Source of the DNA: Escherichia phage UGJNEcP1
Length of the DNA: 64,000 nucleotides
Strand: one strand, 5' to 3'
Sequence record: OV754623
In this document: piece after piece, positions 1-64,000 of the stretch
Position numbering within the stretch: the first letter of the stretch is position 1
Layout of the letters: each line of letters opens with the position of its first letter
The notes under the pieces: model-generated
Told to the model about the DNA's origin: nothing
Database searches by the model: none
Seen by the model: the letters and a program-made list of their open reading frames with translations, nothing else
Position numbers and translations under genes: made by a program

Positions 1-72
1 ACCAGTAGCACGTTGAGCGTGAGCGTTATCGATAAGACCTGCAAAGTATTCAATGTAATGTGAACGTGTCAT
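1..72 (-). CDS. hypothetical protein, N-terminal fragment (gene continues past window start)
   Basis: ATG at 70-72 (minus) with AGAGGAAAA Shine-Dalgarno and promoter-like element at 101-130; frame open to window edge. Confidence 0.4.
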   Translation of the reverse strand, partial: MTRSHYIEYFAGLIDNAHAQRATG

Positions 73-100
73 AATATTTTCCTCTCGTTAAGATAGATTC

Positions 101-130
101 ATTATACTCCAACCATCCTTGGTTGTAAAC
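101..130 (-). promoter_or_regulatory. early sigma70-type promoter (GTTTAC-18-TATAAT) with hairpin CAACCA/TGGTTG in spacer
   Basis: Minus-strand reading GTTTACaaccaaggatggttggagTATAAT; near-identical copy at 1121-1150. Confidence 0.6.
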
Positions 131-134
131 TGTT

Positions 135-1094
135 TTATGATTTTAATGCATTCATTGCATTAAAAAGTTTAGAATACTGCAACTGGAGATTCGTTACAAC
201 ACTTTGAGCATCACGAAGCTTAGCTTGTGCTTTGTCAAGTTCAACAGACAGTTGGTCCATAGTGGCCTTGATTTGATTGTAATGGTAATCTTCGGCCGGA
301 AGAAGGTCATTAGAAACATTTAGTTTTACTGCAGACAGTTTGCACACATTTGGCAAACCTTTAAACATTGATTTACCCGAAGTAGAATAAGCACTTAGGA
401 CTTCGGCCTGTTCAATTGGGGTCCCAGTAAGCGATGCTTCAAACGTTGCATTTTCCTTTTTAAGATTTTTATAATATTCAGAGTCTTTGTGCCACCATGG
501 CGCAGGAACCTTTTTACCAATAGATACACGAGCCTGGATAGCGATATTGCCCTTATTCTTGATAGGGTCGATAATATTAAGCTCACGAGAATAAATCGCT
601 TTAATCTGGTGGATATTATCACCTAAAACTTCCAACGCTTGGTGGAATACACGAGCAACGTTATCATTCTTAGGATTATATGTAAGAGTGAACTCGTTCT
701 CACTGATAACCATGATTTCTAACTTATCGTAAGTGTACTTAAGATGCTTCATGTTAATTGATTGAGGACGAATACGAGAAGCAATGGCCATCAGATTGTT
801 AAGGTTATTTCGGAACTGTTTAGCGAAATATTGTCCTTCACCGCCGATACAAAAATTACGAAGTTTCTGTTTGGCTAATAAACGGCTGAACTCACCATTT
901 TTAATGAACTCTTTAACGGGTGTGTTAGTAATGCATTCAAATTGAGTAAACATACGAGAATTAATCCCATAATATGAACAGATTTCCTCAATCTCTTCAG
1001 GAGTCTTTACAGGCATACGGATAGGATTAGGTCCTGGGGTATATGCGTTCGAGGTAAATTCTTTGATAAGTTCTCTACGTGTAATAAAAGCCAT
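135..1094 (-). CDS. hypothetical protein (319 aa) with C-terminal coiled-coil-like region
   Basis: Long ORF on the dominant coding strand; own upstream promoter-like repeat at 1121-1150; no family recognised. Confidence 0.6.
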   Translation of the reverse strand: MAFITRRELIKEFTSNAYTPGPNPIRMPVKTPEEIEEICSYYGINSRMFTQFECITNTPVKEFIKNGEFSRLLAKQKLRNFCIGGEGQYFAKQFRNNLNNLMAIASRIRPQSINMKHLKYTYDKLEIMVISENEFTLTYNPKNDNVARVFHQALEVLGDNIHQIKAIYSRELNIIDPIKNKGNIAIQARVSIGKKVPAPWWHKDSEYYKNLKKENATFEASLTGTPIEQAEVLSAYSTSGKSMFKGLPNVCKLSAVKLNVSNDLLPAEDYHYNQIKATMDQLSVELDKAQAKLRDAQSVVTNLQLQYSKLFNAMNALKS

Positions 1095-1120
1095 TTTATA
1101 TTCCTCATGTTGAAAAATTT

Positions 1121-1150
1121 ATTATACTCCAACCATCCTTGGTTGTACAT
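1121..1150 (-). promoter_or_regulatory. early promoter repeat copy (variant -35)
   Basis: 28-nt identity with 101-128. Confidence 0.5.
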
Positions 1151-2145
1151 CATTCCTTAAGAAGTTTTACTACTTGAATAAGATTAGCTCGTTCTGTTTT
1201 ATTTTTACCATTTAAGCCTGCTAATCGTGAGATTTCACCATCAGTCTGTTGAATAGTTACATTAAGTTCGTTAATCAAAGCTTCAAAGTATTTGATTTGC
1301 TCAGCATGTTTTGATTCAAATTTCTGAACCGGAATAACGTCTTGGTTTAGTTCATCAATAAGGTCTTTAAGAGCATCTTCTTGGTTGATATCATATTCAA
1401 CTTCTTTTATTTCTTCAACGAGCTCATCTTTATATCTAACGTCTTTTAGTCCTGGGGTCGGGCCTAAAATCTCTTCTTTAAGAGTACAAACATATCCAAT
1501 ACGATATCCAGTGCCGTCTCGCTTGATATCAACTTCGTCGATAAATCCACAATGTTTGAGGCCAGAGCCGATTAGGTCAAAATATCCTTGACGACGTCCT
1601 TCAAACGTTACACGAACTACTAAGACAGTTTTACCTGCAACCTTTTGAAGCTCACATTTATAAAAGTCAGTTGAACCTGAATAACGTGGATGAGTTTTAA
1701 AGTTCATCTGACGATCTAAGCCCATTTGTAAACGTGCTGATACGGCCAGAAAACGTGTTTGGTTCTCGTTAAGATGAGCAACAATCCATTTCAAAGGCAT
1801 TTTACCCTGTTCACGACCGAACAAATCAGTATGTCCTAGATTACGCAGGATGTTGTTAGAGTTAATCATCGACAGAACGTTAAGTTTATTCAGCGCGCTG
1901 AAGATTCCATCAGCCATTGATTTTCCGTAGCCTTTACACGCTTTAATAAGCGCTCGCGGTAGATTAGTATAGATTTCAGACGGCATATGAAAATCAAATT
2001 TACTAACCAGTAATTGATGAACTTGGATAGCAATTCGTTCATAATTAAGTGCTCTGCGATCATTATGGTCTTTAAACCACACTTTAATCTGTGAAGCACA
2101 TAAACCGTTAATTTCATGTTTTACCGCATCAGATGTAATGCTCAT
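1150..2145 (-). CDS. hypothetical protein (331 aa)
   Basis: Long ORF, compact spacing with neighbours; no family recognised. Confidence 0.6.
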   Translation of the reverse strand: MSITSDAVKHEINGLCASQIKVWFKDHNDRRALNYERIAIQVHQLLVSKFDFHMPSEIYTNLPRALIKACKGYGKSMADGIFSALNKLNVLSMINSNNILRNLGHTDLFGREQGKMPLKWIVAHLNENQTRFLAVSARLQMGLDRQMNFKTHPRYSGSTDFYKCELQKVAGKTVLVVRVTFEGRRQGYFDLIGSGLKHCGFIDEVDIKRDGTGYRIGYVCTLKEEILGPTPGLKDVRYKDELVEEIKEVEYDINQEDALKDLIDELNQDVIPVQKFESKHAEQIKYFEALINELNVTIQQTDGEISRLAGLNGKNKTERANLIQVVKLLKE

Positions 2146-2207
2146 AACTATTTCCTCAGATTGAATTGGAACTCAAAACCATTATAACCCGTCCTTGGGT
2201 AAAGCGT

Positions 2208-2735
2208 TTATGCGTGAACCGTCTTTAAACGTTCTTCAAATTTCCGAAGAGTACTAATACGTTCTGCTTTCTGTTTTGTATAGTTTGCAATACGTTCTGA
2301 AGTGAGAGCGTATCGTTCGTTTACTGATTCTTTCATGAAGTCAGGGATTTCACGAGAAGCTTTAATTTCATCAAACTTATCGAGTACTGCCTGGTCTTCA
2401 GCGATTAAATTTTCGTACATCTCGATATCTTTCTTGATAAACTCGATATCTTCCTGGGTTACTTTGGATAAACGAGATGCTTTATCCTTTTTGTACTGCT
2501 CGTTAGTTTCACGAGACCAGAATAATGTACGTTTTTTGTTAGTGTTTTTGTAGACTTCCACAATTCCAACTGAATCGATGATAACAATCCAATTCCAGCG
2601 AGATTTGAAAATCTGACCTCCGTCTACGGTAATCTCGTTACCATAAGCAACGTCATTAAAGAACTTGCTTTGTGCTTCAGATTTAAATTTACCGTCGTTA
2701 TAATTTACCAGGTTGAAAATATCTTTAGCGTTCAT
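2208..2735 (-). CDS. hypothetical protein (175 aa)
   Basis: ORF with GGAGG Shine-Dalgarno and PeSL-type promoter immediately upstream (2754-2791). Confidence 0.6.
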   Translation of the reverse strand: MNAKDIFNLVNYNDGKFKSEAQSKFFNDVAYGNEITVDGGQIFKSRWNWIVIIDSVGIVEVYKNTNKKRTLFWSRETNEQYKKDKASRLSKVTQEDIEFIKKDIEMYENLIAEDQAVLDKFDEIKASREIPDFMKESVNERYALTSERIANYTKQKAERISTLRKFEERLKTVHA

Positions 2736-2753
2736 GTTTTACCTCCAGTAGTT

Positions 2754-2791
2754 GATAGGTCTATAATAACATAATCATAGACCTTGTAAAC
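2754..2791 (-). promoter_or_regulatory. PeSL-type early promoter (GTTTAC-17-TATTAT) with stem AGGTCTAT/ATAGACCT
   Basis: Consensus hexamers and inverted repeat around the -10. Confidence 0.65.
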
Positions 2792-2793
2792 AA

Positions 2794-3081
2794 CTAAAAG
2801 AAACTTTTTTCGGTATTTTTTCCACTGAACCAAACAGACTTCGGGATTTTTTGTAATTTTTCAGATTTAAGTTTCTCTTCCTGTTCTTTCTTATATACAC
2901 CCTTGTCGTACTGGAGCATCTCTATGGCATTCTTTTGCAAATGATCTAAGGTAATTAAGGCTTTAGTTTTTCCTTTCAAGGAAGAGTCCTGGCGAACCTC
3001 CTCGCTATATTGCATTGTAGAACTAACCATACGATGAGCATAGAGTTCAACGGCGGCTTTAATTTTTTGCATAAAATCCAT
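2794..3081 (-). CDS. hypothetical protein (95 aa)
   Basis: ORF with AAGAGGA Shine-Dalgarno 7 nt upstream of ATG. Confidence 0.55.
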   Translation of the reverse strand: MDFMQKIKAAVELYAHRMVSSTMQYSEEVRQDSSLKGKTKALITLDHLQKNAIEMLQYDKGVYKKEQEEKLKSEKLQKIPKSVWFSGKNTEKSFF

Positions 3082-3219
3082 AACATATCCTCTTTGATTT
3101 GTACATCATTATTTTTAAATATTTCTATGCCCTCAGTAGGTTCCTGGTGTCCTTCTTTGAGGTAAGCCATATGATTATTCATCTTTATGGCTTTTGTTAC
3201 CTCAGAACTTCCTATAAGC

Positions 3220-4221
3220 TTATTTCAGTAAAGTTACTTCAGAGATTTCCTCCCAACCATCTTTATCAGTTGAAATAAAATCTGCTACATAAAGAGCCGT
3301 ACGTAATGATACATTGCGAAGACGAGATACGTTAGCCTTCATCCAGGACAATGCTTTATACGTTTCTGCATCCGTCAGACCACGTTTCTGCATCATGTCA
3401 GTAGATAATATTACATCTTCAACTCGAACCATAATCTCTTCATTAGAGTGTACTCCAAGATCGAGATACACTGAACGAGATACTAAAGCTTGAAGGTGTG
3501 GAGCAAGTTTAGAACCGCGTTCTAACTCTTTATCGATATCAACGTTTGTAATGAAAACGATAGTACCTTCAAACTCAAATTCTTTATCAATACCCTTATC
3601 CTCGAGATAAGATGACGCAGTGCTCCAACAAACTTTGCGTTTATCTCCGGTATCTAATGCTGCTTTAAGAAGGTTCAGGATGTCCATATCTGAGAATACG
3701 TCAACGTCATCGATTAAGAGAACGCTGTCTGCATCACGGTTGAGCCAAAGTTGTTCGTAAAGGCCAATGCCAGAGATTTTACCATTAATGCTTTTGTATT
3801 TGATGAAACCATTATCATTAGCATTATTAAGTGCTTTATCCAGAGAATACGTCTTACCAATACCAGCTGCACCTGAAATAATGAGTGAACGAATTTTGCC
3901 ATCGATAATGCCATTCGTCATCATGTTCATTACTTTAAAGCGTTTGTTGATACGAGTTTTCATATCTTCAGTGCTTTCAACAACTGCAACCGGTGATGTC
4001 TCAACTCCTTCCATTACGATGTCTGATTTGAAGACCCATACTCCACGTTCAGAACCATCAATCATAACGAAAATTTTACCATCACCTAAGTGGGAACATT
4101 CAGGATTAAGCTTTGCTGGGAACCAGGTCTTTGTGGCGACATAAGAACCAGAGATTTCGTTATTACGATAGATACCTTTTTTGATTTGAACGTTGAACAT
4201 TTTATTCTCCAATTTACTCAT
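3220..4221 (-). CDS. P-loop NTPase (Walker A GAAGIGKT, Walker B VLLIDDVD), AAA-like
   Basis: Walker A and B motifs read directly from the translation; promoter 4230-4267 upstream. Confidence 0.6.
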   Translation of the reverse strand: MSKLENKMFNVQIKKGIYRNNEISGSYVATKTWFPAKLNPECSHLGDGKIFVMIDGSERGVWVFKSDIVMEGVETSPVAVVESTEDMKTRINKRFKVMNMMTNGIIDGKIRSLIISGAAGIGKTYSLDKALNNANDNGFIKYKSINGKISGIGLYEQLWLNRDADSVLLIDDVDVFSDMDILNLLKAALDTGDKRKVCWSTASSYLEDKGIDKEFEFEGTIVFITNVDIDKELERGSKLAPHLQALVSRSVYLDLGVHSNEEIMVRVEDVILSTDMMQKRGLTDAETYKALSWMKANVSRLRNVSLRTALYVADFISTDKDGWEEISEVTLLK

Positions 4222-4229
4222 TTCGTTTC

Positions 4230-4267
4230 GATAGGTCTATAATAACATATCCTAAAAGCATGTACAC
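4230..4267 (-). promoter_or_regulatory. PeSL-type early promoter (variant -35)
   Basis: gataggtctataataacat... cassette shared with other copies. Confidence 0.5.
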
Positions 4268-4280
4268 TACTTTTTAAAAA

Positions 4281-4314
4281 TATTTTAACCCCCTAAAGGG
4301 ACCCGAAGGTCCCC
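4281..4314 (-). terminator. hairpin terminator (GGGACC-TTCG-GGTCCC)
   Basis: GC stem-loop downstream of 4319..4585; related copy at 22835-22858. Confidence 0.45.
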
Positions 4315-4318
4315 ACAT

Positions 4319-4585
4319 TTACTTATCGCACTTAGCAACATAATTAGGCATATCACAGAATACGGAGCGAGTAACTACTCGGCCCTTTGACCATGCTTCA
4401 GTTGCTTGTCCGGCCGTGCTATTAATATAGCTTGATTTAATGTTCTCAATACCCTGAGAATGTGATGCATTTACCGAACCATTGGAAGGCCCGGAAGACT
4501 GGTTACCACCATCTCCTGCACCTGTGTTAGCACCAACAGAGAATGCCATCATTACTGCGAATAAACCAATTACTAATTTTTTCAT
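4319..4585 (-). CDS. small secreted protein (88 aa, N-terminal signal peptide, C-terminal Cys pair)
   Basis: MKKLVIGLFAVMMAFSVGA hydrophobic leader; followed by hairpin terminator. Confidence 0.55.
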   Translation of the reverse strand: MKKLVIGLFAVMMAFSVGANTGAGDGGNQSSGPSNGSVNASHSQGIENIKSSYINSTAGQATEAWSKGRVVTRSVFCDMPNYVAKCDK

Positions 4586-4617
4586 ATTTACCTCAAGTTA
4601 AGGGGTTATTTATCTAC

Positions 4618-5607
4618 TTATTTATAGTAAGAATTATGATTTTCGAGATAGACTTGTTCAAGGAAGTCATCCCAGAAACTCATATCTACTTTTTGTTGCA
4701 TACCGTTCTTGGCAGCTTGTTCTGACGCATGTTCAACTTGGACAACGATATCTTCTAGGAATTCTTGTACAGTTTTAAACGTATGTTTACCAAGCTTAAC
4801 ATTGAGAATAAATGGAGCATCCTGAAGTGGGTAAACCAGGTCGCCGGTTTTGTAAATTTCCAATAATTGAAGTCCACCACGACATGCATGACTCAATGCT
4901 TTCCAGTCAATACCTTCGTTGGCTTCTGCCTTACGAGCACGTTCGCCATAGTTCTCTTCTAGTTTAACCAGGATGGCATTAAACTCTTTATTGGTTAACG
5001 TGTCTTGGAATTTACGGTCTAACAGATTATAGAATGTTTGCTTACCTGTTTTCTCGTTTTCGGTTTCAACCCATGAAGCAAATTCACCTACAGGCAGAAC
5101 ATTCTTCATATGTGATAAACGAATTACTGCACCGTTATCAAAGTATTGTCCCCATTCATTAGAACGTTTAAGGGCTTGACGAAGAACAGCCAGTCGAGAA
5201 CCCTTGACACCGTATTTAGAAGCTTGCTTACGGACATACCCTAAATAAGATTTCATGTTAGTGGTATAGAAACGAGACCTGTTATCTTGAATATACTTCC
5301 ATACATCAGGCAAATCAGATTTAACTACTAGACTTGGTGGAGTGTGAAGCATATCTAATGCGACGGTTTCACCATCTGCAGCTAGTTTAAAGAAATATTT
5401 GAGACTATACAACTCGTGGTCCACGTCGTCTTTTGTGTTCTTAGAAGATGTGTTATTCGTATTCTTGCTCATGTGTTCTTTAACGTTACCGGTCAAGATA
5501 TCACGAGCATGAGGGACATAAATTTCTTTAAAATCGACGTCAGATTCAGGAGTAGACGTTCCATAAAGGTGGCTACCAAAGTAGCCTTTCATAATTGTTT
5601 TCATCAT
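4618..5607 (-). CDS. predicted nucleotidyltransferase (pol-beta superfamily-like GS...D.D motif)
   Basis: N-terminal GSHLYGTSTPESDVDF matches the GS-x(9-13)-D-x-D nucleotidyltransferase signature. Confidence 0.55.
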   Translation of the reverse strand: MMKTIMKGYFGSHLYGTSTPESDVDFKEIYVPHARDILTGNVKEHMSKNTNNTSSKNTKDDVDHELYSLKYFFKLAADGETVALDMLHTPPSLVVKSDLPDVWKYIQDNRSRFYTTNMKSYLGYVRKQASKYGVKGSRLAVLRQALKRSNEWGQYFDNGAVIRLSHMKNVLPVGEFASWVETENEKTGKQTFYNLLDRKFQDTLTNKEFNAILVKLEENYGERARKAEANEGIDWKALSHACRGGLQLLEIYKTGDLVYPLQDAPFILNVKLGKHTFKTVQEFLEDIVVQVEHASEQAAKNGMQQKVDMSFWDDFLEQVYLENHNSYYK

Positions 5608-6077
5608 TTAGCCTTATATTCAAGAGTAGGACAGACTTTTTCTTTACGAGCTTTAAGGTATTCACCTATTAATGATTTCTTACGTTCAATAGGCTCAAGT
5701 CCATTTTTAATTCGTTCTTGGTTTTGTGCAATGAGCTCAATTTCTTTATAATATTTTCTGTCGTTATATTTGTCTAACAACCAAGACGGACCAATCACCA
5801 ACCCGGTAGCAATAAAAGCCATGACTGCTACCATTAAAATGCCTACACCAATTGAAGCTGGAACTAATGTCCATAGACTGCTAAAAACAAAGAATCTAGT
5901 TAAAATTTCCTGGCCAATGATTGTGACTGCTGCTAAAATCGCAAATCCAATAATTGAAGCAGCCAATACCGGGATTAACGTTTTCCAAAAATAAGCACAC
6001 AACGTTTTCGGACGATTCCATGTACTATTGAACGCGGCATAAATTTTAAAGTGCCAAGAGTTTTCATTGATAATCAT
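5604..6077 (-). CDS. multi-pass membrane protein (157 aa)
   Basis: Several hydrophobic helices; ATGA-type overlap with downstream nucleotidyltransferase gene. Confidence 0.55.
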   Translation of the reverse strand: MIINENSWHFKIYAAFNSTWNRPKTLCAYFWKTLIPVLAASIIGFAILAAVTIIGQEILTRFFVFSSLWTLVPASIGVGILMVAVMAFIATGLVIGPSWLLDKYNDRKYYKEIELIAQNQERIKNGLEPIERKKSLIGEYLKARKEKVCPTLEYKAK

Positions 6078-6086
6078 AATAATTCC

Positions 6087-6617
6087 TTATTTCAAAGTCG
6101 GGATAATAGAATCGAGATAAGCTTTAAGAGCAACTGCTTCATCTTTGTCTAATGTAATGATATGTTGACGAAGGTCGTCAATTTGGCGAATAACTACAAC
6201 ATCGCCGTCTTCATAAGAAGGATTAACGCTCAGGACTGTTGTATGGTCAGGGTTGTCCTGATTTGTAATAAAAGCATTACGACATTTAGCCCATTGAAGT
6301 TTGGCCTTTTTAGCTGTTTCAGATTCCATGAATTCTTTCACTTTAGTGACGAATGTTTTCCAATTATTAATAGAAAAACATTCGTCTTCTGTTTCGATAT
6401 TAACCCCACTATAAAGTCCGTGATAAAAACGAACTTGAAGGACTTCATCAATGTTAATTACAGATGCATGGCCTGGTGGATTGAGTTTCAAAATCTTGTC
6501 CAGTTCCATAGGAAGAATAGTAATAGCATCATCTTCTTGCGTCAGAACGTAAGCATAACCGCGTTTTTCAATACATAAATCACCAAACAATTCAGTTGTT
6601 TCAATTACAGTTTTCAT
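6087..6617 (-). CDS. hypothetical protein (~176 aa)
   Basis: Track ORF begins with TTG; first ATG at 6615-6617 (MKTVIETT) taken as start. Confidence 0.55.
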   Translation of the reverse strand: MKTVIETTELFGDLCIEKRGYAYVLTQEDDAITILPMELDKILKLNPPGHASVINIDEVLQVRFYHGLYSGVNIETEDECFSINNWKTFVTKVKEFMESETAKKAKLQWAKCRNAFITNQDNPDHTTVLSVNPSYEDGDVVVIRQIDDLRQHIITLDKDEAVALKAYLDSIIPTLK

Positions 6618-6618
6618 A

Positions 6619-6798
6619 TTATTCACCAATTAAAGTTTCAACAAAATTCACCAAAGCATTCTGGCAAGCGTCAACCTGATTTTCATAAAAGTCTCCGTTA
6701 TCATTTACCGCATTATAAGCTACATCATTCAAATCTGAATCGGCTTCACGTAAGTCACGGATAAGGTCCATCAATTTATTAGCTTGTTCACGGGTCAT
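6619..6798 (-). CDS. small hypothetical protein (59 aa), below the 60-aa ORF-track cutoff
   Basis: ATG overlapping the upstream stop (ATGA); acidic helical peptide MTREQANKLMDLIRDLREADSDL... Confidence 0.4.
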   Translation of the reverse strand: MTREQANKLMDLIRDLREADSDLNDVAYNAVNDNGDFYENQVDACQNALVNFVETLIGE

Positions 6799-6905
6799 TT
6801 TACCATACTCGTTTCAATAAGATTCACTATGCCGTTTACCATGTTATAAGTAAACATCGGATAATTGTATTGTACTACAACATAAGCGATAAGCAAAAGT
6901 TTCAT
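6795..6905 (-). CDS. small hydrophobic peptide (36 aa)
   Basis: ATG with GGAGAA Shine-Dalgarno just downstream of promoter 6925-6963; MKLLLIAYVVVQY...; ATGA overlap with next ORF. Confidence 0.35.
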   Translation of the reverse strand: MKLLLIAYVVVQYNYPMFTYNMVNGIVNLIETSMVK

Positions 6906-6924
6906 TTTGTTCTCCGTTTGTTTT

Positions 6925-6963
6925 GATAGGACTACTATAACATAGTCCTACCAAGATGTAAAC
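6925..6963 (-). promoter_or_regulatory. PeSL-type early promoter
   Basis: gataggactactataacatagtcctac cassette + GTTTAC. Confidence 0.6.
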
Positions 6964-7199
6964 TACCGATTGTGTTTTAAATGTTGATAAAGCTCTTCAA
7001 CTTGTTTAGGGTCCAAAACAATTAAGTCATTTTCTTGACGAAGATAAATCCATCCCTTATCCCCAGGGCCATTTTTACAAAACATCACCGTCGTCATATC
7101 GTCATCTTCAGCGCTTTCAGGTAAAAGTTCAAGTACACCGTCTTCAGATTTTCCAGTATAATCGTAAAGCATAATATCCTCACATAATCTCGTTAACAT
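6963..7199 (-). CDS. hypothetical protein (78 aa)
   Basis: ORF on coding strand, overlaps upstream gene end. Confidence 0.5.
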   Translation of the reverse strand: MLTRLCEDIMLYDYTGKSEDGVLELLPESAEDDDMTTVMFCKNGPGDKGWIYLRQENDLIVLDPKQVEELYQHLKHNR

Positions 7200-7359
7200 A
7201 CATTTGCAATTCGGTGTGGGCGTCAGCCATCTTTTTCATAGCTCTGTTAATGTCGATGTCTCCATCTTCGCAACCATGAGCATTTTCCCAATCAGATACC
7301 GCATTAGCGTACTCTTCAATCAAAAACATTAACTTAGAAATTTTTTCTTTACGTGTCAT
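7180..7359 (-). CDS. hypothetical small protein (~59 aa; start moved to MTRKEK)
   Basis: Promoter 7377-7416 lies inside the longer track ORF; GAGGAG Shine-Dalgarno precedes ATG at 7357-7359. Confidence 0.45.
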   Translation of the reverse strand: MTRKEKISKLMFLIEEYANAVSDWENAHGCEDGDIDINRAMKKMADAHTELQMYVNEIM

Positions 7360-7376
7360 AACGTTCTCCTCTAGTA

Positions 7377-7416
7377 AGTAAGGACTACTATAACACAACC
7401 TGAGGAGAAGTAAACT
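7377..7416 (-). promoter_or_regulatory. PeSL-type early promoter with SD-complementary spacer
   Basis: GTTTAC...TTATAGT; spacer CTCCTC complementary to downstream GAGGAG Shine-Dalgarno. Confidence 0.6.
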
Positions 7417-7426
7417 GCTAAATGCC

Positions 7427-7454
7427 AAAAAGCCCCAACCATAAGGAAGGGGCT
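7427..7454 (-). terminator. rho-independent terminator after rI
   Basis: AGCCCC...GGGGCT stem followed by TTTTTGG on minus strand. Confidence 0.6.
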
Positions 7455-7460
7455 AGTAAA

Positions 7461-7763
7461 TTAGATAGATGTAGGCTCTAATTTTATTTTCATGAACTCA
7501 GCAAATTGTCTGGCAGTTTTTATGCCTTGTTCATGACATTCAAATGCATCATCACAGGGGCTATTTTTGTAATGCTTTGCCATATACTTATAGAATTTTT
7601 CAGAATTCTCGACATTTTGAATTTCAAACAAAGTATATACGTTTTTAATCCCTGATTCCATAAAGTTATCAAAATATGGGTCGATATATGCAGTACCAAC
7701 GATAGGAGTTGTTGCTGCAAAAAACCCCAGCATCGCTATGACAGCTATCGCTCTTAAGGCCAT
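7461..7763 (-). CDS. rI: lysis-inhibition regulator rI (antiholin)
   Basis: N-terminal membrane anchor plus DPYFDNFMESGIKNVY and CDDAFEC segments matching T4 RI as recalled; sits next to tk as in T4. Confidence 0.8.
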   Translation of the reverse strand: MALRAIAVIAMLGFFAATTPIVGTAYIDPYFDNFMESGIKNVYTLFEIQNVENSEKFYKYMAKHYKNSPCDDAFECHEQGIKTARQFAEFMKIKLEPTSI

Positions 7764-7775
7764 ATAGGCCTCCTG

Positions 7776-7988
7776 TTAATTTTGGCCAGTATTTATTTTT
7801 CGCCTTTGGACGGCCTTAACATCTGTGAGGTATTTTTCCAGCTTGCGCTTGCGTGTATAATCAGCTTTAGAACCAGTTTGACGGATATCCTCGTTTAAAT
7901 GAGAAATAGAATGTCCTAATTCTCTTCGGATTTCATCCAATTGGGTTACAGTAAGATTACGAAGTTGTCTTTCGTTTAATTGCTGCAT
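7776..7988 (-). CDS. hypothetical protein (70 aa), rI-adjacent
   Basis: ORF between tk and rI. Confidence 0.5.
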
Positions 7989-8015
7989 ATATACCTCTTG
8001 GTTAGATATTAGTAT

Positions 8016-8597
8016 TTATAACAACCCTGTCAAATCATTCCAATGCTTCCGGCATAATGACACATATCTATCGGTATCACCAATTTCAATTTGACTGCCA
8101 TCTGTAATTGGAAGTCCGTCTTCCGTGACTCTAGCTACCATTGTGGCCTTTTTACCACAATGACAGACACCTTTAAGTTCAACAAGCTTATCGGCGATAG
8201 CCATTAATGCTTGAGAACCTTCAAATAGATTACCTTTAAAATCTGTTCGTAGTCCATATGCCATTACCGGCACATTGTATACGTCAACAATACGACTAAG
8301 TTGATACACCTTTTCAGTAGTTAAGAACTGAGCTTCGTCAACAAATACACAGTGAATATCCTTTTGTGCTGCAGCCCATTTATAGAATTCAAAGATATCC
8401 ATGTCTTTTGTAATTATATTGGCATCCTGACGAATACCAATACGAGAGACTATTTCACCTTTTGAATCACGAGTATCAATAGCCGGTTTAAGAACTAATA
8501 CACCCATGCCACGTTCTTTATAGTTATGTGCGGCAGTAAGTAATGAAGCAGACTTACCAGCGTTCATAGCGGCATAGGTAAAAATTAAACTAGCCAT
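8016..8597 (-). CDS. tk: thymidine kinase
   Basis: P-loop AMNAGKS, 193 aa, C-terminal Zn-ribbon Cys pairs (CHCGKK...C); strong recalled identity to T4 Tk. Confidence 0.9.
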   Translation of the reverse strand: MASLIFTYAAMNAGKSASLLTAAHNYKERGMGVLVLKPAIDTRDSKGEIVSRIGIRQDANIITKDMDIFEFYKWAAAQKDIHCVFVDEAQFLTTEKVYQLSRIVDVYNVPVMAYGLRTDFKGNLFEGSQALMAIADKLVELKGVCHCGKKATMVARVTEDGLPITDGSQIEIGDTDRYVSLCRKHWNDLTGLL

Positions 8598-8606
8598 AAG
8601 AGTCCC

Positions 8607-8789
8607 TTATAGTGAATTCACGTAGTCAATGAGTTCTTGTTCTTTCCTGTCAAATGATTCCATCAATGCTTGATATTCTTCATCTGTTAAAGGAGCATAT
8701 TCATCGTACGCATTGGTGGCTGCTTGCTCATCCAATAGGTCATGGATAAGTTCGAACAGTTTAGTTTTCTCTTCTTTAGTCAATTTCAT
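8607..8789 (-). CDS. hypothetical protein (60 aa)
   Basis: Small acidic ORF; ATGA overlap. Confidence 0.45.
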   Translation of the reverse strand: MKLTKEEKTKLFELIHDLLDEQAATNAYDEYAPLTDEEYQALMESFDRKEQELIDYVNSL

Positions 8790-9013
8790 TTAGGTTCACC
8801 TTCTTTAACGAAATCTGGGTAAGGGTAAAATCCTGAGTAAAACCCTTCACCTTTATGATTGCTACAACCTTTGTTCGAACAGTAACACCAATAATCAAAA
8901 TCACAAGCCATTTCGTCATTGCATAAAGCAAAAACTACAGGCCATTCGCATTTTTCGCATTTAGCACCTGTAAGAATTTTTGTTTGACTCATAGCCATGT
9001 CACCTTTAAGCAA
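8786..9013 (-). CDS. Cys-rich small protein (putative zinc-binding)
   Basis: CEKCEW...CNDEMAC...CYCSNKGC pattern. Confidence 0.5.
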   Translation of the reverse strand: MLKGDMAMSQTKILTGAKCEKCEWPVVFALCNDEMACDFDYWCYCSNKGCSNHKGEGFYSGFYPYPDFVKEGEPK

Positions 9014-9216
9014 TATTCTTCTACATGTTGTTTACGGCCTTTCTTATCAATAAAGGTATATTCAACGAATGTTCCGATGTAGTCTTTATCTACGTCATGT
9101 GGACTATTAATTGGACATTTGGTACGACAAATGCGTTCCCATTGACGAATAATTACTGCCTTATTCTTTGGATCATATGGATGTGGATAATGTATATTCA
9201 TAATAACGGTTCCCAA
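8989..9216 (-). CDS. hypothetical protein (75 aa)
   Basis: ORF on coding strand. Confidence 0.45.
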   Translation of the reverse strand: MGTVIMNIHYPHPYDPKNKAVIIRQWERICRTKCPINSPHDVDKDYIGTFVEYTFIDKKGRKQHVEEYCLKVTWL

Positions 9217-9695
9217 TCAACAATCACAATTTCCAGTTTAGTGGAATACGTATCTAAAATCTCTTCGATGACGTCCCAGTTTCCACCACCGATACCTGCA
9301 CCAATTCTTGGCATATAAATTACAGGCTTTGTTATCTTATTCTTTCCGAATTCATTTAATTCTGTTATACAATTCATTAAAGCAGAGTACTCAAAATTAG
9401 GTCCGGGCTCAAACTGCGTATAAAGATTAAAGCAATAAGCTTTATGGGTCTTAAAATATTTTTCATAAACCGAATAAGTCCCGAGTTTAGACTCGTCTCC
9501 GAATTCGGTTTGAAGTTTATCGGCTTCCAGAATTTTTGGATAAGCCTTTGCTAATTGTCCTGCCACACCGGCGCCCATTGTATGAAAACAATTACACCCA
9601 TGAGCAATATTATTACCTTTAGAAAACAGGGCGACAATATCGCCCTTGATATAGTTTTTAATCACTTGCTGCAAGTCCTCTAGTATAAGAGTCAA
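9198..9695 (-). CDS. macro-domain protein (ADP-ribose binding/processing fold)
   Basis: HGCNCFHTMGAGVAGQLAKAYP and IYMPRIGAGIGGGNW resemble the two glycine-rich loops of macro domains. Confidence 0.55.
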   Translation of the reverse strand: MTLILEDLQQVIKNYIKGDIVALFSKGNNIAHGCNCFHTMGAGVAGQLAKAYPKILEADKLQTEFGDESKLGTYSVYEKYFKTHKAYCFNLYTQFEPGPNFEYSALMNCITELNEFGKNKITKPVIYMPRIGAGIGGGNWDVIEEILDTYSTKLEIVIVDWEPLL

Positions 9696-10005
9696 CTAGA
9701 CGGTCCACCATAGAATTGCATGCTGCCTTATCTTTAGGTTCCGCCACCGAGCATTCTAATATTTGCCATTTTTTATAGTATCTTTTAATTAAGGTAGACG
9801 CCTTGAACCTACTAGACGCCCCATCTTTTTCTCCGTCTTTATACGCATATAACAATTTTTGTGAAAAATCTACTTTACACTCTTGACTTTTACCACAGTA
9901 ATCAGACGCCGTTCTGTTTGTATACTCCGTTACATCAGTATATGTAGTATTAGCAAGAGCGTTAAATGAAACCAAGCCAACTATTAAAGCCAACATTTTG
10001 GTCAT
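9658..10005 (-). CDS. secreted small protein (115 aa, signal peptide)
   Basis: MTKMLALIVGLVSFNALA leader. Confidence 0.5.
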   Translation of the reverse strand: MTKMLALIVGLVSFNALANTTYTDVTEYTNRTASDYCGKSQECKVDFSQKLLYAYKDGEKDGASSRFKASTLIKRYYKKWQILECSVAEPKDKAACNSMVDRLVDSYTRGLAASD

Positions 10006-10544
10006 TCTTTTATTTCCAGTAGTTTATTTGATTTAAGGTAATTAGCCTTTTCTAGGACTTCAGAAGCATATTTACTTCCAGCACTTGTCTTCCATCCCGC
10101 ATTATATGAGGATATAGCTTTTCTTATATCCCCGTTATGTATATTTAACCAATAAGAAAATTCGATATAAGCCCATCTGGCTGAATTAGACCGCTTAGAT
10201 AGCATTTTCTTAATTTGGGCATCAGTCATATTATAACCAAGCTGGTTAATTCTTGCCCTCATTGTTGGTAGATAATTTTGGAACATTCCATACGCATGGT
10301 GACCTTTCTTATCTTTAAGATTAATACCGGCAGATGATTCTTGCCATAGTATTGCGGCCATTATGTATCCAAGTCCTTTCTTATGCATATTTTCATGCGT
10401 TTTAAATTTTCCATCCTTAGAAAACTGTTCCCCAAACTGATAAGCATAATTCAAGTTATCGAGTTGGACATTACTAAAAGTATGCTCGGAGCTATGTGCT
10501 GATAATGAAAGAGCAAATAGACCAGCGAGTAGTGCTTTTCTCAT
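10002..10544 (-). CDS. secreted lytic transglycosylase-like protein (SLT-like)
   Basis: Signal peptide plus E-S...YGMFQ...YNAG spacing typical of SLT/lysozyme-like folds. Confidence 0.5.
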   Translation of the reverse strand: MRKALLAGLFALSLSAHSSEHTFSNVQLDNLNYAYQFGEQFSKDGKFKTHENMHKKGLGYIMAAILWQESSAGINLKDKKGHHAYGMFQNYLPTMRARINQLGYNMTDAQIKKMLSKRSNSARWAYIEFSYWLNIHNGDIRKAISSYNAGWKTSAGSKYASEVLEKANYLKSNKLLEIKE

Positions 10545-10552
10545 GTTTACCT

Positions 10553-11011
10553 CTAGATTTTAATCACTGCTTTAGAAGCTTTTCCTGGTAGTCGTTTATT
10601 GTTAATAATAGCCATTCTGCATTGAAGAGTCTTCATTTTGAATGCTGGATTTTCGCGACAAACTGTAAGTCCTAACCAAAGATTTCCATCAGTTATTTCT
10701 AAACGGCCTGGGCGATATTCGACACCTTCGACAAAATCTTCATCAACATCTGGACGTGCCGGCATTGATAAAAATTCTGCAACTTCTTTAACATGATTTT
10801 TTACTTTATGAAATAATTCAAAAACGTAATTCTCATCTATTTCTCTCTGGATGGCACGATCTAAGAGATGTTGAGAATACTTGATATGAAAGCCTGGTAG
10901 TCCAAGAGACTTTGCAGCATCTTTTATACTGGCATTTATTTTGCGGAACTCCGTTTCAAAGATTCGACGGAGTTTATTACGGCGGATAAAAACGTCTGAA
11001 TTGATAGTCAT
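10553..11011 (-). CDS. regB: RegB site-specific endoribonuclease
   Basis: 152 aa; MTINSDVFIRRNKLRR...GRLEITDGNLWLG...RLPGKASKAVIK matches T4 RegB as recalled. Confidence 0.8.
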   Translation of the reverse strand: MTINSDVFIRRNKLRRIFETEFRKINASIKDAAKSLGLPGFHIKYSQHLLDRAIQREIDENYVFELFHKVKNHVKEVAEFLSMPARPDVDEDFVEGVEYRPGRLEITDGNLWLGLTVCRENPAFKMKTLQCRMAIINNKRLPGKASKAVIKI

Positions 11012-11030
11012 TTTGATTTCTCCTCTAGTT

Positions 11031-11068
11031 GACAGGTCTATAGTAACACAACTAGAGGAGAAGTAAAC
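11031..11068 (-). promoter_or_regulatory. PeSL-type early promoter upstream of regB with SD-complementary spacer
   Basis: ACTAGAGGAG at 11051-11060 is the inverted repeat of the regB ribosome-binding region at 11021-11030. Confidence 0.6.
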
Positions 11069-11367
11069 TACTCTTTGAAAGGAATTAACTTTTTAACTGC
11101 TTTAGATACTTCGTCACGAACCTGGTGGAAGTTCTTGAGCTGTTCAAGGCGTTGTTCGTAATACGCAATCTCATCTTCTTCAAGACAATCGTCAGCGTCT
11201 TCTTTCAGATATGCCTTGTACTCATTAAAGAGGGCCCATAGGCGATTCTCAAAGTCATCAAGGCTTTGAATTTTCTTGTGCTTCGGAACAAGGCCAAAAG
11301 GATTGCTTTCAGTTATGCGTCGAGATGCTTCATAATGAGTTCCAAAGCCTGATAGGATTTGAGCCAT
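11068..11367 (-). CDS. hypothetical protein (~100 aa)
   Basis: ORF; start placed at MAQIL to give ATGA-type junction. Confidence 0.45.
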
Positions 11368-11612
11368 TAGTATTTTTCCTCTGGTTGAAATACCGCACGA
11401 CAAGCCCACATACTAGCTTCCTTTAGGCGTTCTTTAGCACAGTTCAATTGGGACAAAGCCGTCAGAGCTTCAGGAGTATTTGCTGATAATGCTTCTTCTG
11501 CCAGGGCGTCTAGAATAAGTCCTAAACGAACTTCGGCATCTTTAATAGCGTTCACTTTACCGATTTTATCATCGGTATGCGGCTTGTAGCCTTTAATATC
11601 TTCAATCGACAT
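11367..11612 (-). CDS. hypothetical protein (~81 aa)
   Basis: Internal Met start ([10 protein letters not shown]) avoids overlap with upstream ORF. Confidence 0.4.
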
Positions 11613-11826
11613 AAGGAATTTCCTCATCAGTGGCAAGGTCATATTCGACCAATTGGATAGGCTCATTAATACCATATCCACGTACAGTGATATCAGTTGT
11701 CGGATAGTTTCCAGTAATATCACCCATTCTAAATGCTTCAATGAATGATTGCTCGCCTGAGCAACTAAACCAGGCGGCAAAACATTTTAAAACATCTTCA
11801 GACCCTTCTATAATCAATTTAGCCAT
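11602..11826 (-). CDS. hypothetical protein (74 aa)
   Basis: ORF with ATGA overlap to the GrcA-like gene. Confidence 0.45.
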   Translation of the reverse strand: MAKLIIEGSEDVLKCFAAWFSCSGEQSFIEAFRMGDITGNYPTTDITVRGYGINEPIQLVEYDLATDEEIPYVD

Positions 11827-12188
11827 TATAGACTCTCAGTAAAGGTACGAGCGATAACGTCGCGCTGCTGTTCCGGAGTCAGAGAGTTAAAGCGAACTGC
11901 ATAACCGGATACACGGATGGTCAGCTGCGGATATTTTTCTGGATGCTTAACTGCATCTTCCAGAGTTTCGCGACGCAGAACGTTAACGTTCAGGTGTTGA
12001 CCACCTTCAATTTTAACTTTAGGTTGATGTTCAATTTCAATTTCACGGGCATTCAAACCGTAGAAAATTTCCGGGTCTACAATAGCGTCTTCTTTAAAAG
12101 TCTTAGAGACAATAATCCGGGCTTGAGTACCGTCTTCAAAATAAATAGTGCCTTTGTGTTCACCTTCAAGAATTTGATATGCTTTCAT
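11826..12188 (-). CDS. autonomous glycyl-radical cofactor (GrcA/YfiD-like)
   Basis: C-terminal [25 protein letters not shown] glycyl-radical motif; 3' half of the gene is markedly GC-richer than phage background. Confidence 0.8.
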
Positions 12189-12194
12189 ATAACC

Positions 12195-12503
12195 TCAATT
12201 AGAAAATAAATTTATCCAAGATTTTTCTTTAATCAAAAATGGGTCGGAATTAAACGCCATTAAACTTTGAGTGATTAATCCTTTAAATGGCCCATCAATA
12301 AATTCCATTTTGAAATGTGGAATACTAGTCATCAACCGTGCATTAGGAGCAGTACAAAGAACCTGCTGCCCTGCAAACGGTCCTTTAGTCAAACGATAAC
12401 GTTTAGGTTTAAAATGATAAATCTCGTAATTTTCTACAAGAGCCCTTTTATTGCATACTGGGCTGTTATAACAATACTCAAAAACTTCAATAGTGGTCAT
12501 CAT
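12195..12503 (-). CDS. hypothetical protein (~102 aa)
   Basis: ATG overlapping upstream stop (ATGATGA at 12497-12503). Confidence 0.45.
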   Translation of the reverse strand: MMTTIEVFEYCYNSPVCNKRALVENYEIYHFKPKRYRLTKGPFAGQQVLCTAPNARLMTSIPHFKMEFIDGPFKGLITQSLMAFNSDPFLIKEKSWINLFSN

Positions 12504-13039
12504 TGCATTCCAATCACAAAAAATTGAGGACGAGCAATACCACCGATGCAATATTTGCTTTTGCAACAGTGTTGGACTGTTTTAATATGGATGTCGTAAA
12601 TCTTATCCATATCAGGAGCTTTAATAGGCTCGTCAATTATGTACAGAATACGAGAAAGCGTTAATCCACGGAATTTATGTCCTTCATTACCAATAAAACT
12701 ACGGACAGAATCAGTAAATAAACGGAATCTAATATCATCGCTAGAATAACGAGAAAATTCTTTTTTAATGTTGCCAACAGAAATTTTAGCATAAGCTGAA
12801 GTATTAGAAAGAACAATAACTGTTCCACCATCATACAGCCAATTAACAGCAAAATTAGTTACTGCGGTCGATTTACCAGATTGCCTGCCGCCGTCTAAAC
12901 GAAGTGTACAGTACTGCTTGAGTACGTCTTCAAATGGTGGGGCATAACCGTTCTTACAAATTTCTTCTACTCTAGCATCAGAATGGTGTGTAAAAGCATT
13001 CATCAGGGATAGATAAGGTCCGGTTAAAAATGTTCTCAT
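12500..13039 (-). CDS. small P-loop NTPase (Walker A GGRQSGKST, Walker B ILYIIDEP)
   Basis: Motifs read from translation; preceded by an unusual GC-rich ~170-nt leader. Confidence 0.55.
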   Translation of the reverse strand: MRTFLTGPYLSLMNAFTHHSDARVEEICKNGYAPPFEDVLKQYCTLRLDGGRQSGKSTAVTNFAVNWLYDGGTVIVLSNTSAYAKISVGNIKKEFSRYSSDDIRFRLFTDSVRSFIGNEGHKFRGLTLSRILYIIDEPIKAPDMDKIYDIHIKTVQHCCKSKYCIGGIARPQFFVIGMQ

Positions 13040-13212
13040 TTAGTTTCTCTTTTAGGTTGGGCCATTCCGTGGCACATGTTAGGTCCTTCGACTCGCTATG
13101 TAAACCCATTACCGCACTTGGGCTCGACCTTATTACAGGTTGGAAAAGGTACATCACTCAGAGGACTCGACGTTCATGAGGAGAGGTTGCGTTTCCCTTT
13201 ATTAGGCAAGAA

Positions 13213-13542
13213 TTATACTCTAGGCTTTTGAGCTTGTTTGGTATTGGATTCCCATGCAGCTTTGGTAATTTTGTTAGCGGCATAACCAAAGGCACTAGAT
13301 AGAACACCTTTAGAGTTGAATACATCCAATCCAATAAGTACACCGGCTGTGTTAAATTTAGGAGCAAAGTACGCATTAGTTTTAGAAAGAGCTTTTTTCA
13401 ATTCAGGGTCTTGAACCAAACCATCAAAAACGCCTTTACTATTTACTTTATATGTTACTTTGGGATTTTTACCTTCTTCGATAGCAGCTTTCTGTTCCGC
13501 AGATAATGTAACTTCAGTGATAAACTCTTGATACGTTTTCAT
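13213..13542 (-). CDS. internal-protein-like (capsid-targeting leader MKTYQEFITE)
   Basis: N-terminus matches the T4 internal-protein capsid targeting sequence ending in the prohead-protease site I/L-x-E. Confidence 0.7.
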   Translation of the reverse strand: MKTYQEFITEVTLSAEQKAAIEEGKNPKVTYKVNSKGVFDGLVQDPELKKALSKTNAYFAPKFNTAGVLIGLDVFNSKGVLSSAFGYAANKITKAAWESNTKQAQKPRV

Positions 13543-13567
13543 TTTGTTCCTATTGTTTTAATTTATG

Positions 13568-13882
13568 TTATTCTTTAGGGAAGTTTTTAGAGTATGCATC
13601 ATAAAGTTTATTACCGATGCGACGGAAGACTTTAGCTGCAAAACGGTTTTCAGGGTTTTTAATCATGATTTGCATCATGTAAGTTCCTGCATCCGAAAGA
13701 GCTTCTTCATAGTACCCATTAATTTCTTTAAGGGTCCTACGTTTACCGCCAGGACCATCAACAGTAATTTTCCATTTACCTGTAGAAGTGCGGCTCGGTG
13801 GCTCAACTTGTTCAATCCAAATATAACCGCCTTCAACGCGTTGGTTGGCGGATTCTGCAATAAATTCTTTATACGTTTTCAT
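13568..13882 (-). CDS. internal-protein-like (capsid-targeting leader MKTYKEFIAE)
   Basis: Same N-terminal leader; promoter 13912-13941 upstream. Confidence 0.7.
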   Translation of the reverse strand: MKTYKEFIAESANQRVEGGYIWIEQVEPPSRTSTGKWKITVDGPGGKRRTLKEINGYYEEALSDAGTYMMQIMIKNPENRFAAKVFRRIGNKLYDAYSKNFPKE

Positions 13883-13911
13883 TTTTGTTTCCTTGTTTTT
13901 TTGATAGAGTA

Positions 13912-13941
13912 ATTATACCATATTAATACTTAAGCGTAAAC
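13912..13941 (-). promoter_or_regulatory. early promoter GTTTAC-18-TATAAT
   Basis: Consensus hexamers upstream of internal-protein-like gene. Confidence 0.6.
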
Positions 13942-13944
13942 AAT

Positions 13945-14061
13945 TTAAGCTTTACCGCCAGAAATAATTCCGAAGTTGTTAAAATCGTATCCAATATCGT
14001 CAACATCTACTTTAGGACCTTTGGCATCTGCTTCAATGATAAATTCTTGATACATTTTCAT
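13945..14061 (-). CDS. mini internal-protein-like peptide (38 aa; leader MKMYQEFIIE)
   Basis: ATG with AAGGAAAA Shine-Dalgarno; leader followed by 28-aa Gly-rich tail. Confidence 0.45.
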   Translation of the reverse strand: MKMYQEFIIEADAKGPKVDVDDIGYDFNNFGIISGGKA

Positions 14062-14067
14062 TTTTCC

Positions 14068-14481
14068 TTAGTAAATTGATTTACCATAGTATTTGTACCA
14101 AGTCGGACGTTGAGCAATTTTTTCATCTAAGCGTGCTTGACTTATCGCAATGGACGCTTCGGACGGGACATAATTATTACGAAATTCGGCAGGGATGTCG
14201 GAAATATCCTGGACTGTCGTGTCCTTGATTTTGAAACCACGTTTCAAACATTCAGCGATTAGCTCGATTTGTCGTAAACGTAAAAATTCGAGTTTGTCGT
14301 AAAAGAATGTTACGTGACCTGTGCCTAAGATAAATGTTGGAGAGATTTTAAAATCCTTTACACGTTTACCGTTTTGAACATGTTTACGGACTGCACCGAA
14401 TACACGAGGTAATTCACGATACTCAGCCATAAGATGTTGGTCGGTCAGTTCAGAAACAAGTGTTAAATTGATACGGGTCAT
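14068..14481 (-). CDS. denV: endonuclease V (pyrimidine-dimer DNA glycosylase)
   Basis: [12 protein letters not shown]...[17 protein letters not shown]...PTWYKYYGK closely matches T4 DenV as recalled. Confidence 0.9.
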
Positions 14482-14500
14482 AATTTCCTCCAAGTAGTTG

Positions 14501-14538
14501 ATGAATGTATAGTATCAAAACCCTTGGAGGAAGTAAAC
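14501..14538 (-). promoter_or_regulatory. PeSL-type early promoter upstream of denV with SD-complementary spacer
   Basis: CTTGGAGG at 14524-14531 complementary to the denV Shine-Dalgarno region CCTCCAAG at 14488-14495. Confidence 0.6.
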
Positions 14539-14539
14539 A

Positions 14540-14836
14540 CTATTTTTCTGAAGCGCCTGAAATATATTTTTCAAGACGTTGTTTCATCAGCGAACCGTTC
14601 TTAGCGATTTCTTCCGGTTTATCGCACATACGTAACAAGGCTTCAAGCTTAGCGATATCGCTGGTACGTTCAAATTTGCGAGTATCTATCTTACTAGCAA
14701 GTTCAGAAATACGTGCTAATAGACTTTCAGCTTCAACCAAAGCTGCACCTAGCTTAGTCGCAAATGTGTCAGTAGCTTCGTTAAGAATAGATTCTGATAA
14801 AAATTCACTATATGTTTTCATATATACGCTTTCCAA
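14540..14836 (-). CDS. internal protein (IPII/IPIII position; leader [10 protein letters not shown])
   Basis: Capsid-targeting leader; located between denV and e where T4 has ipII/ipIII. Confidence 0.7.
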
Positions 14837-15306
14837 GTTCCTGTTTTAAATGTTGAGATTACGCGTTTCGCGCGATTAGGTGTCTGACGATACCATTTAG
14901 ATTGGGCTAGATTTACTGCCGCTTCATCCCAACGTTTCTGTTGAAGCATACGAAGAGAATTAGTAAAACCGGCTACGCCTGATACACCCATTTGGAAGAC
15001 CATATTGACCAATGCACACCGACGAACTGCATCTAAAGAATCGTATACCGGTTTAAGTTTAGCATTACCCAAGATTCCACGAACGGCTTTATCAACGTCT
15101 TCATTAAATAGCTTTTCAGCCTCATCAAGGGTAATTGTACCGTTGCATTTACGACCGATCATTCTGTCAAGTTCAGCTTTAGCTACGGCTAAAGACGGGT
15201 TCTTTGTTACCAAATGGCCTATGCCAATCGTCCAAAAGCCTTCAGTGTCTTTGTATAAAGTCAGTCTAAGACCTTCGTCATTACGAAGCATTTCAAATAT
15301 ATTCAT
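14818..15306 (-). CDS. e: lysozyme (endolysin), T4 e type
   Basis: MNIFEMLR...DEGLRL..YKDTEG..TIGIGHL...[13 protein letters not shown], 162 aa; start placed at MNIFEML. Confidence 0.95.
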
Positions 15307-15331
15307 AATACCTCCCACGTTTATAGGAGGT
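15304..15331 (-). promoter_or_regulatory. hairpin sequestering the lysozyme e ribosome-binding site
   Basis: ACCTCC...GGAGGT inverted repeat spans the GGAGG Shine-Dalgarno and ATG of e. Confidence 0.5.
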
Positions 15332-15340
15332 ATTTATTAC

Positions 15341-15799
15341 TTATAGGAGGGTAGTGAGCACCTTATATAATGATTTGCCCATTACATATTCCCATTGAGA
15401 AGGTTTAATTAAAGCGAATGCATCAAATTCAGGAATCTGTCGTCCGTCTGGGAATGTATGATAGGAATTACAAACACTGTTTCTGAATTGCTCGTGCTCT
15501 ACAGGGATGGTATATTGGAACAGATGAATATTCTTATTGTCTGAGTAATGATGTTCACCTAGGTCTTTCAGGAAGGCAGGGTCATATTGTGTAAACCCAG
15601 TTTCTTCTTCACATTCGCGAATAGCGGCTTCAATAGGAGATTCACCAGGTTCGACACGTCCTTTAGGAATATCCCACCGATGAGCTAATGCACCTTTAGG
15701 ACGAGAACCAGTTACACGCCCCATGAATAATTCTTTATCTTCGGTAAGGAAAATAATACCGGCTGATAGTTCTTTCACTTTATTTTTCTTACTCATCAT
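15341..15799 (-). CDS. nudE: Nudix hydrolase
   Basis: Nudix box GRVEPGESPIEAAIRECEEETG; position adjacent to e. Confidence 0.85.
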   Translation of the reverse strand: MMSKKNKVKELSAGIIFLTEDKELFMGRVTGSRPKGALAHRWDIPKGRVEPGESPIEAAIRECEEETGFTQYDPAFLKDLGEHHYSDNKNIHLFQYTIPVEHEQFRNSVCNSYHTFPDGRQIPEFDAFALIKPSQWEYVMGKSLYKVLTTLL

Positions 15800-16025
15800 C
15801 TCGGTCCCATGATTTGGCCATTAATTCGGACATAAATTCTTCAATGCGCGTTTCTTTAGATGGACTTTCACTATTAGAGACCGCAAGTTTGTAATCTGCA
15901 ATAGGACGGAACAAATCAAGGTCCGTATTAAGGTCGTCTTTGATTTTTTCTTCTGACACATCTTTATCGTATGTGTACAGATAACTATCACATGATTCTG
16001 ATTTAATGTAAATTGCTATACTCAT
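15789..16025 (-). CDS. hypothetical acidic protein (~78 aa)
   Basis: ATGA junction with upstream gene. Confidence 0.45.
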   Translation of the reverse strand: MSIAIYIKSESCDSYLYTYDKDVSEEKIKDDLNTDLDLFRPIADYKLAVSNSESPSKETRIEEFMSELMAKSWDRDDE

Positions 16026-16513
16026 CTCAAATTCCTGCATTCGGTAATAAAACGTTCAACTTCATTATTCTTGGCCTTTATCCTGTCTTTACGTTCCTGT
16101 AAACTACTTTTAACAAGATTAATAATGATGGCGGCGGTACCGCCGCCAATGATGCCACCAACAACACTTATTATACTAGATGCTAATAAGATAGCAATAA
16201 TATCAACAAAACCGAAAGAACTCACCTTAGTACTAAAAAACCATACCGACGGTACAAATATAATCCATCCTGTTATCCATTGGCACTTATTGAAAAACTT
16301 TTCAAGCTCAGCTTGAGTTGTTCGTATTACTTCATCGATAGGTTGATATCCATTAATGTATCTGTTCACGATAATACCTGCTGGCTGGTCGATTTTAAAT
16401 TCTTGGCAAATATGTTTCACTAAATAGGATGGACAGGATGTCCAATCTACTGAATAGTATGAAATACCTTCATTGCCATCGTCTATATTAGACCAATATG
16501 TTTTGTTAATCAT
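16022..16513 (-). CDS. membrane protein with C-terminal ERFITECR motif
   Basis: Hydrophobic and Gly-rich helices (IIAILLASSIISVVGGIIGGG) plus shared C-terminal motif. Confidence 0.55.
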   Translation of the reverse strand: MINKTYWSNIDDGNEGISYYSVDWTSCPSYLVKHICQEFKIDQPAGIIVNRYINGYQPIDEVIRTTQAELEKFFNKCQWITGWIIFVPSVWFFSTKVSSFGFVDIIAILLASSIISVVGGIIGGGTAAIIINLVKSSLQERKDRIKAKNNEVERFITECRNLR

Positions 16514-17199
16514 TACCAGCCTTCCATAGGGAATTCCAGATAAACTTGGGCATTTACACGAATTTCATTGGTAATCTTTTTAACTCGGTCTGTATTACGA
16601 GATACACGTCCGAACCAACGCCATCCATTACTAATTGCACGAGAACCGGTGTGCCATGTTTGCCAATCAAACTGAAGAAGAGTACGGTCTGGAGCTTCCC
16701 ATTTCTCTAGTTCGCCTTTTTCGATTTTTTCGAGGACTTCTTTGTGCCACTGGCGATAGATAAGTTCGCCATCAGGAATCTGACTGAACTCTGCAGTTCC
16801 TGTTGCAAAATGAGTAGGACACACATCAGCGTTAACAAGACCAAGAATATGTTCAGAATGGTAACGAGGGTTGTCATAGTCAGGTTGTCCTGCAGTAATA
16901 AAGTGTTGACCAACCGGAATATCCGGGCGTGGTACATCGTCATGATGATATCCAGGAATAGCAGGGTACCAACCAGGCATCAGCATGTGGACTCGTGAAT
17001 CAAATACAACTTGATCGTTATTCCAATCATCAGGCAAGTTCATAATGAAAGAGCGAGTAATAGGACCGCCGTTATTATAAGCAAATTCTAAACTACAGTT
17101 GAAGAACATAGGCTCGTTTTTAATCTGGTCGTTTTTAATCGCATGAGCAAAACCACCTACTGCACGAGCTTGACTATTAAACACTTTAGAACTATTCAT
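16513..17199 (-). CDS. hypothetical protein (228 aa), possible H-x-D...H metal-binding enzyme
   Basis: YHHDDV and distal His residues; assignment tentative. Confidence 0.5.
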   Translation of the reverse strand: MNSSKVFNSQARAVGGFAHAIKNDQIKNEPMFFNCSLEFAYNNGGPITRSFIMNLPDDWNNDQVVFDSRVHMLMPGWYPAIPGYHHDDVPRPDIPVGQHFITAGQPDYDNPRYHSEHILGLVNADVCPTHFATGTAEFSQIPDGELIYRQWHKEVLEKIEKGELEKWEAPDRTLLQFDWQTWHTGSRAISNGWRWFGRVSRNTDRVKKITNEIRVNAQVYLEFPMEGW

Positions 17200-17200
17200 A

Positions 17201-17506
17201 TTATTTTCCTCGACATTCTTTAATGAAATTTTCTAGATTGGTAGATTCAATAGCTTTTTTACGAGCTTCTGCGTGTTCTTCTTCGGACAATTTACGTTTA
17301 TAATTGACCCAGACATTATGGTCGAAACCAGACGTGGCATATAATAACAAAGCTCCAACGAATAGCAAAAATGGTGATAAAAATATACAACCAGGAACAC
17401 CATCCATACTGTAAGCCTTTTGTAATACTGCAACAGAAAGAGTTGCGTAAAAAGGTGATGCAAGTATTGTTAAAAGACCAATTCGATTGGTTTCTGTTAA
17501 TTTCAT
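17201..17506 (-). CDS. small 2-TM membrane protein with C-terminal ENFIKECR motif
   Basis: Two hydrophobic segments then charged tail ending LENFIKECRGK. Confidence 0.55.
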   Translation of the reverse strand: MKLTETNRIGLLTILASPFYATLSVAVLQKAYSMDGVPGCIFLSPFLLFVGALLLYATSGFDHNVWVNYKRKLSEEEHAEARKKAIESTNLENFIKECRGK

Positions 17507-17527
17507 AATATTCTCCTCATGTTTTAA

Positions 17528-17564
17528 TAGGACTACTATAACATAGTCCTATCAGTTTGTACAC
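17528..17564 (-). promoter_or_regulatory. PeSL-type early promoter (variant -35)
   Basis: taggactactataacatagtcctatc hairpin cassette. Confidence 0.5.
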
Positions 17565-17783
17565 TTATTTTGACATTTCTTCGATGTCACGACGATACCC
17601 ATCACGAACTTCACGAAGAGCTTCAAGGCCACACATAGGCTCGATACCAGTAATGTGAACTTGATTAATCTGATACTCTACATCTTCTAACTGAGCGAAA
17701 ACATAACGACGTTCCGCTGCACAACCAGGTTTAGCTTTGCCGAAACGTTTATTCAAAGTAGTCATTTTTATATCTCCATTCAC
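17565..17783 (-). CDS. hypothetical protein (72 aa or shorter)
   Basis: ORF downstream of promoter 17795-17833. Confidence 0.45.
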   Translation of the reverse strand: MNGDIKMTTLNKRFGKAKPGCAAERRYVFAQLEDVEYQINQVHITGIEPMCGLEALREVRDGYRRDIEEMSK

Positions 17784-17794
17784 TCATTTGTTTT

Positions 17795-17833
17795 GATAGG
17801 TCTATAGTATCAACAACTACAGACCTTGTAAAC
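17795..17833 (-). promoter_or_regulatory. PeSL-type early promoter
   Basis: gataggtctatagtatc... + GTTTAC. Confidence 0.6.
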
Positions 17834-17845
17834 TGTTTTGTGAAA

Positions 17846-18802
17846 TTATTTGAAAGGTTTTACCATATGAAAGTTTTGTTTGAAACGCTTGACGTAATCG
17901 TCATGTCCTAAGCTTTGGTACATACTTACTACTTTGCTATAATTTTCCCAAGCGAACTCACGGAACCATCCTGATGTGATTGATGTACAGACCTTTTCAA
18001 GGGCCATCATAAAACTATCACGCGGATGGATTTTAAAGTCATTAGGAATCTGTGAACGTTCAAGAGCTAATACACAAGCTTCTTCATATACACCGGCTAA
18101 TTTAACCATTTCTGGTAATGATTCGAACTTCTCGCGTGAGGTCATGACTTCTGAGCCTTCTTTCATATAAAACTTATAAGCAGGCTGGTCAGTTAGTGCA
18201 ATGGCTTCATGGATAGTATCATGGTCATACGTATAGATGTCGTCTTTAAAGAATGCATTTTTAGTTGTGTCGAGAACCGGATGTGAGTAGTTCAGCACTT
18301 CTTTCTGGCGTTTCAGCATAATTTCAGTAAGTTCATCGTTCAGTGTAACACCTTTACCACGAAGATACTGAATATGGTTCATAGTCTTTAAAAAGAATGG
18401 ATTATTTTTCTTGAAACGATGAGACATCTTAATTGCAAGACATATCTCAGGAGTTGCCCAGTAAAACCCAGTCAAACGATCTTTAGTCAAATTTTTCTTG
18501 GTGTATTTTAAAAGGTCATAAGAAGACGTGAAATCTTCAGGAGTGAGTTCACCGACTAATTCACGGACATTAGTGATTGCCGGAACAATATATGCTTCAA
18601 AATGAGTTTCGCGTCCATTATGGAAGCATTTGAAAACTTGGACATCAGGGTTATCTTGGTGAACATATACACCCATCATTTGATTTTTGAATGCATTCCA
18701 AGAACCTTGGTCCGCAATAAAGTCCCAATCGCTATTTTTGATAGCGCTAGAATCAATAAGACCATGATAGTGAAGTGCACGAGAACCAATAACTAACATC
18801 AT
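17846..18802 (-). CDS. hypothetical protein (318 aa)
   Basis: Long ORF, no family recognised. Confidence 0.6.
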   Translation of the reverse strand: MMLVIGSRALHYHGLIDSSAIKNSDWDFIADQGSWNAFKNQMMGVYVHQDNPDVQVFKCFHNGRETHFEAYIVPAITNVRELVGELTPEDFTSSYDLLKYTKKNLTKDRLTGFYWATPEICLAIKMSHRFKKNNPFFLKTMNHIQYLRGKGVTLNDELTEIMLKRQKEVLNYSHPVLDTTKNAFFKDDIYTYDHDTIHEAIALTDQPAYKFYMKEGSEVMTSREKFESLPEMVKLAGVYEEACVLALERSQIPNDFKIHPRDSFMMALEKVCTSITSGWFREFAWENYSKVVSMYQSLGHDDYVKRFKQNFHMVKPFK

Positions 18803-18830
18803 AATATTTTCCTCGGATTAATTCATTAAC

Positions 18831-19082
18831 TTAAATTTCACGACATGCGATATCATATTCATCCCAGAGGTCATCATGTGAAGCCTCTACCAATGGAACG
18901 ATTGCACCGTTTATGTCTTCATTATAAGGGCAAATTGTACAGTGCGCATCTTCGAATCGGATGCCTTTGTGTTCAGATTTTTTATAACGCATATCGAATA
19001 TCTTTGCAAACTTTTCACGAGTAATAGTTTTAGCAACTACTTCGGTTCCGATACTTTCGTAATAAATCATTGTGGACTCCAT
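18831..19082 (-). CDS. hypothetical protein (83 aa)
   Basis: ORF directly downstream of promoter 19090-19128. Confidence 0.5.
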   Translation of the reverse strand: MESTMIYYESIGTEVVAKTITREKFAKIFDMRYKKSEHKGIRFEDAHCTICPYNEDINGAIVPLVEASHDDLWDEYDIACREI

Positions 19083-19089
19083 TTAATTT

Positions 19090-19128
19090 GATAGGACTAC
19101 TATAACATAGCCCTATCTTGTTGTAAAC
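19090..19128 (-). promoter_or_regulatory. PeSL-type early promoter
   Basis: gataggactactataacatagccctatc + GTTTAC. Confidence 0.6.
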
Positions 19129-19132
19129 TGTT

Positions 19133-19330
19133 TTAGCAAGAATAACTAGATGATACCCAGCCTTGAACAGTAATACTATTATTTGATAACGAGATTGCGT
19201 CCTGGAGATTCAGACCTGCGTTATCTTCAATCCACAATGTAACTTCTTCACGCTCTTCGGTTGCAATCTGGAACAGGTTTTCCAGAGCAGCTACTGCCGT
19301 ACGTACAGCACAATCTAATTCACGGGACAT
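19133..19330 (-). CDS. small protein, WVSSSxxC family member 3 (65 aa)
   Basis: Ends ...QGWVSSSYSC-stop; paralog of the two upstream genes. Confidence 0.55.
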   Translation of the reverse strand: MSRELDCAVRTAVAALENLFQIATEEREEVTLWIEDNAGLNLQDAISLSNNSITVQGWVSSSYSC

Positions 19331-19339
19331 ATGGTTTCC

Positions 19340-19612
19340 TTAGCAAGTGTGAGAAGATGCGACCCAACCACCAGTTTCGAGGCTCAGGTTGTAGTCATAT
19401 TGGTAAACGTCAGCCCATTCAGCATAGCCGTTTTTTGTACAACGTTCAAGATCGGCTTTAAGATGTCCGGGCGAATGATAGGTTCCACCCATACCATAAG
19501 CTGGATACAAGTCGAATGTTGTGTTTTGTTTATCAGCAATTTCTTTGGCAGCCTCAATAGCTGCATAGATTTTTGCTACAGCTTCAGCCAGTTCGGTTTG
19601 TTCTTTAGACAT
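19340..19612 (-). CDS. small protein, WVSSSxxC family member 2 (90 aa)
   Basis: Ends ...GGWVASSHTC-stop. Confidence 0.55.
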   Translation of the reverse strand: MSKEQTELAEAVAKIYAAIEAAKEIADKQNTTFDLYPAYGMGGTYHSPGHLKADLERCTKNGYAEWADVYQYDYNLSLETGGWVASSHTC

Positions 19613-19621
19613 AATGATTCC

Positions 19622-19927
19622 TTAGCACAACGCAGAAGACGAAACCCAAGCACCTTCAGTAATAACGTATCCATTACCTTCACGCTTAACATCGCCGCCA
19701 TTATTTTCAATTTCATCTTTCATCCACTGGGATACGATTTCACCCTTAGGATAATAAGTACGACCGCTACCATAATCACCTACAGAAAACGATACTGCAT
19801 ATTGGTCTGCGATCTTTGTTGCTTCTTCTTCGATACGTTCAGCTTGATTTAGAAGTTTATAAATTGCATCTGAAGCGGATTTGGCATCATTAAATTCTGG
19901 TACTTTAATTTCGATAATCTTACTCAT
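19622..19927 (-). CDS. small protein, WVSSSxxC family member 1 (101 aa)
   Basis: Ends ...GAWVSSSALC-stop; shares KIAD and YG.G.TY segments with member 2. Confidence 0.55.
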   Translation of the reverse strand: MSKIIEIKVPEFNDAKSASDAIYKLLNQAERIEEEATKIADQYAVSFSVGDYGSGRTYYPKGEIVSQWMKDEIENNGGDVKREGNGYVITEGAWVSSSALC

Positions 19928-20283
19928 TTTCTACATTCCTTAATAAAGTTTTCGATTGTTTCATTTTCACGTCTAGCTAAGAGTTCATTATAACTAATCA
20001 TTTGAGAAGCGTAAACCTTTTTATTTTTCTTGTTATGGTTTATAAAATCGTAGTAAAAATAGACTACAGTACAAAATGATGCGATGGATGCAAAGGCTTG
20101 GGTATACCGTAAGTCCTGCCATTGGTCTGTGAATCCACCGGTGTTCCCTATAAATCCTAACACAACGCCGTCAATAAGAAATCCAACTAATCCAAAGGCA
20201 AATCCCATGCCAATACTCATAATAAAAATTAAAATGTTCTCACCAAGAGAAGGCCGTACAGTTAAGAGTTGAGGCTTTTGCAT
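19924..20283 (-). CDS. membrane protein with C-terminal ENFIKECRK motif
   Basis: Multiple hydrophobic helices; ATGA overlap with downstream gene. Confidence 0.55.
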   Translation of the reverse strand: MQKPQLLTVRPSLGENILIFIMSIGMGFAFGLVGFLIDGVVLGFIGNTGGFTDQWQDLRYTQAFASIASFCTVVYFYYDFINHNKKNKKVYASQMISYNELLARRENETIENFIKECRK

Positions 20284-20657
20284 CTTATTTCCTTAACGAA
20301 TTCCATAGCTTCTTCATATTCATACTTTTTAACAGCTTCATCATACTGAGCTTGAGCTTTTGCGCACTGAACTTTCCATTCACGAACTCGAGCTCTGTGA
20401 TGACGGCCTTGGTGCCAATATCCTACCCAATTAATAGGCATTAATAAAAACGGTACAATAAGTGGTGCGACGAACATTAATGAAAACGCGGCAACAGACG
20501 ATATAACTTTATTGTAATCTAAAACAGCTCCTATAATCATAAAGATTAAAAATGCTAAAGCTAAAATAGGGCCAAATAGTACTTCATTTGGGATTAATTT
20601 ACGCTTGTATTCATATGCCCAGGGCTTACTTGGCATGTATAGGGTTGGCTTTGACAT
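20262..20657 (-). CDS. 2-TM membrane protein with related C-terminus (EFVKEIRC)
   Basis: Start placed at MSKPTLY (ATG 20655-20657) to avoid overlap with upstream gene. Confidence 0.5.
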   Translation of the reverse strand: MSKPTLYMPSKPWAYEYKRKLIPNEVLFGPILALAFLIFMIIGAVLDYNKVISSVAAFSLMFVAPLIVPFLLMPINWVGYWHQGRHHRARVREWKVQCAKAQAQYDEAVKKYEYEEAMEFVKEIRCKSLNS

Positions 20658-21249
20658 ATTCTCTACATTCCATAATAAATTGCTCAAGGATTAAATTGTT
20701 AGTGAAATTAGGACTAACAACCATGGTTTCATAAAGCGCATCAATAGCACTTAAAGCATCAACTCTTTTAAGCAAAGGCTTGCCTTCATACATAGTTTCA
20801 GAATCGACGATTAACGTAAAGTAATATTTTTTATTATCGACTAGAACTTCAGTATCGATATAAAACATGTTAGACCTCAGAAGCTTATCTCTAAAACCAT
20901 AATAATCTTCTGAACGTTCGCTGATATATTCCCATTCAGTGTTTAAACAACAAACAGACCACGTAGGAGCAACGAAATTAGTGAATCTAATATCATGATC
21001 TGCAACTAGTTTAGCAATAGCTCCGATATCATGAATCATAATACCCGGGGCTAATAAAGATTTTCTGCTATGGCTAGCCGTTTTCTCAGTAGTCTCATAA
21101 GAAGACGACCAGTACCATTTACGTCCAGTTGCAACATATCGTAATGAATCAACTAAAGACGTAGGTGGATTTACCTTATCTCGGAACTCTTCGAACATTG
21201 AGTCAATATCATTATTTTGGTTTCGCATGTTAACTCCTTTATTATCCAA
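20626..21249 (-). CDS. hypothetical soluble protein (207 aa) with C-terminal EQFIMECRE motif
   Basis: ORF; motif near C-terminus. Confidence 0.55.
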   Translation of the reverse strand: MDNKGVNMRNQNNDIDSMFEEFRDKVNPPTSLVDSLRYVATGRKWYWSSSYETTEKTASHSRKSLLAPGIMIHDIGAIAKLVADHDIRFTNFVAPTWSVCCLNTEWEYISERSEDYYGFRDKLLRSNMFYIDTEVLVDNKKYYFTLIVDSETMYEGKPLLKRVDALSAIDALYETMVVSPNFTNNLILEQFIMECREYVKANPIHAK

Positions 21250-21277
21250 AAGGAGGACCGGAGTCCTCCGTATTATT

Positions 21278-21886
21278 TTATTTCAAAGAGTTAATATATT
21301 CTTGTACATCAGCAGAAGTGGTTTCGACACCGGCTGGAGTGCCATTGAACGTTTCAACACGAGTCAGAGTGTCTTCGATATCAACCTTAGTTAGTGCAGC
21401 AATTTCAATCACATCATCGGCCGTAGAGATACCAAGAGCATTAGCTGCTCGAGTTTCACGAATGTATTCGAGTTTGATTGCCAGATTCTGACGAGCATCA
21501 TCAAGTTCAACCACCTTACGAGCAATTTCAATTCGCATAGCGGCATACCCGTCAGCTTTTGTATTAAGTTGTTCGGCAGTTCGACGATACAGAAGACCAA
21601 GCTTAGCATGCATGGTAACATCTTGTCCTTCAGCCAGGAGCTTACGAATTTCACGTTCCTTAGAAGCGGCTTGCTTATTCTTTTCAATAACAAGTTCGCG
21701 AATACGTTTTTCTTCATTAATAGATTTAACAGAAGCCGTTTTTAGTTCTTTGATTTGGGTAATCAACTTATCTGCAGCTGCGTTATACTGTTCTTCGACA
21801 GTCAGATTTTTAGCCATAGCAGTACCCAGTTTAGTGCGGATGAATTCAACAAGTTTCTTCAGTGTGTTCATATTATTACCTTTCAA
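21278..21886 (-). CDS. coiled-coil protein (202 aa)
   Basis: Heptad-rich sequence; no confident family. Confidence 0.5.
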
Positions 21887-21941
21887 TTGGTGGTTTATTA
21901 TCCAACGAGAGCATTATACTCTGCTCTCAAGAGTTTGTAAA

Positions 21942-22169
21942 TTATTTTTTAATCAAATTGACATAAAACTTGGCGTCTTCGGGGTGCATGCCTTCGCAGT
22001 ATTCTTCAACCATGAACTTCTTAATAGCTTCATAAGGACCGCTCAGATTAAGCTCAGTTGTCCAGAACTTGGAATCTTGGGCCGAATCAATACGAACTTC
22101 AGGGTGACGGTTGCGAATAACTTCTTCGGTGTATTCATAATCAACGACATCAATACTAACTTTAGCCAT
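21942..22169 (-). CDS. hypothetical protein (75 aa)
   Basis: ORF downstream of promoter 22194-22227. Confidence 0.5.
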   Translation of the reverse strand: MAKVSIDVVDYEYTEEVIRNRHPEVRIDSAQDSKFWTTELNLSGPYEAIKKFMVEEYCEGMHPEDAKFYVNLIKK

Positions 22170-22193
22170 TTTATATTCCTCTTGATTTGATGT

Positions 22194-22227
22194 GATTACT
22201 ATAACATAAACTTACTTAGATGTAAAT
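22194..22227 (-). promoter_or_regulatory. early promoter-like element (-35 ATTTAC)
   Basis: TATAGT-type -10 and near-consensus -35. Confidence 0.45.
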
Positions 22228-22380
22228 TATTTCAACGTCACCTTTAGCCGCTTTATAACCTTCAGCCCAAGATACAACAGAGTTTTTATCCGAGGATTCA
22301 AATTCAGGCATTGGACTTTCACCAATATTCACACAGTATGTTTCTTCATTTTCATCGAACCAAATAATTAAAGTAGTCAT
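22216..22380 (-). CDS. small hypothetical protein (54 aa), not in ORF track
   Basis: ATG at 22378-22380 behind a promoter/leader cassette near-identical to the one at 58621-58680. Confidence 0.4.
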   Translation of the reverse strand: MTTLIIWFDENEETYCVNIGESPMPEFESSDKNSVVSWAEGYKAAKGDVEIIYI

Positions 22381-22401
22381 TTTGTTTACTCCACTGTAGT
22401 T

Positions 22402-22440
22402 GATAAGTCTATAGTATCACCGTCCTTGGTGCTTGTACAT
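22402..22440 (-). promoter_or_regulatory. PeSL-type early promoter/leader cassette (copy A)
   Basis: Near-identical over ~40 nt to 58621-58660. Confidence 0.55.
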
Positions 22441-22448
22441 CATTATTT

Positions 22449-22754
22449 TTAATTTTTCCAACTTAACAACTTGTAGTGTCCTTCATTCATACGTGGTTTA
22501 TCCCAAGAAATACTAATATATGATTCGTTGTCAATAGAAGTCGCCGGGTTTTTCTCTACCGTAAGACCTTCACTTTCCAGCCATTCAATAGTATTTGCGC
22601 ATAAATCAGAAGAACACCTCATCGGGAACCGGCAAGATTTTTCACCTTTAGCTGCAGTGTTATACATCTTTTCTAAAATACGCTTTTGCACGTTTTTAAA
22701 AATAGTTTCAGCAGATTCTTCAGATTTTTTATTCAGTTCAGTGTAAAGACTCAT
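22449..22754 (-). CDS. hypothetical protein (101 aa)
   Basis: ORF downstream of promoter 22776-22811. Confidence 0.5.
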   Translation of the reverse strand: MSLYTELNKKSEESAETIFKNVQKRILEKMYNTAAKGEKSCRFPMRCSSDLCANTIEWLESEGLTVEKNPATSIDNESYISISWDKPRMNEGHYKLLSWKN

Positions 22755-22775
22755 AATATTTTCCTCATGTTTTTA

Positions 22776-22811
22776 TAGGTCTATAGTAACACATCTAGGG
22801 AAGAAGTAAAC
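22776..22811 (-). promoter_or_regulatory. PeSL-type early promoter
   Basis: ataggtctatagtaacac... + GTTTAC. Confidence 0.6.
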
Positions 22812-22834
22812 AACTTTTTCAGTAAGTTATAGAC

Positions 22835-22858
22835 CCCCTAAAGGGGACCGAAGTCCCC
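22835..22858 (-). terminator. hairpin terminator (GGGGAC-TTCG-GTCCCC)
   Basis: GC stem-loop downstream of 22864..23490. Confidence 0.45.
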
Positions 22859-22863
22859 ATTCT

Positions 22864-23490
22864 TTACTTACGAGTTTTTGCATACTGAGCAGCGTCAGCA
22901 GCCAAACGACCTGCCTGACGAAGTTTTTCTTTAATCGCATCGTGAAGTGGTTGAGTATACTTCAAACCTTCGATAGTCAAATAAAGACGATAAAGGTCTG
23001 GGGTATCAAGGTTGTTGATATGTTGGCCATTACGAAGACTGTTGAATTCACGAACGAGTGAAGATGTATCGGATTCAATATCACGAACAAGCGAAGATAG
23101 TTGTTTATATTTTTTTTCCAGGCTAGAAGTATCAAACTTAAGAGAAGGAGCTTTAGGAGTTGCTTTTACTTCCGGCTTAGGCTCAGGTTTTGCTATTGCT
23201 TTAGGGGTCGCAGGTTTAGGAACGGTAGGAGCAGGTTTTACTTTAGGCGAACCCGATTTAGCAGAAACACCGCCACTAACAATATCTTTGAATGCTTTAG
23301 AAGCTCTGTAATATTCTTTTTGGCTGGAAGTGTCGATACCATACATGGCTTGAACGTTTTTGAAAAACTCTGTACTAGTTTTTGTACCAGAAATAGCATC
23401 GTAAGCAGCTTGCCATTTCTCTTTTGTCATACGTACACCGGCTTCGGTGATTACTTCCGTTTCGGCTAAAAATTCATTAAAAGTATACAT
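22864..23490 (-). CDS. internal-protein-like (leader MYTFNEFLAE; Lys/Pro/Ala-rich linker)
   Basis: Capsid-targeting-like leader; late promoter TATAAATA at 23527-23534 (minus) upstream. Confidence 0.6.
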   Translation of the reverse strand: MYTFNEFLAETEVITEAGVRMTKEKWQAAYDAISGTKTSTEFFKNVQAMYGIDTSSQKEYYRASKAFKDIVSGGVSAKSGSPKVKPAPTVPKPATPKAIAKPEPKPEVKATPKAPSLKFDTSSLEKKYKQLSSLVRDIESDTSSLVREFNSLRNGQHINNLDTPDLYRLYLTIEGLKYTQPLHDAIKEKLRQAGRLAADAAQYAKTRK

Positions 23491-23526
23491 TGATGGTCCT
23501 TAGAAAGTAGGTTTATTGTTTACTAT

Positions 23527-23534
23527 ATTTATAC
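23527..23534 (-). promoter_or_regulatory. late promoter TATAAATA
   Basis: Exact late-promoter octamer on minus strand upstream of internal-protein-like gene, just after a terminator. Confidence 0.55.
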
Positions 23535-23563
23535 AAAAAAGCCCCAACCTTTCGGAAGGGGCT
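23535..23563 (-). terminator. rho-independent terminator
   Basis: AGCCCC...GGGGCT stem + TTTTTTG on minus strand; same stem family as 7427-7454. Confidence 0.6.
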
Positions 23564-23606
23564 ATATACCTTGTCGGGGTTTCCACCTACTAAGGCAAGT
23601 GTTTGT

Positions 23607-23698
23607 ACGAAACGCCGGGATTCGAACCCGGTTATTAAGCAGTTGACGCTACTCAATATTTTTAAAAGGCCATATCTTGACCATATCCGAACGTTCCG
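23607..23698 (-). ncRNA. tRNA-like element / possible stable RNA (T-arm GGTTCGAATCC with 7-bp acceptor-like stem)
   Basis: Minus-strand CCGGGTTCGAATCCCGG T-arm and complementary CGGAACG/CGTTTCG ends, but ~92 nt and no clean anticodon arm. Confidence 0.3.
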
Positions 23699-23866
23699 TC
23701 AAAAACGCTACTCGGCTTACGGCAAAGATATTTCCTCGAATCGATAATTCTGTGCGCCGTTTCTGCTGTGATGTAAGGGGATATTAACAAATCATAAAGA
23801 TTTATTAAGACCAGTCCTTACTCAGGGAACATCAGTCCGACGACTTGCCGGTAGCGACCCGGCTTC

Positions 23867-24211
23867 TTATTTTGGCATATCATCAATTTGTTCTCTACGT
23901 CTACGCCATAGATTAATTACTTCATCAACACATTCAGCATTTGGTATATGACGACAATAGTATAGTGATTCGCGTTTCTGGAACCGATGTTGTAATGGGA
24001 TTTCGTTTAAAAGGTCTTTACGGTCAAAGTATTCAAAACTAGTTAACCCAGAACGGTTTTTAATGAACTTCCAATGACCAAATTCATTTTGAACATAGAC
24101 GTAATCGGCATGCTGATACAGCGAATTAATTAACCTATCGGAAATAACTGTTTCACGTTCGTTAAAATAAAACGTTAAATCATGAACTACCAGATAAACA
24201 TTGCCTTTCAT
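23867..24211 (-). CDS. hypothetical protein (114 aa)
   Basis: Start moved to ATG 24209-24211 (GAGGAAAA Shine-Dalgarno); longer track ORF would overlap tRNA-Arg. Confidence 0.55.
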   Translation of the reverse strand: MKGNVYLVVHDLTFYFNERETVISDRLINSLYQHADYVYVQNEFGHWKFIKNRSGLTSFEYFDRKDLLNEIPLQHRFQKRESLYYCRHIPNAECVDEVINLWRRRREQIDDMPK

Positions 24212-24229
24212 ATTTTCCTCACTTAAAGT

Positions 24230-24306
<77 letters not shown>

Positions 24307-24309
24307 GAT

Positions 24310-24384
24310 TGGTGACCCTGGCTGGTTTCGATCCAGCTACCTATCAGTTATGAGCTGACAGCTCTCCCATTGAGCTACAGGGCC
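24310..24384 (-). tRNA. tRNA with CAU anticodon (Ile-lysidine type or Met), CCA encoded
   Basis: Acceptor GGCCCTG/CAGGGTC, D-stem GCTC/GAGC, anticodon loop CTCATAA, T-stem GCTGG/CCAGC; 3 nt from tRNA-Arg. Confidence 0.75.
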
Positions 24385-24463
24385 TAAATAACTTTCTATT
24401 ATGAAAGGCACTTTAGAGCACCTTTGGTAATAGAGGGTATGAATTAATAATAACACATAATTC

Positions 24464-24979
24464 TTAAAGCAAATCAATCATTTTAACAGTCGGCAAAACA
24501 ATTTCTTCTTCAATATAAGCGAATTCAACACGTTCAACTACACGCAAGAAATCATAGTCGTAGTATTCAGAAGCATAGCCAAGAATATCAATAAGGCCTT
24601 GGGATATCTCATCGCCTTTCACAAAGAACAGGTCGAATACACGCGATTCGTCTTCTTCAGATTTATTACCAAGGTCGACTTCAATATCAAAGACCTTTTT
24701 AATGAATTCTGGATAAAGCTGGTCTGAGAACAGTCCTTCAACCAAGTATTCATAGATTAAAAGCGAGCAATCACTGAATGGTGTATTACCACAGTAACGT
24801 TCAGCTTTAGTGCTAGAATGACGACTCTTAAATTTCTTCAAGAGATATTTAAACTGTTGGAGCTCATGCTCTTCCACTTCAAACAATGTTTTGGTTTTAT
24901 AGTTGTCACCATCATTTTCATAGGTAGTGACATCAATTACGTAACCCTTAGGAATTGTACTGCCTAAACAAATATTCAT
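24464..24979 (-). CDS. hypothetical acidic protein (171 aa)
   Basis: ORF upstream of tRNA pair; no GIY-YIG or HNH motifs seen. Confidence 0.55.
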   Translation of the reverse strand: MNICLGSTIPKGYVIDVTTYENDGDNYKTKTLFEVEEHELQQFKYLLKKFKSRHSSTKAERYCGNTPFSDCSLLIYEYLVEGLFSDQLYPEFIKKVFDIEVDLGNKSEEDESRVFDLFFVKGDEISQGLIDILGYASEYYDYDFLRVVERVEFAYIEEEIVLPTVKMIDLL

Positions 24980-24983
24980 TTAC

Positions 24984-25274
24984 TCACCGTACCATATTAA
25001 TGTAATTATATTCAATGCAACGTAATTTCAAAGGATTCTTGAAAATATCATATTCAAGAGGACCTTTTTCTGTTTCAATAAAGAAATCAAAGTTCACACT
25101 ATTAAATTTGCGGTCTTCCCAAAGTAATTTAACCTGTGAAGATGAACGGTCGATGTAAACCTTTTCAACTTCAAAGTGGGTCAAAATACCATAGTAATCG
25201 ACTAGTGCTTTAGCTGCAGCTCGGTCGCTTTCATATCCATTCTCAACGGATTTTACCTTAGCATAAAGAATCAT
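24984..25274 (-). CDS. hypothetical protein (96 aa)
   Basis: ORF, ATGA overlap. Confidence 0.5.
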   Translation of the reverse strand: MILYAKVKSVENGYESDRAAAKALVDYYGILTHFEVEKVYIDRSSSQVKLLWEDRKFNSVNFDFFIETEKGPLEYDIFKNPLKLRCIEYNYINMVR

Positions 25275-25651
25275 GAATGTTCCACCATTTCAAAGGTATG
25301 AGCATCAACAATATGATACCAGTCAAAATTTTCTTCTGCGTTTTTATAAATTTCGCGAAGAGCCTCAACAGTTTTTCCTGTAGCAACAAGGTCGTCAATA
25401 CCACCAAGAGGATAACAGTCATAACCAGCAAACAGAAGGAAATTAATAGTTTCTGTAGGTTCTGGATGCAGAACTCCGTTATCGTCTACCACTTCAAAGA
25501 AAGTGTAAGAAGGAGTACAAGTTTTAATCCAGGCCCATGCTTGAGCTGCTGAATCAAATGGATTACGGAATAAACGACAATCCGGGTCTTTAGAAGGATT
25601 TGCTTCAAAATCAGCATATACGTGATATTTCATTTTACTCACCTTTTGCAA
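25271..25651 (-). CDS. hypothetical protein (126 aa)
   Basis: ORF on coding strand. Confidence 0.5.
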   Translation of the reverse strand: MQKVSKMKYHVYADFEANPSKDPDCRLFRNPFDSAAQAWAWIKTCTPSYTFFEVVDDNGVLHPEPTETINFLLFAGYDCYPLGGIDDLVATGKTVEALREIYKNAEENFDWYHIVDAHTFEMVEHS

Positions 25652-25832
25652 TTTTATCCATAACGATAGCGATTAAGCCGATTAGAAATGCTACTACCAA
25701 TGAGATAGAGTTTTCAGTTGTTGTCAGTAGTCCACAAATGAATCCTACAAACATCGAAAAACTAAAAGCCATTGAAGCAATTACTACAGCAACATTACGA
25801 ATCAGTTCAGCGCGTTTCATTTTATTCTCCAT
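25635..25832 (-). CDS. small membrane protein (65 aa)
   Basis: Two hydrophobic helices; promoter 25848-25886 upstream. Confidence 0.5.
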   Translation of the reverse strand: MENKMKRAELIRNVAVVIASMAFSFSMFVGFICGLLTTTENSISLVVAFLIGLIAIVMDKIAKGE

Positions 25833-25847
25833 TTACTCATTTGTTTT

Positions 25848-25886
25848 GATAGGACTACTATAATATAATCCTATCAGCATGTAAAC
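25848..25886 (-). promoter_or_regulatory. PeSL-type early promoter
   Basis: gataggactactataatataatcctatc hairpin + GTTTAC. Confidence 0.6.
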
Positions 25887-25888
25887 TA

Positions 25889-26152
25889 TTAAATACCAGC
25901 TTCGCGTTTAACATAATCGACGTAAGCTTGGATAGCTTTCTTGCTGGTAATTTTTACCTGGCCACGTCCATTGCCTTCTTTAGAGTTTTTCTTAACAACT
26001 ACATTACCATCTTTAACACCCCATACATGGACGTAAGTACCGATGTTTCGGTCGTAGAACATTGCATGGTCGTTGTTGTAAGAGAATGATTCGTAGTTCT
26101 CTGTCAGAGTAGAAGATTGAGATTCGGCGATAAATTCTTTATAGGTTTTCAT
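25889..26152 (-). CDS. ipI: internal protein I-like (leader MKTYKEFIAE)
   Basis: Capsid-targeting leader; located next to 57B as ipI is in T4; promoter 26178-26216 upstream. Confidence 0.65.
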   Translation of the reverse strand: MKTYKEFIAESQSSTLTENYESFSYNNDHAMFYDRNIGTYVHVWGVKDGNVVVKKNSKEGNGRGQVKITSKKAIQAYVDYVKREAGI

Positions 26153-26177
26153 TTTATTTCCTTGAGGTTGTTTATTT

Positions 26178-26216
26178 GATAGGATGATAGTAACACACCA
26201 TCATCCTTATGTAAAC
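26178..26216 (-). promoter_or_regulatory. PeSL-type early promoter upstream of ipI-like gene
   Basis: Stem AGGATGAT/ATCATCCT flanking -10; GTTTAC -35. Confidence 0.6.
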
Positions 26217-26229
26217 TGTTTTGTGAAAA

Positions 26230-26915
<686 letters not shown>

Positions 26916-26919
26916 TTTA

Positions 26920-27654
26920 TTACCTTAAGATTGTTTCAATTTTAGAATAAAGCTCTTCTAAAGAGCCGTCGTTTGTAATAACTAAATCGCCTTCTTCAAT
27001 AGGCAACCCAGCTTCTGTAATATGTTTATCGGTGGATTCCGTACCAGAGCGAACCACATGAATAACTGTAGCACCCATCGCTCTAGCGGTTTCCATTTCA
27101 TGGACTTGACGTGTATCGGTTACGACATAGTAATCGAAATCACTTCCAATATAATCCATATAGTTTAATGCAAAAAGTTTAACCCAATACATACGGTCAA
27201 ATAAATTAACGACAACATCCGTACCGAGGGCTTGCATAAGACGGCGGATTGACCATGTGTCGTTGATATTATTTATAGCTTCACGCAGAGCTTCATATGG
27301 TTTAATATCTAGATACGAATATCCACCTTCTAACGATGATAATACTTTAACATTATTAATTGGTAAATATTGACTTTGCAAATAAATTAGCGCTTCTTCC
27401 AATAATTCAATAACATCCAACTTATTGATATTTAATGGTGTTTCACGGTCATATCCAACGCCTTCAAAGTATTCATATTTCAACTCAGTGAATACATCAG
27501 GATTTTCAGCATGTTTACGTCCCCAGGCTATTGCTAAAGCGTCTTTAATCGGATATGCTAATTGGTATTTTACGGATTTAAAGTTTGAATTGATGTAATC
27601 AGCAGTAGTGTCTTTACCACTACGTTTGATGCCACTTAAAAAGATTAGCTCCAT
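26920..27654 (-). CDS. 1: deoxynucleoside monophosphate kinase (gp1)
   Basis: N-terminal P-loop FLSGIKRSGKDT; 244 aa; ...RLMQALGTD...MYWVKLFA matches T4 gp1. Confidence 0.9.
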   Translation of the reverse strand: MELIFLSGIKRSGKDTTADYINSNFKSVKYQLAYPIKDALAIAWGRKHAENPDVFTELKYEYFEGVGYDRETPLNINKLDVIELLEEALIYLQSQYLPINNVKVLSSLEGGYSYLDIKPYEALREAINNINDTWSIRRLMQALGTDVVVNLFDRMYWVKLFALNYMDYIGSDFDYYVVTDTRQVHEMETARAMGATVIHVVRSGTESTDKHITEAGLPIEEGDLVITNDGSLEELYSKIETILR

Positions 27655-27707
27655 AGGTTTTCCTCATATAATTTATGAGTGATTATAACATACGGAGCTA
27701 GAAGCGA

Positions 27708-28298
27708 TTAACGCAAGGAAGGGTGTCTAGAAATGGATTTAGATTCGACCGCTTGACGTGGTTGTTGAGATACAATGACTTCACCATCCTTTTCTATCGT
27801 CATATACGCGTAATGAATAGTTGCTACGCAAGTAACGGCAGGGTCAGAATCTTCAGTGTAACTAAATTCAATTTCGCTCAGATCGGAAATCCATGGTTTA
27901 TAGAAATTTGCCGTCAAAACTACTTCGGTCTTATTGTTGTTTAAAATGTGCAAAGTAACAAACTCAGGACCATCGGAGTGGGCCGTATTATGTCCGGTTA
28001 TATAGTTATTAGTGCTGAGCATCCATTTATACATGTTCATCCAGGACGTCATGTCTTCATCAACTATAAATCGTACAACAAAAGGGTCATATTCAAATGT
28101 GGTGCCTGCACGCATTGCACGTCCTAACCCCATTGTGCCTGTAACAGTTTCAACAACAGGAATTCTCACGCCCGGCAATGGAGCCGTTTGGGCATTGAGC
28201 ACAAAACCTGAAGTTCGTGTACTATCTGGGATATCCACAACAAAGTTTGTTATATTTGTTTGGTTAAAAATCTGTCTCGCTGGACGAGTCATAAGCAC
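27708..28298 (-). CDS. 3: tail completion / sheath stabiliser protein (gp3)
   Basis: Position between genes 1 and 2; track ORF 196 aa (T4 gp3 recalled as ~176 aa, so start may be downstream). Confidence 0.7.
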   Translation of the reverse strand: MLMTRPARQIFNQTNITNFVVDIPDSTRTSGFVLNAQTAPLPGVRIPVVETVTGTMGLGRAMRAGTTFEYDPFVVRFIVDEDMTSWMNMYKWMLSTNNYITGHNTAHSDGPEFVTLHILNNNKTEVVLTANFYKPWISDLSEIEFSYTEDSDPAVTCVATIHYAYMTIEKDGEVIVSQQPRQAVESKSISRHPSLR

Positions 28299-28394
28299 CT
28301 CAAAAACGCTTTAATAAAAATGCAGTATAATGGTTTTAGGTCTCTTCCATTAATCCGGTTCAACAGAATATCAGACGAACGGAAGAGAATAGAA

Positions 28395-29216
28395 TTAAGA
28401 TTTCCAAACAGTATTCGCAGAGAAACGTTTTCCTTTTGACATAAACTGCTGAGTAGGTAACATGATTATGTTAGCCCAGTCTTTAGGAGCTATTTCTGTT
28501 ATTGTTCCTCTAATGTGGCCTGGCAGGTATGCTTTAATCATTTTGTCAGCACCTTGAAATCCTTTCACCTTGCTCCAGTCTATCTTCAACTTTGTGTTAT
28601 TAGTAATAGTAGTTGTGCTAGCATATTGCTTCAGCAATTCTTCAAGAAACTGTTGTCGTGCTTTAGGTGGGATATAGTGCAAGTTTAACCCATACATCAA
28701 ATTATGTTTACCTAATCCTAAATAAATAATCAAAGGATATCTGTCCCAATACGGCAGAGTATCTTTATGTTTAGCATCATACACGTAAGTATAAATTTTG
28801 CCTGGCGTAGGCTTGACTACTTTATGACCTTTTACACTTTTCTTAATTGTTTCAACAAACCACTTAGATGATTTGTTGTTTACTGCTGCACCTTCATTTC
28901 TAATCTTTTCTCGTATTGAACTGCGAAACGAGTTTATCATCAGAAGCTGGCGTTCTTGCTTATTGAGTTTATTTTTAGGTTTAGATTCAAGCGTTTCAAT
29001 TTTCTGTGCAGTCTTAATAGATGATGCATATCTAGACATTGCCGATGTAAACGACGAGTATTTTATTCCTTTTGATTCTGCAAATGCTTTTGCAGTGATT
29101 CCTTTCTCTTTAGCTTTCTTGTATTCTAATCCTATCTCAATCCATTTTCTTTCATTCACAGACTGAGCAATCTTAGGGGCTTGTACCCCTTCAGATATAA
29201 CTTGGAATATGCTCAT
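28395..29216 (-). CDS. 2: DNA end-protector protein (gp2)
   Basis: 273 aa, position and size as T4 gp2. Confidence 0.75.
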
Positions 29217-29218
29217 AA

Positions 29219-29671
29219 TTACCCCTTGTATCCGAGTTTTCTAAGACCATCTTCGGTTAGAACTCGAAATTTTATATTTCTCTTTTCAGCAACAGCTGAG
29301 GCAGCTTTCCATTTGTCACAGTTCACAGACCACACGTATATTTCATTCATATAACGTTTCTTAGCCGCAGTTGTAAGATTCACCGGTTTAATAGGTGGTT
29401 GAGTTTCTTTCTTTGGTTTTATTTCTACAAAAAACTCTTGTCCTGATGCATCTTTCATCCATATGTCCATATAGTATCGACGTTTCTTACCTTCAGCATT
29501 ACAAAAATATGGAATTACTGCTGTTTCACTACCCCATGCAATAATTTCTGGATTTTTATCCAGCCATTCGAAAAAGAATTTTTCCCAGTTTGAACGATAC
29601 GTTATTTTGGTATGGTCTCCACGGTATTTTTTTAAATTTTTTGGGACCCATTTACCAGAGTAGGCCATGTT
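29219..29671 (-). CDS. 4: head completion protein (gp4)
   Basis: Start at [11 protein letters not shown] (matches recalled T4 gp4 N-terminus) rather than the longer track ORF. Confidence 0.8.
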
Positions 29672-29679
29672 GTCCTCCT

Positions 29680-29687
29680 TATAAATA
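29680..29687 (+). promoter_or_regulatory. late promoter TATAAATA (gene 53)
   Basis: Exact octamer ~45 nt upstream of gene 53. Confidence 0.6.
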
Positions 29688-29729
29688 GTATTATTATTTA
29701 TACCAATTTCATATTGGAAGGAGACTATC

Positions 29730-30305
29730 TTGTTATTTACATTCTTCGACCCAATAGGATATAGTGCTAAAACAGTTGATAAGAATGCACCTACTATTCC
29801 TATGACAGACATATTTCGTAACTATAAAGAGTACTTTAAGCGTGTTGCTGCCAATTATAGATTACGTTCTTATTATATTAAAGGCTCTCCGCGTCCTGAA
29901 GAATTAGCAAACATAATTTATGGAAACCCACAATTATACTGGGTTCTTTTGATGTGTAATGATAACTATGATCCGTATTACGGTTGGATTACATCTCAGG
30001 AAGCAGCGTATCAAGCTTCTATTCAGAAATATGCAAATGCCGGCGGCGACCAAATTCTTTACCATATTAATGAAAATCGTGAGAAATTTTACAATTTAGT
30101 TTCATATCCGGACGAGCCTTTAGTGTGGTATGATAAAGGTGATGAAGCTCGTAAGTATCCGCAATATAAAGGACCTTTAGCTGCAGTAGATACTTATGAA
30201 GCGGCAGTATTAGATAATGAAAAACTTCGTAAAATAAAAATTGTTGCAAAAGAAGATATAAACTCGTTTATCACAGATTTGATTCGTGAGATGGAGATTG
30301 CATAA
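29730..30305 (+). CDS. 53: baseplate wedge protein gp53
   Basis: MLFTFFDP... matches T4 gp53; apparent TTG start 7 nt after GGAGG; late promoter TATAAATA at 29680-29687. Confidence 0.85.
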   Translation: MLFTFFDPIGYSAKTVDKNAPTIPMTDIFRNYKEYFKRVAANYRLRSYYIKGSPRPEELANIIYGNPQLYWVLLMCNDNYDPYYGWITSQEAAYQASIQKYANAGGDQILYHINENREKFYNLVSYPDEPLVWYDKGDEARKYPQYKGPLAAVDTYEAAVLDNEKLRKIKIVAKEDINSFITDLIREMEIA

Positions 30306-32038
30306 TGGAAATGATTAGCAGTAGCCTTAATTGGTTCGTGGGTGTTGTCGAGGACAGAATGGACCCATTAAAACAAGGGCGAGTTCGAGTTCGAGTCGTT
30401 GGTCTTCATCCGGCACAGAGAGCACAAGGTGATGTACAAGGTATTCCTACAGAAAAACTTCCATGGATGACTGTTATTCAACCTATTACGTCTGCATCAA
30501 TGTCAGGTATTGGTGGTTCTGTTACAGGTCCTGTTGAAGGAACTCGAGTATATGGTCATTTCTTAGACAAATGGAAAACAAACGGGATTGTACTTGGTAC
30601 ATATGGCGGAATTGTACGTGAAAAGCCTAATAGACTTGAAGGTTTTTCAGACCCGACAGGCCAGTATCCGCGACGTTTAGGTAATGATACAAACGTATTA
30701 AACCAAGGTGGTGAAGCTGGTTATTATTCGAACTCTAACGTAATTCAAGATAACAACTTGGATTATGGTATAAACCCAGATGATACAGATTTAGCAAATA
30801 TTCCAGAAGATGATGACCCTAATTTTACAATAACAGAAATGTTACGTCGTGACGAAGGTCTTCGTGATAAAGTGTATTGGGACCATCTCGGGTATCCTAC
30901 AGTAGGTATTGGACACCTTATCGTAATGGAAAAGACCCGAGATATGTCTCGAATTAATAAATTGTTATCTGATCAAGTAGGGCGTGAAGTAACAGGAAAT
31001 CCCGGGTCTATTACATTAGAAGAAGCAACAGCGTTATTTGAGAAAGACCTTGCTAAGATGCAAAAAGACATTCGTTCTAATTCTAAAGTAGGTCCTGTTT
31101 ATGCTAAAATGAACAGGTCTCGTCAAATGGCATTAGAAAACATGTGCTTCCAAATGGGTGTTGGTGGTGTAGCAAAATTCAATACTATGCTTAAAGCAAT
31201 GGCCACAGGCGATTGGAAAACTGCATACAAATCTGGACGCGATTCATTATGGTTCCAACAGACTAAAGGACGCGCTTCACGTGTAACAACAATTATTTTA
31301 ACAGGTAACATGGAATCATACGGTGTTCCTGTTAAAACACCTCCTTCACCAGGAGTTGGTGCCGATTTAGTTACTAGAAATACCGATCCAGAAGACCCGG
31401 CCGGTCCTCCTGTTCCATTAGATTCACGCATCCTTTTTAAAGAACCGGAATCAAGTTATCGTGGTGAGTACCCATATGTTCATGCTATGGAAACAGAAAG
31501 TGGTCATATTCAAGAATTCGATGATACTCCAGGTAATGAACGTTATCGCTTAGTTCATCCAACAGGGTCATATGAGGAAGTTTCTCCGTCCGGGCGACGT
31601 ACTCGTAAAACTGTAGAAGACCTTTTTGACATCACTAATGGTGATGGGAACTTCTTGATTTCTGGCGATAAGCTTGTTAACGTTGGTGCTAATGAAATAT
31701 ATTATAACATGGCAGACCGCCTCCATCAAATAGACGGCAATGACACAATCTTTATTCGTGGTAACCAATCTAAAACTGTTGAAGGCGATGGAACTCTTTA
31801 CGTTAAGGGCAATATCAAAATAGTTGTTGACGGAAATGCAGATATTCTTGTTAAAGGTGATGCTAAAACTCAGGTCGAAGGGAATCATGATTACACCGTC
31901 AACGGAAACGTTAAATGGACTGTTAATGGTAATGTTGATATGACTGTTGCCGGTGATTGGGCAGAAACAATGTCTACAATGAGCTCAGTAGCTTCAGGAC
32001 AATACACTGTTGACGGATCTCGTATTGATATTGGGTAA
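30305..32038 (+). CDS. 5: baseplate hub subunit and tail lysozyme gp5
   Basis: 577 aa; internal lysozyme segment DEGLRDKVYWDHLGYPTVGIGHL; C-terminal beta-helix VxGxxxxx repeats. Confidence 0.95.
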   Translation: MEMISSSLNWFVGVVEDRMDPLKQGRVRVRVVGLHPAQRAQGDVQGIPTEKLPWMTVIQPITSASMSGIGGSVTGPVEGTRVYGHFLDKWKTNGIVLGTYGGIVREKPNRLEGFSDPTGQYPRRLGNDTNVLNQGGEAGYYSNSNVIQDNNLDYGINPDDTDLANIPEDDDPNFTITEMLRRDEGLRDKVYWDHLGYPTVGIGHLIVMEKTRDMSRINKLLSDQVGREVTGNPGSITLEEATALFEKDLAKMQKDIRSNSKVGPVYAKMNRSRQMALENMCFQMGVGGVAKFNTMLKAMATGDWKTAYKSGRDSLWFQQTKGRASRVTTIILTGNMESYGVPVKTPPSPGVGADLVTRNTDPEDPAGPPVPLDSRILFKEPESSYRGEYPYVHAMETESGHIQEFDDTPGNERYRLVHPTGSYEEVSPSGRRTRKTVEDLFDITNGDGNFLISGDKLVNVGANEIYYNMADRLHQIDGNDTIFIRGNQSKTVEGDGTLYVKGNIKIVVDGNADILVKGDAKTQVEGNHDYTVNGNVKWTVNGNVDMTVAGDWAETMSTMSSVASGQYTVDGSRIDIG

Positions 32039-32041
32039 TAT

Positions 32042-32557
32042 ATGGCACAAATACTTCCTTTAAATACCGACTTAGGAGAAGACATGGAAGGGGCGTCTAT
32101 TGACGTCCTTTTTACTCCACAGTTAGAAACAACCGAAACTTTAGTGTCAATAAATATAACAGATTATGAACCGACACAAGGCATTACGGTAGATGGTAAT
32201 CGTTTATATGGAACATATGAAAGTGTGTTTAGCTTTTCTTCAGACGCATTGAAATACCGATTAAATGATGATTTTGAAACCGCATCTTCATGGGATGATT
32301 TACCAAAAGATGAGTCTACACAGTTATATTTGTGGAGAGCTCCTCAGAATCTTCGTAAAGTGTTTAGTTATACGGTTGAAATGATTTATAACTACCAAGA
32401 AGAAAGTTCATCAGGCGGTTCTAGAAGTGACTCTGGTACAGAACCTCCACCGGCTCCAGTACAAAAAACTCTTACTAAGGTTTATACAAAAACTATAGTA
32501 GGAAATTGGAGCAAATGGGCTCATCAATTACGAAACTATGTTTATGTGAGGCCGTGA
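32042..32557 (+). CDS. 5.1: gp5.1-like protein
   Basis: 171-aa ORF between genes 5 and 5.4. Confidence 0.7.
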
Positions 32558-32559
32558 AA

Positions 32560-32853
32560 ATGTCTGGCTTAAGTTACGACAAGTGCGTTACAGCAGGTCA
32601 TGAAGCATGGCCTCCTACTGTAATAAATGCTTCCCAATCTAAAGTGTTCACCGGCGGTATTCCTGTTCTTGTGGCAGGAGACCAAATAACACCTCATACA
32701 GAAATTAAAAAACCATACGAGACTCATGGAGGTGTTACTGAACCTCGTACATCTAAAGTATACGTCACCGGTAAAAAGGCCGTTCAAATGGCTGACCCAA
32801 TTTCATGCGGGGATACTGTTTCTCAGGCCTCGTCAAAAGTCTTTATAAAATAG
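32560..32853 (+). CDS. 5.4: PAAR-repeat spike tip protein gp5.4
   Basis: 97 aa from MSGLSYDKC; PAAR-like fold position. Confidence 0.75.
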
Positions 32854-32861
32854 GAATTAAA

Positions 32862-34835
32862 ATGGCAAACACTCCTGTAAATTATCAATTAACCCGAACA
32901 GCGAATGCTATTCCCGAGATTTTTATCGGGGGCACATTTGCCGAAATCAAACAGAACATTATCGAATGGCTTAATGGGCAGAATGAATTTCTTGATTATG
33001 ATTTTGAAGGTTCGCGTTTAAACGTATTGTGTGACCTTTTAGCATATAACACTCTTTACATCCAACAGTTCAGTAATAGTGCAGTGTATGAAAGTTTTAT
33101 GCGTACTGCAAACTTGCGTAGTTCTGTTGTACAAGCGGCTCAAGATAACGGATATCTGCCTTCATCTAAATCAGCAGCACAAACAGAAATTATGCTCACA
33201 TGTACAGATGCATTAAATAGAAACTATATCACCATTCCACGTGGCACTCGTTTCTTAGCATACGCCAAAGATACTTCTGTTAACCCGTATAACTTTGTTT
33301 CTACTGAAGATGTCATTGTAGTTAAAGACAAAAATAACCAATATTTTCCACGTCTTCGATTAGCTCAAGGACGTATTGTTCGCACTGAATTAACATTTGA
33401 TAGATTAAAACCTATCATTATTCGTGATAAGAATATTGACCGTAATTTGGTTAAGTTGTATGTTGACGGAGCAGAATGGATTAACTGGACTCGTAAGTCG
33501 ATGGTTCACGCTGGTTCTACGTCAACAATCTATTATATGCGTGAAACAGTTGATGGGAACACCGAATTTTATTTTGGTGAAGGCGAAATCTCTATTAACA
33601 CGTCAGAAGGTGCGTTAACATCTAACTATATTGGTGGCCTTAAACCTGTTCAGGGTTCTAAAATCGTAATTGAGTATATTTCTACTAATGGCGCAGATGC
33701 TAACGGTGCTGTAGGATTTTCTTATGCTGATACATTAGCTAATATCACGGTAATCGATATTAACGAGAACCCTAGCAATAACCCAGACTTTGTTGGGGCT
33801 GATGGTGGTGGTGACCCTGAAGATATTGAACGTATCCGCGAATTAGGCACAATTAAACGCGAAACTCAACAACGTTGTGTAACCGCTTCCGACTATGACA
33901 CATTCGTCTCTGAGCGGTTTGGTTCTATTATTCAAGCGGTTCAAACATTCACAGATTCATCTAAACCAGGGTACGCATATATTGCTGCTAAGCCTAAATC
34001 TGGATTGTATTTGACTTCTGTTCAACGTGATGATATCAAAAACTATTTGAATGATTATAATTTAGGGACTATTACACCTGTTGTTATTTCGCCTGATTAT
34101 TTGTTTATCAAAATGAATATCAAAGTTACATACGCGTTGAATAAACTCCAAGAATCAGAACAATATCTTGAAGGGCAAATTATTAATAAAATTGACCGAT
34201 ATTATATTGAAGATGTAGAAATTTTTAACTCATCGTTTGCAAAATCTAAAATGCTAACTTATGTCGATGATGCAGATATTTCTATTATTGGTTCTTCAGC
34301 TACTATTCAAATGGTTCGCGAAGTACAAAACTTCTATAAAACGCCTGAGGCCGGTATTAAATACAATAATCAGATTAAAGATAGATCGATGGAATCTAAT
34401 ATATTCTCGTTTGATTCGCACAGACCTAATCCAGAAAATGCAAACGAAACTATTAAATACGGTGTTCGCATAGTATCTTCTGACCGTAATGACCGTGGCA
34501 TAGGTCAAGTTATTATTGGTCCATTTGCAGACGGTGATGTTGTTGAAAACGAAAATATACAACCTTATACAGGTAATGATTTTAATAAACTTACTGTTAC
34601 TGACGGACGAAACAAATACTATTCAATTGGTGAAGTGAATTATCCTGCCGATTCGATTTATTGGAACATTGCTAAAATTGACCTCACTTCGGATCGTTTT
34701 GAAGTTCAAACAATTGAACTTTATTCCGACCCTGCAGATGATATTATTTTTACAAAGGATGGTTCTTTAATCGTATTCGAAAATGACTTACGTCCTCAGT
34801 ACTTAACTATAGATTTGGAGCCTATTTCACAATGA
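32862..34835 (+). CDS. 6: baseplate wedge protein gp6
   Basis: Start at MANTPVNYQ; ~657 aa; gene order. Confidence 0.9.
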   Translation: MANTPVNYQLTRTANAIPEIFIGGTFAEIKQNIIEWLNGQNEFLDYDFEGSRLNVLCDLLAYNTLYIQQFSNSAVYESFMRTANLRSSVVQAAQDNGYLPSSKSAAQTEIMLTCTDALNRNYITIPRGTRFLAYAKDTSVNPYNFVSTEDVIVVKDKNNQYFPRLRLAQGRIVRTELTFDRLKPIIIRDKNIDRNLVKLYVDGAEWINWTRKSMVHAGSTSTIYYMRETVDGNTEFYFGEGEISINTSEGALTSNYIGGLKPVQGSKIVIEYISTNGADANGAVGFSYADTLANITVIDINENPSNNPDFVGADGGGDPEDIERIRELGTIKRETQQRCVTASDYDTFVSERFGSIIQAVQTFTDSSKPGYAYIAAKPKSGLYLTSVQRDDIKNYLNDYNLGTITPVVISPDYLFIKMNIKVTYALNKLQESEQYLEGQIINKIDRYYIEDVEIFNSSFAKSKMLTYVDDADISIIGSSATIQMVREVQNFYKTPEAGIKYNNQIKDRSMESNIFSFDSHRPNPENANETIKYGVRIVSSDRNDRGIGQVIIGPFADGDVVENENIQPYTGNDFNKLTVTDGRNKYYSIGEVNYPADSIYWNIAKIDLTSDRFEVQTIELYSDPADDIIFTKDGSLIVFENDLRPQYLTIDLEPISQ

Positions 34836-37800
34836 CAGTAAAAGCGCCAGCAGTCACAAGTCTCAGAATATCCAAGTTGTCCGCTAACCAAGTTCAAATA
34901 CGCTGGGATGACGTTGGTGCTAATTTCTACTATTTCGTAGAAATCGCTGAGACTAAAACGGCAGATGGGGGAATAATTCCCCCTGCCAGCTACAGATGGA
35001 TAAATTTAGGATATACTCCTGATAGCAACTGGTTCGAAAGTAGCTTAGACCCATTAACTTCTTATATTATTCGTGTATCAACTGCCGCTGAAGGCTTCGA
35101 GAGATCTGATTGGGTATATACCGAAATATTTGAATCATTTCAGACTAACGCGTATACATTTCAACATATGATTGAAATGCAATTGGCTAACACTTTTATT
35201 AGAGAAAAATTTACAAATAACAACATGGCTTATGTCGATTTTAATAACGACACTATAATGGCAGCTCTAATGAATGAATCGTTCCAATTTAGCCCTGCTT
35301 ATGCGGATATTTCATCTATTAAAAATTTCATTATTGGCGAAAATGAGTATCATGAAATTCAAGGTTCGATTCAACAGGTGTGTCATGATATAAACCGTGT
35401 TTATTTGATGGAATCTGAAGGAATTCTTTATTTGTTTGAACGGTATCAGCCTGTGGTTAAAGTCTCTAATGATAAGGGACAAACCTGGAAATCGGTTAAA
35501 TTGTTTAATGACCGTGTAGGGTACCCTGTATCAAGAACAGTGTATTACCAGACAGATTACACCACGTATGTTCTTGGGTATGATAAATTATTTTACGGCC
35601 GTAAATCAACTGACGTTCGTTGGTCTGCTGATGATGTGAGATTTAGTTCTCAAGATATAACATTTGCTAAAATTGGTGACCAGTTAAATTTAGGATTTGA
35701 TGTAGAAATATTTGGTAACTATGCATCATTACCTGCTAACGTATCACGTATTGCAGAAGCTATCGTTTGCAATGACGATTATGTATATGTTGCTGCTCGA
35801 GATAAAGTTCGTTTTATTAAAACTAGTAATGCCCCTATTGATTCAGACCCGTTATCTCCGACATATTCCGAACGTTTGTTTGAACAAGAAACATTTAACA
35901 TCACAGGTAACCCTAAAGCAGTTTGCTATAAAATGGATTCTGTCGGTGGTAAAATATTTGCACTGATTATCGGTGAAGTTGTTAATCTTAATGACGACCC
36001 GAGGACCACTCCTATTGTTGATTCTGCTGATAAGGGTGTTTACGTTCTAGACCATGATGCTGGCACATTTAAACGTGTGTTTGGTAATACTGAAGAAGAA
36101 CGCCGTCGTATTGAACCTGGGTACACTAGTATGTCTACTGACGGTGTTGAGTTATCTATTTCATCTAGTAATTTTAAATTTTTAGAATCAGATATTGTTG
36201 ATGACCCAAAAACACAAGTCAAGTACGGTTTAATCGGTGCTGTTAAATATGAGTATCCTCGAGAATGGTTGGCTGATAAACATTATCATATGATGGCATT
36301 TATTTCAACTGAAGACTCTCAATGGGAATCATTCACTCCTCAACCGATGGAATACTATGCTGAGCCGTTCTTTAGTTATTCTAGAAAGTCTGGTACTAGA
36401 TGTTGGATTAATAACTCAGACAAGGCCGTTGTAATTTATTCTGATTTACTTTACACTAAGGTTATTGAGAATCATCCACTTAGTTCTTCGGACCGTGAAG
36501 TTCATGAATATTGGAAGGACGGTGACTGTACAATAGTGATGCCTAACGTAGATTTCACCGGATTTAAAAAATATGCATCCGGCATGATTTTCTATAAAGC
36601 ATCAGGTGAGATTATTTCTTATTATGATTTTAGTTATCGTGTTAGAGATAATGTTTCTATAATTTGGAAGCCTACTAATATATTCTTAACAGCATCGTTA
36701 CAAAACCAAGAAAAAGATATCACATGGACTCCTGTGGAAGAGAATGGTATTGCGGATCCAGATTTACGTCCATTGCTCACTACAATGATGCCGGAGTCTT
36801 ATCTTTTAGATAATACAAACTTCGAAGCATTCTGCGAGGCTTATATTCAGTATCTTTCTGACGGCTATGGGACCCATTATAACAACCTTTTAAATCTTAT
36901 TAAAAATCAATATCCGCGCGAAGAACATGCGTGGGAATATTTATGGTCTGAGATTTATAAACGAAACATTTACTTAAACGCTGAAAAACGTGATTTAGTG
37001 GCTCGTTTCTTTGAATCAAGAAGTTATGACTTCTATTCAACTAAAGGAACTGAAGCATCATATAAATTCTTGTTTAAAGTGCTTTATAACGAAGATGTTG
37101 AAATTGAAATTGAATCTAGTTCCGGGACCGAATATGATATCATCATTGAATCTGATTCGTTGACAGAAGATTTGGTCGGTCAAACAATATACACCGCTAC
37201 AGGACGTTGTAATGTGACGTATATCGAGAGAAGTTACTCTAAAGGTAAATTACAATGGACCGTAACAATTCACAACCTCTTAGGTCGTTTAATCCAAGGA
37301 CAGGAAGTTAAAGCTGAAAGACTCCCTGGTTTTGAAGGTGAAATTGTTCGTGGTATTAAAGGTAAAGAGCTTTCTCAGAACAACATCGATTACATAAATC
37401 GTGGTAGAGCATACTACGTAATGAAGATTAAATCTAAACTTCCATCATCTCGTTGGAAATCAGACGTATTACGTTTTGTTCATCCGGTTGGATTTGGATT
37501 TATCGCAATTACCCTTCTCACAATGTTTATTAACACCGGATTAACACTTAAACATGTTGAAACCATTATTAATAAATATAAAAACTATAAGTGGGATTCT
37601 GGATTACCGACTAAATATGCAGACCGAGTGGCTAAATTAGACCCACAAGGAAATGTTGAGTTTGACCCTATTACAGGTAAAGCGATATATGAAATAGGCC
37701 CTATGGCTGGTCAAGATTATCCATTGCCTGAAGATTATAACGCTGAAAACAATAACTCCATATTTCAAGGTCAACTTCCATCGGAACGACGTAAACTGAT

Positions 37801-37930
37801 GAGCCCATTATTTGATGCGTCCGGAACAACATTCTCTAGATTTAGAGATTTGGTTGAACAACGGTTAATCGATAATGTAGGAAATCCAAGAGACCCCGTG
37901 AATCCACCACAGGTTAAATTAGATGAATGA
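34832..37930 (+). CDS. 7: baseplate wedge protein gp7
   Basis: 1032 aa, same length as T4 gp7; ATGA overlap with gene 6. Confidence 0.9.
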   Translation: MTVKAPAVTSLRISKLSANQVQIRWDDVGANFYYFVEIAETKTADGGIIPPASYRWINLGYTPDSNWFESSLDPLTSYIIRVSTAAEGFERSDWVYTEIFESFQTNAYTFQHMIEMQLANTFIREKFTNNNMAYVDFNNDTIMAALMNESFQFSPAYADISSIKNFIIGENEYHEIQGSIQQVCHDINRVYLMESEGILYLFERYQPVVKVSNDKGQTWKSVKLFNDRVGYPVSRTVYYQTDYTTYVLGYDKLFYGRKSTDVRWSADDVRFSSQDITFAKIGDQLNLGFDVEIFGNYASLPANVSRIAEAIVCNDDYVYVAARDKVRFIKTSNAPIDSDPLSPTYSERLFEQETFNITGNPKAVCYKMDSVGGKIFALIIGEVVNLNDDPRTTPIVDSADKGVYVLDHDAGTFKRVFGNTEEERRRIEPGYTSMSTDGVELSISSSNFKFLESDIVDDPKTQVKYGLIGAVKYEYPREWLADKHYHMMAFISTEDSQWESFTPQPMEYYAEPFFSYSRKSGTRCWINNSDKAVVIYSDLLYTKVIENHPLSSSDREVHEYWKDGDCTIVMPNVDFTGFKKYASGMIFYKASGEIISYYDFSYRVRDNVSIIWKPTNIFLTASLQNQEKDITWTPVEENGIADPDLRPLLTTMMPESYLLDNTNFEAFCEAYIQYLSDGYGTHYNNLLNLIKNQYPREEHAWEYLWSEIYKRNIYLNAEKRDLVARFFESRSYDFYSTKGTEASYKFLFKVLYNEDVEIEIESSSGTEYDIIIESDSLTEDLVGQTIYTATGRCNVTYIERSYSKGKLQWTVTIHNLLGRLIQGQEVKAERLPGFEGEIVRGIKGKELSQNNIDYINRGRAYYVMKIKSKLPSSRWKSDVLRFVHPVGFGFIAITLLTMFINTGLTLKHVETIINKYKNYKWDSGLPTKYADRVAKLDPQGNVEFDPITGKAIYEIGPMAGQDYPLPEDYNAENNNSIFQGQLPSERRKLMSPLFDASGTTFSRFRDLVEQRLIDNVGNPRDPVNPPQVKLDE

Positions 37931-38927
37931 TTCAAGTGTTATCTATCGTGCAATAGTTACATCAAAATTTAGAACAGAGAAAATGCTGAATTTTTATAAT
38001 TCAGTTGGGGATGGAGATGATAAGAACTCCATTTATATTACGTTTGGACGTTCAGAGCCTTGGGCGTCAAATGAAAATGAGGTGGGCTTCGCCCCACCTT
38101 ATCCTACAGATTCTGTTCTTGGTGTTACTGATATGTGGACCCATATGATGGGCACCGTTAAAGTTTTACCTTCAATGTTAGATTCTGTTATTCCTAGACG
38201 TGATTGGGGAGATGTGCGATATCCAGACCCTTACACGTTTAGAATTAACGATATAGTCGCATGTAATACTGCTCCGTACAACGCGACAGAAGTTGGAGCT
38301 GGTTGGTTAATTTACCGTTGTTTAGATGTCCCTGACGTAGGGCTCTGTTCAATAGAATCTTTAGATAATAAAGATGAATGTCTTAAATTAGGTGGTAAAT
38401 GGACCCCGTCTGTTCGTTCTATGTCTCCTCCTGAAGGCAGAGGCGATGCTAATGGGGTTATCGAAACTGGTGATGGATATATTTGGGAATATCTTTATGA
38501 GATTCCTGCCGATGTGTCAATTAACCGTTGCACTAATGAATATCTTGTAGTTCCATGGCCGGAAGAAATTAAAGAAGACCCCACCCGTTGGGGATATGAA
38601 AATAACTTAACTTGGCAACAAGATGACTACGGCTTGATTTACCGTGTTAAAGCCAATACGATGCGGTTTAAAGCATATTTTGATTCCGTTTATTTCCCTG
38701 AGGCAGCTTTGCCTGGTAACAAGGGGTTTAGACAGATATCAATTATCGCAAACCCATTAGAAGCTAAGAAAAATCCAAATGACCCTAATGTTAAAGCAGA
38801 AAAGGATTATTACGACCCTAGAGACCTGCAACGTCATTCCGGTGAAATGATTTATATGGAAAACCGACCACCTGTTATTATGGCAATGGACCAAACAGAA
38901 GAAATTAACATTTTGTTTATGTTTTAA
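37923..38927 (+). CDS. 8: baseplate wedge protein gp8
   Basis: 334 aa as in T4. Confidence 0.9.
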   Translation: MNDSSVIYRAIVTSKFRTEKMLNFYNSVGDGDDKNSIYITFGRSEPWASNENEVGFAPPYPTDSVLGVTDMWTHMMGTVKVLPSMLDSVIPRRDWGDVRYPDPYTFRINDIVACNTAPYNATEVGAGWLIYRCLDVPDVGLCSIESLDNKDECLKLGGKWTPSVRSMSPPEGRGDANGVIETGDGYIWEYLYEIPADVSINRCTNEYLVVPWPEEIKEDPTRWGYENNLTWQQDDYGLIYRVKANTMRFKAYFDSVYFPEAALPGNKGFRQISIIANPLEAKKNPNDPNVKAEKDYYDPRDLQRHSGEMIYMENRPPVIMAMDQTEEINILFMF

Positions 38928-38930
38928 TTA

Positions 38931-38956
38931 GGGAGCCTTCGGGCTCCCATTTTTGT
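38931..38956 (+). terminator. rho-independent terminator after gene 8
   Basis: GGGAGCC-TTCG-GGCTCCC followed by ATTTTTG. Confidence 0.75.
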
Positions 38957-38959
38957 GTC

Positions 38960-38967
38960 TATAAATA
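38960..38967 (+). promoter_or_regulatory. late promoter TATAAATA (gene 9)
   Basis: Exact octamer between genes 8 and 9. Confidence 0.65.
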
Positions 38968-38999
38968 GAATATAATATCGGACAACAAAAGGCAGAATT

Positions 39000-39872
39000 A
39001 TGGCATTTTTTAAGCAAACTCCTAAACAATTAATCGATACCGGCGAAATTGGTAATGCCTCAACAGGTGATATCTTATTCGACGGTGGTAATAAAATAAA
39101 TGACGATATCAACGCTATTTACAATGCATTTGGCGATCAACGTAAAATGGCCGTAGCAGATGGAACCGGACCTACAGGTCAAACTATTCATGCAACAGGT
39201 TATTATCAAAAAGGAAAGGCGGTCGATTATCAAACTCCTATTAAACCAGGCACTATGCATGATATTGATGCTTCTGATGGTGGTGTGATTGTTATTATTG
39301 ACCGTCCTGAATTAGGTGACTCTGTAGAATTCATAAACTCTAATGGGTCTATTTCTGTTAACAATCCTTTAAGTATCCAAGTAACTGATGGTTCAATTAA
39401 AGGTGTTCTTAATAATCTTGTTATTTCCACCCCTTATACCCATGTTGTTCTTCGTTGTGTTGAAATTAATGGGCCAACTTCAGTATGGAATTATTCTACT
39501 GATAGCATGTTTGGGCAGAAAGAATCTCCTGTCGATGGAACTTGGAGTCTTACAGGAAACACAGTTTCTATTCCTCTGTTTTATCGCACAGATTATAACA
39601 TGGCTAAATTGCTTGTTACATGTCAATCCGCCGACGGTAGAAAAATAAAAACATGCGAAATAAATATTCTAATAGATACAATTAACTCAGAAGTTCTTTC
39701 TACCGAATTTGCAGTAATGCGAGTTGGTAATGTAGATGAAACCGACGAGATTGCTAATATTAGCTTTAGTATTATTAACAACTTTGCTACTATGACGATT
39801 ACATCCGATATTATTGGATTACGTTCGGCAGTTAAAATTATCTCAACTCAGAAAATTGGGGTCGCTCAATAA
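39000..39872 (+). CDS. 9: baseplate wedge / long tail fibre attachment protein gp9
   Basis: 290 aa; late promoter and terminator upstream. Confidence 0.9.
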   Translation: MAFFKQTPKQLIDTGEIGNASTGDILFDGGNKINDDINAIYNAFGDQRKMAVADGTGPTGQTIHATGYYQKGKAVDYQTPIKPGTMHDIDASDGGVIVIIDRPELGDSVEFINSNGSISVNNPLSIQVTDGSIKGVLNNLVISTPYTHVVLRCVEINGPTSVWNYSTDSMFGQKESPVDGTWSLTGNTVSIPLFYRTDYNMAKLLVTCQSADGRKIKTCEINILIDTINSEVLSTEFAVMRVGNVDETDEIANISFSIINNFATMTITSDIIGLRSAVKIISTQKIGVAQ

Positions 39873-41677
39873 TGAAACAAAATATTAAAATTGGTAACGT
39901 CGTTGATGACGGACAAGGCGATTACCTTCGTCGAGGTGGTGAAAAAATAAATGAGAACTTTGACGAAATCTATTATGAATTAGGTGATGGTGAAGTTCCT
40001 TATGCCGCTGGCGCATGGAAGACTTATGATGCTGCTGATGGTCTTAATCTTAAGGCTGCTTGGGGTAAATCTTATGCAATTAATACTACTTCTGGACGAG
40101 TTTCAGTAAATCTTCCTAAAGGGACAATTGCAGACTATAATAAAGTTATTCGTGCTCGTGACGTATTTGCAACTTGGAACATTAACCCTGTTACTTTAAT
40201 TCCGGCAAACGGAGACACGATTAAAGGTTCTTCATCTCCGGTAGAAATTAACGTTCAGTTCTCTGATTTAGAATTAGTTTATTGTGCTCCTGGACGTTGG
40301 GAATACATCAAGAACAAACAAATTGATAAAATAGTTAGCTCTGACATTAGTAATGTTGCTCGTAGAGAATATCTGGTTGAAACCCAAGGTCAGACCGATT
40401 TTATGGATGTTTTTAACGGGACCTCTTATAACGTTAACAACATTCGCGTAAAACATCGTGGCAACGAATTGTATTATGGCGATGTATTCAGTGATAATAG
40501 TGATTTTGGTTCACCAGGCGATAATCCTGGTGAACTGGTTGCACTTGATGGATTTAATATTAGATTACGCCAACCATGTAATGTTGGGGACACTGTACAA
40601 ATTGAGACATTCCTAGATGGTGTTTCTCAGTGGCGTAGTTCATATACTCGTCGCCAAGTTCGCATTTTAGATAGTAAATTGACTGCTAAAAAGTCTATTG
40701 ACGGAAGTATTTACGTCACTGATTTGAGTACGTTCAGGTCTATTCCATTTACAGCATTTGGTATTAATCCTACAGAACCACCTAACCCGAATTCATTAGA
40801 AGTTCGCTTCAATGGTATTCTCCAAGAATTAGCTGGTACTGTTGGAACTCCTACTTTCCGTTGTGAAGGTGTGGATGCTGATTCTGAAGAGTCATGCGCT
40901 AATCTCGGTGGGACATGGACCCAATCGTATACAGATTATGCGATTGAATATACTGATAATATCCCTAGCGCAATTCTGTTTGACCGTCAATTTGAAGACC
41001 AAGACATTATTACCATCACATGGTTTAATAACGATTTAGGAACTCTTCTTGAAATGGAAGAAATTCTTGATGTCGCTGATGAGAAATATGTTTCTCAAGG
41101 GTCTAACATTGAAATTACTGGTGACGTTGCATTAACCGATTTCGATAAAATTGGATGGCCTAATGTAGAACCTGTTCCTAAGTATGAACGTGAATTCTCG
41201 ACTATCTCAGCAATATTTGACACAATTTATCCTGTCGGGACTATTTACGAAAATGCGGTTAACCCTAATAATCCGGCCACTTATTTAGGTTTTGGTTCGT
41301 GGAAAATTTGGGGACAAGGCAAAGTATTAGCAGGTTGGAATGATGACGCGTCGGATCCTAATTTTGCATTAAATAATAATGACCTCGACGTCAATAATAA
41401 CCCTACTCATACCGCAGGTGGTACCGTTGGTGTAACATCCATCACATTAGAAAATGCTGATTTACCAGCTACACAAACCGATGAAAAGGTTCTTATTTCT
41501 GATGATAATGGTACAGTAATTATAGGCGGTTGCCAATACGACCCGGATGAAGAAGGTCCTATTTACACTAAATATCGTGAAGACTATGCAAAGACTAACG
41601 GATCTCATGTTCCAGCACGTTCTATAACTAATATTCAGCCATCTATAACTGTATACCGTTGGGTAAGGATTGCATAA
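39872..41677 (+). CDS. 10: baseplate wedge / tail pin protein gp10
   Basis: 601 aa; order. Confidence 0.9.
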
Positions 41678-42336
41678 TGACTGTACTTAATACAAAGGCG
41701 GGAGTTATTTCCCGTCATGCTGATTTTTTGAATTACAGAAAAAATCCGGCTCAAATTGATGTTTTAAACAACCAAGCTGTAGGTTCCGTGACTATTTCTC
41801 AGTTAGCTCGCGGTTTTTATGATGCTAACGTAGAATCTGCAATAAATGATGTCCATAATATGGCACGAGCCGATATTGGTACTGTTGTCACAAACACTTC
41901 AGGCATATCGCCTGAAGGTACAGCACAAGTTGATTATTGGACTTTTTCCGGTGATGTTCTCGACGATACTTTGGACACTGGAACGCCAGTCGTTATTAAC
42001 GTATTTGGACTTGCTGTTAAAGCAACAATCGGTATGACTGATAACGAATTAACGGCACAAGTTCGTATAGCTTTACAAGAAGCCATTGCTAATCAAATCG
42101 CTATTTCTTCTTATAAAGACCATCCGTCTGAAGGTAATAAACTTCAGGTGACATATTTAGATAACCAACGTCATGTGTTGCCGACATATGCTTCGTTTGG
42201 TGTAACAATTTCGCAAGAAATTTTGTCTGAAGCAAAATCCGGATACGGAACATGGAATTTATTGGGTGCCCAAACGGTTACTCTTGATAACCATGATACT
42301 CCTACCGTTTTCTACCACTTTGTGAGAGCCTCATGA
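41677..42336 (+). CDS. 11: baseplate wedge / short tail fibre attachment protein gp11
   Basis: 219 aa from MTVLNT (TAATG junction). Confidence 0.9.
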
Positions 42337-43916
42337 GTAATAACAATACATACCAACACGTTTCAAACGAATCCATTTACGTTGAATTCGACCCTACGGG
42401 GTCGAATTTTCCAGATACAGTCACTAATGTCCAAGCCGCATTAGCTGCCATTTCTCCTTCAGGTGTTAATGGCGTACCGGAAGCAACAACTACTACACCA
42501 GGAATTATTCAAATAGCTACTCCACAAGAAGTTATTGATGGATTAGATAATAGTAAAGCTGTTACTCCGGCATCACTGAATGCTCGTCTACAATATCCTA
42601 ATGCATCCGAAACTCAATATGGCTTAACTCGTTATGCTACTGAAGATGAAGCAGTAACAGGAACTATTGACGATGCATCGATTACTCCGCTTAAATTGAA
42701 TCAAAAAATAGACGATGTATTTCAGACAAAAGTGTCAACAGAAGCAACAAATGGTGTAATTAAAATTTCAACTTCTGCTGCGGCATTAGCCGGTTCTGAT
42801 GATACGACGGCAATGACTCCGTTAAAAACGCAACAATTAGCAATTAAACTTATTTCGCAAATTGCTCCAAATAATAGTGACGCCACCGAATCTATTACCG
42901 GTGTTGTTCGTTTGGCTACAGTTGCTCAAGCGCAACAAGGCACCCTACGTGAAGGCTATGCAATTTCACCTTATACCTTTATGAATTCAGTAGCATCAGA
43001 AACTAATAAAGGTGTCGTTAAACTAGGGACACAGACTGAAGTAAATAGTAACAACTCTTCAGCTGTAGTGACCGGCGCAACATTAAACGGACGTGGTGCT
43101 ACAACTTCTTTACGTGGAGTTGTTCGTTTAACTACACAAGCGGGTAGCCAATCAGGAGGTGATGGTTCTTCTGCCCTTGCTTGGAATGCTGATGTTATCC
43201 ACCAACGAGGCGGACAAACTATTAATGGCACGCTTCGCATTAATAATACGTTGACGGTTGGTTCTGGTGGCGCTAATATAACGGGTAATGTCAATATGAC
43301 CGGTGGTTATATTCAAGGCAATCGTATTGTGACTCAAAATGAATTAGACCGAATTCTTCCAGTTGGCGCTATTACAATGTGGGCTGCAGATAGTTTACCG
43401 AGTTCTGACTGGCGCTTCTGTCACGGTGGGACCGTTTCTGCTTCAGAATGTCCGGTATATGCTTCCAGAATTGGGACACGATATGGTGGTAGTTCTTCTA
43501 ACCCAGGCTTGCCTGATATGCGTGGATTATTTGTTCGTGGCTCAGGTCGTGGCTCTCACTTAACAAATCCAAATGTTAATGGTAATGACCAGTTTGGTAA
43601 GCCTAGATTAGGTGTAGGTTGTACTGGTGGATATGTTGGTGAAGTACAGAAACAACAGATGTCTTATCATAAACACGCTGGCGGATTTGGTGAGCATGAT
43701 GATTCTGGAGCATTCGGTAATACCCGTAGATCAAATTTTGTTGGTACACGTAAAGGACTTGACTGGGATAACCGTTCATACTTCACCAATGACGGATATG
43801 AAATTGACCCGGCATCACAACGAAATTCCAAATATACATTAAATCGTCCTGAATTAATTGGAAATGAAACACGCCCATGGAACATTTCTTTAAACTATAT
43901 CATTAAGGTAAAATAA
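42333..43916 (+). CDS. 12: short tail fibre protein gp12
   Basis: 527 aa as in T4. Confidence 0.9.
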
Positions 43917-45364
43917 TGGCTGATATAACTCTGGTAGATTTACCATATGTTGACGGCCCGCCAGACGCGGGTCAGAGTCGTATTGAATGGATTAAAAACG
44001 ATGAAGAAATAACAGGTGCTGACACAAAATACGGTTCTGAAGGTGTAATGAACCGTCCTATTGTTGAAGTTCAACGTAACGTAGAAGCGTTAGATGTTAA
44101 TATTAAAACTATAGCATCTTCTTTGAATACGGCCAATGAAGATATCAAAGTTATTCAAGGTATTTTAGATGTTTCCGGGGATGTTGATGCTCTTGCACAG
44201 ATAGGCCAGAACACCCAAGATATTGATGTCATTAAAGTCACAGTTCAAACCCATGCCAGTGAATTGAATGATTTGAATGAACATATTGATGCGAATACTG
44301 ATGATATTGGTGTTTATAATCAGGAAACAGATTCAGTTTATAGAACGGTTCGTAACGACCTGCTTTGGATTAAAAATGAATTAGGACAATATACTGGTCA
44401 AGATATTAATGGGGTTCCTACTCCAGGAAATGATAGTACTGGTATGAAACGCCGTATTATGACTAATAGCTCTGTAATTGTTGACCATGGTGTTCGTTTA
44501 ACCGATTTAGAAACTAAATTTGCTGATTCTGACGTCGGCTCTTTAACTATTGAAGTTGAACACTTGCGCGAAGAAATGGGACCTCGTACTTCTTTCACTA
44601 CTCCAGTGTTTAGTCGTCTTTCCGGTATTGATTTAACTTTGTCACGTCAAAATGCTGACTTGGACGGCATTAAACAGTCTATTGGATATCCTAATACGAC
44701 TTCTATTATTACTACCACTAATGCAAATAGTTCAGCAATAAACGACATTAATCTTGAGCTCAATCAATCTGGTGGTATTAAACCTCGTTTGACTACGGTA
44801 GAAACTGCCATTGGCTCTGATGATTTGCCTACTACAATCCAAGGACGTATTAAACTCAATACTGATGCTATCGGAGCATTGAACACTGTTGTCGGCTCTG
44901 ATTCTTCGTCAGGACTGCGTTTTAATGTGTCATGGCTAAATAACGTAGTTGGTGTTGACGCTTCAGGTGGGAAACCGGAACCAGACGGCTCTTTGCTTTA
45001 TCGTACTCGAGAGCTTGAAGGAACTATCAGTGGGATGAGTAATGACATTCAGAACATTCAAACTGATGTTGGGACTAATAGCACAGGAATTAAGGGTTCT
45101 GTAAACACATTAAATACTCTTATAAATGGCACCAACCCAAATGGTTCGACTGTTGAAGAACGCGGTATATTGCCTACAGTTAAAAGTCATGATACGACAA
45201 TTAATGGTTTAACTTCTAGAATTGCTACTCTTGAAACTGATTTAGCCGCTGCAGAAGCTGAAATCCAAACTCTTAAGGAAGCTGGATATATTGAAGATGC
45301 TCCTTCAGACGGTAAATTCTATGTTCGCAAAGATGGTGCATGGGTTGAACTTCCTACAGCTTAA
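43916..45364 (+). CDS. wac: fibritin (whisker antigen control)
   Basis: 482-aa coiled-coil protein with foldon-like C-terminus GYIEDAPSDGKFYVRKDGAWVELP. Confidence 0.9.
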   Translation: MADITLVDLPYVDGPPDAGQSRIEWIKNDEEITGADTKYGSEGVMNRPIVEVQRNVEALDVNIKTIASSLNTANEDIKVIQGILDVSGDVDALAQIGQNTQDIDVIKVTVQTHASELNDLNEHIDANTDDIGVYNQETDSVYRTVRNDLLWIKNELGQYTGQDINGVPTPGNDSTGMKRRIMTNSSVIVDHGVRLTDLETKFADSDVGSLTIEVEHLREEMGPRTSFTTPVFSRLSGIDLTLSRQNADLDGIKQSIGYPNTTSIITTTNANSSAINDINLELNQSGGIKPRLTTVETAIGSDDLPTTIQGRIKLNTDAIGALNTVVGSDSSSGLRFNVSWLNNVVGVDASGGKPEPDGSLLYRTRELEGTISGMSNDIQNIQTDVGTNSTGIKGSVNTLNTLINGTNPNGSTVEERGILPTVKSHDTTINGLTSRIATLETDLAAAEAEIQTLKEAGYIEDAPSDGKFYVRKDGAWVELPTA

Positions 45365-45396
45365 TGAAAAGGGCCTTCGGGCCCTAAAGGATTTAT

Positions 45397-46323
45397 ATGT
45401 CAGGTTATAATGCACAAAACCCTAAAGAATTAAAGGACGTAATATTACGTCGTTTAGGCGCTCCTATTGTAAATGTTGAATTAACTACAGACCAAATTTA
45501 TGATTGTATTTCACGAGCGTTAGAACTTTATGGCGAATACCATTTTGACGGGTTGAATAAAGGTTTCCATGTATTTTTTGTTGATGACGAAGAAAAATAC
45601 CGTCACGGCGTATTTGATATGCGTGGTTCTAACGTATTTGCCGTAACAAGAATTATAAGAACAAATGTTGGCTCTATTACTTCAATGGATGGTAATGCAA
45701 CTTATCCATGGTTCACCGATTTCCTTTTAGGAATGGCTGGTGTTTCAGGTGGTATGGGTAGTAATTGTGGTAAATTCTACGGTCCGAATGCTTTTGGCGC
45801 TGACCTCGGGTATTATTCTCAATTAGTATCTTATATGGGTATGCTTCAAGATATGATTGCTCCTCTTCCAGATTTTTGGTTTAACTCTGCAAACGAGCAA
45901 TTAAAAGTAATGGGTAACTTTAGACAGAAAGATGTCATTATCGTTGAATCGTATGTTCGCTCTTATATCGAGACCCATAAGATGGTAGGAAATACAGTAG
46001 GGTATGGTCAGGTAGGTCCTCGTGATTCATGGTCTATTTCTGAACGTTATGATAATCCAGACCATAATTTGGTCGGACGTCGAGTTGGTGAAGATCCTGC
46101 AACTAAACAAGGCGCATATAACAACCGCTGGGTTAAAGATTATGCGACTGCATTAGCTAAAGAGCTTAATGGACAAATTCTTGCTAAACATCAAGGTATG
46201 ATGTTACCGGGTGGCGTCACTGTTGATGGTGTTCGATTAATTGAAGAAGCTCGTTTAGAGAAAGAAGCTTTACGAGAAGAGTCATATTTACTGGACCCTC
46301 CTGCAGGTATTTTGGTAGGTTAA
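45397..46323 (+). CDS. 13: head completion / neck protein gp13
   Basis: 308 aa; order. Confidence 0.9.
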
Positions 46324-46324
46324 T

Positions 46325-47089
46325 ATGGCAACTTATGATAAAAATCTTTTCGCCAAACTAGAAAATCGTGGTGGGTATTCTCAGACAAATGAAACCGAAA
46401 TCCTCAACCCATTTGTCAATTTTAATAATTATGAGAATAGTCAGACATTAGCCGATGTTCTAGTGGCAGAAAGCATACAGATGCGCGGTATTGAATGTTT
46501 TTATGTTCCACGTGAATATGTTGCCGTGGACCTTATCTTTGGCGAGGACCTTAAAAATAAATTTACTAAAGCATGGAAATTTGCTGCATATCTGAACTCT
46601 TTTGAAGGTTATGAAGGAGCGAAATCGTTCTTCAGCAACTTCGGAATGCAAGTTCAAGACGAAGTTACATTATCTATTAACCCGGGTCTTTTCAAACACC
46701 AGGTCAACAATCAGGAGCCCAAGGAAGGTGATTTAATATACTTCCCAATGGATAACAGTTTGTTTGAGATTAACTGGGTTGAACCATATGACCCATTCTA
46801 TCAAGTAGGTAAAAATGCGATTCGTAAAATTACTGCAGGCAAGTTTATTTACTCTGGCGAAGAAATCAATCCGGTGCTTCAGAAAAATGAAGGTATCAAT
46901 ATACCTGAATTTAGTGACTTGGAACTTAACCCTGTTAGAAATCTTGACGGTATCCATGACATTAATATCGATGAATATTCTGAAGTTGAGCAAATCAATT
47001 CAGAGGCAAGTGAATACGTTGAGCCGTATGTAGTAGTTAACAACCGTGGTAGACAAAATTCACCATTTGACGATGGGTTTATGAATTAA
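46325..47089 (+). CDS. 14: neck protein gp14
   Basis: 254 aa; order. Confidence 0.9.
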
Positions 47090-47138
47090 TAAATAGATAA
47101 GATAAAGCAAACACCGGTCGAAAGGCCGGTTAGGAGAA

Positions 47139-47963
47139 ATGATGTTTGGCTATTTTTACAACTCGTCGTTCAGGCGATATATCACAATGATGGGCGATTT
47201 GTTTTCAAATATCCAAGTTAACCGTCAATTGTCTACAGGCAATAAATTAATTAGAGTTCCTATTACGTATGCATCTAAAGAGCACTTTATGATGAAACTT
47301 AATAAATGGACCTCTATAAACTCACAAGAAGATGCGGCTAAAGTCGAAACTATTCTACCACGTATAAATCTCCAAATGGTGGATTTCGTTTATAACCCAA
47401 CGTTTAAAACGAATATATTGAATAACTCTCTTTTGAGTAAATCGACTAAGGATATTGTAGACCAATACAACCCATCACCAATTAAAATGATTTTTGAACT
47501 GAGCATCTTTACTCGTTATGAAGATGATATGTTCCAAATCGTTGAGCAAATTATTCCATATTTTCAGCCGCATTTTAATACGACTATGATTGAGCAATAT
47601 GGGCAGGATATTCCGTTTGAAAGGGATATTAAAGTCGTATGGATGGCAGCAGCAATGGATGAACAAATAGACGGTGATAATTTATCTCGTCGACGTTTAG
47701 AGTGGTCATTAACATTTGAAGTAAATGGATGGATGTATCCTCCGGTAGGCGCAGCTGAAGGCCTTATTAAAACGACTTATCTTGATTTTCATGCTAACGA
47801 ACGAGACCTTCAAACAGCCGCCAGTGTTTTTGAATCAGTTGATACAGAAATTAAACCGAGAGACGTTGAAGCACAAGATTGGAATGGCGAAGTTGAACAA
47901 ACTTATACTCATGATATTCCAATCCCGACTCCACCAACCCCTCCTGGTCCTAGAAAACAATAA
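47139..47963 (+). CDS. 15: tail sheath stabiliser / completion protein gp15
   Basis: MFGYFYNSSFRRY... matches T4 gp15. Confidence 0.9.
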   Translation: MMFGYFYNSSFRRYITMMGDLFSNIQVNRQLSTGNKLIRVPITYASKEHFMMKLNKWTSINSQEDAAKVETILPRINLQMVDFVYNPTFKTNILNNSLLSKSTKDIVDQYNPSPIKMIFELSIFTRYEDDMFQIVEQIIPYFQPHFNTTMIEQYGQDIPFERDIKVVWMAAAMDEQIDGDNLSRRRLEWSLTFEVNGWMYPPVGAAEGLIKTTYLDFHANERDLQTAASVFESVDTEIKPRDVEAQDWNGEVEQTYTHDIPIPTPPTPPGPRKQ

Positions 47964-50292
<2,329 letters not shown>

Positions 50293-50319
50293 AAATAAAG
50301 CAAATTAAGAGGAATTAAA

Positions 50320-52302
50320 ATGGCACTTCTCTCTCCGGGCGTTGAGCTCAAAGAAACTACCGTACAGAGTACTGTAGTTAATAACTCCACTGGTACTGCT
50401 GCCCTGGCTGGAAAATTCCAATGGGGACCTGCATTCCAGATTAAACAAATCACTGATGAAGTTGCATTGGTTGATATGTTTGGTACTCCTAATACAGATA
50501 CAGCAGATTATTTCATGTCTGCTATGAACTTCCTTCAATATGGTAATGACCTTCGTGTTGTACGCGCAGTTGATCGTGATACTGCTAAGAACTCATCTCC
50601 TGTAGCAGGCAATATTGAATTCACAATCTCTGCTGCTGGTAGTAACTATGCAGTCGGTGATAAAATTATCGTTAAGTATTTGACCGAAACTGTTGAAGCA
50701 GATGGTTATGTCACTTCAGTTGATGTCGATGGTAAAATTCTTAACATTTATATCCCAACCGGTAAAATTATTGCTCGTGCAAAAGAAATTAATGAATATC
50801 CGGCATTGGGTTCTAACTGGACCGCCGAAGTTGCCAGTTCTTCTTCTGGACTCTCTGGCGTTATTACAATTGGTTCTATCGTAACCGATTCGGGTATTCT
50901 GTTAACTGAAGTTGAAACTTCTGAAGAAGCTATTACTTCTCTAACTTTCCAAGAATCTATTAAAAAATATGGTGTCCCAGGCGTAGTTGCTCTTTATCCT
51001 GGTGAACTTGGCGACCAGCTCGAAATTGAAATCGTATCTAAAGCAGACTACGACAAAGGTGCTTCAGCCCAGTTAAAAATTTATCCTGATGGTGGTACTC
51101 GTGCATCTACTGCTAAAGCAATATTTGGGTATGGCCCACAAACTGATGACCAATATGCAATTATCGTTCGTCGTAACGATGCTGTAGTTCAGAGCGTAAT
51201 TCTTTCTACTAAACGCGGTGAACGCGATATTTATGGTAGTAATATCTTTATTGATGATTTCTTTGCTAAAGGCGCAAGCAATTATATTTTCGCTACTGCA
51301 CAAGGTTGGCCAAAAGGTTTCTCTGGCGTAATCAAACTGGGTGGTGGCTTATCATCCAATGAAACGGTTGACGCTGGTGATTTAATGGAAGCTTGGGATT
51401 TGTTTGCTGACCGCGAATCTGTTAATGCGCAGTTGTTTATTGCAGGTTCTTGTGCAGGTGAATCTTTAGAAGTTGCTTCTACAGTTCAGAAACATGTTGT
51501 AGCAATTGGTGATTCTCGCCAAGATTGCTTGGTTCTTTGCTCACCGCCACGTGCAACTATAGTCGGTATTCCTGTTAATCGTGCAGTTGATAATCTGGTT
51601 GATTGGCGTACTGCGTCAGGAACTTACACTGATAATAACTTTAATGTAAGTTCTACTTATGCCGCTATTGACGGTAACTATAAATATCAATATGATAAAT
51701 ATAATGATGTGAATCGTTGGGTTCCGTTAGCTGCTGATATCGCCGGTCTTTGTGCTCGCACAGACAATATTTCTCAGCCTTGGATGTCTCCTGCTGGTTA
51801 TAATCGTGGACAAATTCTTAACGTTATTAAGCTTGCAATTGAAACTCGTCAACCACAGCGTGATCGTTTGTATCAGGAAGCTATTAACCCTGTTACTGGT
51901 ACCGGTGGTGATGGGTATGTTCTGTACGGTGATAAAACTGCCACTTCTGTTCCTTCACCATTTGACCGTATTAACGTTCGTCGTTTGTTCAATATGGTTA
52001 AAACGAACATTGGTTCAGCATCCAAATATCGTCTGTTTGAATTGAACAACGCATTTACCCGTTCTTCTTTCCGTACAGAGACTTCTCAATATCTACAGGG
52101 TATTAAAGCTCTCGGTGGTGTATATAACTTTAAAGTTGTTTGTGATACTACCAATAACACCCCAGCAGTTATCGACCGTAATGAATTTGTAGCTACTTTC
52201 TACTTACAACCTGCCCGCTCGATAAATTATATTACGTTGAACTTTGTAGCAACAGCAACTGGTGCCGATTTCGACGAACTGATTGGTGCTGTAGGTGGTT
52301 AA
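50320..52302 (+). CDS. 18: tail sheath protein gp18
   Basis: 660 aa; late promoter at 50285-50292. Confidence 0.95.
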   Translation: MALLSPGVELKETTVQSTVVNNSTGTAALAGKFQWGPAFQIKQITDEVALVDMFGTPNTDTADYFMSAMNFLQYGNDLRVVRAVDRDTAKNSSPVAGNIEFTISAAGSNYAVGDKIIVKYLTETVEADGYVTSVDVDGKILNIYIPTGKIIARAKEINEYPALGSNWTAEVASSSSGLSGVITIGSIVTDSGILLTEVETSEEAITSLTFQESIKKYGVPGVVALYPGELGDQLEIEIVSKADYDKGASAQLKIYPDGGTRASTAKAIFGYGPQTDDQYAIIVRRNDAVVQSVILSTKRGERDIYGSNIFIDDFFAKGASNYIFATAQGWPKGFSGVIKLGGGLSSNETVDAGDLMEAWDLFADRESVNAQLFIAGSCAGESLEVASTVQKHVVAIGDSRQDCLVLCSPPRATIVGIPVNRAVDNLVDWRTASGTYTDNNFNVSSTYAAIDGNYKYQYDKYNDVNRWVPLAADIAGLCARTDNISQPWMSPAGYNRGQILNVIKLAIETRQPQRDRLYQEAINPVTGTGGDGYVLYGDKTATSVPSPFDRINVRRLFNMVKTNIGSASKYRLFELNNAFTRSSFRTETSQYLQGIKALGGVYNFKVVCDTTNNTPAVIDRNEFVATFYLQPARSINYITLNFVATATGADFDELIGAVGG

Positions 52303-52316
52303 TAAGACGCCTGATG

Positions 52317-52334
52317 GGCTATTTCGGTAGCCCA
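52317..52334 (+). terminator. hairpin after gene 18
   Basis: GGGCTA-TTTCGG-TAGCCC stem-loop; weak U-tract. Confidence 0.45.
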
Positions 52335-52342
52335 TATAAATA
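52335..52342 (+). promoter_or_regulatory. late promoter TATAAATA (gene 19)
   Basis: Exact octamer after gene 18 terminator hairpin. Confidence 0.65.
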
Positions 52343-52414
52343 TACTATATCGTTTAAAAATTAATTCTATGGGCATCAGGTTAATCCTAAGCCCATATTA
52401 CTACAGAGGCTAAT

Positions 52415-52906
52415 ATGTTTGTAGATGACGTAACTCGTGCCTTCGAATCAGGTGATTTCGCTCGCCCTAACCTGTTCGAAGTAGAAATCTCTTATCTTGG
52501 GCAAAACTTTAGCTTCCAGTGTCGTGCTACGGCTCTTCCTGCTGCTATCGTTGAAAAGGTTCCTGTTTCTTATATGAACCGTAAAATTAACGTGGCCGGT
52601 GATCGTACATTCGATGATTGGACTATTACAGTAATGAACGATGATGCTCATAGCATTCGTCAGAAATTTGTTGATTGGCAAGGTATTGCAGCAGGACAAG
52701 GTAATGAAATTACCGGTGGTAAACCTGCTGAATATAAAAAGACTGCTATCGTTCGTCAATTTGCTCGTGATGCTAAAACGGTCACTAAAGAAGTTGAAAT
52801 TGTCGGCTTGTGGCCTACTAACGTTGGCGAAGTATCTCTTGACTGGGACAGCAATAACGAGATTGAAACGTTCGAAGTAACTCTTGCTCTTGATTGGTGG
52901 GAATAA
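52415..52906 (+). CDS. 19: tail tube protein gp19
   Basis: 163 aa; late promoter at 52335-52342. Confidence 0.95.
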   Translation: MFVDDVTRAFESGDFARPNLFEVEISYLGQNFSFQCRATALPAAIVEKVPVSYMNRKINVAGDRTFDDWTITVMNDDAHSIRQKFVDWQGIAAGQGNEITGGKPAEYKKTAIVRQFARDAKTVTKEVEIVGLWPTNVGEVSLDWDSNNEIETFEVTLALDWWE

Positions 52907-52954
52907 TCTGGTTGGGGAGAAATCCCCAGCTTCCCGTGATGACGGAGAAGTCCA

Positions 52955-52962
52955 TATAAATA
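52955..52962 (+). promoter_or_regulatory. late promoter TATAAATA (gene 20)
   Basis: Exact octamer ~30 nt upstream of gene 20. Confidence 0.65.
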
Positions 52963-52990
52963 TAACTATAATTCCCATTCGGAGAATACA

Positions 52991-54562
52991 ATGAAATTTA
53001 ATATCTTAAGTTTGTTTGCTCCATGGGCAAAAATGGACGAACGTGATTACAAAGACCAAGAAAAAGAAAATTTAGAATCTATCACCACACCAAAATTAGA
53101 CGATGGTGCTAAAGAATACGAAGTATCTGAAAATGAAGCACAGCAAACATATAATGCTATGTTTCAGAGAATGTTTGGTAGTCAAGAACCAGGGCTCAAA
53201 TCAACCCGTGAATTAATCGATACGTATCGAAATTTGATGACGAACTATGAAGTGGATAATGCAGTCTCTGAAATAGTTTCCGATGCTATCGTATATGAAG
53301 ATGATACAGAAGTCGTTTCTATAAATTTAGACAACACAAAATTTAGTCCAAATATAAAATCAATGATGTTGGATGAATTTAACGAAGTGTTGAATCATTT
53401 ATCTTTCCAACGTAAAGGTTCAGACCATTTTAGGCGTTGGTATGTAGATTCTCGAATTTTCTTCCATAAAATTATTGACCCTAAACGCCCTAAAGAAGGT
53501 ATTAAAGAGCTTCGTCGTTTAGACCCACGCCAAGTTCAATATGTCCGTGAAGTTATTACAACCACTGAAGCCGGTGTTAAAATAGTCAAGGGTTATAAAG
53601 AATATTTCATTTATGACACATCACACGAATCTTATGCTTGTGATGGTCGCATATATGAAGCTGGCACAAAAATAAAAATCCCTAAAGCCGCGATTGTTTA
53701 TGCCCATTCTGGTTTAGTTGATTGTTGTGGTAAAAATATCATTGGTTATTTGCATCGGGCTATTAAGCCGGCGAACCAATTAAAACTTCTTGAAGATGCC
53801 GTCGTAATTTATCGTATTACTCGTGCTCCTGATCGTCGTGTATGGTACGTTGATACAGGTAATATGCCTTCAAGAAAAGCAGCAGAACATATGCAGCATG
53901 TTATGAATACGATGAAAAACCGTATTGCATATGATGCTACTACAGGCAAGATTAAAAACCAGCAGCATATTATGTCGATGACCGAAGATTATTGGTTACA
54001 ACGACGTGATGGTAAAGCAGTAACAGAAGTTGACACATTACCAGGTGCGGATAATACTGGAAATATGGAAGATGTACGTTGGTTCCGTAATGCGCTTTAT
54101 ATGGCTTTACGTATTCCTATTACCCGTATTCCAAGTGACCAAGGTGGTATACAGTTTGATGCTGGTACTTCTATTACACGAGATGAATTGTCGTTTGGTA
54201 AATTTATTCGTGAGCTGCAACATAAATTTGAAGAGATATTCCTAGACCCGCTTAAAACTAATTTAATTCTTAAAGGAATTATTACAGAAGATGAGTGGAA
54301 TGATGAAATAAATAATATTAAGATAAAATTTCATCGGGATAGTTATTTCTCGGAATTAAAGGATGCTGAGATTCTGGAGCGTCGCATTAATATGCTTCAG
54401 ATGGCCGAACCATTTATTGGTAAATATATTTCTCACAGAACAGCTATGAAAGATATTCTTCAGATGTCTGACGAGGAAATTGAACAAGAGGCTAAGCAAA
54501 TTGAAGAAGAGTCGAAAGAGGCTCGTTTCCAAGACCCCGACCAAGAACAAGAGGATTTTTAA
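52991..54562 (+). CDS. 20: portal vertex protein gp20
   Basis: 523 aa; late promoter at 52955-52962. Confidence 0.95.
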
Positions 54563-54795
54563 TGGACGATTTAATTCAAGCTATTAAATCAAACGACCTC
54601 GTTGCTACTCGAAAGTTTTTTGAAAGTGCAATGGCAGAAAAAACGGTTCGTTTGATTGAAGCACGCAAAGCAGAAATCGCTTCTCAATTTTTAATTGAAG
54701 GCGAAGAACCTGAAGAAGAAAAGAAAGCTAAAGCTTCGGAAGACGACGCTGATGAAGGCGATGACGACGAAGACGAAGATGAGGACGATGAATAA
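54562..54795 (+). CDS. 67: prohead core protein gp67
   Basis: 77 aa with acidic C-terminal tail. Confidence 0.85.
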
Positions 54796-55220
54796 TGTAT
54801 CTTATCCCTGAATCTTATGAATTGGTACTCGAAAATGTCGAAGCACTTATTCCTGAAGCACAGGGCCGAATCGATGCATTGTCTTCTGCTCTCGATATTG
54901 ACGATATAAATACTATTATCGAGAACATGCTTGAAACTGAAACGGATTTAGCTGTTGCAATGGCTTCCATTATTAATGAAGAACAGTTAAATGAGTTTAT
55001 CGTTAAACATGTTTCTTCACGTGGTGAAGTCACCCGCACTAAAGACCGTAAAACTCGTGAACGTAACGCGTTCCAAACAACTGGTCTTTCTAAAGCAAAA
55101 CGTAGACAAATCGCTCGTAAGGTCGTTAAAGCTAAAAAAGCTAACCCTTCAGGCCAAGTTAAAGGCTTGCGTAAGCGTAAAAAGGCTCTTAAACGTCGTA
55201 AAGCATTAGGATTAAGCTAA
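54795..55220 (+). CDS. 68: prohead core protein gp68
   Basis: 141 aa, basic C-terminus. Confidence 0.85.
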
Positions 55221-55861
55221 TGAATAAACCCGAGTTACTTATTGAAACTTGGGGTCAACCCGGTGAGATTATTGATGGCGTTCCAATGTTGGAATCTCAT
55301 GATGGAAAAGATTCTGGCTTAAAACCAGGGCTTTATATAGAAGGTATTTTTCTTCAGGCAGAGGTTGTTAACCGAAATAAACGTTTATATCCTAAACGCG
55401 TTTTGGAAAAAGCAGTAAGTGACTATATTAAAGAACAAGTCGCAACCAAACAAGCCCTTGGAGAATTAAACCATCCACCTCGTGCAAATGTTGACCCTAT
55501 GCAAGCCGCTATCATTATTGAAGATATGTGGTGGAAAGGAAACGATGTATATGGACGTGCTAGAATTATTGAAGGCGACCATGGTCCCGGCGATAAATTA
55601 GCTGCTAATATACGAGCTGGTTGGATTCCAGGTGTTTCCTCTCGTGGTCTTGGTTCTTTAACCGACACCAATAAAGGGTACCGTATCGTGAACGAAGGAT
55701 TTAAATTAACCGTCGGCGTAGATGCCGTATGGGGACCTTCTGCTCCAGATGCTTGGGTTACTCCTAAACAAATATCAGAATCAGAAAATTCGGTGGAAAC
55801 CACCAAAAACAGTGCTGATGAAGCATTTAAAGCTCTCGCAGAGAGTTTAAAAGCATTATAA
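55220..55861 (+). CDS. 21: prohead core scaffold and protease gp21
   Basis: 213 aa; order. Confidence 0.9.
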   Translation: MNKPELLIETWGQPGEIIDGVPMLESHDGKDSGLKPGLYIEGIFLQAEVVNRNKRLYPKRVLEKAVSDYIKEQVATKQALGELNHPPRANVDPMQAAIIIEDMWWKGNDVYGRARIIEGDHGPGDKLAANIRAGWIPGVSSRGLGSLTDTNKGYRIVNEGFKLTVGVDAVWGPSAPDAWVTPKQISESENSVETTKNSADEAFKALAESLKAL

Positions 55862-55864
55862 ATA
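55857..55864 (+). promoter_or_regulatory. late promoter TATAAATA (gene 22)
   Basis: Exact octamer overlapping gene 21 stop. Confidence 0.6.
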
Positions 55865-55894
55865 ATAATGTAATCTAAACCACAGGACACTAAA

Positions 55895-56707
55895 ATGATC
55901 AAAGAACAACTTTTGAAAGAAGCTCAGAACATCGAGACTTCAGTTGCTCTTAATAGTGTTTTCGAATCAGTAGAACTGTCTCCGGACGTTAAAGCTAATT
56001 TCAGCACTGTATTCGAAGCCACCGTTAAGCAGGAAGCAGTCAAACTGGCTGAATCTCATATCAAAGCCATCGCCGAAAAGGCCGAAGAAGAAGTTGAAAA
56101 GGCTAAAGAAGATGCTGAAGAGAAAGCTGATAAAAAATTGGCTGAACAAGCTTCTAAATTCCTAGACCATCTTGCAAAAGAATGGCTCGCAGAAAACCAA
56201 ATCGCAGTTGATAAAGGCATTAAAGCTGATTTGTTCGAATCCATGCTTGGTGGTCTGAAAGAACTGTTTGTTGAACATAACGTTGTTGTTCCAGAAGAAT
56301 CTGTAGATGTTGTAGCAGAAATGGAAGAAGAGCTGGCCGAACATAAAGAAGAAACCGCTCGTTTGTTCGAAGAAGTTACCAAACGTGATGCATATATCAA
56401 TTACGTTCAGCGTGAAACCGCTATTAATGAAAGCGTAAAAGACCTGACTGAATCTCAGAAAGAAAAAGTTATTGGCCTGGTTGAAGGTATGGATTATTCT
56501 GACGCATTTGGTACTAAGTTAACTGCTATTGTAGAAATGGTTAAAGGTTCTACTAAAGAAGAAGCCGCTATTACCGAAAGTATAAATACAGTTGACAATG
56601 ACGCTGCCGGTCTTAATTTTGTTGCCGAAGCAGTTGACACTACCACAACTCAGGTAGAACAGAATTCTAATGTAAGTTTATATGCGAAAGTCGCATCTCG
56701 TTTCTAA
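55895..56707 (+). CDS. 22: prohead core scaffold protein gp22
   Basis: 270-aa acidic coiled-coil protein; late promoter at 55857-55864. Confidence 0.9.
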   Translation: MIKEQLLKEAQNIETSVALNSVFESVELSPDVKANFSTVFEATVKQEAVKLAESHIKAIAEKAEEEVEKAKEDAEEKADKKLAEQASKFLDHLAKEWLAENQIAVDKGIKADLFESMLGGLKELFVEHNVVVPEESVDVVAEMEEELAEHKEETARLFEEVTKRDAYINYVQRETAINESVKDLTESQKEKVIGLVEGMDYSDAFGTKLTAIVEMVKGSTKEEAAITESINTVDNDAAGLNFVAEAVDTTTTQVEQNSNVSLYAKVASRF

Positions 56708-56724
56708 TTTAAAGGTTAACACAA

Positions 56725-58293
56725 ATGACTACTATCAAAACTAAAGCTCAGCTCGTAGACAAATGGAAAGAACTGCTGGAAGGTGAAGGCCTGCCGGAAA
56801 TCGCTAATAGCAAGCAGGCTATTATCGCTAAAATCTTCGAAAACCAGGAAAAAGATTTCGAAGTATCCCCTGAATATAAAGACGAGAAAATCGCTCAGGC
56901 ATTTGGTTCTTTCTTGACCGAAGCTGAAATTGGTGGTGACCATGGTTATAATGCTCAGAACATCGCAGCAGGTCAAACCTCTGGTGCAGTAACCCAGATT
57001 GGGCCAGCAGTTATGGGTATGGTTCGTCGTGCTATTCCTAATCTGATCGCTTTTGGTATTTGTGGTGTTCAGCCTATGAACAGCCCTACCGGTCAGGTAT
57101 TTGCTCTCCGTGCAGTATATGGTAAAGACCCTATCGCTGCTGGCGCTAAAGAAGCTTTCCATCCGATGTATGCCCCAGACGCGATGTTCTCTGGTCAGGG
57201 TGCTGCTAAGAAATTCCCAGCTCTGGCTGCTGACACTACTACTGTTGTAGGTGATATCTATACTCACTTCTTCCAAGAAACTGGTACTGTATATCTGCAA
57301 GCTTCTGCTATCGTAACACTTGATTCTGGTGCAACTGATGCAGCTAAATTAGATGCAGAAGTTAAGAAACAAATGGAAGCTGGTGCACTAGTAGAAATCG
57401 CTGAAGGTATGGCTACTTCTATCGCTGAACTCCAGGAAGGTTTCAACGGTTCTACCGATAACCCATGGAATGAAATGGGCTTCCGTATCGATAAACAAGT
57501 TATCGAAGCTAAATCTCGCCAGCTGAAAGCTGCTTACTCTATCGAATTGGCACAAGACCTCCGTGCAGTACACGGTATGGATGCTGATGCTGAACTGAGC
57601 GGTATTCTGGCTACAGAAATTATGCTAGAAATCAACCGTGAAGTTGTTGATTGGATTAACTACTCAGCACAGGTTGGTAAATCTGGTATGACCCTGACTC
57701 CGGGTTCTAAAGCTGGTGTATTTGACTTCCAAGACCCGATTGATATCCGTGGTGCTCGTTGGGCCGGTGAAAGCTTTAAATCTCTGTTGTTCCAGATTGA
57801 TAAAGAAGCAGTTGAAATTGCTCGTCAAACCGGTCGTGGTGAAGGTAACTTCATTATCGCTTCCCGTAACGTAGTTAACGTACTGGCTTCAGTTGATACT
57901 GGTATTTCTTACGCTGCACAGGGTCTGGCTTCTGGTTTTAATACCGACACTACTAAGTCTGTATTTGCCGGTGTACTTGGTGGTAAATACCGCGTATACA
58001 TCGACCAGTATGCTAAACAGGATTACTTCACCGTTGGTTACAAAGGCGCTAACGAAATGGATGCAGGTATTTACTATGCTCCTTACGTTGCACTTACCCC
58101 ACTGCGTGGTTCCGATCCTAAGAACTTCCAGCCGGTAATGGGCTTTAAAACTCGTTACGGTATCGGTGTTAACCCGTTTGCTGAAAGTTCCCTGCAGGCT
58201 CCAGGTGCTCGCATCCAGTCCGGTATGCCGTCTATCCTGAACAGCCTTGGTAAGAACGCTTACTTTAGACGCGTCTACGTTAAAGGAATTTAA
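56725..58293 (+). CDS. 23: major capsid protein gp23
   Basis: 522 aa; near-identical to T4 gp23 as recalled (AQLVDKWKELLEGEGLPEIANSKQAIIAKIFENQEKDF...). Confidence 0.97.
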   Translation: MTTIKTKAQLVDKWKELLEGEGLPEIANSKQAIIAKIFENQEKDFEVSPEYKDEKIAQAFGSFLTEAEIGGDHGYNAQNIAAGQTSGAVTQIGPAVMGMVRRAIPNLIAFGICGVQPMNSPTGQVFALRAVYGKDPIAAGAKEAFHPMYAPDAMFSGQGAAKKFPALAADTTTVVGDIYTHFFQETGTVYLQASAIVTLDSGATDAAKLDAEVKKQMEAGALVEIAEGMATSIAELQEGFNGSTDNPWNEMGFRIDKQVIEAKSRQLKAAYSIELAQDLRAVHGMDADAELSGILATEIMLEINREVVDWINYSAQVGKSGMTLTPGSKAGVFDFQDPIDIRGARWAGESFKSLLFQIDKEAVEIARQTGRGEGNFIIASRNVVNVLASVDTGISYAAQGLASGFNTDTTKSVFAGVLGGKYRVYIDQYAKQDYFTVGYKGANEMDAGIYYAPYVALTPLRGSDPKNFQPVMGFKTRYGIGVNPFAESSLQAPGARIQSGMPSILNSLGKNAYFRRVYVKGI

Positions 58294-58332
58294 TGCTTTA
58301 ACGTTAAAATACATAACCTTATGGGAGACTTC

Positions 58333-58358
58333 GGTCTCCCATTTTTGGTTTTATTTCT
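58333..58358 (+). terminator. rho-independent terminator after gene 23
   Basis: GGGAGAC-TTCG-GTCTCCC followed by ATTTTTGGTTTT. Confidence 0.8.
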
Positions 58359-58620
58359 GTGCAATTTCGATGTAAGTTTTCAAAATATTTTGCCAATTAG
58401 GCATACCTTCTTGGACATATGCCGGAGAACCGTCTTTGTTTTTGAATGACGCAAGTTTATCAGTGGCCCAATAACCTTTAGCTCGAGCTTCAGAATCAAC
58501 TTTCATCCATACTTTGTTGAAGGCATTACCATTAACTTTTGCACCATATTTTTCTACTAACTTAACTGCTTCAGCTTCCAGAACTTTTAAAGTATCTCGT
58601 AAGAAACGTGCTTTAGTCAT
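58351..58620 (-). CDS. hypothetical protein (89 aa) inserted between genes 23 and 24
   Basis: Minus-strand ORF with its own early-type promoter/leader cassette (58621-58680). Confidence 0.55.
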   Translation of the reverse strand: MTKARFLRDTLKVLEAEAVKLVEKYGAKVNGNAFNKVWMKVDSEARAKGYWATDKLASFKNKDGSPAYVQEGMPNWQNILKTYIEIAQK

Positions 58621-58641
58621 TTTGTTTACTCCTCTGTAGTT

Positions 58642-58680
58642 GATAAGTTTATAGTATCACATACCAAATACGTTGTAAAC
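58642..58680 (-). promoter_or_regulatory. PeSL-type early promoter/leader cassette (copy B) inside the late region
   Basis: GTTTAC -35; leader identical to copy at 22381-22420. Confidence 0.6.
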
Positions 58681-58686
58681 AATCTT

Positions 58687-58694
58687 TATAAATA
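58687..58694 (+). promoter_or_regulatory. late promoter TATAAATA (gene 24)
   Basis: Exact octamer ~28 nt upstream of gene 24. Confidence 0.65.
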
Positions 58695-58721
58695 ATCTAT
58701 ATCACATAAGGAAAAAATGCA

Positions 58722-60005
58722 ATGAGTAAAATCCAAAAATTATTGCGTGAATCTACAACGTCTACTAGCAACTCAATTGGTCGCCCAAATCTCGTTGCTT
58801 TGACTCGCGCTACGACTAAATTAATATATTCTGACATTGTAGCAACACAAAGAACTAATCAACCTGTTGCTGCTTTTTATGGTATCAAATATCTTAACCC
58901 AGATAATGAATTCACATTTAAAACTGGTGCTACTTATGCGGGTGAAGTTGGATATGTAGACCGAGAAAAAATTACTGAGCTCACAGAAGAATCAAAAGTC
59001 ACACTAAATAAAGGTGATTTTTTCAAATATAATAATATCGTCTATAAGGTGTTAGAAGATACACCATTTGCAGATATTCAAGAAAGTGATCTAGAATTAG
59101 CTCTTCAGATTGCAGTCGTTCATTTAAAGGTACGGTTATTTTCAGATGCAGCGGTAACAAGCAAATTTGAAAGCTCTGATAGCGAAATTTCTGATGCAAG
59201 ATTCCAGATTAATAAATGGCAAACTTCAGTCAAATCTCGTAAACTTAAAACTGGTCTCACTGTTGAATTAGCGCAAGATTTGGAAGCGAATGGATTTGAT
59301 GCCCCTAACTTCTTAGAGGATTTGCTTGCTACTGAAATGGCTGATGAAATTAATAAAGATATTCTTCAGTCTTTAATTACTGTATCGAAACGTTATAAAG
59401 TTACTGGAATTACTGACACCGGATTTATTGACTTGAGTTATGCATCAGCTCCAGAAGCAGGTCGTTCATTATATCGAATGGTGTGTGAAATGGTATCACA
59501 CATTCAAAAAGAAACAACTTATACTGCAACGTTTTGTGTAGCCTCAGCTCGTGCAGCTGCTATTCTTGCTGCTTCCGGTTGGTTAAAACATAAGCCAGAA
59601 GATGACAAGTATCTTTCACAAAATGCTTATGGATTCTTGGCAAATGGATTACCTCTTTACTGCGATACCAACAGCCCGTTAGATTATGTTATTGTGGGTG
59701 TTGTAGAAAATCTCGGCGAAAAAGAAATTGTAGGGTCCATCTTTTATGCTCCATACACTGAAGGAGTAGATTTAGACGACCCGGAACATGTCGGTGCATT
59801 TAAAGTTGTAGTTGATCCAGAAAGCTTGCAACCGTCTATCGGATTATTGGTTAGATACGCTTTATCAGCAAATCCTTACACAGTAGCAAAAGACGAAAAA
59901 GAAGCGAGAATAATTGATGGTGGGGACATGGATAAAATGGCAGGACGTTCAGACTTGTCTGTTTTACTCGGTGTTAAATTGCCTAAAATTATTATAGATG
60001 AATAA
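58722..60005 (+). CDS. 24: capsid vertex protein gp24
   Basis: 427 aa gp23 paralog; late promoter at 58687-58694. Confidence 0.95.
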   Translation: MSKIQKLLRESTTSTSNSIGRPNLVALTRATTKLIYSDIVATQRTNQPVAAFYGIKYLNPDNEFTFKTGATYAGEVGYVDREKITELTEESKVTLNKGDFFKYNNIVYKVLEDTPFADIQESDLELALQIAVVHLKVRLFSDAAVTSKFESSDSEISDARFQINKWQTSVKSRKLKTGLTVELAQDLEANGFDAPNFLEDLLATEMADEINKDILQSLITVSKRYKVTGITDTGFIDLSYASAPEAGRSLYRMVCEMVSHIQKETTYTATFCVASARAAAILAASGWLKHKPEDDKYLSQNAYGFLANGLPLYCDTNSPLDYVIVGVVENLGEKEIVGSIFYAPYTEGVDLDDPEHVGAFKVVVDPESLQPSIGLLVRYALSANPYTVAKDEKEARIIDGGDMDKMAGRSDLSVLLGVKLPKIIIDE

Positions 60006-60006
60006 A

Positions 60007-60036
60007 CAAAAAAGGGACCTTACGGTCCCTTTTTTC
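60007..60036. terminator. bidirectional rho-independent terminator between convergent gene 24 and rnlB
   Basis: AAAAAAGGGACC-TTAC-GGTCCCTTTTTTC, A/T tracts on both sides. Confidence 0.85.
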
Positions 60037-60037
60037 G

Positions 60038-61045
60038 TTATGATACTAATTCAATCCATGCAGGACGCAGAACATCTTGCACCATTCGGACTAATTCTTT
60101 CTTAACAAGATTCGGATTATCAGATGATGTTAATACAATACCTTCACGAGAAGTTTCTTCCAGAATATCTTGAACAGTCAATCCCATCACTTTGCCAAAA
60201 TCTTTTGGCGTTACAGTCCCAATCTTAGAAATAACATTATTAACACGATTTAATGTAACATAACAAGCTAGAACATCAAGCAAGTTTTTGTCAATTTCGG
60301 TTAATGGAACCTGAGTTTTAATAGGCTTATCAGACTTTTTCTTTTCACTGAATTTAGAGTTCTTGCACTTAATAGCTACACGAGTACCGTTTGGCAGCCA
60401 TTTAGGGAAACAAGGCTTCAGAACATAACCTTCTGCCGTATTATCGCCAATAACATTAGCATCAAATACACAATTATTTGCTTCTACAAGGTCTTCTGAC
60501 GCAGTAGCATTATAAGCGGCTAAGACAGAATCAAGGTCGTTTGGAATCATGATAAGAGCATCAAATGTGCCACGACCAAGCATTGGTGCCGTTTTAAAAC
60601 CAAATTCATTACAGAAATCTTGCATTTCGTAATCGCTCATGTAATAAGTATCACCGCTTTCCGCGTTTATGATGATATCGAACACATAGAAATCTTTTTC
60701 ACCGTAGTCAACACCTTTCTGAATTCCACCACCAGCGAATTCACCAAAGACTTGATATGTCACCGGCACTGAAGTTGAAATACTGTCCATGACTTCTTGA
60801 ACGGCTTTAATAGCTTTATCATACTTCTTGAGTACGATTTCATAGCCATAAAAATCTTCTGCTGGAAGAATAGGGCCTGTGCGCTTGGCGCATGTGACGT
60901 TGTCACGTTCAATTATTAACGAGAAGTTGGTCCCATGGATTTTCTCACGTGCTACCCAAACACCAGTAGTCAAACCATTAGTGTAGAGTTTTTCAATAAA
61001 CTTAGAGTTGTAGTGGTTTTCAAGACTGCTGTATTTCTTAAACAT
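60038..61045 (-). CDS. rnlB: RNA ligase 2
   Basis: Ligase motif I KIHGTNF; 335 aa. Confidence 0.85.
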
Positions 61046-61164
61046 AAATCACCATTATAAATAATAATATCAAAATAATTAGCAGAGACTCTGTCTCTGA
61101 CCAGATGTTTAATTTGAATGGATAGAACCTAGATTCATTATACCATCAAAAATTGTAAAGCATA

Positions 61165-61416
61165 TTAGAACTTGATTTCTATCCAATGACCATCACGCTG
61201 GTCGTGATTAATTTTGTACTGAAAGCCGTTATCACGAAGCCATTGACCAACTTGTTCAGTTATAGTTAAATCGTTCTTTGACGGGTAGTACGTGAATTGT
61301 GTCTGGCCTTTGTCAGCGGCTTTCTCTGCCATCACAGAGAAGTTAGTAATAAAATCACTCAACAAATTAGCTTTAGTGGCCAGTGCCCTTTCTCTTAATT
61401 CCTGTGCAAAACTCAT
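61165..61416 (-). CDS. hypothetical protein (83 aa; T4 24.3 position)
   Basis: ORF between rnlB and hoc. Confidence 0.5.
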   Translation of the reverse strand: MSFAQELRERALATKANLLSDFITNFSVMAEKAADKGQTQFTYYPSKNDLTITEQVGQWLRDNGFQYKINHDQRDGHWIEIKF

Positions 61417-61613
61417 TTCTTCACCTTTTTGTTAATCAAACGTTTACGGTATACAACTTTTTCTTTTGCTTTAAACTTTGACCGAGCTGTCTCGGCTTTA
61501 GTCCATAGTAATCCAACTTCTTTAGGTTGTAAACCGATTTTTTGAGCAATTTCTACGAATGAAAATCCCGCCTCATGTAATGTATAAACTTCAACTTCAG
61601 CTCTCATAATCAA
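61413..61613 (-). CDS. small helix-turn-helix protein (66 aa; T4 24.2 position)
   Basis: GFSFVEIAQKIGLQPKEV resembles sigma-70 region-4-type HTH. Confidence 0.5.
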   Translation of the reverse strand: MIMRAEVEVYTLHEAGFSFVEIAQKIGLQPKEVGLLWTKAETARSKFKAKEKVVYRKRLINKKVKK

Positions 61614-61675
61614 TCCCGTATTATTTGGTTTGTGCCATTATATACATCAATCTCAAGTTGTGTTTTGTATGCTTT

Positions 61676-61704
61676 AAAAACGAAGAAAGGGGCCGAAGCC
61701 CCTT
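61676..61704 (-). terminator. rho-independent terminator after hoc
   Basis: GGGGC-TTCG-GCCCC then TTTCTTCGTTTTT on minus strand. Confidence 0.65.
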
Positions 61705-61708
61705 ACGA

Positions 61709-63124
61709 TTATGGATATGTATAGATGATACCAGTTTCCAAAGCAGTTTTATGGATGATGTATCCATTACGTGATTCTTGAACATCAACTTCCGGATAGT
61801 CTTTCATCATCTTCTGAAGAGTGTAACGATGCAGGTAGTATTTACTATCTGGATCTTCAGTTTTCCAATCTTTACCTTCTTCAGTCATTTTTTGGATTTC
61901 ATCCATAACCCACCAACCGCACCAGATGTAAGCTGAAGTACGATGTGGAAGAGGATGAACATAAGGTAGTTCACCTTCTGGTTCAATTGGAGTCCGTTCA
62001 GCAATAACAACTTCAGCGGTTGAACTAATTGTCTTTGAAGTATAATTATCTTTAGTTAATACTGCTTCAACTTTAATTGTATGAGTACCCGCTGAGGAGG
62101 TATCAATACTGTAAGTATTAGTAGAATTACTTTCTGCTACGTTGTCTTTCTTCCAAGAATACACAATATTAGTATCACCTGGAGCACCAGTAACAGATGC
62201 CGTTAAAGTTGCAGTTCCACCAACAGTAGTATTAACTGATGGCGGAGATAAAGAAATGGTGGCACTATTAAATGTCGCATTATTAGTTACTACTGTTGCT
62301 TCTGCTGAAATTTCTTTTGTAACATAATTTGTTGCAGAAACAGATACTGTGCATTTAAGAGTTTTACTTCCGACCTCGGTTGGAGTGAATTTATACGTAG
62401 CAGAAGTTGCATCTGGAATATTACTGTCATCCATTGACCACTGGAATGATGTAGTAGCACCTGAAGGTGCACCAGAGACATTTGCAGTTAAAGTAATAGG
62501 AACACCAAAGACCGTAGTCGGAGACTCAGGCGTAATTTTTAGTGTTGAAGAATTAGCCTTTTTATTTACAGTCAAAGAAACCGCTGATGATTCTACTGTT
62601 TTATCAACGTAATCAGATGCAGTCACTGTGACAGAACAAGTTATAGACTTAGTTCCTTCGGATGTTGGTGTATATTCAAAGGTTGATTGTTTTTGACCGT
62701 CAACAGCGTCCCCGTCAACTTTCCATGTATAAGCAATATCAGCACCACTAGGTTGATTGCTTACATTAGCAGTGAATGTTGTTGCTGTTCCAATTTCTAC
62801 TGCCGCCGGAGAAGCCGGAGTAACAGCGATGGTAGAATTATTTTCTTTCTTATTAACAGTGATAGTTGTTGACGCTTCAGCTATTTCTGGATCTCCTGCG
62901 GAAAGTGTATTAGTTGCAACCACTTTAATTTTTTTTGTTCCTGCTGGAGAAGCAAGAGTATAATCCATTGTAGCAGCCGTAGAATCCTGTGATATATCAT
63001 CTACAGTCCAGACGTATGTAATAGTACCATCTGGAGTTTCACCTGCAGGTGTAGCAGTGAATGTTTGTGAACCTCCAATAACCCCTGTAGGAGTTAAAGG
63101 AGACAACGTGACAGTGAATGCCAT
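61709..63124 (-). CDS. hoc: highly immunogenic outer capsid protein Hoc with four Ig-like repeats
   Basis: Four ~95-aa repeats (recurring VNKK.N.ST...TP.SP linkers) plus C-terminal capsid-binding domain; 471 aa. Confidence 0.85.
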   Translation of the reverse strand: MAFTVTLSPLTPTGVIGGSQTFTATPAGETPDGTITYVWTVDDISQDSTAATMDYTLASPAGTKKIKVVATNTLSAGDPEIAEASTTITVNKKENNSTIAVTPASPAAVEIGTATTFTANVSNQPSGADIAYTWKVDGDAVDGQKQSTFEYTPTSEGTKSITCSVTVTASDYVDKTVESSAVSLTVNKKANSSTLKITPESPTTVFGVPITLTANVSGAPSGATTSFQWSMDDSNIPDATSATYKFTPTEVGSKTLKCTVSVSATNYVTKEISAEATVVTNNATFNSATISLSPPSVNTTVGGTATLTASVTGAPGDTNIVYSWKKDNVAESNSTNTYSIDTSSAGTHTIKVEAVLTKDNYTSKTISSTAEVVIAERTPIEPEGELPYVHPLPHRTSAYIWCGWWVMDEIQKMTEEGKDWKTEDPDSKYYLHRYTLQKMMKDYPEVDVQESRNGYIIHKTALETGIIYTYP

Positions 63125-63133
63125 AAGTTATCC

Positions 63134-63802
63134 TTATTTTAATGTTACGAAAGAAGAATTACGAGTTTCACGAATTAGAACTGATCCATCGCGATTAATA
63201 TAATAAATTAAGCTAAATAATGTTTGGTGAGCAGAAGCGTGCACAAAACTGGTTGGGCGAGATTTCCAATCTGGGGTTTCGGCTATCCATTGATAAATCC
63301 ACCAAGGAACAGTAACATATCCTGGGCCTTTGCCTAATTTAATGAGTGTAGGACTAAAATTTTCAGGCAGAACAAATTTTACTTCTTTATTTACCTCTGT
63401 CTCAGGCTCTTTTTCAGATTCAACAACCTGAGTAATTGCTTCTTCGAATTTATCATGGTCGAATTCTTTTTCTTGTTCGACAACTTCCAATACTTCAACT
63501 TGTTCTGTTGGAGAATCAAACAACAGAATAGCTTCTTCTTTAACTTCTTCGTTGGTGAAATTAACACCATCCACATCATCTGCGGCAGTAATTAAATCGG
63601 CGATAGATAATCCATCAGTTTCAGGTAATGGTTCATCAGCCAGTGCGTTAAGAGCTTCTTCGATATCAATAACAATATTATCGAATGATTTTGTTTTCTT
63701 AACACTAATGCCAAATTGTTTCGCATATTCGAACAGTTTAGCTTTGGCTTCCTTTTTATCAGAAAGAGCACGTAACTCTTCAATATAGTCTTTATCGATC
63801 AT
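63134..63802 (-). CDS. inh: Inh-like inhibitor of prohead protease
   Basis: 222-aa acidic protein in the hoc-adjacent position. Confidence 0.65.
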   Translation of the reverse strand: MIDKDYIEELRALSDKKEAKAKLFEYAKQFGISVKKTKSFDNIVIDIEEALNALADEPLPETDGLSIADLITAADDVDGVNFTNEEVKEEAILLFDSPTEQVEVLEVVEQEKEFDHDKFEEAITQVVESEKEPETEVNKEVKFVLPENFSPTLIKLGKGPGYVTVPWWIYQWIAETPDWKSRPTSFVHASAHQTLFSLIYYINRDGSVLIRETRNSSFVTLK

Positions 63803-63815
63803 GATATTTCCTCAT

Positions 63816-63823
63816 TATAAATA
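63816..63823 (+). promoter_or_regulatory. late promoter TATAAATA (uvsW)
   Basis: Exact octamer ~30 nt upstream of uvsW ATG. Confidence 0.6.
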
Positions 63824-63852
63824 TAACTATATTTATTACATGGTAATTTGAC

Positions 63853-64000
63853 ATGACTGACATTAAAGTACATTTTTATGATTTTAGTCACGTGCGCATT
63901 GAATGCGACGAAAGTACGTTTTACGAACTTCGTGACTTTTTTAGCTTTGAAGCTGACGGGTATAAATTTAACCCAAAATATCGCTATGGGCAATGGGATG
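63853..64000 (+). CDS. uvsW: UvsW helicase, N-terminal fragment (continues past window end)
   Basis: MTDIKVHFYDFSHVRIECDESTFYELRDFFSFEADGYKF matches recalled T4 UvsW N-terminus; late promoter at 63816-63823. Confidence 0.65.
   Translation, partial: MTDIKVHFYDFSHVRIECDESTFYELRDFFSFEADGYKFNPKYRYGQWD

Follow-up and report, generated by a model that had tools for sequence, protein, structure and literature searches.

A Probable Escherichia grcA Segment Within the GrcA-Like Gene vs.6 of an RB69-Like T-Even Phage

The vs.6 gene of the phage analyzed in this study is very probably a T-even copy of GrcA in which an internal segment of 173 nt has been replaced by Escherichia grcA, through recombination between the phage gene and that of the host. 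Over this segment, referred to here as the patch, the phage is identical to E. coli K-12 grcA at 172 of 173 nt (ungapped alignment anchored at the stop codon), the one mismatch being G to A at gene nt 249, and the host tract is internal, with phage-type sequence flanking it on both sides. Neither the gene nor its annotation or function is new, and as the biochemical role has been on record since 2001, annotating vs.6 contributes nothing further. What is gained is an evolutionary result, in that a strictly lytic phage that degrades the DNA of its host has, inside an old gene of its own, 173 nt of Escherichia DNA nearly free of mutations. The window, by which is meant the whole stretch of 64,000 nt that was analyzed, is from Escherichia phage UGJNEcP1 (sequence record OV754623), and contains the following features.

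11826..12188, minus strand: vs.6, phage homologue of GrcA/YfiD and orthologue of T4 Y06I, 120 aa (from ORF, Pfam, nucleotide identity and gene order)
12009..12188, minus strand: head, gene nt 1–180 (aa 1–60), AT-rich N-terminal region of the phage GrcA lineage (from GC content and hhalign)
11836..12008, minus strand: patch of apparent Escherichia origin, gene nt 181–353 (aa 61 to ∼118), glycyl-radical domain (172/173 nt as in K-12 grcA)
11826..11835, minus strand: last three codons and stop, GAG AGT CTA TAA, phage-type (from alignment)
11901..11915, minus strand: codons for the predicted glycyl-radical fingerprint R92-V-S-G95-Y96 (from alignment to E. coli GrcA, 6owr and 1h16)
12193..12196, minus strand: candidate Shine-Dalgarno-like motif GAGG, 4 nt 5' of the vs.6 ATG (read from the sequence)

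The genome in which vs.6 is found is that of an RB69-like T-even phage. The gene is 100% identical in nucleotides to a gene of Escherichia phage UGJNEcP2 that bears the annotation grcA, and 98.6% to vs.6 of RB69 (Mosigvirus), its megablast matches number 790 phage records, and the encoded protein is 93% identical to T4 Y06I. The order vs.8-vs.7-vs.6-vs.5, on a single strand in the tk to e region, is the same in the window, RB69 and T4, and the window ORFs at 12500..13039, 12195..12566, 11826..12188 and 11602..11826, all on the minus strand, fit the maps of both reference phages. The last of these, vs.5, overlaps vs.6 by 1 nt, such that the final A of the vs.6 TAA is also the A of the vs.5 start codon. 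Mean identity to T4 across the 4.1 kb of this region that were aligned is 76%. Promoter and terminator hits in a scan of 11000–13400 were no more numerous than in shuffled sequence, making the scan uninformative, and a search of the first 8 kb of the window for nrdD and nrdG found neither gene but ORFs of the nrdC.x type.

The vs.6 ORF includes the radical-domain peptide quoted in the original prediction, which held that the 3' half of the gene is GC-rich and host-like. This is borne out by the composition, with nt 181–353 having a GC content of 0.497 (GC3 0.42) compared with 0.35 (GC3 0.25) in nt 1–180 and 0.381 in the window as a whole, where the standard deviation among 173-nt windows is 0.039 and 0.32% of all such windows are as GC-rich as the patch. 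The codon usage of the 3' half was also expected to be host-like, and to a degree it is, since five of the six Leu codons in the tail are CTG, a codon that makes up 10% of Leu codons phage-wide, and the GC3 of the tail is in the top 5% of 60-codon windows. This codon shift is, however, the weaker signal of the two: on the phage's own codon table, the score of the tail is in the bottom 7% of 60-codon windows.

The change in composition is matched by a change in similarity to the host gene. The maximum chi-square breakpoint lies at gene nt 178 (chi2 152), with an identity of 37.6% before it and 97.8% after, and a blastn search hit all 5,426 of 5,426 complete E. coli genomes at grcA, with 90.9% identity over nt 133–363. 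In a related phage contig (L091) the patch is identical to the commonest E. coli patch allele at 173/173 nt, and in MT984581.1, a T4 record other than the reference, it matches the E. coli allele at every one of the 173 positions. The patches of the window and T4 are 97–99% identical, in a region where the mean is 76%. The proposal that vs.6 is chimeric, with a radical domain taken from an enterobacterial grcA, is therefore upheld decisively by the 172/173 nt and the breakpoint at nt 178, which make the gene a mosaic with a host-derived radical domain, and it can be narrowed, as the near-identity at nucleotide level is to Escherichia grcA specifically.

Nucleotide identity of this degree could in principle be reached with no transfer at all, by strong purifying selection on the protein together with convergence on optimal codons. 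The tail protein is indeed extremely conserved, being identical in E. coli, the window phage and phage leN, and grcA is described as highly expressed. As aa 61–120 of vs.6 have 100% identity with E. coli GrcA 68–127, it is the synonymous sites that are the informative part. At positions where phage and E. coli have the same residue, they also have the same codon in 56 of 60 cases in the tail, compared with 7 of 16 in the head (Fisher p = 4e-5), whereas leN, despite its identical tail protein, has only 32 of 60 tail codons in common with E. coli, and the corresponding counts for Salmonella and Citrobacter are 33 of 58 and 46 of 60. The dS of the tail follows the same order, at 0.094 between the window and E. 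coli, 0.40 between E. coli and Citrobacter and 1.1 between E. coli and Salmonella, and three of the four synonymous tail differences between the window and E. coli are in the last three codons. The preference for CTG in the patch is, moreover, contrary to that of the phage. Protein constraint as the cause of the patch identity is refuted by these synonymous-site controls, and an origin without transfer is barely credible.

The donor of the patch was very probably Escherichia grcA, with the transfer postdating the separation of that genus from its relatives, because identity over the last 183 nt of vs.6 falls from 97.8% with E. coli K-12 (96.2% with another Escherichia species) to 90–92% with the next genus (Citrobacter 92%) and <87% with Salmonella. 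The possibility that pflB was the donor was considered and rejected, the pflB tail (L164) being ∼35 of 183 nt away from the E. coli grcA tail by eye count. Transfer in the opposite direction, from phage to E. coli, seems unlikely, since the E. coli tail is normal among enterobacterial grcA genes (92% to Citrobacter) and it is the patch that is a GC outlier within the phage.

Two forms of mosaic need to be distinguished here, as a host radical domain may be newly fused to unrelated phage 5' sequence, or may replace the equivalent segment of a homologue that the phage already possessed. A new fusion would fit the sharp break in composition and identity at nt 178–181, and also the end of BLAST-level nucleotide similarity to E. 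coli at nt 133; in ungapped alignment the head is ∼38% identical to E. coli grcA in nucleotides. At the level of profiles, however, 10 phage heads aligned by hhalign over their full length with 14 bacterial GrcA heads, at a probability of 97.1% (E 6e-11, 60 columns, 27% identity). The same type of head (MKAYQIL.G.H.GTIY...) is followed by very dissimilar tails in JD18, KP15, Miller and leN and is found, more remotely, in T5-like and jumbo phages, so that heads of this type stand before non-E. coli tails in JD18, KP15, leN and the T5-like phages, and the last 10 nt of vs.6 are phage-type as well. A newly made fusion is thus highly improbable. Of the captured-domain chimera envisaged in the original prediction, then, the host-derived radical domain stands and the joining to an unrelated 5' half does not; the 5' half is AT-rich, as had been noted, but it is more than plain phage-like sequence, being a diverged GrcA N-terminus. 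Purifying selection acts on the head, where dN/dS for the window versus T4 is 0.062/0.444. When the E. coli grcA head was compared with 50,697 phage records there was no match, and no host-type full-length grcA was found among them at the DNA level.

At the other end of the patch, the E. coli equivalent of the terminal codons is GAA AGC CTG TAA, which amounts to three synonymous differences from vs.6 in 10 nt. The states GAG AGT CTA are common to vs.6, KP15, L107, leN and L101, KP15 and leN being distant phages, and these RB69-type terminal states are the ancestral phage states. The suggestion that the terminal synonymous changes provide a Shine-Dalgarno sequence for vs.5 was dropped, as T4-group phages have GAA AGT TTG and others at this position.

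With a phage-type head on one side and phage-type last 10 nt on the other, the event was therefore the replacement of a segment within an older phage grcA homologue, in other words a recombinational replacement between diverged homologues and not the fusion of a domain onto an unrelated 5' half. In the mechanism proposed, nt 181–353 of this older phage-lineage gene would have been swapped for Escherichia grcA by recombination with the host gene. The patch edges fall in blocks that are apparently conserved among homologues in alignments read by eye, these being GAAGGTGGTCA, which encodes EGGQH, on the 5' side and ACCTTTAC on the 3' side.

A comparable junction was observed in a different pair of phage sequences. 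The vs.6 genes of Krischvirus phage JSE (L007, 267–683) and IMG/VR contig L119 (692–1108) are 99% identical over nt 1–248 and about 65–70% identical thereafter, the drop occurring directly past the same EGGQH block as the 5' patch edge of the window, and the best bacterial match of either tail is 72–80%. As a second, independent replacement of the tail at the same junction, this pair supports the placing of the patch edges in conserved blocks.

The patch is not restricted to the window phage, with the E. coli patch allele being present at ≥95% identity in 642 phage records of Tequatrovirus and Mosigvirus, and with ≤1 mismatch in 294. Klebsiella Jiaodaviruses form a separate group, at 86–89% to the E. 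coli patch allele, and Tequatroviruses isolated on Hafnia and Salmonella have kept the E. coli-type patch. A comparison of eight Mosigvirus-type with eight Tequatrovirus-type vs.6 sequences gave 11 fixed genus differences in the head and 0 in the patch (Fisher p = 8.5e-4), and a between-genus divergence of 10.7% for the head and, for the patch, 2.3%, which is no different from the diversity inside each genus (1.6–2.3%). At every variable site of the patch most phages have the E. coli base, and each phage has 0–5 derived changes. Judging from these sequences, the patch is much more recent than the separation of Tequatrovirus from Mosigvirus, because it has no genus differentiation though the heads have diverged. 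At least one transfer from host to phage must have happened.

Since then, the patch has either been reset repeatedly by host DNA or been passed from phage to phage via recombination. In the former case concerted evolution would be ongoing, with fragments of host grcA continuing to recombine into the phage gene, lineage by lineage, in a balance of mutation and conversion; the host fragments would convert the phage gene recurrently because the 173 nt are identical. This may well be what occurs, albeit we would stop just short of calling it probable. A patch that lacks genus differentiation and lies beside 11 fixed head differences, with the nearest fixed differences close to it (nt 162, 170, and 360), is what such a process would leave, as is a majority state equal to that of E. 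coli at all polymorphic patch sites, with only 0–5 private or rare changes in each phage. T4 is known to recombine efficiently with short homologous plasmid inserts, and a conversion rate of ∼1e-6 per replication against a mutation rate of ∼2e-8 per bp would lead to a divergence of ∼1%, roughly as observed; on the other hand, T-even phages degrade the host DNA that would have to be the source of the fragments.

The polymorphisms of the patch can be read in both directions. At nt 219, C and T segregate in E. coli and in both phage genera, as would be expected if host alleles continue to enter, with the K-12-type C in ∼1,249 E. coli genomes and T being commoner. This is, however, the sole polymorphism held in common with E. 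coli, and as a synonymous transition it could recur by mutation. The variants T195 and A249, which Mosigviruses share, and likewise T282, were set on E. coli allele backgrounds and searched for in the 5,426 genomes without an exact match, and the Klebsiella, Cronobacter, Citrobacter and T5-like phages that were sampled are without a near-identical host tract, both of which weigh against recurrent conversion. It is put forward tentatively, as a possibility rather than an expectation, that the patch is a standing zone of concerted evolution in which host grcA overwrites the phage copy independently in Tequatrovirus and Mosigvirus. If true, the radical domain of the phage would track the allele of the Escherichia population being infected, despite the destruction of host DNA, and this would make gene conversion from host to phage measurable, at its natural rate, in the T-even group.

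Alternatively, the patch may have been captured a single time, into one T-even lineage, and then spread through homologous recombination when Tequatrovirus and Mosigvirus phages infected the same cell, the host contributing nothing more, an account that comes near to being probable without quite reaching it. Exchange of this kind is in keeping with the presence in Mosigviruses of all four allele combinations at sites 195, 219, and 249 of the patch, with the vs.6 of Escherichia phage Pu-Krd-SF6, where a Mosigvirus-type 5' part is followed by a Tequatrovirus-type 3' part, with a tk.3-like segment of the window that is 96–98% identical to T4 and absent from RB69, and with an identity to T4 of 88–91% in the vs.6 head and the vs.7 3' end, compared with the regional mean of 76%. 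The genus-specific flanks would nevertheless only be retained if crossovers took place within ∼10 nt of each patch edge, and a single capture alone leaves unexplained why the consensus of the patch is an exact extant E. coli allele.

The three places mentioned above can be described further. In Pu-Krd-SF6 (L175, 71–433), vs.6 has Mosigvirus-type states up to ∼nt 61 and Tequatrovirus-type states from ∼nt 136 on, including the terminal codons, and the vs.5 downstream is 222 nt, the length found in the T4 group; the gene is an inter-genus recombinant with its crossover inside vs.6. The segment absent from RB69 covers ∼410 bp of the window (8798–9207), which the RB69 alignment skips across, and its ORFs, both on the minus strand, are at 8786..9013 (Pfam Phage_zn_bind) and 8989..9216 (DUF7202, tk.3-like). 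It is window positions 9001–9225 that are 96–98% identical to T4 tk.3, which suggests a recent exchange between Tequatrovirus and Mosigvirus. Identity to T4 is also asymmetric about the patch, with the 88–91% applying to 12012–12325 and vs.5 on the other side (11607–11831) being 63–74% identical, possibly the trace of an older exchange that involved just one of the two sides.

The tails of other phage lineages were examined in a panel made up of JD18, KP15, Miller, leN, JSE, one T5-like phage and 80 IMG/VR homologues, which was compared with 81 bacterial grcA genes, K. pneumoniae grcA not being among them, and with pflB fragments. With the exception of contig L118, none of these tails exceeded ∼90% identity to any bacterial grcA in the panel. 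Host-specific replacement in these lineages was accordingly rejected for the 81 grcA genes compared (no K. pneumoniae), and the near-identical patch is therefore specific to T-even phages of E. coli; with the tails of JD18, KP15, leN and Miller at ≤90%, replacement from the host is not a general property of the family. The IMG/VR contig L118 has a bacterial-type grcA over its whole length, ∼91% identical to that of Yersinia, and IMG/VR contigs L159–L168 carry the 3' end of pflB. Rather than spare-part genes of phages, these are probably host DNA beside prophages, or misclassified contigs. GrcA-like genes are widespread beyond the T-even phages, including T5-like Demerecviridae, a 357-kb Serratia jumbo phage and others (L008, L114–L115, L132–L158), each with its own head type and with tails 72–84% identical to bacterial genes. 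Some of them bear the annotation 'ribonucleotide reductase subunit' or 'acetyltransferase,' apparently in error.

The vs.6 protein has every structural attribute of GrcA except a score above the NCBIfam equivalog cut-off. Its sole domain is Pfam Gly_radical (aa 59–101, 67.3 bits, E 2e-18), it matches the NMR structure of E. coli GrcA (6owr) at E 2e-42, and aa 57–120 match PflB 696–759 (PDB 1h16) at E 3e-26. The RVSGYAV fingerprint is present as R92-V-S-G95-Y-A-V98, and by homology G95 would be the radical site, as the counterpart of GrcA G102 and PflB G734. The NCBIfam equivalog TIGR04365 (spare_glycyl) aligns with aa 18–120 and scores 159.1 bits, short of the curated 170-bit cut-off on account of the diverged head; the RefSeq name of the RB69 and T4 proteins is GrcA, despite the cut-off being missed by the window protein.

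A T4 homologue was said in the original prediction to act as a spare part for oxygen-damaged pyruvate formate-lyase (PFL), and this agrees with the literature, in which T4 Y06I (vs.6) reconstitutes the oxygen-cleaved enzyme (Wagner et al., 2001, as reported in PMC8683613). According to the same report, YfiD (GrcA) and Y06I are both activated by PFL activase and reactivate oxygen-cleaved PFL, and they are described there as still the only two validated spare-part proteins (PMC8683613). By analogy with the T4 orthologue, host PflA would install the glycyl radical on G95 of the vs.6 protein (PMC8683613), and the protein bearing the radical would dock on PflB that has lost its radical domain after cleavage by oxygen at G734, restoring activity. 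In this way vs.6 would sustain the production of acetyl-CoA and formate by host fermentation after host expression has been shut off, with a presumed benefit to the phage. As it shuts off expression of the host, the phage would, from what is general in T-even biology, supply vs.6 from a transcription unit of its own, and an exact copy of the host radical domain would guarantee recognition by host PflA and PflB.

Among the known proteins close to vs.6, E. coli GrcA (YfiD; 6owr; TIGR04365) is also a small stand-alone protein (∼14 kDa) with the RVSGYAV site and a homologous N-terminal region. The vs.6 protein differs from GrcA in a head that is ∼27% identical and 7 residues shorter, and in being expressed from a phage transcription unit and not from the host promoter. 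The C-terminal glycyl-radical domain of PflB (1h16) is the piece that the vs.6 protein is thought to replace, the two being ∼80% identical in protein sequence over the aligned stretch (own count from the sequences). T4 Y06I and RB69 vs.6 resemble the window gene in their length of 120 aa and their position between vs.7 and vs.5, and T4 vs.6 also has the E. coli-type patch with an identical 5' junction. The window protein differs from the T4 reference by eight amino-acid changes, seven in the head plus R73H, and the window gene has the K-12-type C at nt 219 and the Mosigvirus-specific A at nt 249. At codon 73, the T4 reference (NC_000866; L009, 3558–3920) has CAT (His73) where E. coli and most of the T-even phages sampled have CGT or CGC (Arg), and this His73 may be a laboratory variant or a sequencing difference.

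Being a 173-nt match to the E. coli chromosome (172–173/173 in the closest phages), the patch is something that read-mapping pipelines, host-contamination filters and detectors of prophages or horizontal transfer should expect to encounter. It is also a convenient natural marker for rates of recombination from host to phage and from phage to phage. No earlier description of a host-identical patch in vs.6 was found in a full-text literature search, with a prior mention being possible in Wagner et al. (2001) or the T4 genome review (PMC150520), which were outside its scope; Nolan et al. (2006) note nothing on the gene beyond a Pfam match.

The patch belongs to a known kind, that of intragenic recombination between host and phage in auxiliary genes. 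Characteristics of psbA-type mosaics that are present in vs.6 are a breakpoint, an excess of synonymous identity, a shift in composition and phage-type flanks. Host-phage intragenic recombination has been described for psbA and psbD of cyanophages (Sullivan et al., 2006, PMC1484495), and like them vs.6 is an auxiliary metabolic gene of a T4-like phage that contains a host tract, with a G+C shift and discordant identity within the gene. It differs from them in its enteric host, in encoding a 14-kDa repair protein, in belonging to phages that modify their own DNA and destroy that of the host, and in a tract that is almost unmutated (99.4–100%) and common to two phage genera. The vs.6 patch offers an enteric counterpart, and a clean one, to the psbA mosaics of cyanophages.

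Follow-up and report, generated by a model that had tools for sequence, protein, structure and literature searches.

The interval between an internal-protein-like gene and vs.8

The window analysed here, a 64,000-nt stretch of Escherichia phage UGJNEcP1 (sequence record OV754623), derives from an RB69-like T4-type phage (Mosigvirus), sharing 100% identity with Escherichia phage UGJNEcP2 and approximately 97% with RB69 over the 1.7 kb tested. On its minus strand, lysozyme e, an internal-protein-like ORF, denV and three small ORFs with MKTYQEFI-type N-termini are followed by a gap at 13040-13212 and then by vs.8, vs.7 and vs.6. The gap is flanked upstream by an internal-protein-like ORF (13213..13542, minus strand; counterpart RB69ORF123c), whose N-terminus, MKTYQEFI..., is of the capsid-targeting type, and downstream by vs.8 (12500..13039, minus strand), which encodes a terminase-ATPase-like P-loop protein. 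The start of vs.8 consists of a ribosome-binding site, AAGAGA, followed by an ATG (13037..13051, minus strand; ATG at 13039..13037), and the resulting MRTFLTG N-terminus is common to RB69 and Tequatrovirus loci. Vs.8 itself is an uncharacterised protein that can activate Avs2 (bioRxiv 10.64898/2026.04.30.721860). The curated RB69 record carries no feature in the gap.

A sequence-only reading of the window had described 13040-13212 as a GC-rich, non-coding leader with repeated GACTCG and CTCGAC elements. Its coordinates and its GC-rich content proved correct, the GC content of the gap being 46.8% against 38.1% for the window, at the 98.4th percentile of all 173-nt windows. This excess is modest, and several nearby coding stretches reach 45-46%. 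The repeats are indeed enriched, with GACTCG at 13090 and 13164 and CTCGAC at 13123 and 13166, giving four occurrences in the gap against approximately 0.035 expected, a count reached by only 0.14% of sliding windows. However, among the repeated hexamers only the copy within GGUCGAGCC, which belongs to the core element described below, is kept in other genera, while the remaining copies vary. In the RNA sense (minus strand), the two hexamers appear as GUCGAG/CGAGUC; the letters quoted in the sequence-only reading are the reverse complement of that sense, the genes lying on the minus strand.

The same reading proposed a structured 5' UTR, a small RNA or a remnant of acquired DNA, to be checked by structure prediction, a covariance-model scan and a BLASTN search of host genomes, with conservation in related phages as a further mark. 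The first three of these gave nothing. The minimum free energy (MFE) of the gap was worse than the shuffle mean on both strands (z +1.73 and +1.43). Searched against Rfam 15 (4,227 models), the gap matched no model: at the gathering threshold, the whole window yielded two tRNAs only, and with E values up to 10, the segment 12900-13350 yielded only eukaryotic families at chance level. On the same segment, no match was found to RF00005 at E up to 10, indicating that the element is not a tRNA, nor to RF00023. ARAGORN called only tRNA-Arg and tRNA-Met (24230-24384) in the window and no tRNA or tmRNA at the gap, and no intrinsic terminator was found in 12700-13700. Rfam and tRNA scans of related loci returned nothing beyond ordinary tRNAs. 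Several further resemblances (JUMPstart/ops, ToxI, the 3' end of 16S rRNA, the tRNA-Tyr anticodon loop and a T-loop) were short or non-conserved matches and were rejected.

No match to the gap was found in 5,426 complete E. coli genomes, which, together with a core better conserved than its flanks, speaks against a remnant of acquired DNA. Bacterial matches from a loose 16-mer genome scan were due to chance, and the two extended look-alikes, L064 and L097, both map to sulfotransferase domains in NRPS/PKS ORFs. Conservation in phages, on the other hand, was extensive: the gap matched 1,120 phage records, 348 of which cover at least 80% of its length. MFE folding and the Rfam scan, taken alone, would thus have given a false negative, and neither flags the element; cross-family comparison alone did.

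A conserved core with a predicted three-way junction, and its companion modules

Comparison among phages identified within the gap a 44-nt core, UUUCCAACCUGUAAUAAGGUCGAGCCCAAGUGCGGUAAUGGGUU (13103..13146, minus strand), modelled as a three-way-junction RNA module. A covariance model of the core (R1) matched the window once, at 13146..13103, with 70.2 bits and an E value of 8e-23. In this model, helix P1 (3-5 bp) is formed by UCCA (13141..13144, minus strand) and UGGG (13105..13108, minus strand), whose sequences covary. P2 is a hairpin of 4 bp, ACCU-GUAAUA-AGGU (13127..13140, minus strand), with a GNRA-like hexaloop (G-N-R-R-N-A), and is invariant in most copies. The P3 region, C-G-A-GC-[CCAAGU]-GC-GG (13112..13126, minus strand), would comprise a G-C and a C-G pair, possibly closed by a further C-G pair, with a bulged G and an A.G apposition, giving two to three G/C pairs in all. 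The junction strand UAA (13109..13111, minus strand) is preceded by GG, and no copy, however divergent, departs from GGUAA.

Compensatory changes across lineages are found in all three predicted helices. The strongest signal comes from the innermost pair of P1, in which the nucleotides immediately 5' of ACCUG and immediately 3' of GCGGUAA covary: standard pairing is kept in 38 of 38 sequences through five pair types (AU, UA, UG, CG and GC), distributed in alignment A3 as AU22, CG5, UA5, UG2 and GC1. P1 is bulged in the versions of PEi20, Melville and Ivi. In P2, ACCU/AGGU changes to GCCU/AGGC in Salmonella phage Melville and in copy 2 of PEi20 (AU34, GC2). In P3, most copies have C-G at pair b, against U-A in copy 2 of PEi20 (AGCCCGCGGC vs AGUCCGCGAC); at the third pair, RB69 and IT22 have G.U, Entb_45 has G-C and copy 2 has C-G. 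The bulged G following GGUC is missing from copy 2 and is a U in Melville. The covariation of P2 and P3 amounts to few independent events, and the pairing of P3 was assigned by eye, the model-guided alignment having misplaced this helix. No covariation between the P2 and P3 loops was visible by eye.

Paired cells made up 86.5-88.5% with the proposed partners and 17-62% with slid partners, and none of 500 shuffles matched the observed percentage paired or covariation score. The covariation score obtained with partners slid by +1 equals the real one, so that the percentage paired alone discriminates. An alternative rod-like fold, in which ACC/GGU prolongs P1, is the MFE structure of some copies; it is broken by the RB69 and Entb_45 variants and carries frequent A-C mismatches, and it was rejected. 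Together, these comparative data support well the presence of a structured RNA in the gap, with P1, P2 and P3 kept by compensatory changes.

As an isolated 44-mer from the window, the three-way junction has a predicted energy of -4.8 kcal/mol against an MFE of -9.5 kcal/mol, and for some copies its energy is positive when the P1 bulges are ignored. The junction, if formed, would probably need tertiary contacts or a partner. Pairing was 88.5% on the sense strand vs 86.2% on the antisense strand, which makes for a marginal strand test, and the asymmetry of G.U pairs was too small to serve as proof of strand. The sense strand was instead assigned from the invariable co-orientation of the core with genes and tRNAs.

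Compact three-helix junctions with conserved junction nucleotides are also seen in the hammerhead ribozyme and the purine-riboswitch aptamer, and the core resembles these in being closed by a covarying helix, P1. Unlike them, it has neither a CUGANGA/GAAA core nor a purine-aptamer junction, its junction strands being (none), C-G-A and GGUAA; its P2 and P3 are near-invariant, and no consistent gene follows it.

The core is not the only conserved part of the gap, which by comparison appears to be a composite of a 5' domain, the core and a further segment that we term module 2. The 5' domain (13145..13200, minus strand) is bounded by an outer stem, AAAGG/CCUUU, which covaries (AAAGG/CCUUU, AAAGC/GCUUU and AAAGA/UCUUU), and contains two invariant blocks, CCUCUCCUCAUGAAC (13186..13172) and UCCUCUGAGUGA (13165..13154), both on the minus strand. 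This domain is restricted to T4-like phages of the Mosigvirus/Klebsiella/Karamvirus type and is missing from non-T4 loci; in Tequatroviruses, a different hairpin occupies its position. Module 2, GGUUUACAU...AAGGAC...AUGU-GCCA-CGGAA-UGGC (13061..13106, minus strand), is fused 3' of the core and conserved in T4-like phages. In siphophage contigs it stands apart from the core, as a cassette of its own at -111 or +80 relative to it, and in the phage VLCpiS13c it is present without the core; we counted this separability as evidence of modularity. Its 3' end would form a hairpin, GCCA-CGGAA-UGGC (13061..13073, minus strand), with GGA in the loop, approximately 10 nt before the vs.8 ribosome-binding site. 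The hairpin sequence is kept in all T4-like genera and shows no covariation, and its GCCA/UGGC pairing is thus a predicted one. A second (A/G)UGGA(C/U) lies approximately 20 nt upstream. In siphophage, Pylas and phAPEC8-like loci, the core is found in cassette arrays closed by long helices; in the siphophages, where module 2 is also part of such arrays, these helices are of the form GUUGUGRYG...CRYCACAAC.

A promoter-like site, TTTACA-17-TAACAT, lies at 13076..13104 on the minus strand, outside the core, and agrees with the consensus at 9 of 12 hexamer positions. Such sites number three in the region vs 2.7 in shuffles, and Klebsiella phages and Tequatrovirus have not retained the -10 hexamer; the site is probably non-functional.

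Distribution and genomic neighbourhood of the core

Core copies were gathered by exact-pattern scans of viral and metagenome collections and by BLAST, and divergent copies, including RB69's own 43-nt version, were found with the covariance model. Among T4-like phages, those of Klebsiella and Enterobacter showed near full-length gap matches at 82-89% identity, while in Tequatroviruses approximately 57% of the gap was matched at approximately 80%. Carriers in the Tevenvirinae include Mosigvirus, Tequatrovirus, Karamvirus, Kanagawavirus, Roskildevirus, Tegunavirus, Gelderlandvirus, the Klebsiella T4-like phages and Edwardsiella phage PEi20. Beyond them, a search with the gap matched a core of 40 nt at 88-97% in otherwise unrelated phages, and over all instances gathered the core is 88-100% identical, amid unrelated flanks, in rV5-like phages of the Vequintavirinae (V18), the 45-kb phage Ivi, phAPEC8-like DE16 (Phapecoctavirus), the N4-like phage Pylas (Schitoviridae) and siphophage contigs of approximately 46 kb. 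It is thus found in at least six phage groups. The exact search patterns by which the sequences of alignments A1 and A2 were collected themselves imposed much of the invariance that these alignments appear to show. Records of 'Campylobacter phage' carriers, which would have indicated a wider host range, are unverified Vequintavirus records and were set aside.

Presence of the core varies even inside one siphophage group: the 47-kb phage VLCpiS13c has neither core nor tRNAs, whereas related contigs have both. Tandem second copies are found in Karamvirus and PEi20, and HNH endonuclease genes lie near the core in some loci.

In T4-like phages, the core follows denV or an internal-protein gene and usually precedes vs.8, and in nearly all of these loci the element ends 6-90 nt ahead of the vs.8 start. 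In a T4 deletion mutant, the gene behind it is regB, and in STP4-a and at locus L012 the next gene is different or distant. Outside the T4-like phages (rV5-like, phAPEC8-like, Pylas-like, siphophage and Ivi-class loci), co-oriented tRNAs lie within 1.5 kb of the core in 17 of 22 loci; the other five comprise two with too little flanking sequence, two of the Ivi class and one (L163) that is tRNA-free. In DE16, the core sits between tRNA-Thr and tRNA-Gly in a cluster of ten tRNAs, and in Pylas it follows a cluster of six. Good TTGACA (sigma-70-type) promoters lie downstream of it in V18 and Ivi, and in Ivi it also follows a terminator. In every case it is co-oriented with the neighbouring genes, and among ORFs on the element's strand, no neighbouring protein gene was common to the phage classes. 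Considered as a riboswitch or dedicated leader, the core thus has variable downstream neighbours (vs.8, regB, tRNAs, promoters and small ORFs).

Some neighbours of the core resemble tmRNA. A tmRNA-like tag region lies approximately 250 nt upstream of the core in the siphophage contigs and approximately 430-470 nt downstream of it in Pylas-type loci. It consists of an A-rich run, AUAAAU and GCA AAC GA..., encoding ANEEMYLAVA, ANEEVYLAVA or ANDDVVLMAA before a stop, and scored 33.7 bits (E 1e-4) against the Rfam model tmRNA_permuted, below the gathering score of 47. This stretch matches 727 records of Felixounavirus, Kuttervirus and others, and a FelixO1-like phage has been reported with an ssrA gene (PMC4319497). 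In Felixounavirus bumzen, the tag ANDNVFLAVA stands behind TTGACA-17-TATACT within a tRNA cluster, and the core is absent. Moreover, in Pylas and the siphophages the core is preceded by a hairpin that can be aligned with nt 277-310 of E. coli ssrA (z 5.1, reached by none of 300 shuffles), with the resemblance noted over nt 277-301. In some phages, the core is therefore either adjacent to tmRNA-like RNAs or inserted in them.

This likeness does not extend to the window. In local alignment with E. coli ssrA, the gap gave z 1.8 for the window (7% of shuffles as good), -0.4 for a Klebsiella phage and -0.6 for T4; a tag frame near the core occurs only in siphophage and Pylas loci, with none in the window or the T4-like loci. 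ARAGORN called no tmRNA in the phage loci tested, while it detected the E. coli ssrA control. A tmRNA derivation of the window element was rejected on these grounds, the ssrA likeness being confined to the flanking hairpin elsewhere. Unlike tmRNA, the element in the window has no tRNA-like domain, and the core has no ssrA counterpart.

Proposed role of the core RNA

These comparisons show that the gap contains a conserved non-coding module with preserved helices, which unrelated virulent enterobacterial phages exchange and regularly keep beside stable-RNA genes. The sequence-only suggestion of a structured 5' UTR or small RNA therefore holds as far as a conserved structured RNA is concerned, on comparative evidence, but 'leader of the downstream gene' is too narrow, since copies of this core are also found in phages that lack vs.8, inside tRNA clusters and ahead of promoters. 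The explanation we favour, to which we give about an even chance, is a composite structured RNA on the minus strand, whose exchangeable module is recognised sequence-specifically by a shared partner and is not a regulator dedicated to vs.8. In such a mechanism, the core would act as RNA, transcribed with the early/middle unit of internal-protein genes, denV and vs.8 in T4-like phages and, in the other carriers, with the tRNA operons; tRNA processing might release it as a discrete fragment wherever it is flanked by tRNAs on both sides. The almost invariant stems and loops suggest sequence-specific recognition, and the partner would have to be common to all carrier phages. Most plausibly, it would be a conserved host protein or RNA of the tRNA, tmRNA or ribosome sphere, or a host defence factor aimed there, which the core would bind, sequester or recruit. 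That the partner is a host factor is argued from the distribution of the core.

Two other readings also take the element as a functional RNA. One, which we regard as fairly unlikely, is an element of RNA processing or stability, such as an RNase punctuation site, a protective barrier or a small self-cleaving ribozyme separating cistrons and tRNAs. The core does always lie between cistrons or tRNAs of polycistronic units; its compact three-way junction with an invariant junction strand is of small-ribozyme size, and the long closing helices of the cassette arrays could be RNase III-type substrates. It is, however, unlike any ribozyme family of Rfam 15, direct reading finds no hammerhead core motifs, and its stems are nearly invariant, whereas the helices of known small ribozymes vary freely. 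The other, a cis-acting vs.8 leader in the form of a riboswitch-like or protein-binding translational operator, is in our judgement rather improbable. It would account for the distance of 6-90 nt to vs.8 in nearly all T4-like loci and for the conserved GGA-loop hairpin beside the ribosome-binding site with its second (A/G)UGGA(C/U) upstream. Against a dedicated leader argue the positions upstream of promoters in V18 and Ivi and after a terminator in Ivi, and equally the occurrence of the core where vs.8 is lacking or is replaced as the next gene by regB or others, its tandem duplication and the lack of a match to a riboswitch family.

The remaining readings, a DNA element, a relic and a coding sequence, are weak rivals. 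A DNA-level element with incidental pairing (a promoter, a recombination or shuffling cassette, or a homing-endonuclease-associated sequence) could explain the promoter-like site on the transcribed strand, the movement of the module between phage families with its presence/absence polymorphism, the HNH genes near some loci and the marginal strand asymmetry of pairing. We nevertheless consider it very unlikely: the promoter-like site is outside the core, at chance level and not conserved, double compensatory changes maintain three helices, and the core is always co-oriented with transcription. The chance that the element is a decaying tmRNA-like or tRNA-like relic without a function of its own in T4-like phages seems slighter still. 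The tag frames 250-470 nt from the core and the ssrA-like hairpin are what such a history would predict, but the gaps of the window, the Klebsiella phage and T4 are unlike ssrA and have neither an adjacent tag frame nor a tRNA or tmRNA call, the core is absent from E. coli ssrA, and a relic would not remain 88-100% identical amid diverging flanks. A protein-coding element, either as an N-terminal extension of Vs.8 or as small gap ORFs, is scarcely credible. ORFs of 49-59 aa do overlap the gap in the window, and in the T4 record NC_000866 the annotated vs.8 (219 aa) begins 26 nt past denV and spans the element (R1 68.2 bits, about 64,858-64,901). Yet the T4 frame through the core is open only owing to a duplication of CTTATAGAG, and a frame through the element continuous with vs.8 is found in only 2 of 29 T4-like loci, in keeping with the non-coding status given to the gap by the sequence-only reading. 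In addition, the core differs in length by 1 nt between the window and RB69 and shows 1-2-nt indels among close relatives, and its variation is not three-periodic. Most T4-like loci have a vs.8 start of the MRTFLTG- or MKFLTP-type after the element; in T4, the gene as annotated probably extends too far and hides the element.

To return to the preferred reading of an exchangeable, partner-recognised RNA module, its closest parallels are other phage RNAs. The large ornate RNAs GOLLD and ROOL of phages and prophages are structured, non-coding and of unknown function, and typically neighbour tRNA genes. The arrays of cassettes that surround the core in siphophage and Pylas loci resemble them, but the core is only 44 nt and modular, and there was no Rfam match in the window or the related loci scanned. 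T4 stable RNAs C and D (species 1 and 2; rnaC/rnaD) are, like the core, phage non-tRNA RNAs co-located and co-oriented with tRNA genes (NC_000866), and their niche is that of the core in rV5-like, phAPEC8-like, Pylas and siphophage genomes. Unlike them, the T4-like element lies between denV or internal-protein genes and vs.8, outside the tRNA cluster; run with filters off on T4 62.5-74.5 kb, R1 matched only the site between denV and vs.8 and left rnaC/rnaD unmatched. PeSL elements, reportedly an early promoter plus a simple stem-loop in many repeats per T4-type genome, are likewise short conserved intergenic cassettes of plastic T4-type regions that apparently move by recombination. In contrast, the core is single-copy in the window, has no conserved promoter, forms a predicted three-way junction and is spread over unrelated phage families. 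Literature searches found no published description of the core RNA, and the family, which we take to be real, is apparently undescribed.

T4 and RB69 are among the best-studied genomes, and the element is unannotated in RB69 and inside an annotated CDS in T4, where a correction of the vs.8 start would follow from it. Its 44-nt size suits direct biochemistry and clean T4 genetics. Near-identical stems and loops over unrelated myo-, sipho- and podophages imply strong shared selection and repeated horizontal transfer, and near-identity across families most easily points to a common host target. More tentatively, and with somewhat less than even confidence, we suggest a new class of phage RNA: a mobile protein- or ribosome-binding (or catalytic) module, carried by at least six lineages among tRNA and tmRNA-like genes and hidden in T4 by a mis-annotated vs.8 start, that may manipulate host translation quality control or disarm tRNA-directed defence. 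Its habitual neighbours, namely tRNA clusters, tmRNA-like tags and, in T4-like phages, a locus rich in genes for internal proteins and in vs genes, suggest a connection with translation or with tRNA-targeting immunity, against which phage counter-measures are now emerging.

tmRNA-like tag elements in enterobacterial phages

Among the phage loci compared with the window, several from virulent enterobacterial phages carry tmRNA-like tag elements, in which an A-rich run is followed by AUAAAU and then by GCA AAC GA... (L154, ~1700..1520, minus strand; L166; L171; L179; L202, the N4-like phage Pylas, 2480-2567; L205, 1490-1545). These elements encode the peptides ANEEMYLAVA, ANEEVYLAVA, ANDDVVLMAA or ANDNVFLAVA, and the stop codon of the tag frame lies in a hairpin loop. 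A stretch homologous to the tag element was matched in 727 records, including Felixounavirus, Kuttervirus and G7C-like phages, most of which have no annotation of it, and ARAGORN, run on four phage loci, called no tmRNA in any of them. The tag element of the Felixounavirus bumzen has its own promoter, TTGACA-17-TATACT, and an upstream tRNA-like domain was not evident.

Two tRNA-like pieces were found in Pylas (L202, ~2134-2207 and ~2443-2464), neither of which was called by ARAGORN. In the first, a 10-bp acceptor-like stem encloses a hairpin resembling a D-arm together with a T-arm of sequence GCGG-UUCGAUU-CCGC. The second reads UUAGG-UUCAACU-CCUAA-ACCA and contains GGUUCAACUCC, which matches the T-arm of E. 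coli ssrA exactly.

Cassettes, tRNAs and repeated motifs around the RNA core

Arrays of structured non-coding cassettes extend ~500 nt to either side of the 44-nt three-way-junction core in five loci (L140, L154, L166, L202 and L201), situated in the interval that separates the tmRNA-like element from ordinary tRNAs. The cassettes are closed by a GUUGUGRYG...CRYCACAAC helix or by a covarying AAGAGCAUUG/CAGUGCUCUU-type stem, and their inserts are variable. Edwardsiella phage PEi20 and phages of the Karamvirus type have a tandem second core copy, more divergent than the first and located ~115 nt 3' of it (L162, 478-519; L182, 9136-9177; L194, 637-678; L178, 5136..5095), each copy having a separate upstream hairpin domain.

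The only tRNAs of the window, tRNA-Arg(tct) and tRNA-Met(cat), are adjacent on the minus strand at 24230-24384. The same pair adjoins the core in several siphophage contigs, and in rV5-like and phAPEC8-like loci it stands next to the core among other tRNAs.

The rV5-like loci also contain a repeated motif, CCC(C)UUAGAGGGCUUGA(U/A)AGUGC, which is positioned upstream of the RNA element in phage V18 (L002, 2560-2620) and flanks the core to left and right in L150. The motif may serve these phages as a specific signal of a regulatory or terminator-promoter kind. One locus, L193 (MG065674), and ~17 other 'Campylobacter phage' records, all of ~140 kb, carry a Vequintavirus classification and the mark UNVERIFIED, and their host label is doubtful.

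Gene models and internal-protein-like genes near the core

The T4 reference model of vs.8 (219 aa; L203 1754-2413, corresponding to NC_000866 64253..64912) probably starts ~40 codons too early. Its N-terminal extension, which spans the RNA element, stays open solely owing to a duplication of CTTATAGAG, and in relatives the protein starts with MRTFLTG. Directly upstream of the vs.8 ribosome-binding site in the window (13061-13090), two GGA motifs ~20 nt apart were observed, one in AAGGAC and the other in the loop of GCCA-CGGAA-UGGC; both are kept in T4-like phages, and their layout is similar to that of a CsrA-type binding site.

Further along, vs.6 (11826-12188) has a glycyl-radical motif at its C-terminal end (25 residues), and is annotated in the T4 record as the autonomous glycyl radical cofactor GrcA. 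On the 5' side of the core, four successive small ORFs (13213-14836), interleaved with denV, have MK(T/M)Y(Q/K/S)EF(I/L) N-termini resembling the sequence that targets T4 internal proteins to the capsid, indicating that the internal-protein set of this phage is expanded and rearranged relative to that of T4.

What the first reader, a model, noticed from the sequence alone, without database searches (positions are those of the whole stretch)
13213..14836. Expanded set of capsid-targeted internal-protein genes, including a 38-aa mini-IP
Four genes around denV (13213-13542, 13568-13882, 13945-14061, 14540-14836) all open with the M-K-T/M-Y-x-E-F-I/L-x-E leader that T4 uses to package internal proteins and that the prohead protease removes. 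T4 has three such genes as I recall, and its IPI is an injected inhibitor of a type IV restriction enzyme. Novel payloads behind the same leader are therefore candidate injected anti-defence proteins.
Basis: partly seen in the sequence, partly recalled or inferred. Interest (0 to 1): 0.8.

Follow-up and report, generated by a model that had tools for sequence, protein, structure and literature searches.

The report
T-even phage internal-protein gene cassettes
These are ordinary members of the long-known, highly variable set of small phage proteins that a 10-residue leader loads into the T4-type capsid for injection with the DNA, and the 38-residue "mini" gene is just an internally deleted copy of a common 86-residue one.

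Summary
The window is a Mosigvirus, an RB69-like T-even phage, 100% identical to Escherichia phage UGJNEcP2. Four minus-strand genes around denV open with M-K-T/M-Y-x-E-F-I/L-x-E. A fifth sits at the ipI locus (25889-26152). Five matches were found against 0.00 expected by chance. The same window encodes the gp21 prohead protease and the gp22 scaffold.

The set is not new.
- 14540-14821 is an Ip5 homologue.
- 13568-13882 is Ip10, named in 1994.
- 13213-13542 is RB69ORF123c.
- RB69, sequenced in 2003, has the same layout, and Dhakavirus WG01 also has four leader genes around denV.

The "mini-IP" is a 144-nt in-frame deletion between two GTCCTAAA repeats inside an 86-aa "internal head protein" gene. 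That gene is full length in 205 of 217 phage records. The deletion junction occurs in 9 records (7 phages). It removes four of the six modelled core elements.

None of the payloads resembles T4 IPI, IPII or IPIII. The idea that they are injected anti-defence proteins is plausible but already published. Ip1-3 each block a distinct GmrSD, while ip4-10 gave no reproducible inhibition.

Side finds: a leaderless homologue of the ipI-locus payload, and at least 53 payload families behind this leader.

The parts
14540..14821 (-). Ip5-family internal protein gene (93 aa; leader [10 protein letters not shown]). Its start overlaps the stop of gene e as ATGA. A second L-x-E site (LNE) ends at residue 15.
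   Evidence: Searches show the leader; phrog_3499 'internal head protein', E=2e-46; 90% identical to VR25 'ip5', 47-49% to T2/PP01-type Ip5, 496 phage records; cleavage-motif positions.
14068..14481 (-). denV (endonuclease V), the conserved anchor gene around which the IP cassettes sit
   Evidence: annotation and synteny with T4 e-ipIII-ipII-denV-vs.8.
13945..14061 (-). 38-aa 'mini-IP' (MKMYQEFIIE|ADAKGPKVDVDDIGYDFNNFGIISGGKA). It is an in-frame 144-nt deletion allele of an 86-aa RB69ORF125c-type internal head protein gene.
   Evidence: the APCEc01 orthologue is 86 aa counted from the MKM start (RefSeq annotates 255 nt from the second ATG) and named 'internal head protein'; phrog_35655 and phrog_2667; 205 of 217 records are full length; the junction occurs in 9 records; identical junction in JS09, PhAPEC2, pEK20 and phiEC1.
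14011..14018 (-). The single remaining GTCCTAAA copy, marking the deletion junction. Full-length alleles carry two copies 144 nt apart.
   Evidence: SSE1 carries the left copy (AAAGGTCCTAAATTT) and APCEc01 the right copy (GTAAGTCCTAAAGTA). One search gives the window sequence.
13912..13940 (-). T-even early-type promoter (GTTTACG, 17 nt, TG-TATAAT) directly upstream of Ip10, of the kind found in PeSL shuffling elements
   Evidence: 10 of 12 consensus matches with a TG extension; conserved in all deletion-allele phages. T-even PeSL promoter consensus TTTACW-N17-TAYWAT.
13568..13882 (-). Ip10 internal protein gene (104 aa; leader MKTYKEFIAE; mature pI about 9.6)
   Evidence: 96.8% identical to PP01 'Ip10 internal head protein', 189 records; the JS09 note cites CAA84455, Ip10 of phage Pol. 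RB69ORF124c is the same gene with a shifted C-terminus; pI.
13213..13542 (-). RB69ORF123c-family leader protein (109 aa; MKTYQEFITE; mature pI about 9.7). Annotated 'hypothetical' in almost all listed records and never as an internal protein.
   Evidence: 90 phage records, 99% identical to RB69ORF123c; a 33%-identical leader-bearing homologue, WG01 ORF115, at the same locus; only one other 50%-identity cluster among 1.84 billion representatives.
25889..26152 (-). Fifth leader gene, at the ipI locus downstream of 57B (87 aa; MKTYKEFIAE, second site LTE ending at residue 18). The payload has a leaderless homologue in Dhakavirus.
   Evidence: locus; 35 records, all 'hypothetical'; leaderless homologue.
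55220..55861 (+). gp21 prohead serine protease, the enzyme expected to remove the leaders
   Evidence: Peptidase_S77, E=2.8e-107.
55895..56707 (+). gp22 scaffold core protein, the assembly core to which the leader targets cargo
   Evidence: T4_CASP, E=1.5e-89.

Best explanation
The window comes from an RB69-like T-even phage (Mosigvirus). It carries the usual variable cassettes of internal-protein (IP) genes at the two classical loci: e-denV-vs.8, and downstream of 57B.

Proposed mechanism:
1. Each product begins with the 10-residue capsid-targeting sequence.
2. Tyr4 and Phe7 direct the protein to the gp22 scaffold core of the prohead.
3. The gp21 protease cuts after Glu10 of the I/L-x-E motif.
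4. The mature protein stays in the head and is injected with the DNA.
5. In the cell it most likely neutralises first-line host defences, as T4 Ip1, Ip2 and Ip3 each do for a distinct GmrSD-type type IV nuclease.

What is shown here: the leader, the cleavage motif, the presence of protease and scaffold genes, synteny with T4, and family identities (Ip5-like, Ip10, RB69ORF125c-type, RB69ORF123c-type, and an ipI-locus replacement). What is inferred: packaging, cleavage and injection (about 0.85 for the four full-length genes), and an anti-defence role (about 0.5).

The 38-aa gene is a decayed allele. Slippage or illegitimate recombination between two 8-nt GTCCTAAA repeats deleted 48 codons of an 86-aa IP gene. 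It kept the promoter context, ribosome-binding site, leader and last 23 residues, and lost most of the modelled fold.
For: - Leader: five matches against 0.00 expected. Tyr4, Phe7, I/L8 and Glu10 are present in all five. These are the residues that mutagenesis identified for targeting (4, 7) and processing (8, 10) (PMC9026906).
- Machinery: gp21 Peptidase_S77 and the gp22 scaffold are in the same window.
- Synteny with T4 ipIII/ipII and ipI.
- Family assignments: Ip5, Ip10, 'internal head protein' phrog_2667 for the mini gene's parent.
- The same layout occurs in RB69, and four leader genes flank denV in WG01.
- Cassette content differs between phages that share the mini allele.
- Deletion origin of the mini gene. 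The deleted part holds four of six modelled core elements (pLDDT 70). The same family shows another in-frame deletion, four frameshift truncations, a split gene and a denV fusion.
- Anti-defence precedent: Ip1, Ip2 and Ip3 each inhibit a different GmrSD (PMC12373910). IPIII without its leader still works in the cytoplasm (PMC9391042).
Against: - There are no virion proteomics or N-terminal data for any of these five proteins, so packaging and cleavage are inferred from sequence alone.
- ip4-10, which by name include Ip5 and Ip10, showed no reproducible inhibition of the GmrSD variants tested. A GmrSD target is therefore unproven for at least two of the genes.
- The payloads have no similarity to IPI, IPII or IPIII, to any PDB chain, or to Pfam or NCBIfam families.
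- The Ip5-like and 86-aa payloads are not basic (pI 6.3 and 5.2), unlike T4's IPs.
- No canonical late promoter TATAAATA lies immediately upstream of the IP genes. Only a one-mismatch octamer lies before gene e, so late expression relies on read-through.
- The mini ORF remains open in all five phages whose sequence was compared, so residual function cannot be excluded.
Confidence: 0.8

Rival explanations
1. The 38-aa gene is a genuine, selected mini-cargo. Its 28-residue acidic mature peptide would be packaged and have its own function, for example as a retained internal peptide or an injected decoy.
For: - The ORF, ribosome-binding site and leader are intact and nearly identical in the five phages compared (junction found in seven), which belong to at least two named Mosigvirus species (JS09 and PhAPEC2) and carry different downstream cassettes.
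- The deletion is in frame.
- T4 heads do retain small acidic peptides of 2.5 and 3.9 kDa derived from gp22 and gp67 (table).
- PHROGs holds a 38-residue family for it.
Against: - All copies share a single junction, so this is one event, present in 9 of 217 records.
- The deletion lies between 8-nt direct repeats, as expected for slippage.
- It removes strands 17-22, 38-41 and 59-62 and helix 27-35 of the parent model.
- The gene family is repeatedly broken in other ways.
- An in-frame outcome has a one-in-three chance.
- Too few substitutions exist to show purifying selection.
Confidence: 0.1
2. The leader proteins act mainly inside the head, in core assembly or head-shape fidelity, or as DNA counter-ions, and have no role after injection.
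For: - Three payloads are basic (pI 9.2-9.7), like T4's IPs, which bind DNA at low salt.
- IPIII mutants show head-assembly aberrations.
- ip4-10 gave no reproducible GmrSD inhibition.
Against: - A structural role does not explain unrelated payloads swapping at the same slot between close relatives or the patchy distribution of 35-496 records.
- IP genes are dispensable in T4, and all three with known functions are nuclease inhibitors.
- A payload homologue exists as a leaderless early gene. That makes sense only for a cytoplasmic function.
Confidence: 0.15
3. The shared 30 nt at the 5' ends is conserved as a recombination or translation-initiation module for cassette shuffling, and the encoded peptide is incidental rather than a targeting signal.
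For: - The leader is conserved at the DNA level, while upstream and downstream sequences are not.
- Early promoter elements of the PeSL type lie next to the cassettes.
- The literature proposes shuffling within the IP palette.
Against: - Synonymous variation within the leader preserves the peptide. ACG, ACA, ACC and ATG occur at codon 3, and CAA, AAA and AGT at codon 5.
- Across 147 unique leader ORFs, the peptide pattern is kept on at least 53 unrelated payload families.
- The 10 residues alone suffice to package foreign proteins.
- The two roles do not exclude each other.
Confidence: 0.05

Closest known systems
[quoted passage not shown]
   Same: Same 10-residue capsid-targeting leader with an I/L-x-E cleavage site. 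Same two loci (e-denV-vs.8, and downstream of 57B). Similar size, with three of five payloads basic. The same protease and scaffold partners are encoded nearby.
   Different: There is no detectable payload similarity once the leader is removed. This phage has five genes rather than three, and three of them lie on the far side of denV.
Ip5 and Ip10 of the T-even 'IP palette' (Repoila et al. 1994, annotated in PP01, VR25, VR20 and JS09)
   Same: 13568-13882 is 96.8% identical to PP01 Ip10. 14540-14821 is 90% identical to VR25 ip5 and 47-49% identical to T2-type Ip5.
   Different: T2-type Ip5 sits at the ipI locus, whereas here the Ip5-like gene sits between e and denV. The function of either is still unknown. 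ip4-10 gave no reproducible GmrSD inhibition.
RB69 ORF123c-ORF127c cluster (RB69 genome, NC_004928)
   Same: Same gene order: e, Ip5-like, denV, 86-aa IP, Ip10, ORF123c, vs.8, at 97-99% identity.
   Different: RB69 keeps the 86-aa gene intact. Its Ip10 has a shifted C-terminus, and its Ip5-like leader reads MKTYMNFYQN. RB69 has a T4-like IPI at the ipI locus, where this phage has an unrelated 87-aa leader protein.
Engineered CTS fusions (Mullaney and Black 1996) and T4 Alt
   Same: The leader works as a portable tag. The ipI-locus protein equals a leaderless Dhakavirus protein plus a 14-residue insertion, TYKEFIAESQSSTL. Some metagenomic relatives fuse the leader to enzymes, in the way Alt is a packaged enzyme.
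   Different: These are natural fusions. Packaging of them has not been shown.

Membership tests
T4-type capsid-targeted internal proteins (CTS-bearing IPs) | N-terminal leader of about 10 residues resembling MKTYQEFIAE, with Tyr4 and Phe7 (targeting determinants) | tested here: met
   All five ORFs have it. The DNA pattern gives 5 matches against 0.00 expected.
T4-type capsid-targeted internal proteins (CTS-bearing IPs) | gp21 processing motif L/I-x-E ending at residue 10 (or a later site, as in IPI) | tested here: met
   The motifs are ITE, IAE, IIE, LSE and IAE at residues 8-10. Extra sites are LNE ending at residue 15 (Ip5-like) and LTE ending at residue 18 (ipI-locus protein).
T4-type capsid-targeted internal proteins (CTS-bearing IPs) | The phage encodes the gp21 prohead protease and the gp22 scaffold core | tested here: met
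   Peptidase_S77 E=2.8e-107 and T4_CASP E=1.5e-89, at 55220-56707.
T4-type capsid-targeted internal proteins (CTS-bearing IPs) | Location in the variable IP cassettes (e-denV-vs.8 and 57B-downstream loci) | tested here: met
   Synteny with T4, RB69, PP01 and WG01.
T4-type capsid-targeted internal proteins (CTS-bearing IPs) | Mature protein physically present in virions, with the leader removed | not testable with these tools
   This needs virion mass spectrometry or N-terminal sequencing. The literature searches found no proteome for these proteins.
T4-type capsid-targeted internal proteins (CTS-bearing IPs) | Injected into the host with the DNA | not testable with these tools
   Experimental only.
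GmrSD / type IV restriction inhibitors (IPI*, Ip2, Ip3) | Payload homologous to IPI, IPII or IPIII | tested here: not met
   No BLAST similarity after leader removal. No sequence match in the PDB for the four full-length payloads searched (the mini gene was not queried).
GmrSD / type IV restriction inhibitors (IPI*, Ip2, Ip3) | Inhibits a GmrSD-family nuclease | not testable with these tools
   In the literature, ip4-10 showed no reproducible inhibition of the GmrSD groups tested. The ORF123c-type and ipI-locus proteins have never been tested.
Independent 'mini' internal protein (a distinct short cargo gene) | The short form is not derived by truncation or deletion of a longer gene | tested here: not met
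   It aligns end to end with the 86-aa gene apart from a 144-nt gap flanked by GTCCTAAA repeats. The full-length form is in 205 of 217 records and the junction in 9.

The most novel reading that the evidence does not exclude
The two leader proteins that are not annotated as internal proteins (13213-13542, RB69ORF123c family; 25889-26152, the ipI-locus replacement) could be injected inhibitors of defence systems other than the GmrSD variants already mapped. One possibility is nucleases that see the arabinosyl-hmC DNA of Mosigviruses. The leaderless Dhakavirus homologue of the second protein would then show the same inhibitor delivered either pre-packaged or from an early promoter. Less likely, the 28-residue product of the mini gene is itself a functional packaged peptide.
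Probability: 0.2. Interest if true: 0.55.

Novelty: already known. Interest (0 to 1): 0.22.

Why it matters
As a class, injected internal proteins are a proven source of anti-restriction factors, so each uncharacterised payload is a reasonable candidate for a defence-inhibitor screen. This analysis adds annotation, not discovery:
- Two 'hypothetical' families, RB69ORF123c-type and the 87-aa ipI-locus protein, carry the capsid-targeting leader.
- The 38-aa ORF should be treated as a decayed allele.
- One payload exists naturally both with and without the leader.
- Even a truncated database sample shows more than 50 unrelated payload families behind this leader, some of them enzymes. The published count is about ten.

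Tried and rejected
- Pfam and NCBIfam gave nothing above the curated cut-offs for any of the five proteins.
- PDB sequence searches on the four full-length proteins gave only chance-level hits.
- The word-indexed homologue searches returned only near-identical clusters for 13213-13542 and 25889-26152.
- The exhaustive HMMER search for 13213-13542 found one real relative cluster. The other nine hits were mostly very long, multi-stretch proteins that I judge spurious.
- AlphaFold of the ipI-locus protein gave pLDDT 52.6 and was discarded.
- The 86-aa parent model (pLDDT 70 for the best model, at most 54 for the others) had no PDB fold match at E<=0.001. In BFVD it matched only its own family and a Morganella phage protein. 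It gives no functional clue and is used only to show which elements the deletion removes.
- phrog_3966 groups Ip10 with the ORF123c-type protein, but without the leader they share no BLAST similarity. I treat them as unrelated payloads.
- No canonical late promoter TATAAATA lies next to the IP genes.
- One literature search on 'Ip7/Ip8/Ip9/Ip10' returned only irrelevant papers.
- Repoila 1994 is not held in the library, so it is cited only through papers that cite it.
Full report
**What the window is.** The 2.4 kb around the finding is 100% identical to Escherichia phage UGJNEcP2. It is 97.6-98.8% identical to the other listed Mosigvirus phages, the RB69/JS09 group of T-even phages. All genes discussed here are on the minus strand. 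The order is: e lysozyme (14818-15306), ORF 14540-14821, denV (14068-14481), ORF 13945-14061, ORF 13568-13882, ORF 13213-13542, then a vs.8 homologue (12500-13039). T4 has e-ipIII-ipII-denV-vs.8 at the same place.

**Checking the observation.**
- The four ORFs begin [30 protein letters not shown] and MKTYQEFITE.
- The fourth gene starts at the ATG at 14821, which overlaps the stop of e as ATGA, not at 14836.
- A six-frame scan found a fifth ORF with the leader at 25889-26152 (MKTYKEFIAE). It lies just downstream of 57B, 57A and gene 1, which is the T4 ipI locus.
- The degenerate DNA pattern for the leader occurs five times, against 0.00 expected in 100 shuffles.
- It does not occur in the other 113 kb of the identical genome. 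The phage therefore has five leader genes.
- Only about 30 nt at the 5' end are conserved between the five genes. Sequences upstream and downstream are unrelated.

**Is it the T4 capsid-targeting sequence?**
- Published mutagenesis shows that the first 10 residues of IPIII suffice for packaging. Residues 4 and 7 carry targeting, residues 8 and 10 carry processing, and gp21 cuts after L/I-x-E (PMC9026906).
- All five ORFs have Tyr4, Phe7, I/L8 and Glu10.
- Two have a second site a few residues on: LNE ending at 15 in the Ip5-like protein and LTE ending at 18 in the ipI-locus protein. This recalls the 19-residue IPI propeptide.
- The window also encodes the gp21 protease (Peptidase_S77, E=2.8e-107), the gp22 scaffold, gp23 and the gp20 portal.
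- Packaging, cleavage and injection remain inferences. I found no virion proteome covering these proteins.

**What each payload is.** After removing the leader, none of the five resembles another, or T4 IPI, IPII or IPIII. They are nevertheless not new.
- 14540-14821 hits phrog_3499 'internal head protein'. It is 90% identical to the gene annotated ip5 in VR25 and 47-49% identical to the T2/PP01-type Ip5. It occurs in 496 phage records.
- 13568-13882 is 96.8% identical to 'Ip10 internal head protein' of PP01. The JS09 record links it to CAA84455, Ip10 of phage Pol. It occurs in 189 records, down to 48% identity in Enterobacter phages.
- 13213-13542 is RB69ORF123c (99% identical). It is found in 90 records and is labelled 'hypothetical protein' or left unannotated in almost all listed rows, never as an internal protein. 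A 33%-identical homologue that also carries the leader sits at the same locus in Dhakavirus WG01. An exhaustive search of 1.84 billion representatives found only that one other cluster.
- 25889-26152 occurs in only 35 records, all 'hypothetical'. RB69 has a T4-like IPI at this locus.

**The 'expansion' is ordinary.**
- RB69, sequenced in 2003, has the same five-gene layout around denV.
- WG01 has four leader genes flanking denV, including an IPIII homologue.
- PP01 has Ip10 and IpIV.
- Among phages that share the mini allele, the downstream slot holds different cargo: Ip10 plus ORF123c in the window, Ip10 plus an IpII-like gene and a denV fragment in JS09 and pEK20, and an IpIII-like gene in PhAPEC2.
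- This is the 'IP palette' shuffling described by Repoila et al. 1994 and discussed by Comeau, Arbiol and Krisch. Their T-even PeSL promoter consensus, TTTACW-N17-TAYWAT, matches the elements upstream of Ip10, denV and the ipI-locus gene.

**The mini-IP.**
- In APCEc01 the orthologous gene encodes 86 aa and RefSeq names it 'internal head protein'.
- The window gene aligns with it end to end except for a 144-nt gap of 48 codons, which is in frame.
- Full-length alleles carry GTCCTAAA at both edges of the missing segment. SSE1 shows the left copy and APCEc01 the right copy. The window retains one copy, at 14011-14018. This is the signature of slippage between short direct repeats.
- A junction-spanning 44-mer is present in full in 9 records. 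They represent 7 phages: UGJNEcP2, 172859UKE1, PhAPEC2, phiEC1, MRostami-2023e, JS09 and pEK20.
- The full-length form is found in 205 of 217 records.
- The five deletion alleles aligned share the same junction and differ by three substitutions within the ORF. This points to one event that then spread.
- An AlphaFold model of the parent is moderate in quality: pLDDT 70 and pTM 0.62 for the best model, at most 54 for the others. It gives a beta-alpha-beta-beta-alpha-beta arrangement after the leader helix. The deletion removes strands 17-22, 38-41 and 59-62 and helix 27-35, leaving one helix and one strand.
- The family is often broken in other ways: a second in-frame deletion, four frameshift truncations, a split gene and a denV::IP fusion.
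- The mini ORF probably still makes a 38-residue precursor that is targeted and trimmed to a 28-residue acidic peptide of 2.9 kDa. T4 heads do retain peptides of 2.5-3.9 kDa. A selected function seems unlikely, at about 0.1.

**Function.**
Ip1, Ip2 and Ip3 of T4 each inhibit a different GmrSD-type nuclease without cross-protection (PMC12373910).
- IPIII lacking its leader still rescues infection when expressed in the host (PMC9391042).
- ip4-10 from T4-like phages were tested against further GmrSD groups and gave no reproducible inhibition.
- Mosigviruses carry arabinosyl-hmC DNA. This genome carries a KpsF arabinose-5-phosphate isomerase gene next to the DNA polymerase. Their IPs may therefore face a different set of modification-dependent nucleases. 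That is speculation.
- No sequence or structure search gave a functional clue.

**Things found along the way.**
- The payload of 25889-26152 has a 73-aa homologue in Dhakavirus IME341, IME08 and AnYang that lacks the leader (66-68% identical). The window protein equals that protein plus a 14-residue insertion, TYKEFIAESQSSTL, after Met-Lys.
- The leaderless gene lies between gene 52 and motA. It sits behind a terminator hairpin and an early promoter, and an in-frame stop lies upstream of its start. This is a natural case of the same cargo with and without the tag.
Together with the fetched loci it gave 182 leader ORFs, 147 of them unique, of 35-610 aa. After leader removal they fall into 53 payload families.
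- A few of those payloads are enzymes. A GNAT acetyltransferase and a cytidylyltransferase-like protein score above the Pfam cut-offs. A nucleotidyltransferase/HEPN-like protein and a zincin-like protein score below them.
- Three of the 14 metagenomic loci checked, including the GNAT locus, have T4-like neighbouring genes.

**Verdict.** Interest is low. The useful output is corrected annotation and a short list of untested candidate cargo proteins.

Noticed in passing
window 25889-26152 (-); L016:2495-2716 (+): The ipI-locus leader protein has a leaderless 73-aa homologue (P0004, 66-68% identical) in Dhakavirus IME341, IME08 and AnYang. That gene lies between gene 52 and motA, behind a terminator hairpin and an early promoter. 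The window protein equals it plus a 14-residue insertion carrying the capsid-targeting sequence.
   Followed up: partly
IMG/VR loci L017-L136, e.g. L086:1058-1438 (-), L094:4706-5263 (-), L084:1191-2063 (+), L120:13808-14218 (+): A truncated scan for the leader DNA pattern gave 147 unique leader ORFs in 53 unrelated payload families (35-610 aa), well above the roughly 10 Ips cited in the literature. Some payloads are enzymes: a GNAT acetyltransferase and a cytidylyltransferase-like protein above the Pfam cut-offs, and a Polbeta NTase/HEPN-like protein and a zincin-like protein below them.
   Followed up: partly
homologues of window 13945-14061 (P0008, P0009, P0011-P0014, P0016): The 86-aa RB69ORF125c-type IP gene is repeatedly damaged in public sequences. 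There is a second in-frame deletion (65 aa), four frameshift truncations, a split gene in UFV13, and a deletion that fuses the denV N-terminus to the IP C-terminus.
   Followed up: partly
L006:1046-1327 (RB69p127), compared with window 14540-14821: RB69's copy of the Ip5-like gene reads MKTYMNFYQNLSLNE where the window has [15 protein letters not shown]. This looks like a compensated frameshift across the leader, or an old sequencing error. It keeps Tyr4, Phe7 and the LNE site but loses Glu10.
   Followed up: no
L008:2052-2189 (JS09_060) and L010:2061-2159: JS09 and pEK20 carry a short denV fragment downstream of an IpII-like gene, in addition to their intact denV. It looks like a scar from importing a T4-order ipII-denV cassette.
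   Followed up: no
window 26153-26232 (-) and 13912-13940 (-); window 14482-14540 (-): T-even early-type promoters (GTTTAC, 17 nt, TATAAT or TACTAT) sit directly upstream of Ip10, denV and the ipI-locus gene. The last one overlaps an inverted repeat, GGATGAT...ATCATCC. They resemble the PeSL elements proposed to mediate cassette shuffling.
   Followed up: partly
OV877511 record 89184-92075 (L014:39285-42176), outside the window: The identical phage genome carries KpsF arabinose-5-phosphate isomerase and phosphoheptose isomerase genes next to the DNA polymerase. This fits arabinosyl-hmC DNA, as in RB69.
   Followed up: no

Follow-up and report, generated by a model that had tools for sequence, protein, structure and literature searches.

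Five neighbouring genes in the genome of a T4-like phage end in closely similar short peptides, and the locus raises the questions of whether it is this peptide or the DNA beneath it that is conserved, and what the proteins carrying it may share. The stretch of DNA analysed (64 kb, referred to here as the window) comes from a Mosigvirus (RB69-like), and the five open reading frames, all on the minus strand, are the orthologues of T4 e.5, e.4, e.3 and e.2 together with a 101-aa membrane protein of Mosigviruses (Table 1). The first-pass annotation had described the five recurrent tails, and all are confirmed as it gave them: read to the stop codon, they are VERFITECRNLR in e.2, LENFIKECRGK in the 101-aa protein, IENFIKECRK in e.3, LEQFIMECREYVKANPIHAK in e.5 and, in degenerate form, MEFVKEIRCKSLNS in e.4. 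For the fourth frame, given as 20626..21249, the tail stands but the start does not, as 21249 is an upstream TTG and the gene is annotated from the ATG at 21228. The description of the carriers as mostly membrane proteins also holds, with transmembrane segments predicted from hydropathy in four of the five and none in e.5.

Table 1. Features of the e.6 to e.2 region in the window.
Feature	Coordinates	Strand	Remarks
e.6 orthologue, 197 aa	21278..21871	-	Cluster head; divergent PspA/IM30-like (probable ESCRT-III superfamily)
Terminator-like hairpin GGAGGACTCCGGTCCTCC, then TTTT	21252..21269	-	Between e.6 and e.5; pattern scan
e.5 orthologue, 200 aa, soluble	20626..21228	-	First gene downstream of e.6; 47% identity to T4 e.5; phrog_2607
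Motif EQFIMECR in e.5	20662..20685	-	11 residues ahead of stop; 4 nt ahead of e.4 start codon
e.4 orthologue, 131 aa	20262..20657	-	Two hydrophobic segments (hydropathy); 49% identity to Tequatrovirus e.4; phrog_2604
Degenerate motif EFVKEIRC in e.4	20280..20303	-	Ile at Cys position, Cys after Arg
e.3 orthologue, 119 aa, membrane protein	19924..20283	-	35-40% identity to Tequatrovirus e.3; phrog_2330
Motif ENFIKECR in e.3	19930..19953	-	1 residue ahead of stop
101-aa protein, two transmembrane segments	17201..17506	-	Mosigvirus only; tblastn, hydropathy; phrog_9798
Motif ENFIKECR in 101-aa protein	17210..17233	-	2 residues ahead of stop
e.2 orthologue, 163 aa	16022..16513	-	Conserved N-terminal domain, then hydrophobic segments, then basic tail; phrog_2203
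Motif ERFITECR in e.2	16034..16057	-	3 residues ahead of stop

The e.2 orthologue has intact e.2 homologues in Tequatro-, Dhaka- and Karam-like phages, and the 101-aa protein is found by tblastn in 149 records, all with at least 88% identity. The e.3 start codon overlaps the R-C codons of the e.4 motif, and the K-E codons of the e.3 motif (AAGGAA) are the Shine-Dalgarno sequence of the following gene. In phage G2469 a terminator is annotated at the place equivalent to the e.6/e.5 hairpin.

The core of the motif can be written hydrophobic-x-x-[FW]-[IV]-x-x-C-[RK], and in the window it takes the form L/I/V-E-x-F-I-x-E-C-R. A strict pattern, E.F[IV].E[CI]R, has four matches in the six-frame translation of the 64 kb window, every one in a gene frame of the cluster, against a mean of 0.02 and a maximum of one in 100 Markov-1 random sequences. 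With a position-specific matrix the cluster matches score at least 22.8 bits and the top background match in the window and 124 kb of T4 scores 15.1 bits; there are no further matches outside the cluster in either sequence. The motif is confined to the e.6-nudE gene cluster.

Conservation among related phages

Orthologues or positional analogues keep the motif in 11 lineages besides Mosigvirus. Those of e.2 and e.5 have it in all of the Mosig-, Tequatro-, Dhaka- and Karam-like phages, and those of e.3 in three of these four groups, the Karam-like e.3 ending in FIKNVRRK. It is also present in Marfa-, Kanagawa-, Moon-, Teguna-, Biquarta-, Pseudoteven- and Ceceduoviruses, with one to five carriers per genome, and in Marfa two adjoining genes have NW[IV]KGCRK ends. 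The degenerate form in e.4 recurs as KFVKESRC in T4, AFLKEIRK in Marfa and EFVMEMRK in Merlin. Some members have Ile, Ser, Val, Met or Ala in place of the motif Cys, and a Cys-specific chemistry is therefore not universal. Proteins at the e.5 position keep the motif from Tevenvirinae to Aeromonas and Pseudoteven phages, in differing contexts and 5-27 residues from the stop. Individual carriers are dispensable, since e.2 is frameshifted in the T4 reference and e.3 is cut down to its last 30 codons in several phages (G2469, phiE142 [L003] and at least one LF82 phage).

The carriers and a predicted helix

The first-pass annotation had taken the carriers for a family of small membrane effectors, a view that we do not share. 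They are spread over five PHROGs, an all-against-all BLASTP with the motif removed links orthologue pairs only and gives no cross-family similarity, and several are soluble, including e.5, the 95-99-aa carriers and others that lack a transmembrane segment. It is possible that e.3 and e.4, which both start M-x-K-P and have the same build, are very distant paralogues.

The residues of the motif are spaced as expected for one face of a short amphipathic alpha-helix, located at the C-terminal end or close to it. Position -3 played no part in choosing the instances and is hydrophobic in all 31 of them; with the i, i+3, i+4, i+7 spacing the hydrophobic moment averages 0.49, versus 0.34 for shuffles, and 18% of individual shuffles reach 0.49. 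An AF2 model of e.5 places the motif in a helix (residues 179-194) at low confidence. The helix of the membrane carriers is most likely cytoplasmic, as the last transmembrane segment and then a basic stretch precede it; in several carriers about 37-45 residues separate the last hydrophobic segment from the motif. One short peptide on unrelated proteins, kept in orthologues and at an accessible terminal position, has the character of a short linear motif.

Selection at the amino acid level

The codons for the motif differ between copies, as the first-pass annotation had observed, and the two ENFIKECR copies (e.3 and the 101-aa protein) are separated by four synonymous and no non-synonymous differences. 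Among 24 distinct DNA versions the Phe, Cys and Arg/Lys residues are fixed and their codons vary: Cys is encoded by TGC (14) or TGT (10), Arg by CGT (7), AGA (6), AGG (5), CGA (3) or CGC (2), and four Leu codons (CTT, TTA, CTA and TTG) are in use. Third codon positions and six-fold-degenerate codons vary freely, without conservation at synonymous sites, and the motif DNA shows codon periodicity in its information content, which is high at the first two positions of a codon and low at the third. Because codons vary freely at invariant residues, selection acts on the amino acids and not on a DNA or RNA element. Protein-level selection rather than a copied DNA block had been proposed from the window, and retention of the motif in orthologues at 23-47% identity, and in otherwise dissimilar carriers, agrees with this. 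Loss of the motif from orthologues in related phages, or a nucleotide element with conserved synonymous sites, had been named as contrary outcomes; the motif is present in those orthologues and the synonymous sites are not conserved. Shine-Dalgarno overlap, suggested as an additional constraint, does exist but is minor. In the window the downstream start codon lies -1 to 11 nt past the motif Arg codon and the Shine-Dalgarno sequence overlaps or abuts the motif; across lineages the start lies -1 to about 30 nt past it, with the Shine-Dalgarno sequence inside the motif at some junctions and beyond it at others. No RNA structure is predicted at the junctions (fold z-scores -1.0 to +1.6).

That the motif is a conserved nucleotide element (a ribosome-binding region, a RegA/RegB-type site, a recombination linker or an RNA structure) with the peptide as its by-product is scarcely credible, and this reading is already largely refuted. 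The Shine-Dalgarno overlap, the commonness of the E-C-encoding GAATG(T/C) in E. coli phages and the presence of PeSL-type DNA cassettes in the same region would all suit it, but it has to contend with information that follows the codon periodicity, with the use of five Arg, four Leu and both Cys codons, and with junctions lacking predicted RNA structure; moreover, the Glu preceding the Cys, and hence the ATG, is exchanged for Q, G, H, Y, N, S, L or M in other genera, and an exact-DNA scan of IMG/VR returned mostly chance matches. We also think it unlikely that the motif is a legacy of serial local duplications of a unit offset from the gene boundaries (the tail of an upstream gene, the ribosome-binding site and the following gene), kept mainly for the start overlap and with a peptide that has no common binding function. 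Such a history would explain why e.4 and e.3 both begin M-[SQ]-K-P, why the DNA before these two genes is near-identical in T4 (AAATTTGTTAAGGAAT at both junctions), why a start follows everywhere within the interval given above, why Marfa has its two adjoining genes, and why a single cluster holds all of the carriers. However, a start-site constraint cannot explain the many codons used for invariant residues, with Arg drawn from both the AGR and CGN families, and the Shine-Dalgarno position relative to the motif varies by junction. The carriers, too, have no similarity outside the motif, and the e.5-position motif persists from Tevenvirinae to Aeromonas and Pseudoteven phages although its contexts differ.

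e.6 as a probable divergent PspA/IM30 protein

The gene at the head of the cluster, e.6, encodes a previously unrecognised, divergent PspA/IM30/Vipp1-like protein that probably belongs to the ESCRT-III superfamily. The e.6 protein of the window itself has no match to Pfam PF04012 (PspA_IM30), but five of 31 members of the e.6 family match it, among them P0067 (39.0 bits) and P0061 (35.1 bits), with a gathering cut-off of 33.9 bits; the matched region spans residues 6-146, corresponding to positions 2-143 of the profile. An e.6 profile recovers these two proteins at full length from 1.8 billion proteins (4e-17 and 1e-19, respectively), and membership of the window e.6 in PspA_IM30 is therefore transitive. 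The e.6 HMM is collinear with E. coli PspA (1-144 to 1-145) and with Vipp1 sll0617 (6-138 to 6-140, E = 1.7). In the AF2 model of e.6 there are helices at residues 2-22, 25-80, 86-144, 157-160, 166-174 and 186-196, with a pLDDT of 83-96 in the hairpin, and the protein has the PspA build, namely an N-terminal amphipathic helix, a long alpha1-alpha2/3 hairpin and shorter C-terminal helices in about 200-220 aa. The first-pass annotation had passed over this homologue.

The motif, kept as a peptide in more than a dozen phage genera, always occurs beside e.6, which heads every cluster. The first gene past e.6 has the motif or a variant of it in all 12 genera catalogued, and in Slopekvirus KP15 neither an e.6 homologue nor a motif carrier was found in 18 kb around nudE. 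In Ackermannviridae recognisable PspA_IM30 genes are followed by two or three mostly membrane-anchored proteins with ESI[LV]xxAR, DSIIKHAR or KAIVHRAR ends, a tail variant of the form I-[ILV]-x-x-A-R; in these phages and in Muldoonvirus the motif form shifts (F to I, C to A) alongside strong divergence of e.6. At the variable motif positions, copies within a genome are more alike than copies from different genomes (0.237 versus 0.149, permutation p = 0.006). Concerted evolution of this kind is expected if the copies share a partner, although gene conversion or recent paralogy, of which the two adjoining Marfa genes may be an example, could produce the signal instead.

A putative docking element

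We tentatively propose that the motif is a common docking helix by which membrane anchors and adaptors attach to the PspA-like scaffold of the phage. A shared docking tag had been among the roles first suggested and we rate it the most plausible class of function, whereas the analysis gives no support for a role as a degron, in superinfection exclusion or in lysis timing. The helix would serve as a docking or assembly element common to e.2, e.3, e.4, the 101-aa protein and the soluble e.5, through which they may bind one shared partner, most likely e.6; the membrane carriers would then act as anchors or adaptors placing a PspA-type polymer on the host inner membrane, a role comparable to that of PspB and PspC towards PspA and of LiaI towards LiaH. 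The overlap with ribosome-binding sites would be a secondary constraint of tight translational coupling, which may keep the partners co-expressed. The partner could equally be other motif helices, forming a hetero-bundle, or a host protein.

Docking to a host factor (host PspA/PspF, FtsH or another inner-membrane hub), or use of the motif as a targeting tag or degron, seems improbable to us. Hub-binding elements typically have this form, that of a short conserved helix at the C-terminus of early phage proteins that are unrelated; the carriers evolve fast outside the motif, and the motif is similar across phages of different enterobacterial hosts. Yet its form changes with e.6 in Ackermannviridae and Muldoonvirus, which infect the same kinds of enterobacterial hosts, it strictly adjoins e.6, known degrons bear no resemblance to it, and an amphipathic-helix pattern is not that of an unstructured tag. 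The regulatory arrest peptides SecM, MifM and VemP resemble the tails described here in that a membrane or secreted protein has a conserved peptide at its C-terminus, shortly before the translation start of the following gene. A nascent-peptide arrest or pausing regulator of this sort, which would couple insertion of the carrier into the membrane to translation of the gene downstream, is nonetheless very unlikely, even though amino acids are conserved directly 5' of the next start also in e.5 and e.4, where the motif is non-terminal, and the linker of about 37-45 residues in several carriers would be suitable. The phage tails differ from known arrest peptides in showing no sequence resemblance, in occurring also on soluble carriers and in lying at a variable distance (-1 to about 30 nt) from the next start; no stable downstream mRNA hairpin for a paused ribosome to open is predicted (z -1.0 to +1.6), and the hydrophobic periodicity suggests a folded amphipathic helix.

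A broader but rather doubtful reading is that T-even and Vi1-like phages own a Psp/ESCRT-III-type membrane module, made up of e.6 and of fast-evolving anchors and adaptors (e.5, e.4, e.3, e.2 and others) that form an expandable set and join it through one C-terminal helix. During infection the module would stabilise the inner membrane of the host or remodel it. It may, for example, keep the membrane energised during lysis inhibition or blunt abortive-infection effectors that disrupt membranes.

Relationship to known systems

Arbiol, Comeau and Krisch are said to have described, in 2010, PeSL (promoter-early plus stem-loop) cassettes in T4-type hyperplastic regions, and PeSL-type promoter and stem-loop spacers lie in the window at about 17535-17563, 17804-17832 and 19099-19127. 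Like the motif they are short, conserved and repeated where genes meet in these plastic early regions, but PeSLs are intergenic DNA conserved as nucleotides, whereas the motif is coding, synonymously variable and conserved as peptide. Hub-binding short linear motifs include the SSB C-terminal tail DDDIPF, the sliding-clamp motif QL[SD]LF and the FtsZ C-terminal peptide. These too are very short conserved C-terminal peptides on unrelated proteins with one shared binding site; the phage motif differs in sequence, in being a predicted amphipathic helix rather than a disordered tail, in having all its carriers in one cluster, and in a hub, e.6, that is putative.

PspA homologues typically neighbour genes for lineage-specific small membrane partners, and a general theme of Psp-type systems is that cytoplasmic helices of the small membrane proteins bind or recruit a PspA/IM30-type coiled-coil scaffold (PMC11237479). 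As in PspA-PspB/PspC of E. coli, LiaH-LiaI of B. subtilis and PspA-PspM of mycobacteria, the phage scaffold gene lies beside genes for small membrane proteins, and the smallest carriers share the build of PspB, whose sequence shows a transmembrane segment at the N-terminus and then a cytoplasmic helix. The phage system differs from Psp and Lia in being encoded by a phage and expressed early, in its one to five interchangeable partners, soluble ones included, in a partner binding to e.6 that is presumptive, and in a motif without a described counterpart there. None of the five carriers matches Pfam PspB, PspC or LiaI at E up to 0.1, and the PspB tail (ALESILDAEH) resembles the Ackermannviridae variant (ESILARAR) only loosely.

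Organization of the e.6–nudE cluster

Genes located between 14 and 24 kb of the window are all on the minus strand, in a region that is 100% identical to Escherichia phage UGJNEcP2 (Mosigvirus, RB69-like). Five of the encoded proteins, the e.5, e.4, e.3 and e.2 orthologues and a 101-residue protein, carry a C-terminal tail of the L-x-x-F-I-x-E-C-R type (the motif; proteins bearing it are referred to as carriers). The first-pass annotation had reported these five tails from the sequence alone, and all of them are exactly as it described. In the run from e.5 through e.4 and e.3 to the following gene, successive genes overlap or abut, start to stop; together with the promoter-like site and hairpin flanking e.6, this layout would fit an abundant scaffold with scarcer, co-translated partners. 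A seed search of IMG/VR proteins with the 101-residue protein found nothing beyond two close Mosigvirus contigs.

Coordinates of features in the window (UGJNEcP1, OV754623) and in related genomes; gene names in the window were assigned by similarity to T4
Feature	Coordinates	Strand	Remarks
Loose F[IV]..CR match	8530-8547	-	VCFITYCRT
nudE, then lysozyme gene e	nudE at 15341..15799	-	similarity to T4
e.2	16022..16513	-	similarity to T4
228-aa protein	16513..17199	-	phrog_1843
101-aa protein	17201..17506	-	Mosigvirus only; 149 records, each at least 88% identical
Spacers	~17535-17563, 17804-17832, 19099-19127	-	early-promoter-like site and inverted repeat
318-aa protein	17846..18802	-	Pfam DUF7277 and DUF7275
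W-V-[SA]-S-S-x-x-C genes	19133..19330, 19340..19612, 19622..19927	-	tails GWVSSSYSC, GGWVASSHTC, GAWVSSSALC
e.3	19924..20283	-	similarity to T4
e.4	20262..20657	-	similarity to T4
e.5	20626..21228	-	similarity to T4
Terminator-like hairpin	21269-21252	-	between e.6 and e.5
e.6	21278..21871	-	similarity to T4
Early-promoter-like site, strong	21941-21913	-	upstream of e.6
Loose F[IV]..CR match	27897-27914	+	PWFIEICRQ
T4 e.2, broken region	12491-12961		AF158101.6; between e.2 and nudE
e.3 remnant	6991-7090		phage G2469; also in phiE142 and the LF82-3 match H159

Form and specificity of the C-terminal motif

In 31 instances the core pattern is hydrophobic(-3)-x-x-[FW](0)-[IV](+1)-x-x-C(+4)-[RK](+5), with polar residues at positions -2, -1, +2 and +3. 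At position -3, which was not used in selecting the instances, all 31 have L, I, F, V or M. The i, i+3, i+4, i+7 spacing corresponds to a single face of an amphipathic helix, and the mean hydrophobic moment is 0.49 versus 0.34 for shuffles, a value reached by 18% of individual shuffles. One carrier per genome has I, S, V or M in place of the Cys but retains F, [IVL] and R: e.4 in the window, the e.3-like gene (Karam-like phage, PEi20), and the gene after e.5 (Marfa, Merlin). The contact made at this position is therefore basically small or hydrophobic, with a strong preference for Cys. In the membrane carriers the last hydrophobic segment is followed by a K/R-rich stretch and then by the motif, which by the positive-inside rule would be cytoplasmic.

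Translated in six frames, the 64 kb window has four matches to the strict pattern E.F[IV].E[CI]R, all of them read in the frame of a real gene, 1-11 residues ahead of the stop codon; in 100 Markov-1 random sequences the mean is 0.02 and the maximum 1. A position matrix built from the motif instances, with the window plus 124 kb of T4 as background, scores cluster members at 22.8 bits or more and the best unrelated match at 15.1 bits. On the basis of the random-sequence counts and matrix scores, we consider the motif to be real and specific to this cluster. Two further matches to a loose F[IV]..CR pattern equal the number expected by chance (~2 per window) and are without the remaining motif. 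An exact-DNA scan of IMG/VR for TTTATTAARGAATGYMG returned at least 120 DNA stretches, nearly all being chance occurrences or unrelated internal FIKECR strings, with five T4-like loci among the matches listed. A podovirus-type protein with an internal ..ALENFIKECRG.. is in an unrelated context and was put down to coincidence. Slopekvirus KP15 served as a partial negative control: its 18 kb around nudE encode no e.6 homologue and no carrier. When non-orthologous copies are compared at the variable motif positions, those sharing a genome resemble each other more than those from different genomes do (0.237 vs 0.149, p = 0.006).

Several functional assignments for the conserved residues were rejected. 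I-x-E is not a T4 prohead-protease site, as the Glu is not conserved; a Cys-built metal site is discounted by the presence of Ala, Ile, Val, Met or Ser at this position in some members; and C-R does not mark a rhodanese-like active site, there being no such domain, and is probably the source of stray 'sulfurtransferase' labels. These labels are attached to the e.3/e.4 region in OP870144-OP870147, OR125554 and OL964745 with no domain support, and a C-R-x-G-like string may explain them.

Conservation and protein-level selection

The first-pass annotation had named two outcomes that would count against it: loss of the motif from orthologues, and conservation of synonymous sites. Neither was borne out on examination, as orthologues retain the motif and the synonymous sites vary. 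In T4, e.3 ends in ..KEFVIDCRKIK, e.4 in ..KFVKESRCKSQS and e.5 in ..EKFVKECREYVKAITIPSK. The T4 reference e.2 is broken by frameshifts: 102 aa are annotated, the second hydrophobic segment lies in a different frame, and an in-frame remnant of 44 codons ends in NNFITECRKLK and abuts nudE, whose annotated start is the ATG within the E-C codons of the remnant. Phages G157lw and sb2 encode an intact 162-aa e.2 with the same ending. The motif is also present in Dhakavirus, a Karam-like Enterobacter phage, Marfavirus, Kanagawavirus, Moonvirus, Tegunavirus, Biquartavirus, Pseudotevenvirus and Ceceduovirus, with 1-5 carriers per genome, and stands out as the main invariant block where family members align at 23-47% identity. 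We also note that in some Mosigviruses only the last 30 codons of e.3 remain, coding for ..IENFIKECRK and containing the ribosome-binding site of the next gene.

Among 24 distinct DNA versions of the motif, the Cys codon is TGC in 14 and TGT in 10, Arg is encoded by CGT (7), AGA (6), AGG (5), CGA (3) and CGC (2), and the hydrophobic -3 codons include CTT, TTA, CTA, TTG and others. Information is concentrated in the first two positions of each codon and is low in the third, and the two ENFIKECR copies in the window have four synonymous and no non-synonymous differences. The Glu preceding the Cys, and hence the embedded ATG, gives way in other genera to Q, G, H, Y, N, S, L, M or D. The ATG within GAATG(T/C) was considered as a start codon or as a start-stop mini-ORF and rejected in either role, as it is not conserved beyond E. 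coli phages and has the wrong Shine-Dalgarno spacing.

The carriers are dissimilar proteins

The carriers do not form a single detectable family of small membrane effectors, as was first proposed: all-against-all BLASTP with the motif removed recovers only orthologue pairs. The five window carriers belong to five different PHROG families and have no Pfam domains, and carriers overall include membrane proteins, soluble proteins of 95-99 aa, and soluble proteins of 95-315 aa at the e.5 position. A word-indexed homology search with e.5 yielded four clusters, too shallow for structure prediction, and its AF2 model (pLDDT 55) was left out of the fold search; searching PDB sequences with e.5 and e.6 gave nothing useful.

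Gene e.6 encodes a putative PspA/IM30 homologue

Gene e.6 is at the head of every motif cluster, and the next gene carries the motif or a variant in 12/12 genera catalogued; genome-wide co-occurrence was assessed in a sample of 14 lineages. It is well conserved, with 1,101 phage records across the Straboviridae and a more recognisable form in Ackermannviridae, and is annotated as hypothetical or, in some records, as a 'host specificity protein'. In the AF2 model (pLDDT 75.7) an N-terminal helix precedes a long helical hairpin (pLDDT 83-96), and the C-terminal helices are short. Foldseek comparison with the PDB places Vipp1/PspA structures at ranks 1 to 8, followed by archaeal CdvB2; among viral models, five e.6 relatives and one unnamed match are followed by a Snf7 protein and a phage 'PspA/IM30 family protein'.

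The window e.6 has no Pfam match, and when all 1.8 billion representatives were scanned with an e.6 profile in HMMER, only a 45-member phage family was recovered and no bacterial PspA was reached directly. The sequence link to PspA comes from a Pfam scan of e.6-family members, in which 5/31 match PspA_IM30 and two exceed the gathering score of 33.9 bits (P0067, 39.0 bits; P0061, 35.1 bits). The alignment of the family HMM with E. coli PspA is collinear from residue 1, and Vipp1 also aligns collinearly with it. We conclude that e.6 is a predicted divergent PspA/IM30 protein, the assignment in the window being transitive and fold-based.

P0067 and P0061 are from Ackermannviridae-like contigs, in which, as in Salmonella phage SJ3, genes for 2-3 mostly membrane-anchored proteins come after the PspA_IM30 gene. 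These have tails such as ..ESILARARG.., ..DSIIKHARS.., ..ESILANARE.., ..KAIVHRARL.. and ..ESIVDRARTR.., and the arrangement is the same architecture as the e.6 cluster, with I in place of the F and A in place of the C. An intermediate tail (..IIHQARTR..) is found in Muldoonvirus WSPA, where e.6 is ~37% identical, and a Pseudotevenvirus EC-F2 tail reads ..KFIHSCKK...

Possible roles of the motif

A motif selected at the amino acid level, with the pattern of an amphipathic helix, is present on otherwise dissimilar proteins and only in a cluster headed by the putative PspA/IM30 protein; a second phage family has a parallel arrangement. We tentatively favor a reading in which the motif helix would be a common docking or assembly element through which the carriers bind one partner, most plausibly e.6, and in which the membrane carriers would serve the phage PspA-type scaffold as anchors or adaptors. 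The proposed pairing is analogous to those of PspB and PspC with PspA and of LiaI with LiaH. None of the carriers belongs to the PspB, PspC or LiaI family. For cellular PspA homologues it is typical that small, lineage-specific membrane partners are encoded alongside (PMC11237479).

It is rather unlikely that the motif is a legacy of duplication with no common binding role. Genes e.3 and e.4 may be old tandem paralogues, as both begin M-x-K-P, are of the same build and have nearly identical junction DNA in T4, but this leaves the remaining carriers unexplained. Docking to a host hub, or a role as targeting tag or degron, is somewhat less probable again, and the constant company of e.6 speaks against it. 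We regard a nascent-peptide regulator of translational coupling as improbable. The Shine-Dalgarno sequence of the next gene does overlap or abut the motif at the junctions, as the first-pass annotation had it (AAGGAA from the K-E codons of e.3; GAGGA 3' of the Arg codon of the 101-residue protein gene), and is a second, minor constraint; no RNA structure is predicted at the motif junctions (z-scores -1.0 to +1.6). Given the variation at synonymous sites, a nucleotide element is scarcely credible.

Full-text search found no description of the motif peptide or of e.6 as a PspA, and nothing relevant on T4 e.2-e.6; phage systems are not treated in a 2025 review of bacterial ESCRT-III or a 2024 survey of PSP partners. 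Phage proteins labelled PspA/IM30 are already in databases, and phage PspA as such is therefore not new; what is new here is the recognition of T4 e.6 as a predicted PspA homologue and of the tail motif common to its neighbours. Genes e.2 to e.6 are conserved, unexplained genes of the best-studied phage, and the motif under strong selection on these fast-evolving ORFans, its presence only beside e.6, the predicted identity of e.6 and the Vi1-like parallel make a testable system of what had been a block of hypothetical proteins. If the docking reading is true, the phage would manage the host envelope in a new way, through an ESCRT-III-type scaffold of its own and modular membrane anchors, and the motif would serve as a minimal peptide handle in pull-downs, localisation and mutagenesis.

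Other features of the cluster

A second C-terminal motif, W-V-[SA]-S-S-x-x-C-stop, is present on three small paralogous proteins (phrog_899 and phrog_4882). There are 3-5 genes of this type in the same cluster of Dhaka-, Karam-like, Marfa-, Kanagawa-, Moon- and Tegunaviruses and none in T4; variants include WYPSSC, WFSSSMSC and WQSSSYQC. The 228-residue protein is without a Pfam match and has an almost invariant C-terminus (..GRVSRNTDRVKKITNEIRVNAQVYLEFPMEGW), conserved far above its neighbours from Mosigvirus to Aeromonas phage Aszh-1, where its gene is immediately upstream of e.6. The 318-residue protein is encoded in the same cluster of most genera examined. Finally, the promoter-like sites in the intergenic spacers are T4-type (TTTACA/TGTACA, 17 nt, TATAGT/TACTAT), and these spacers with their inverted repeats (e.g. 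ATAGGACTATGTTATAGTAGTCCTAT) are similar to the PeSL cassettes of T4-type plastic regions.
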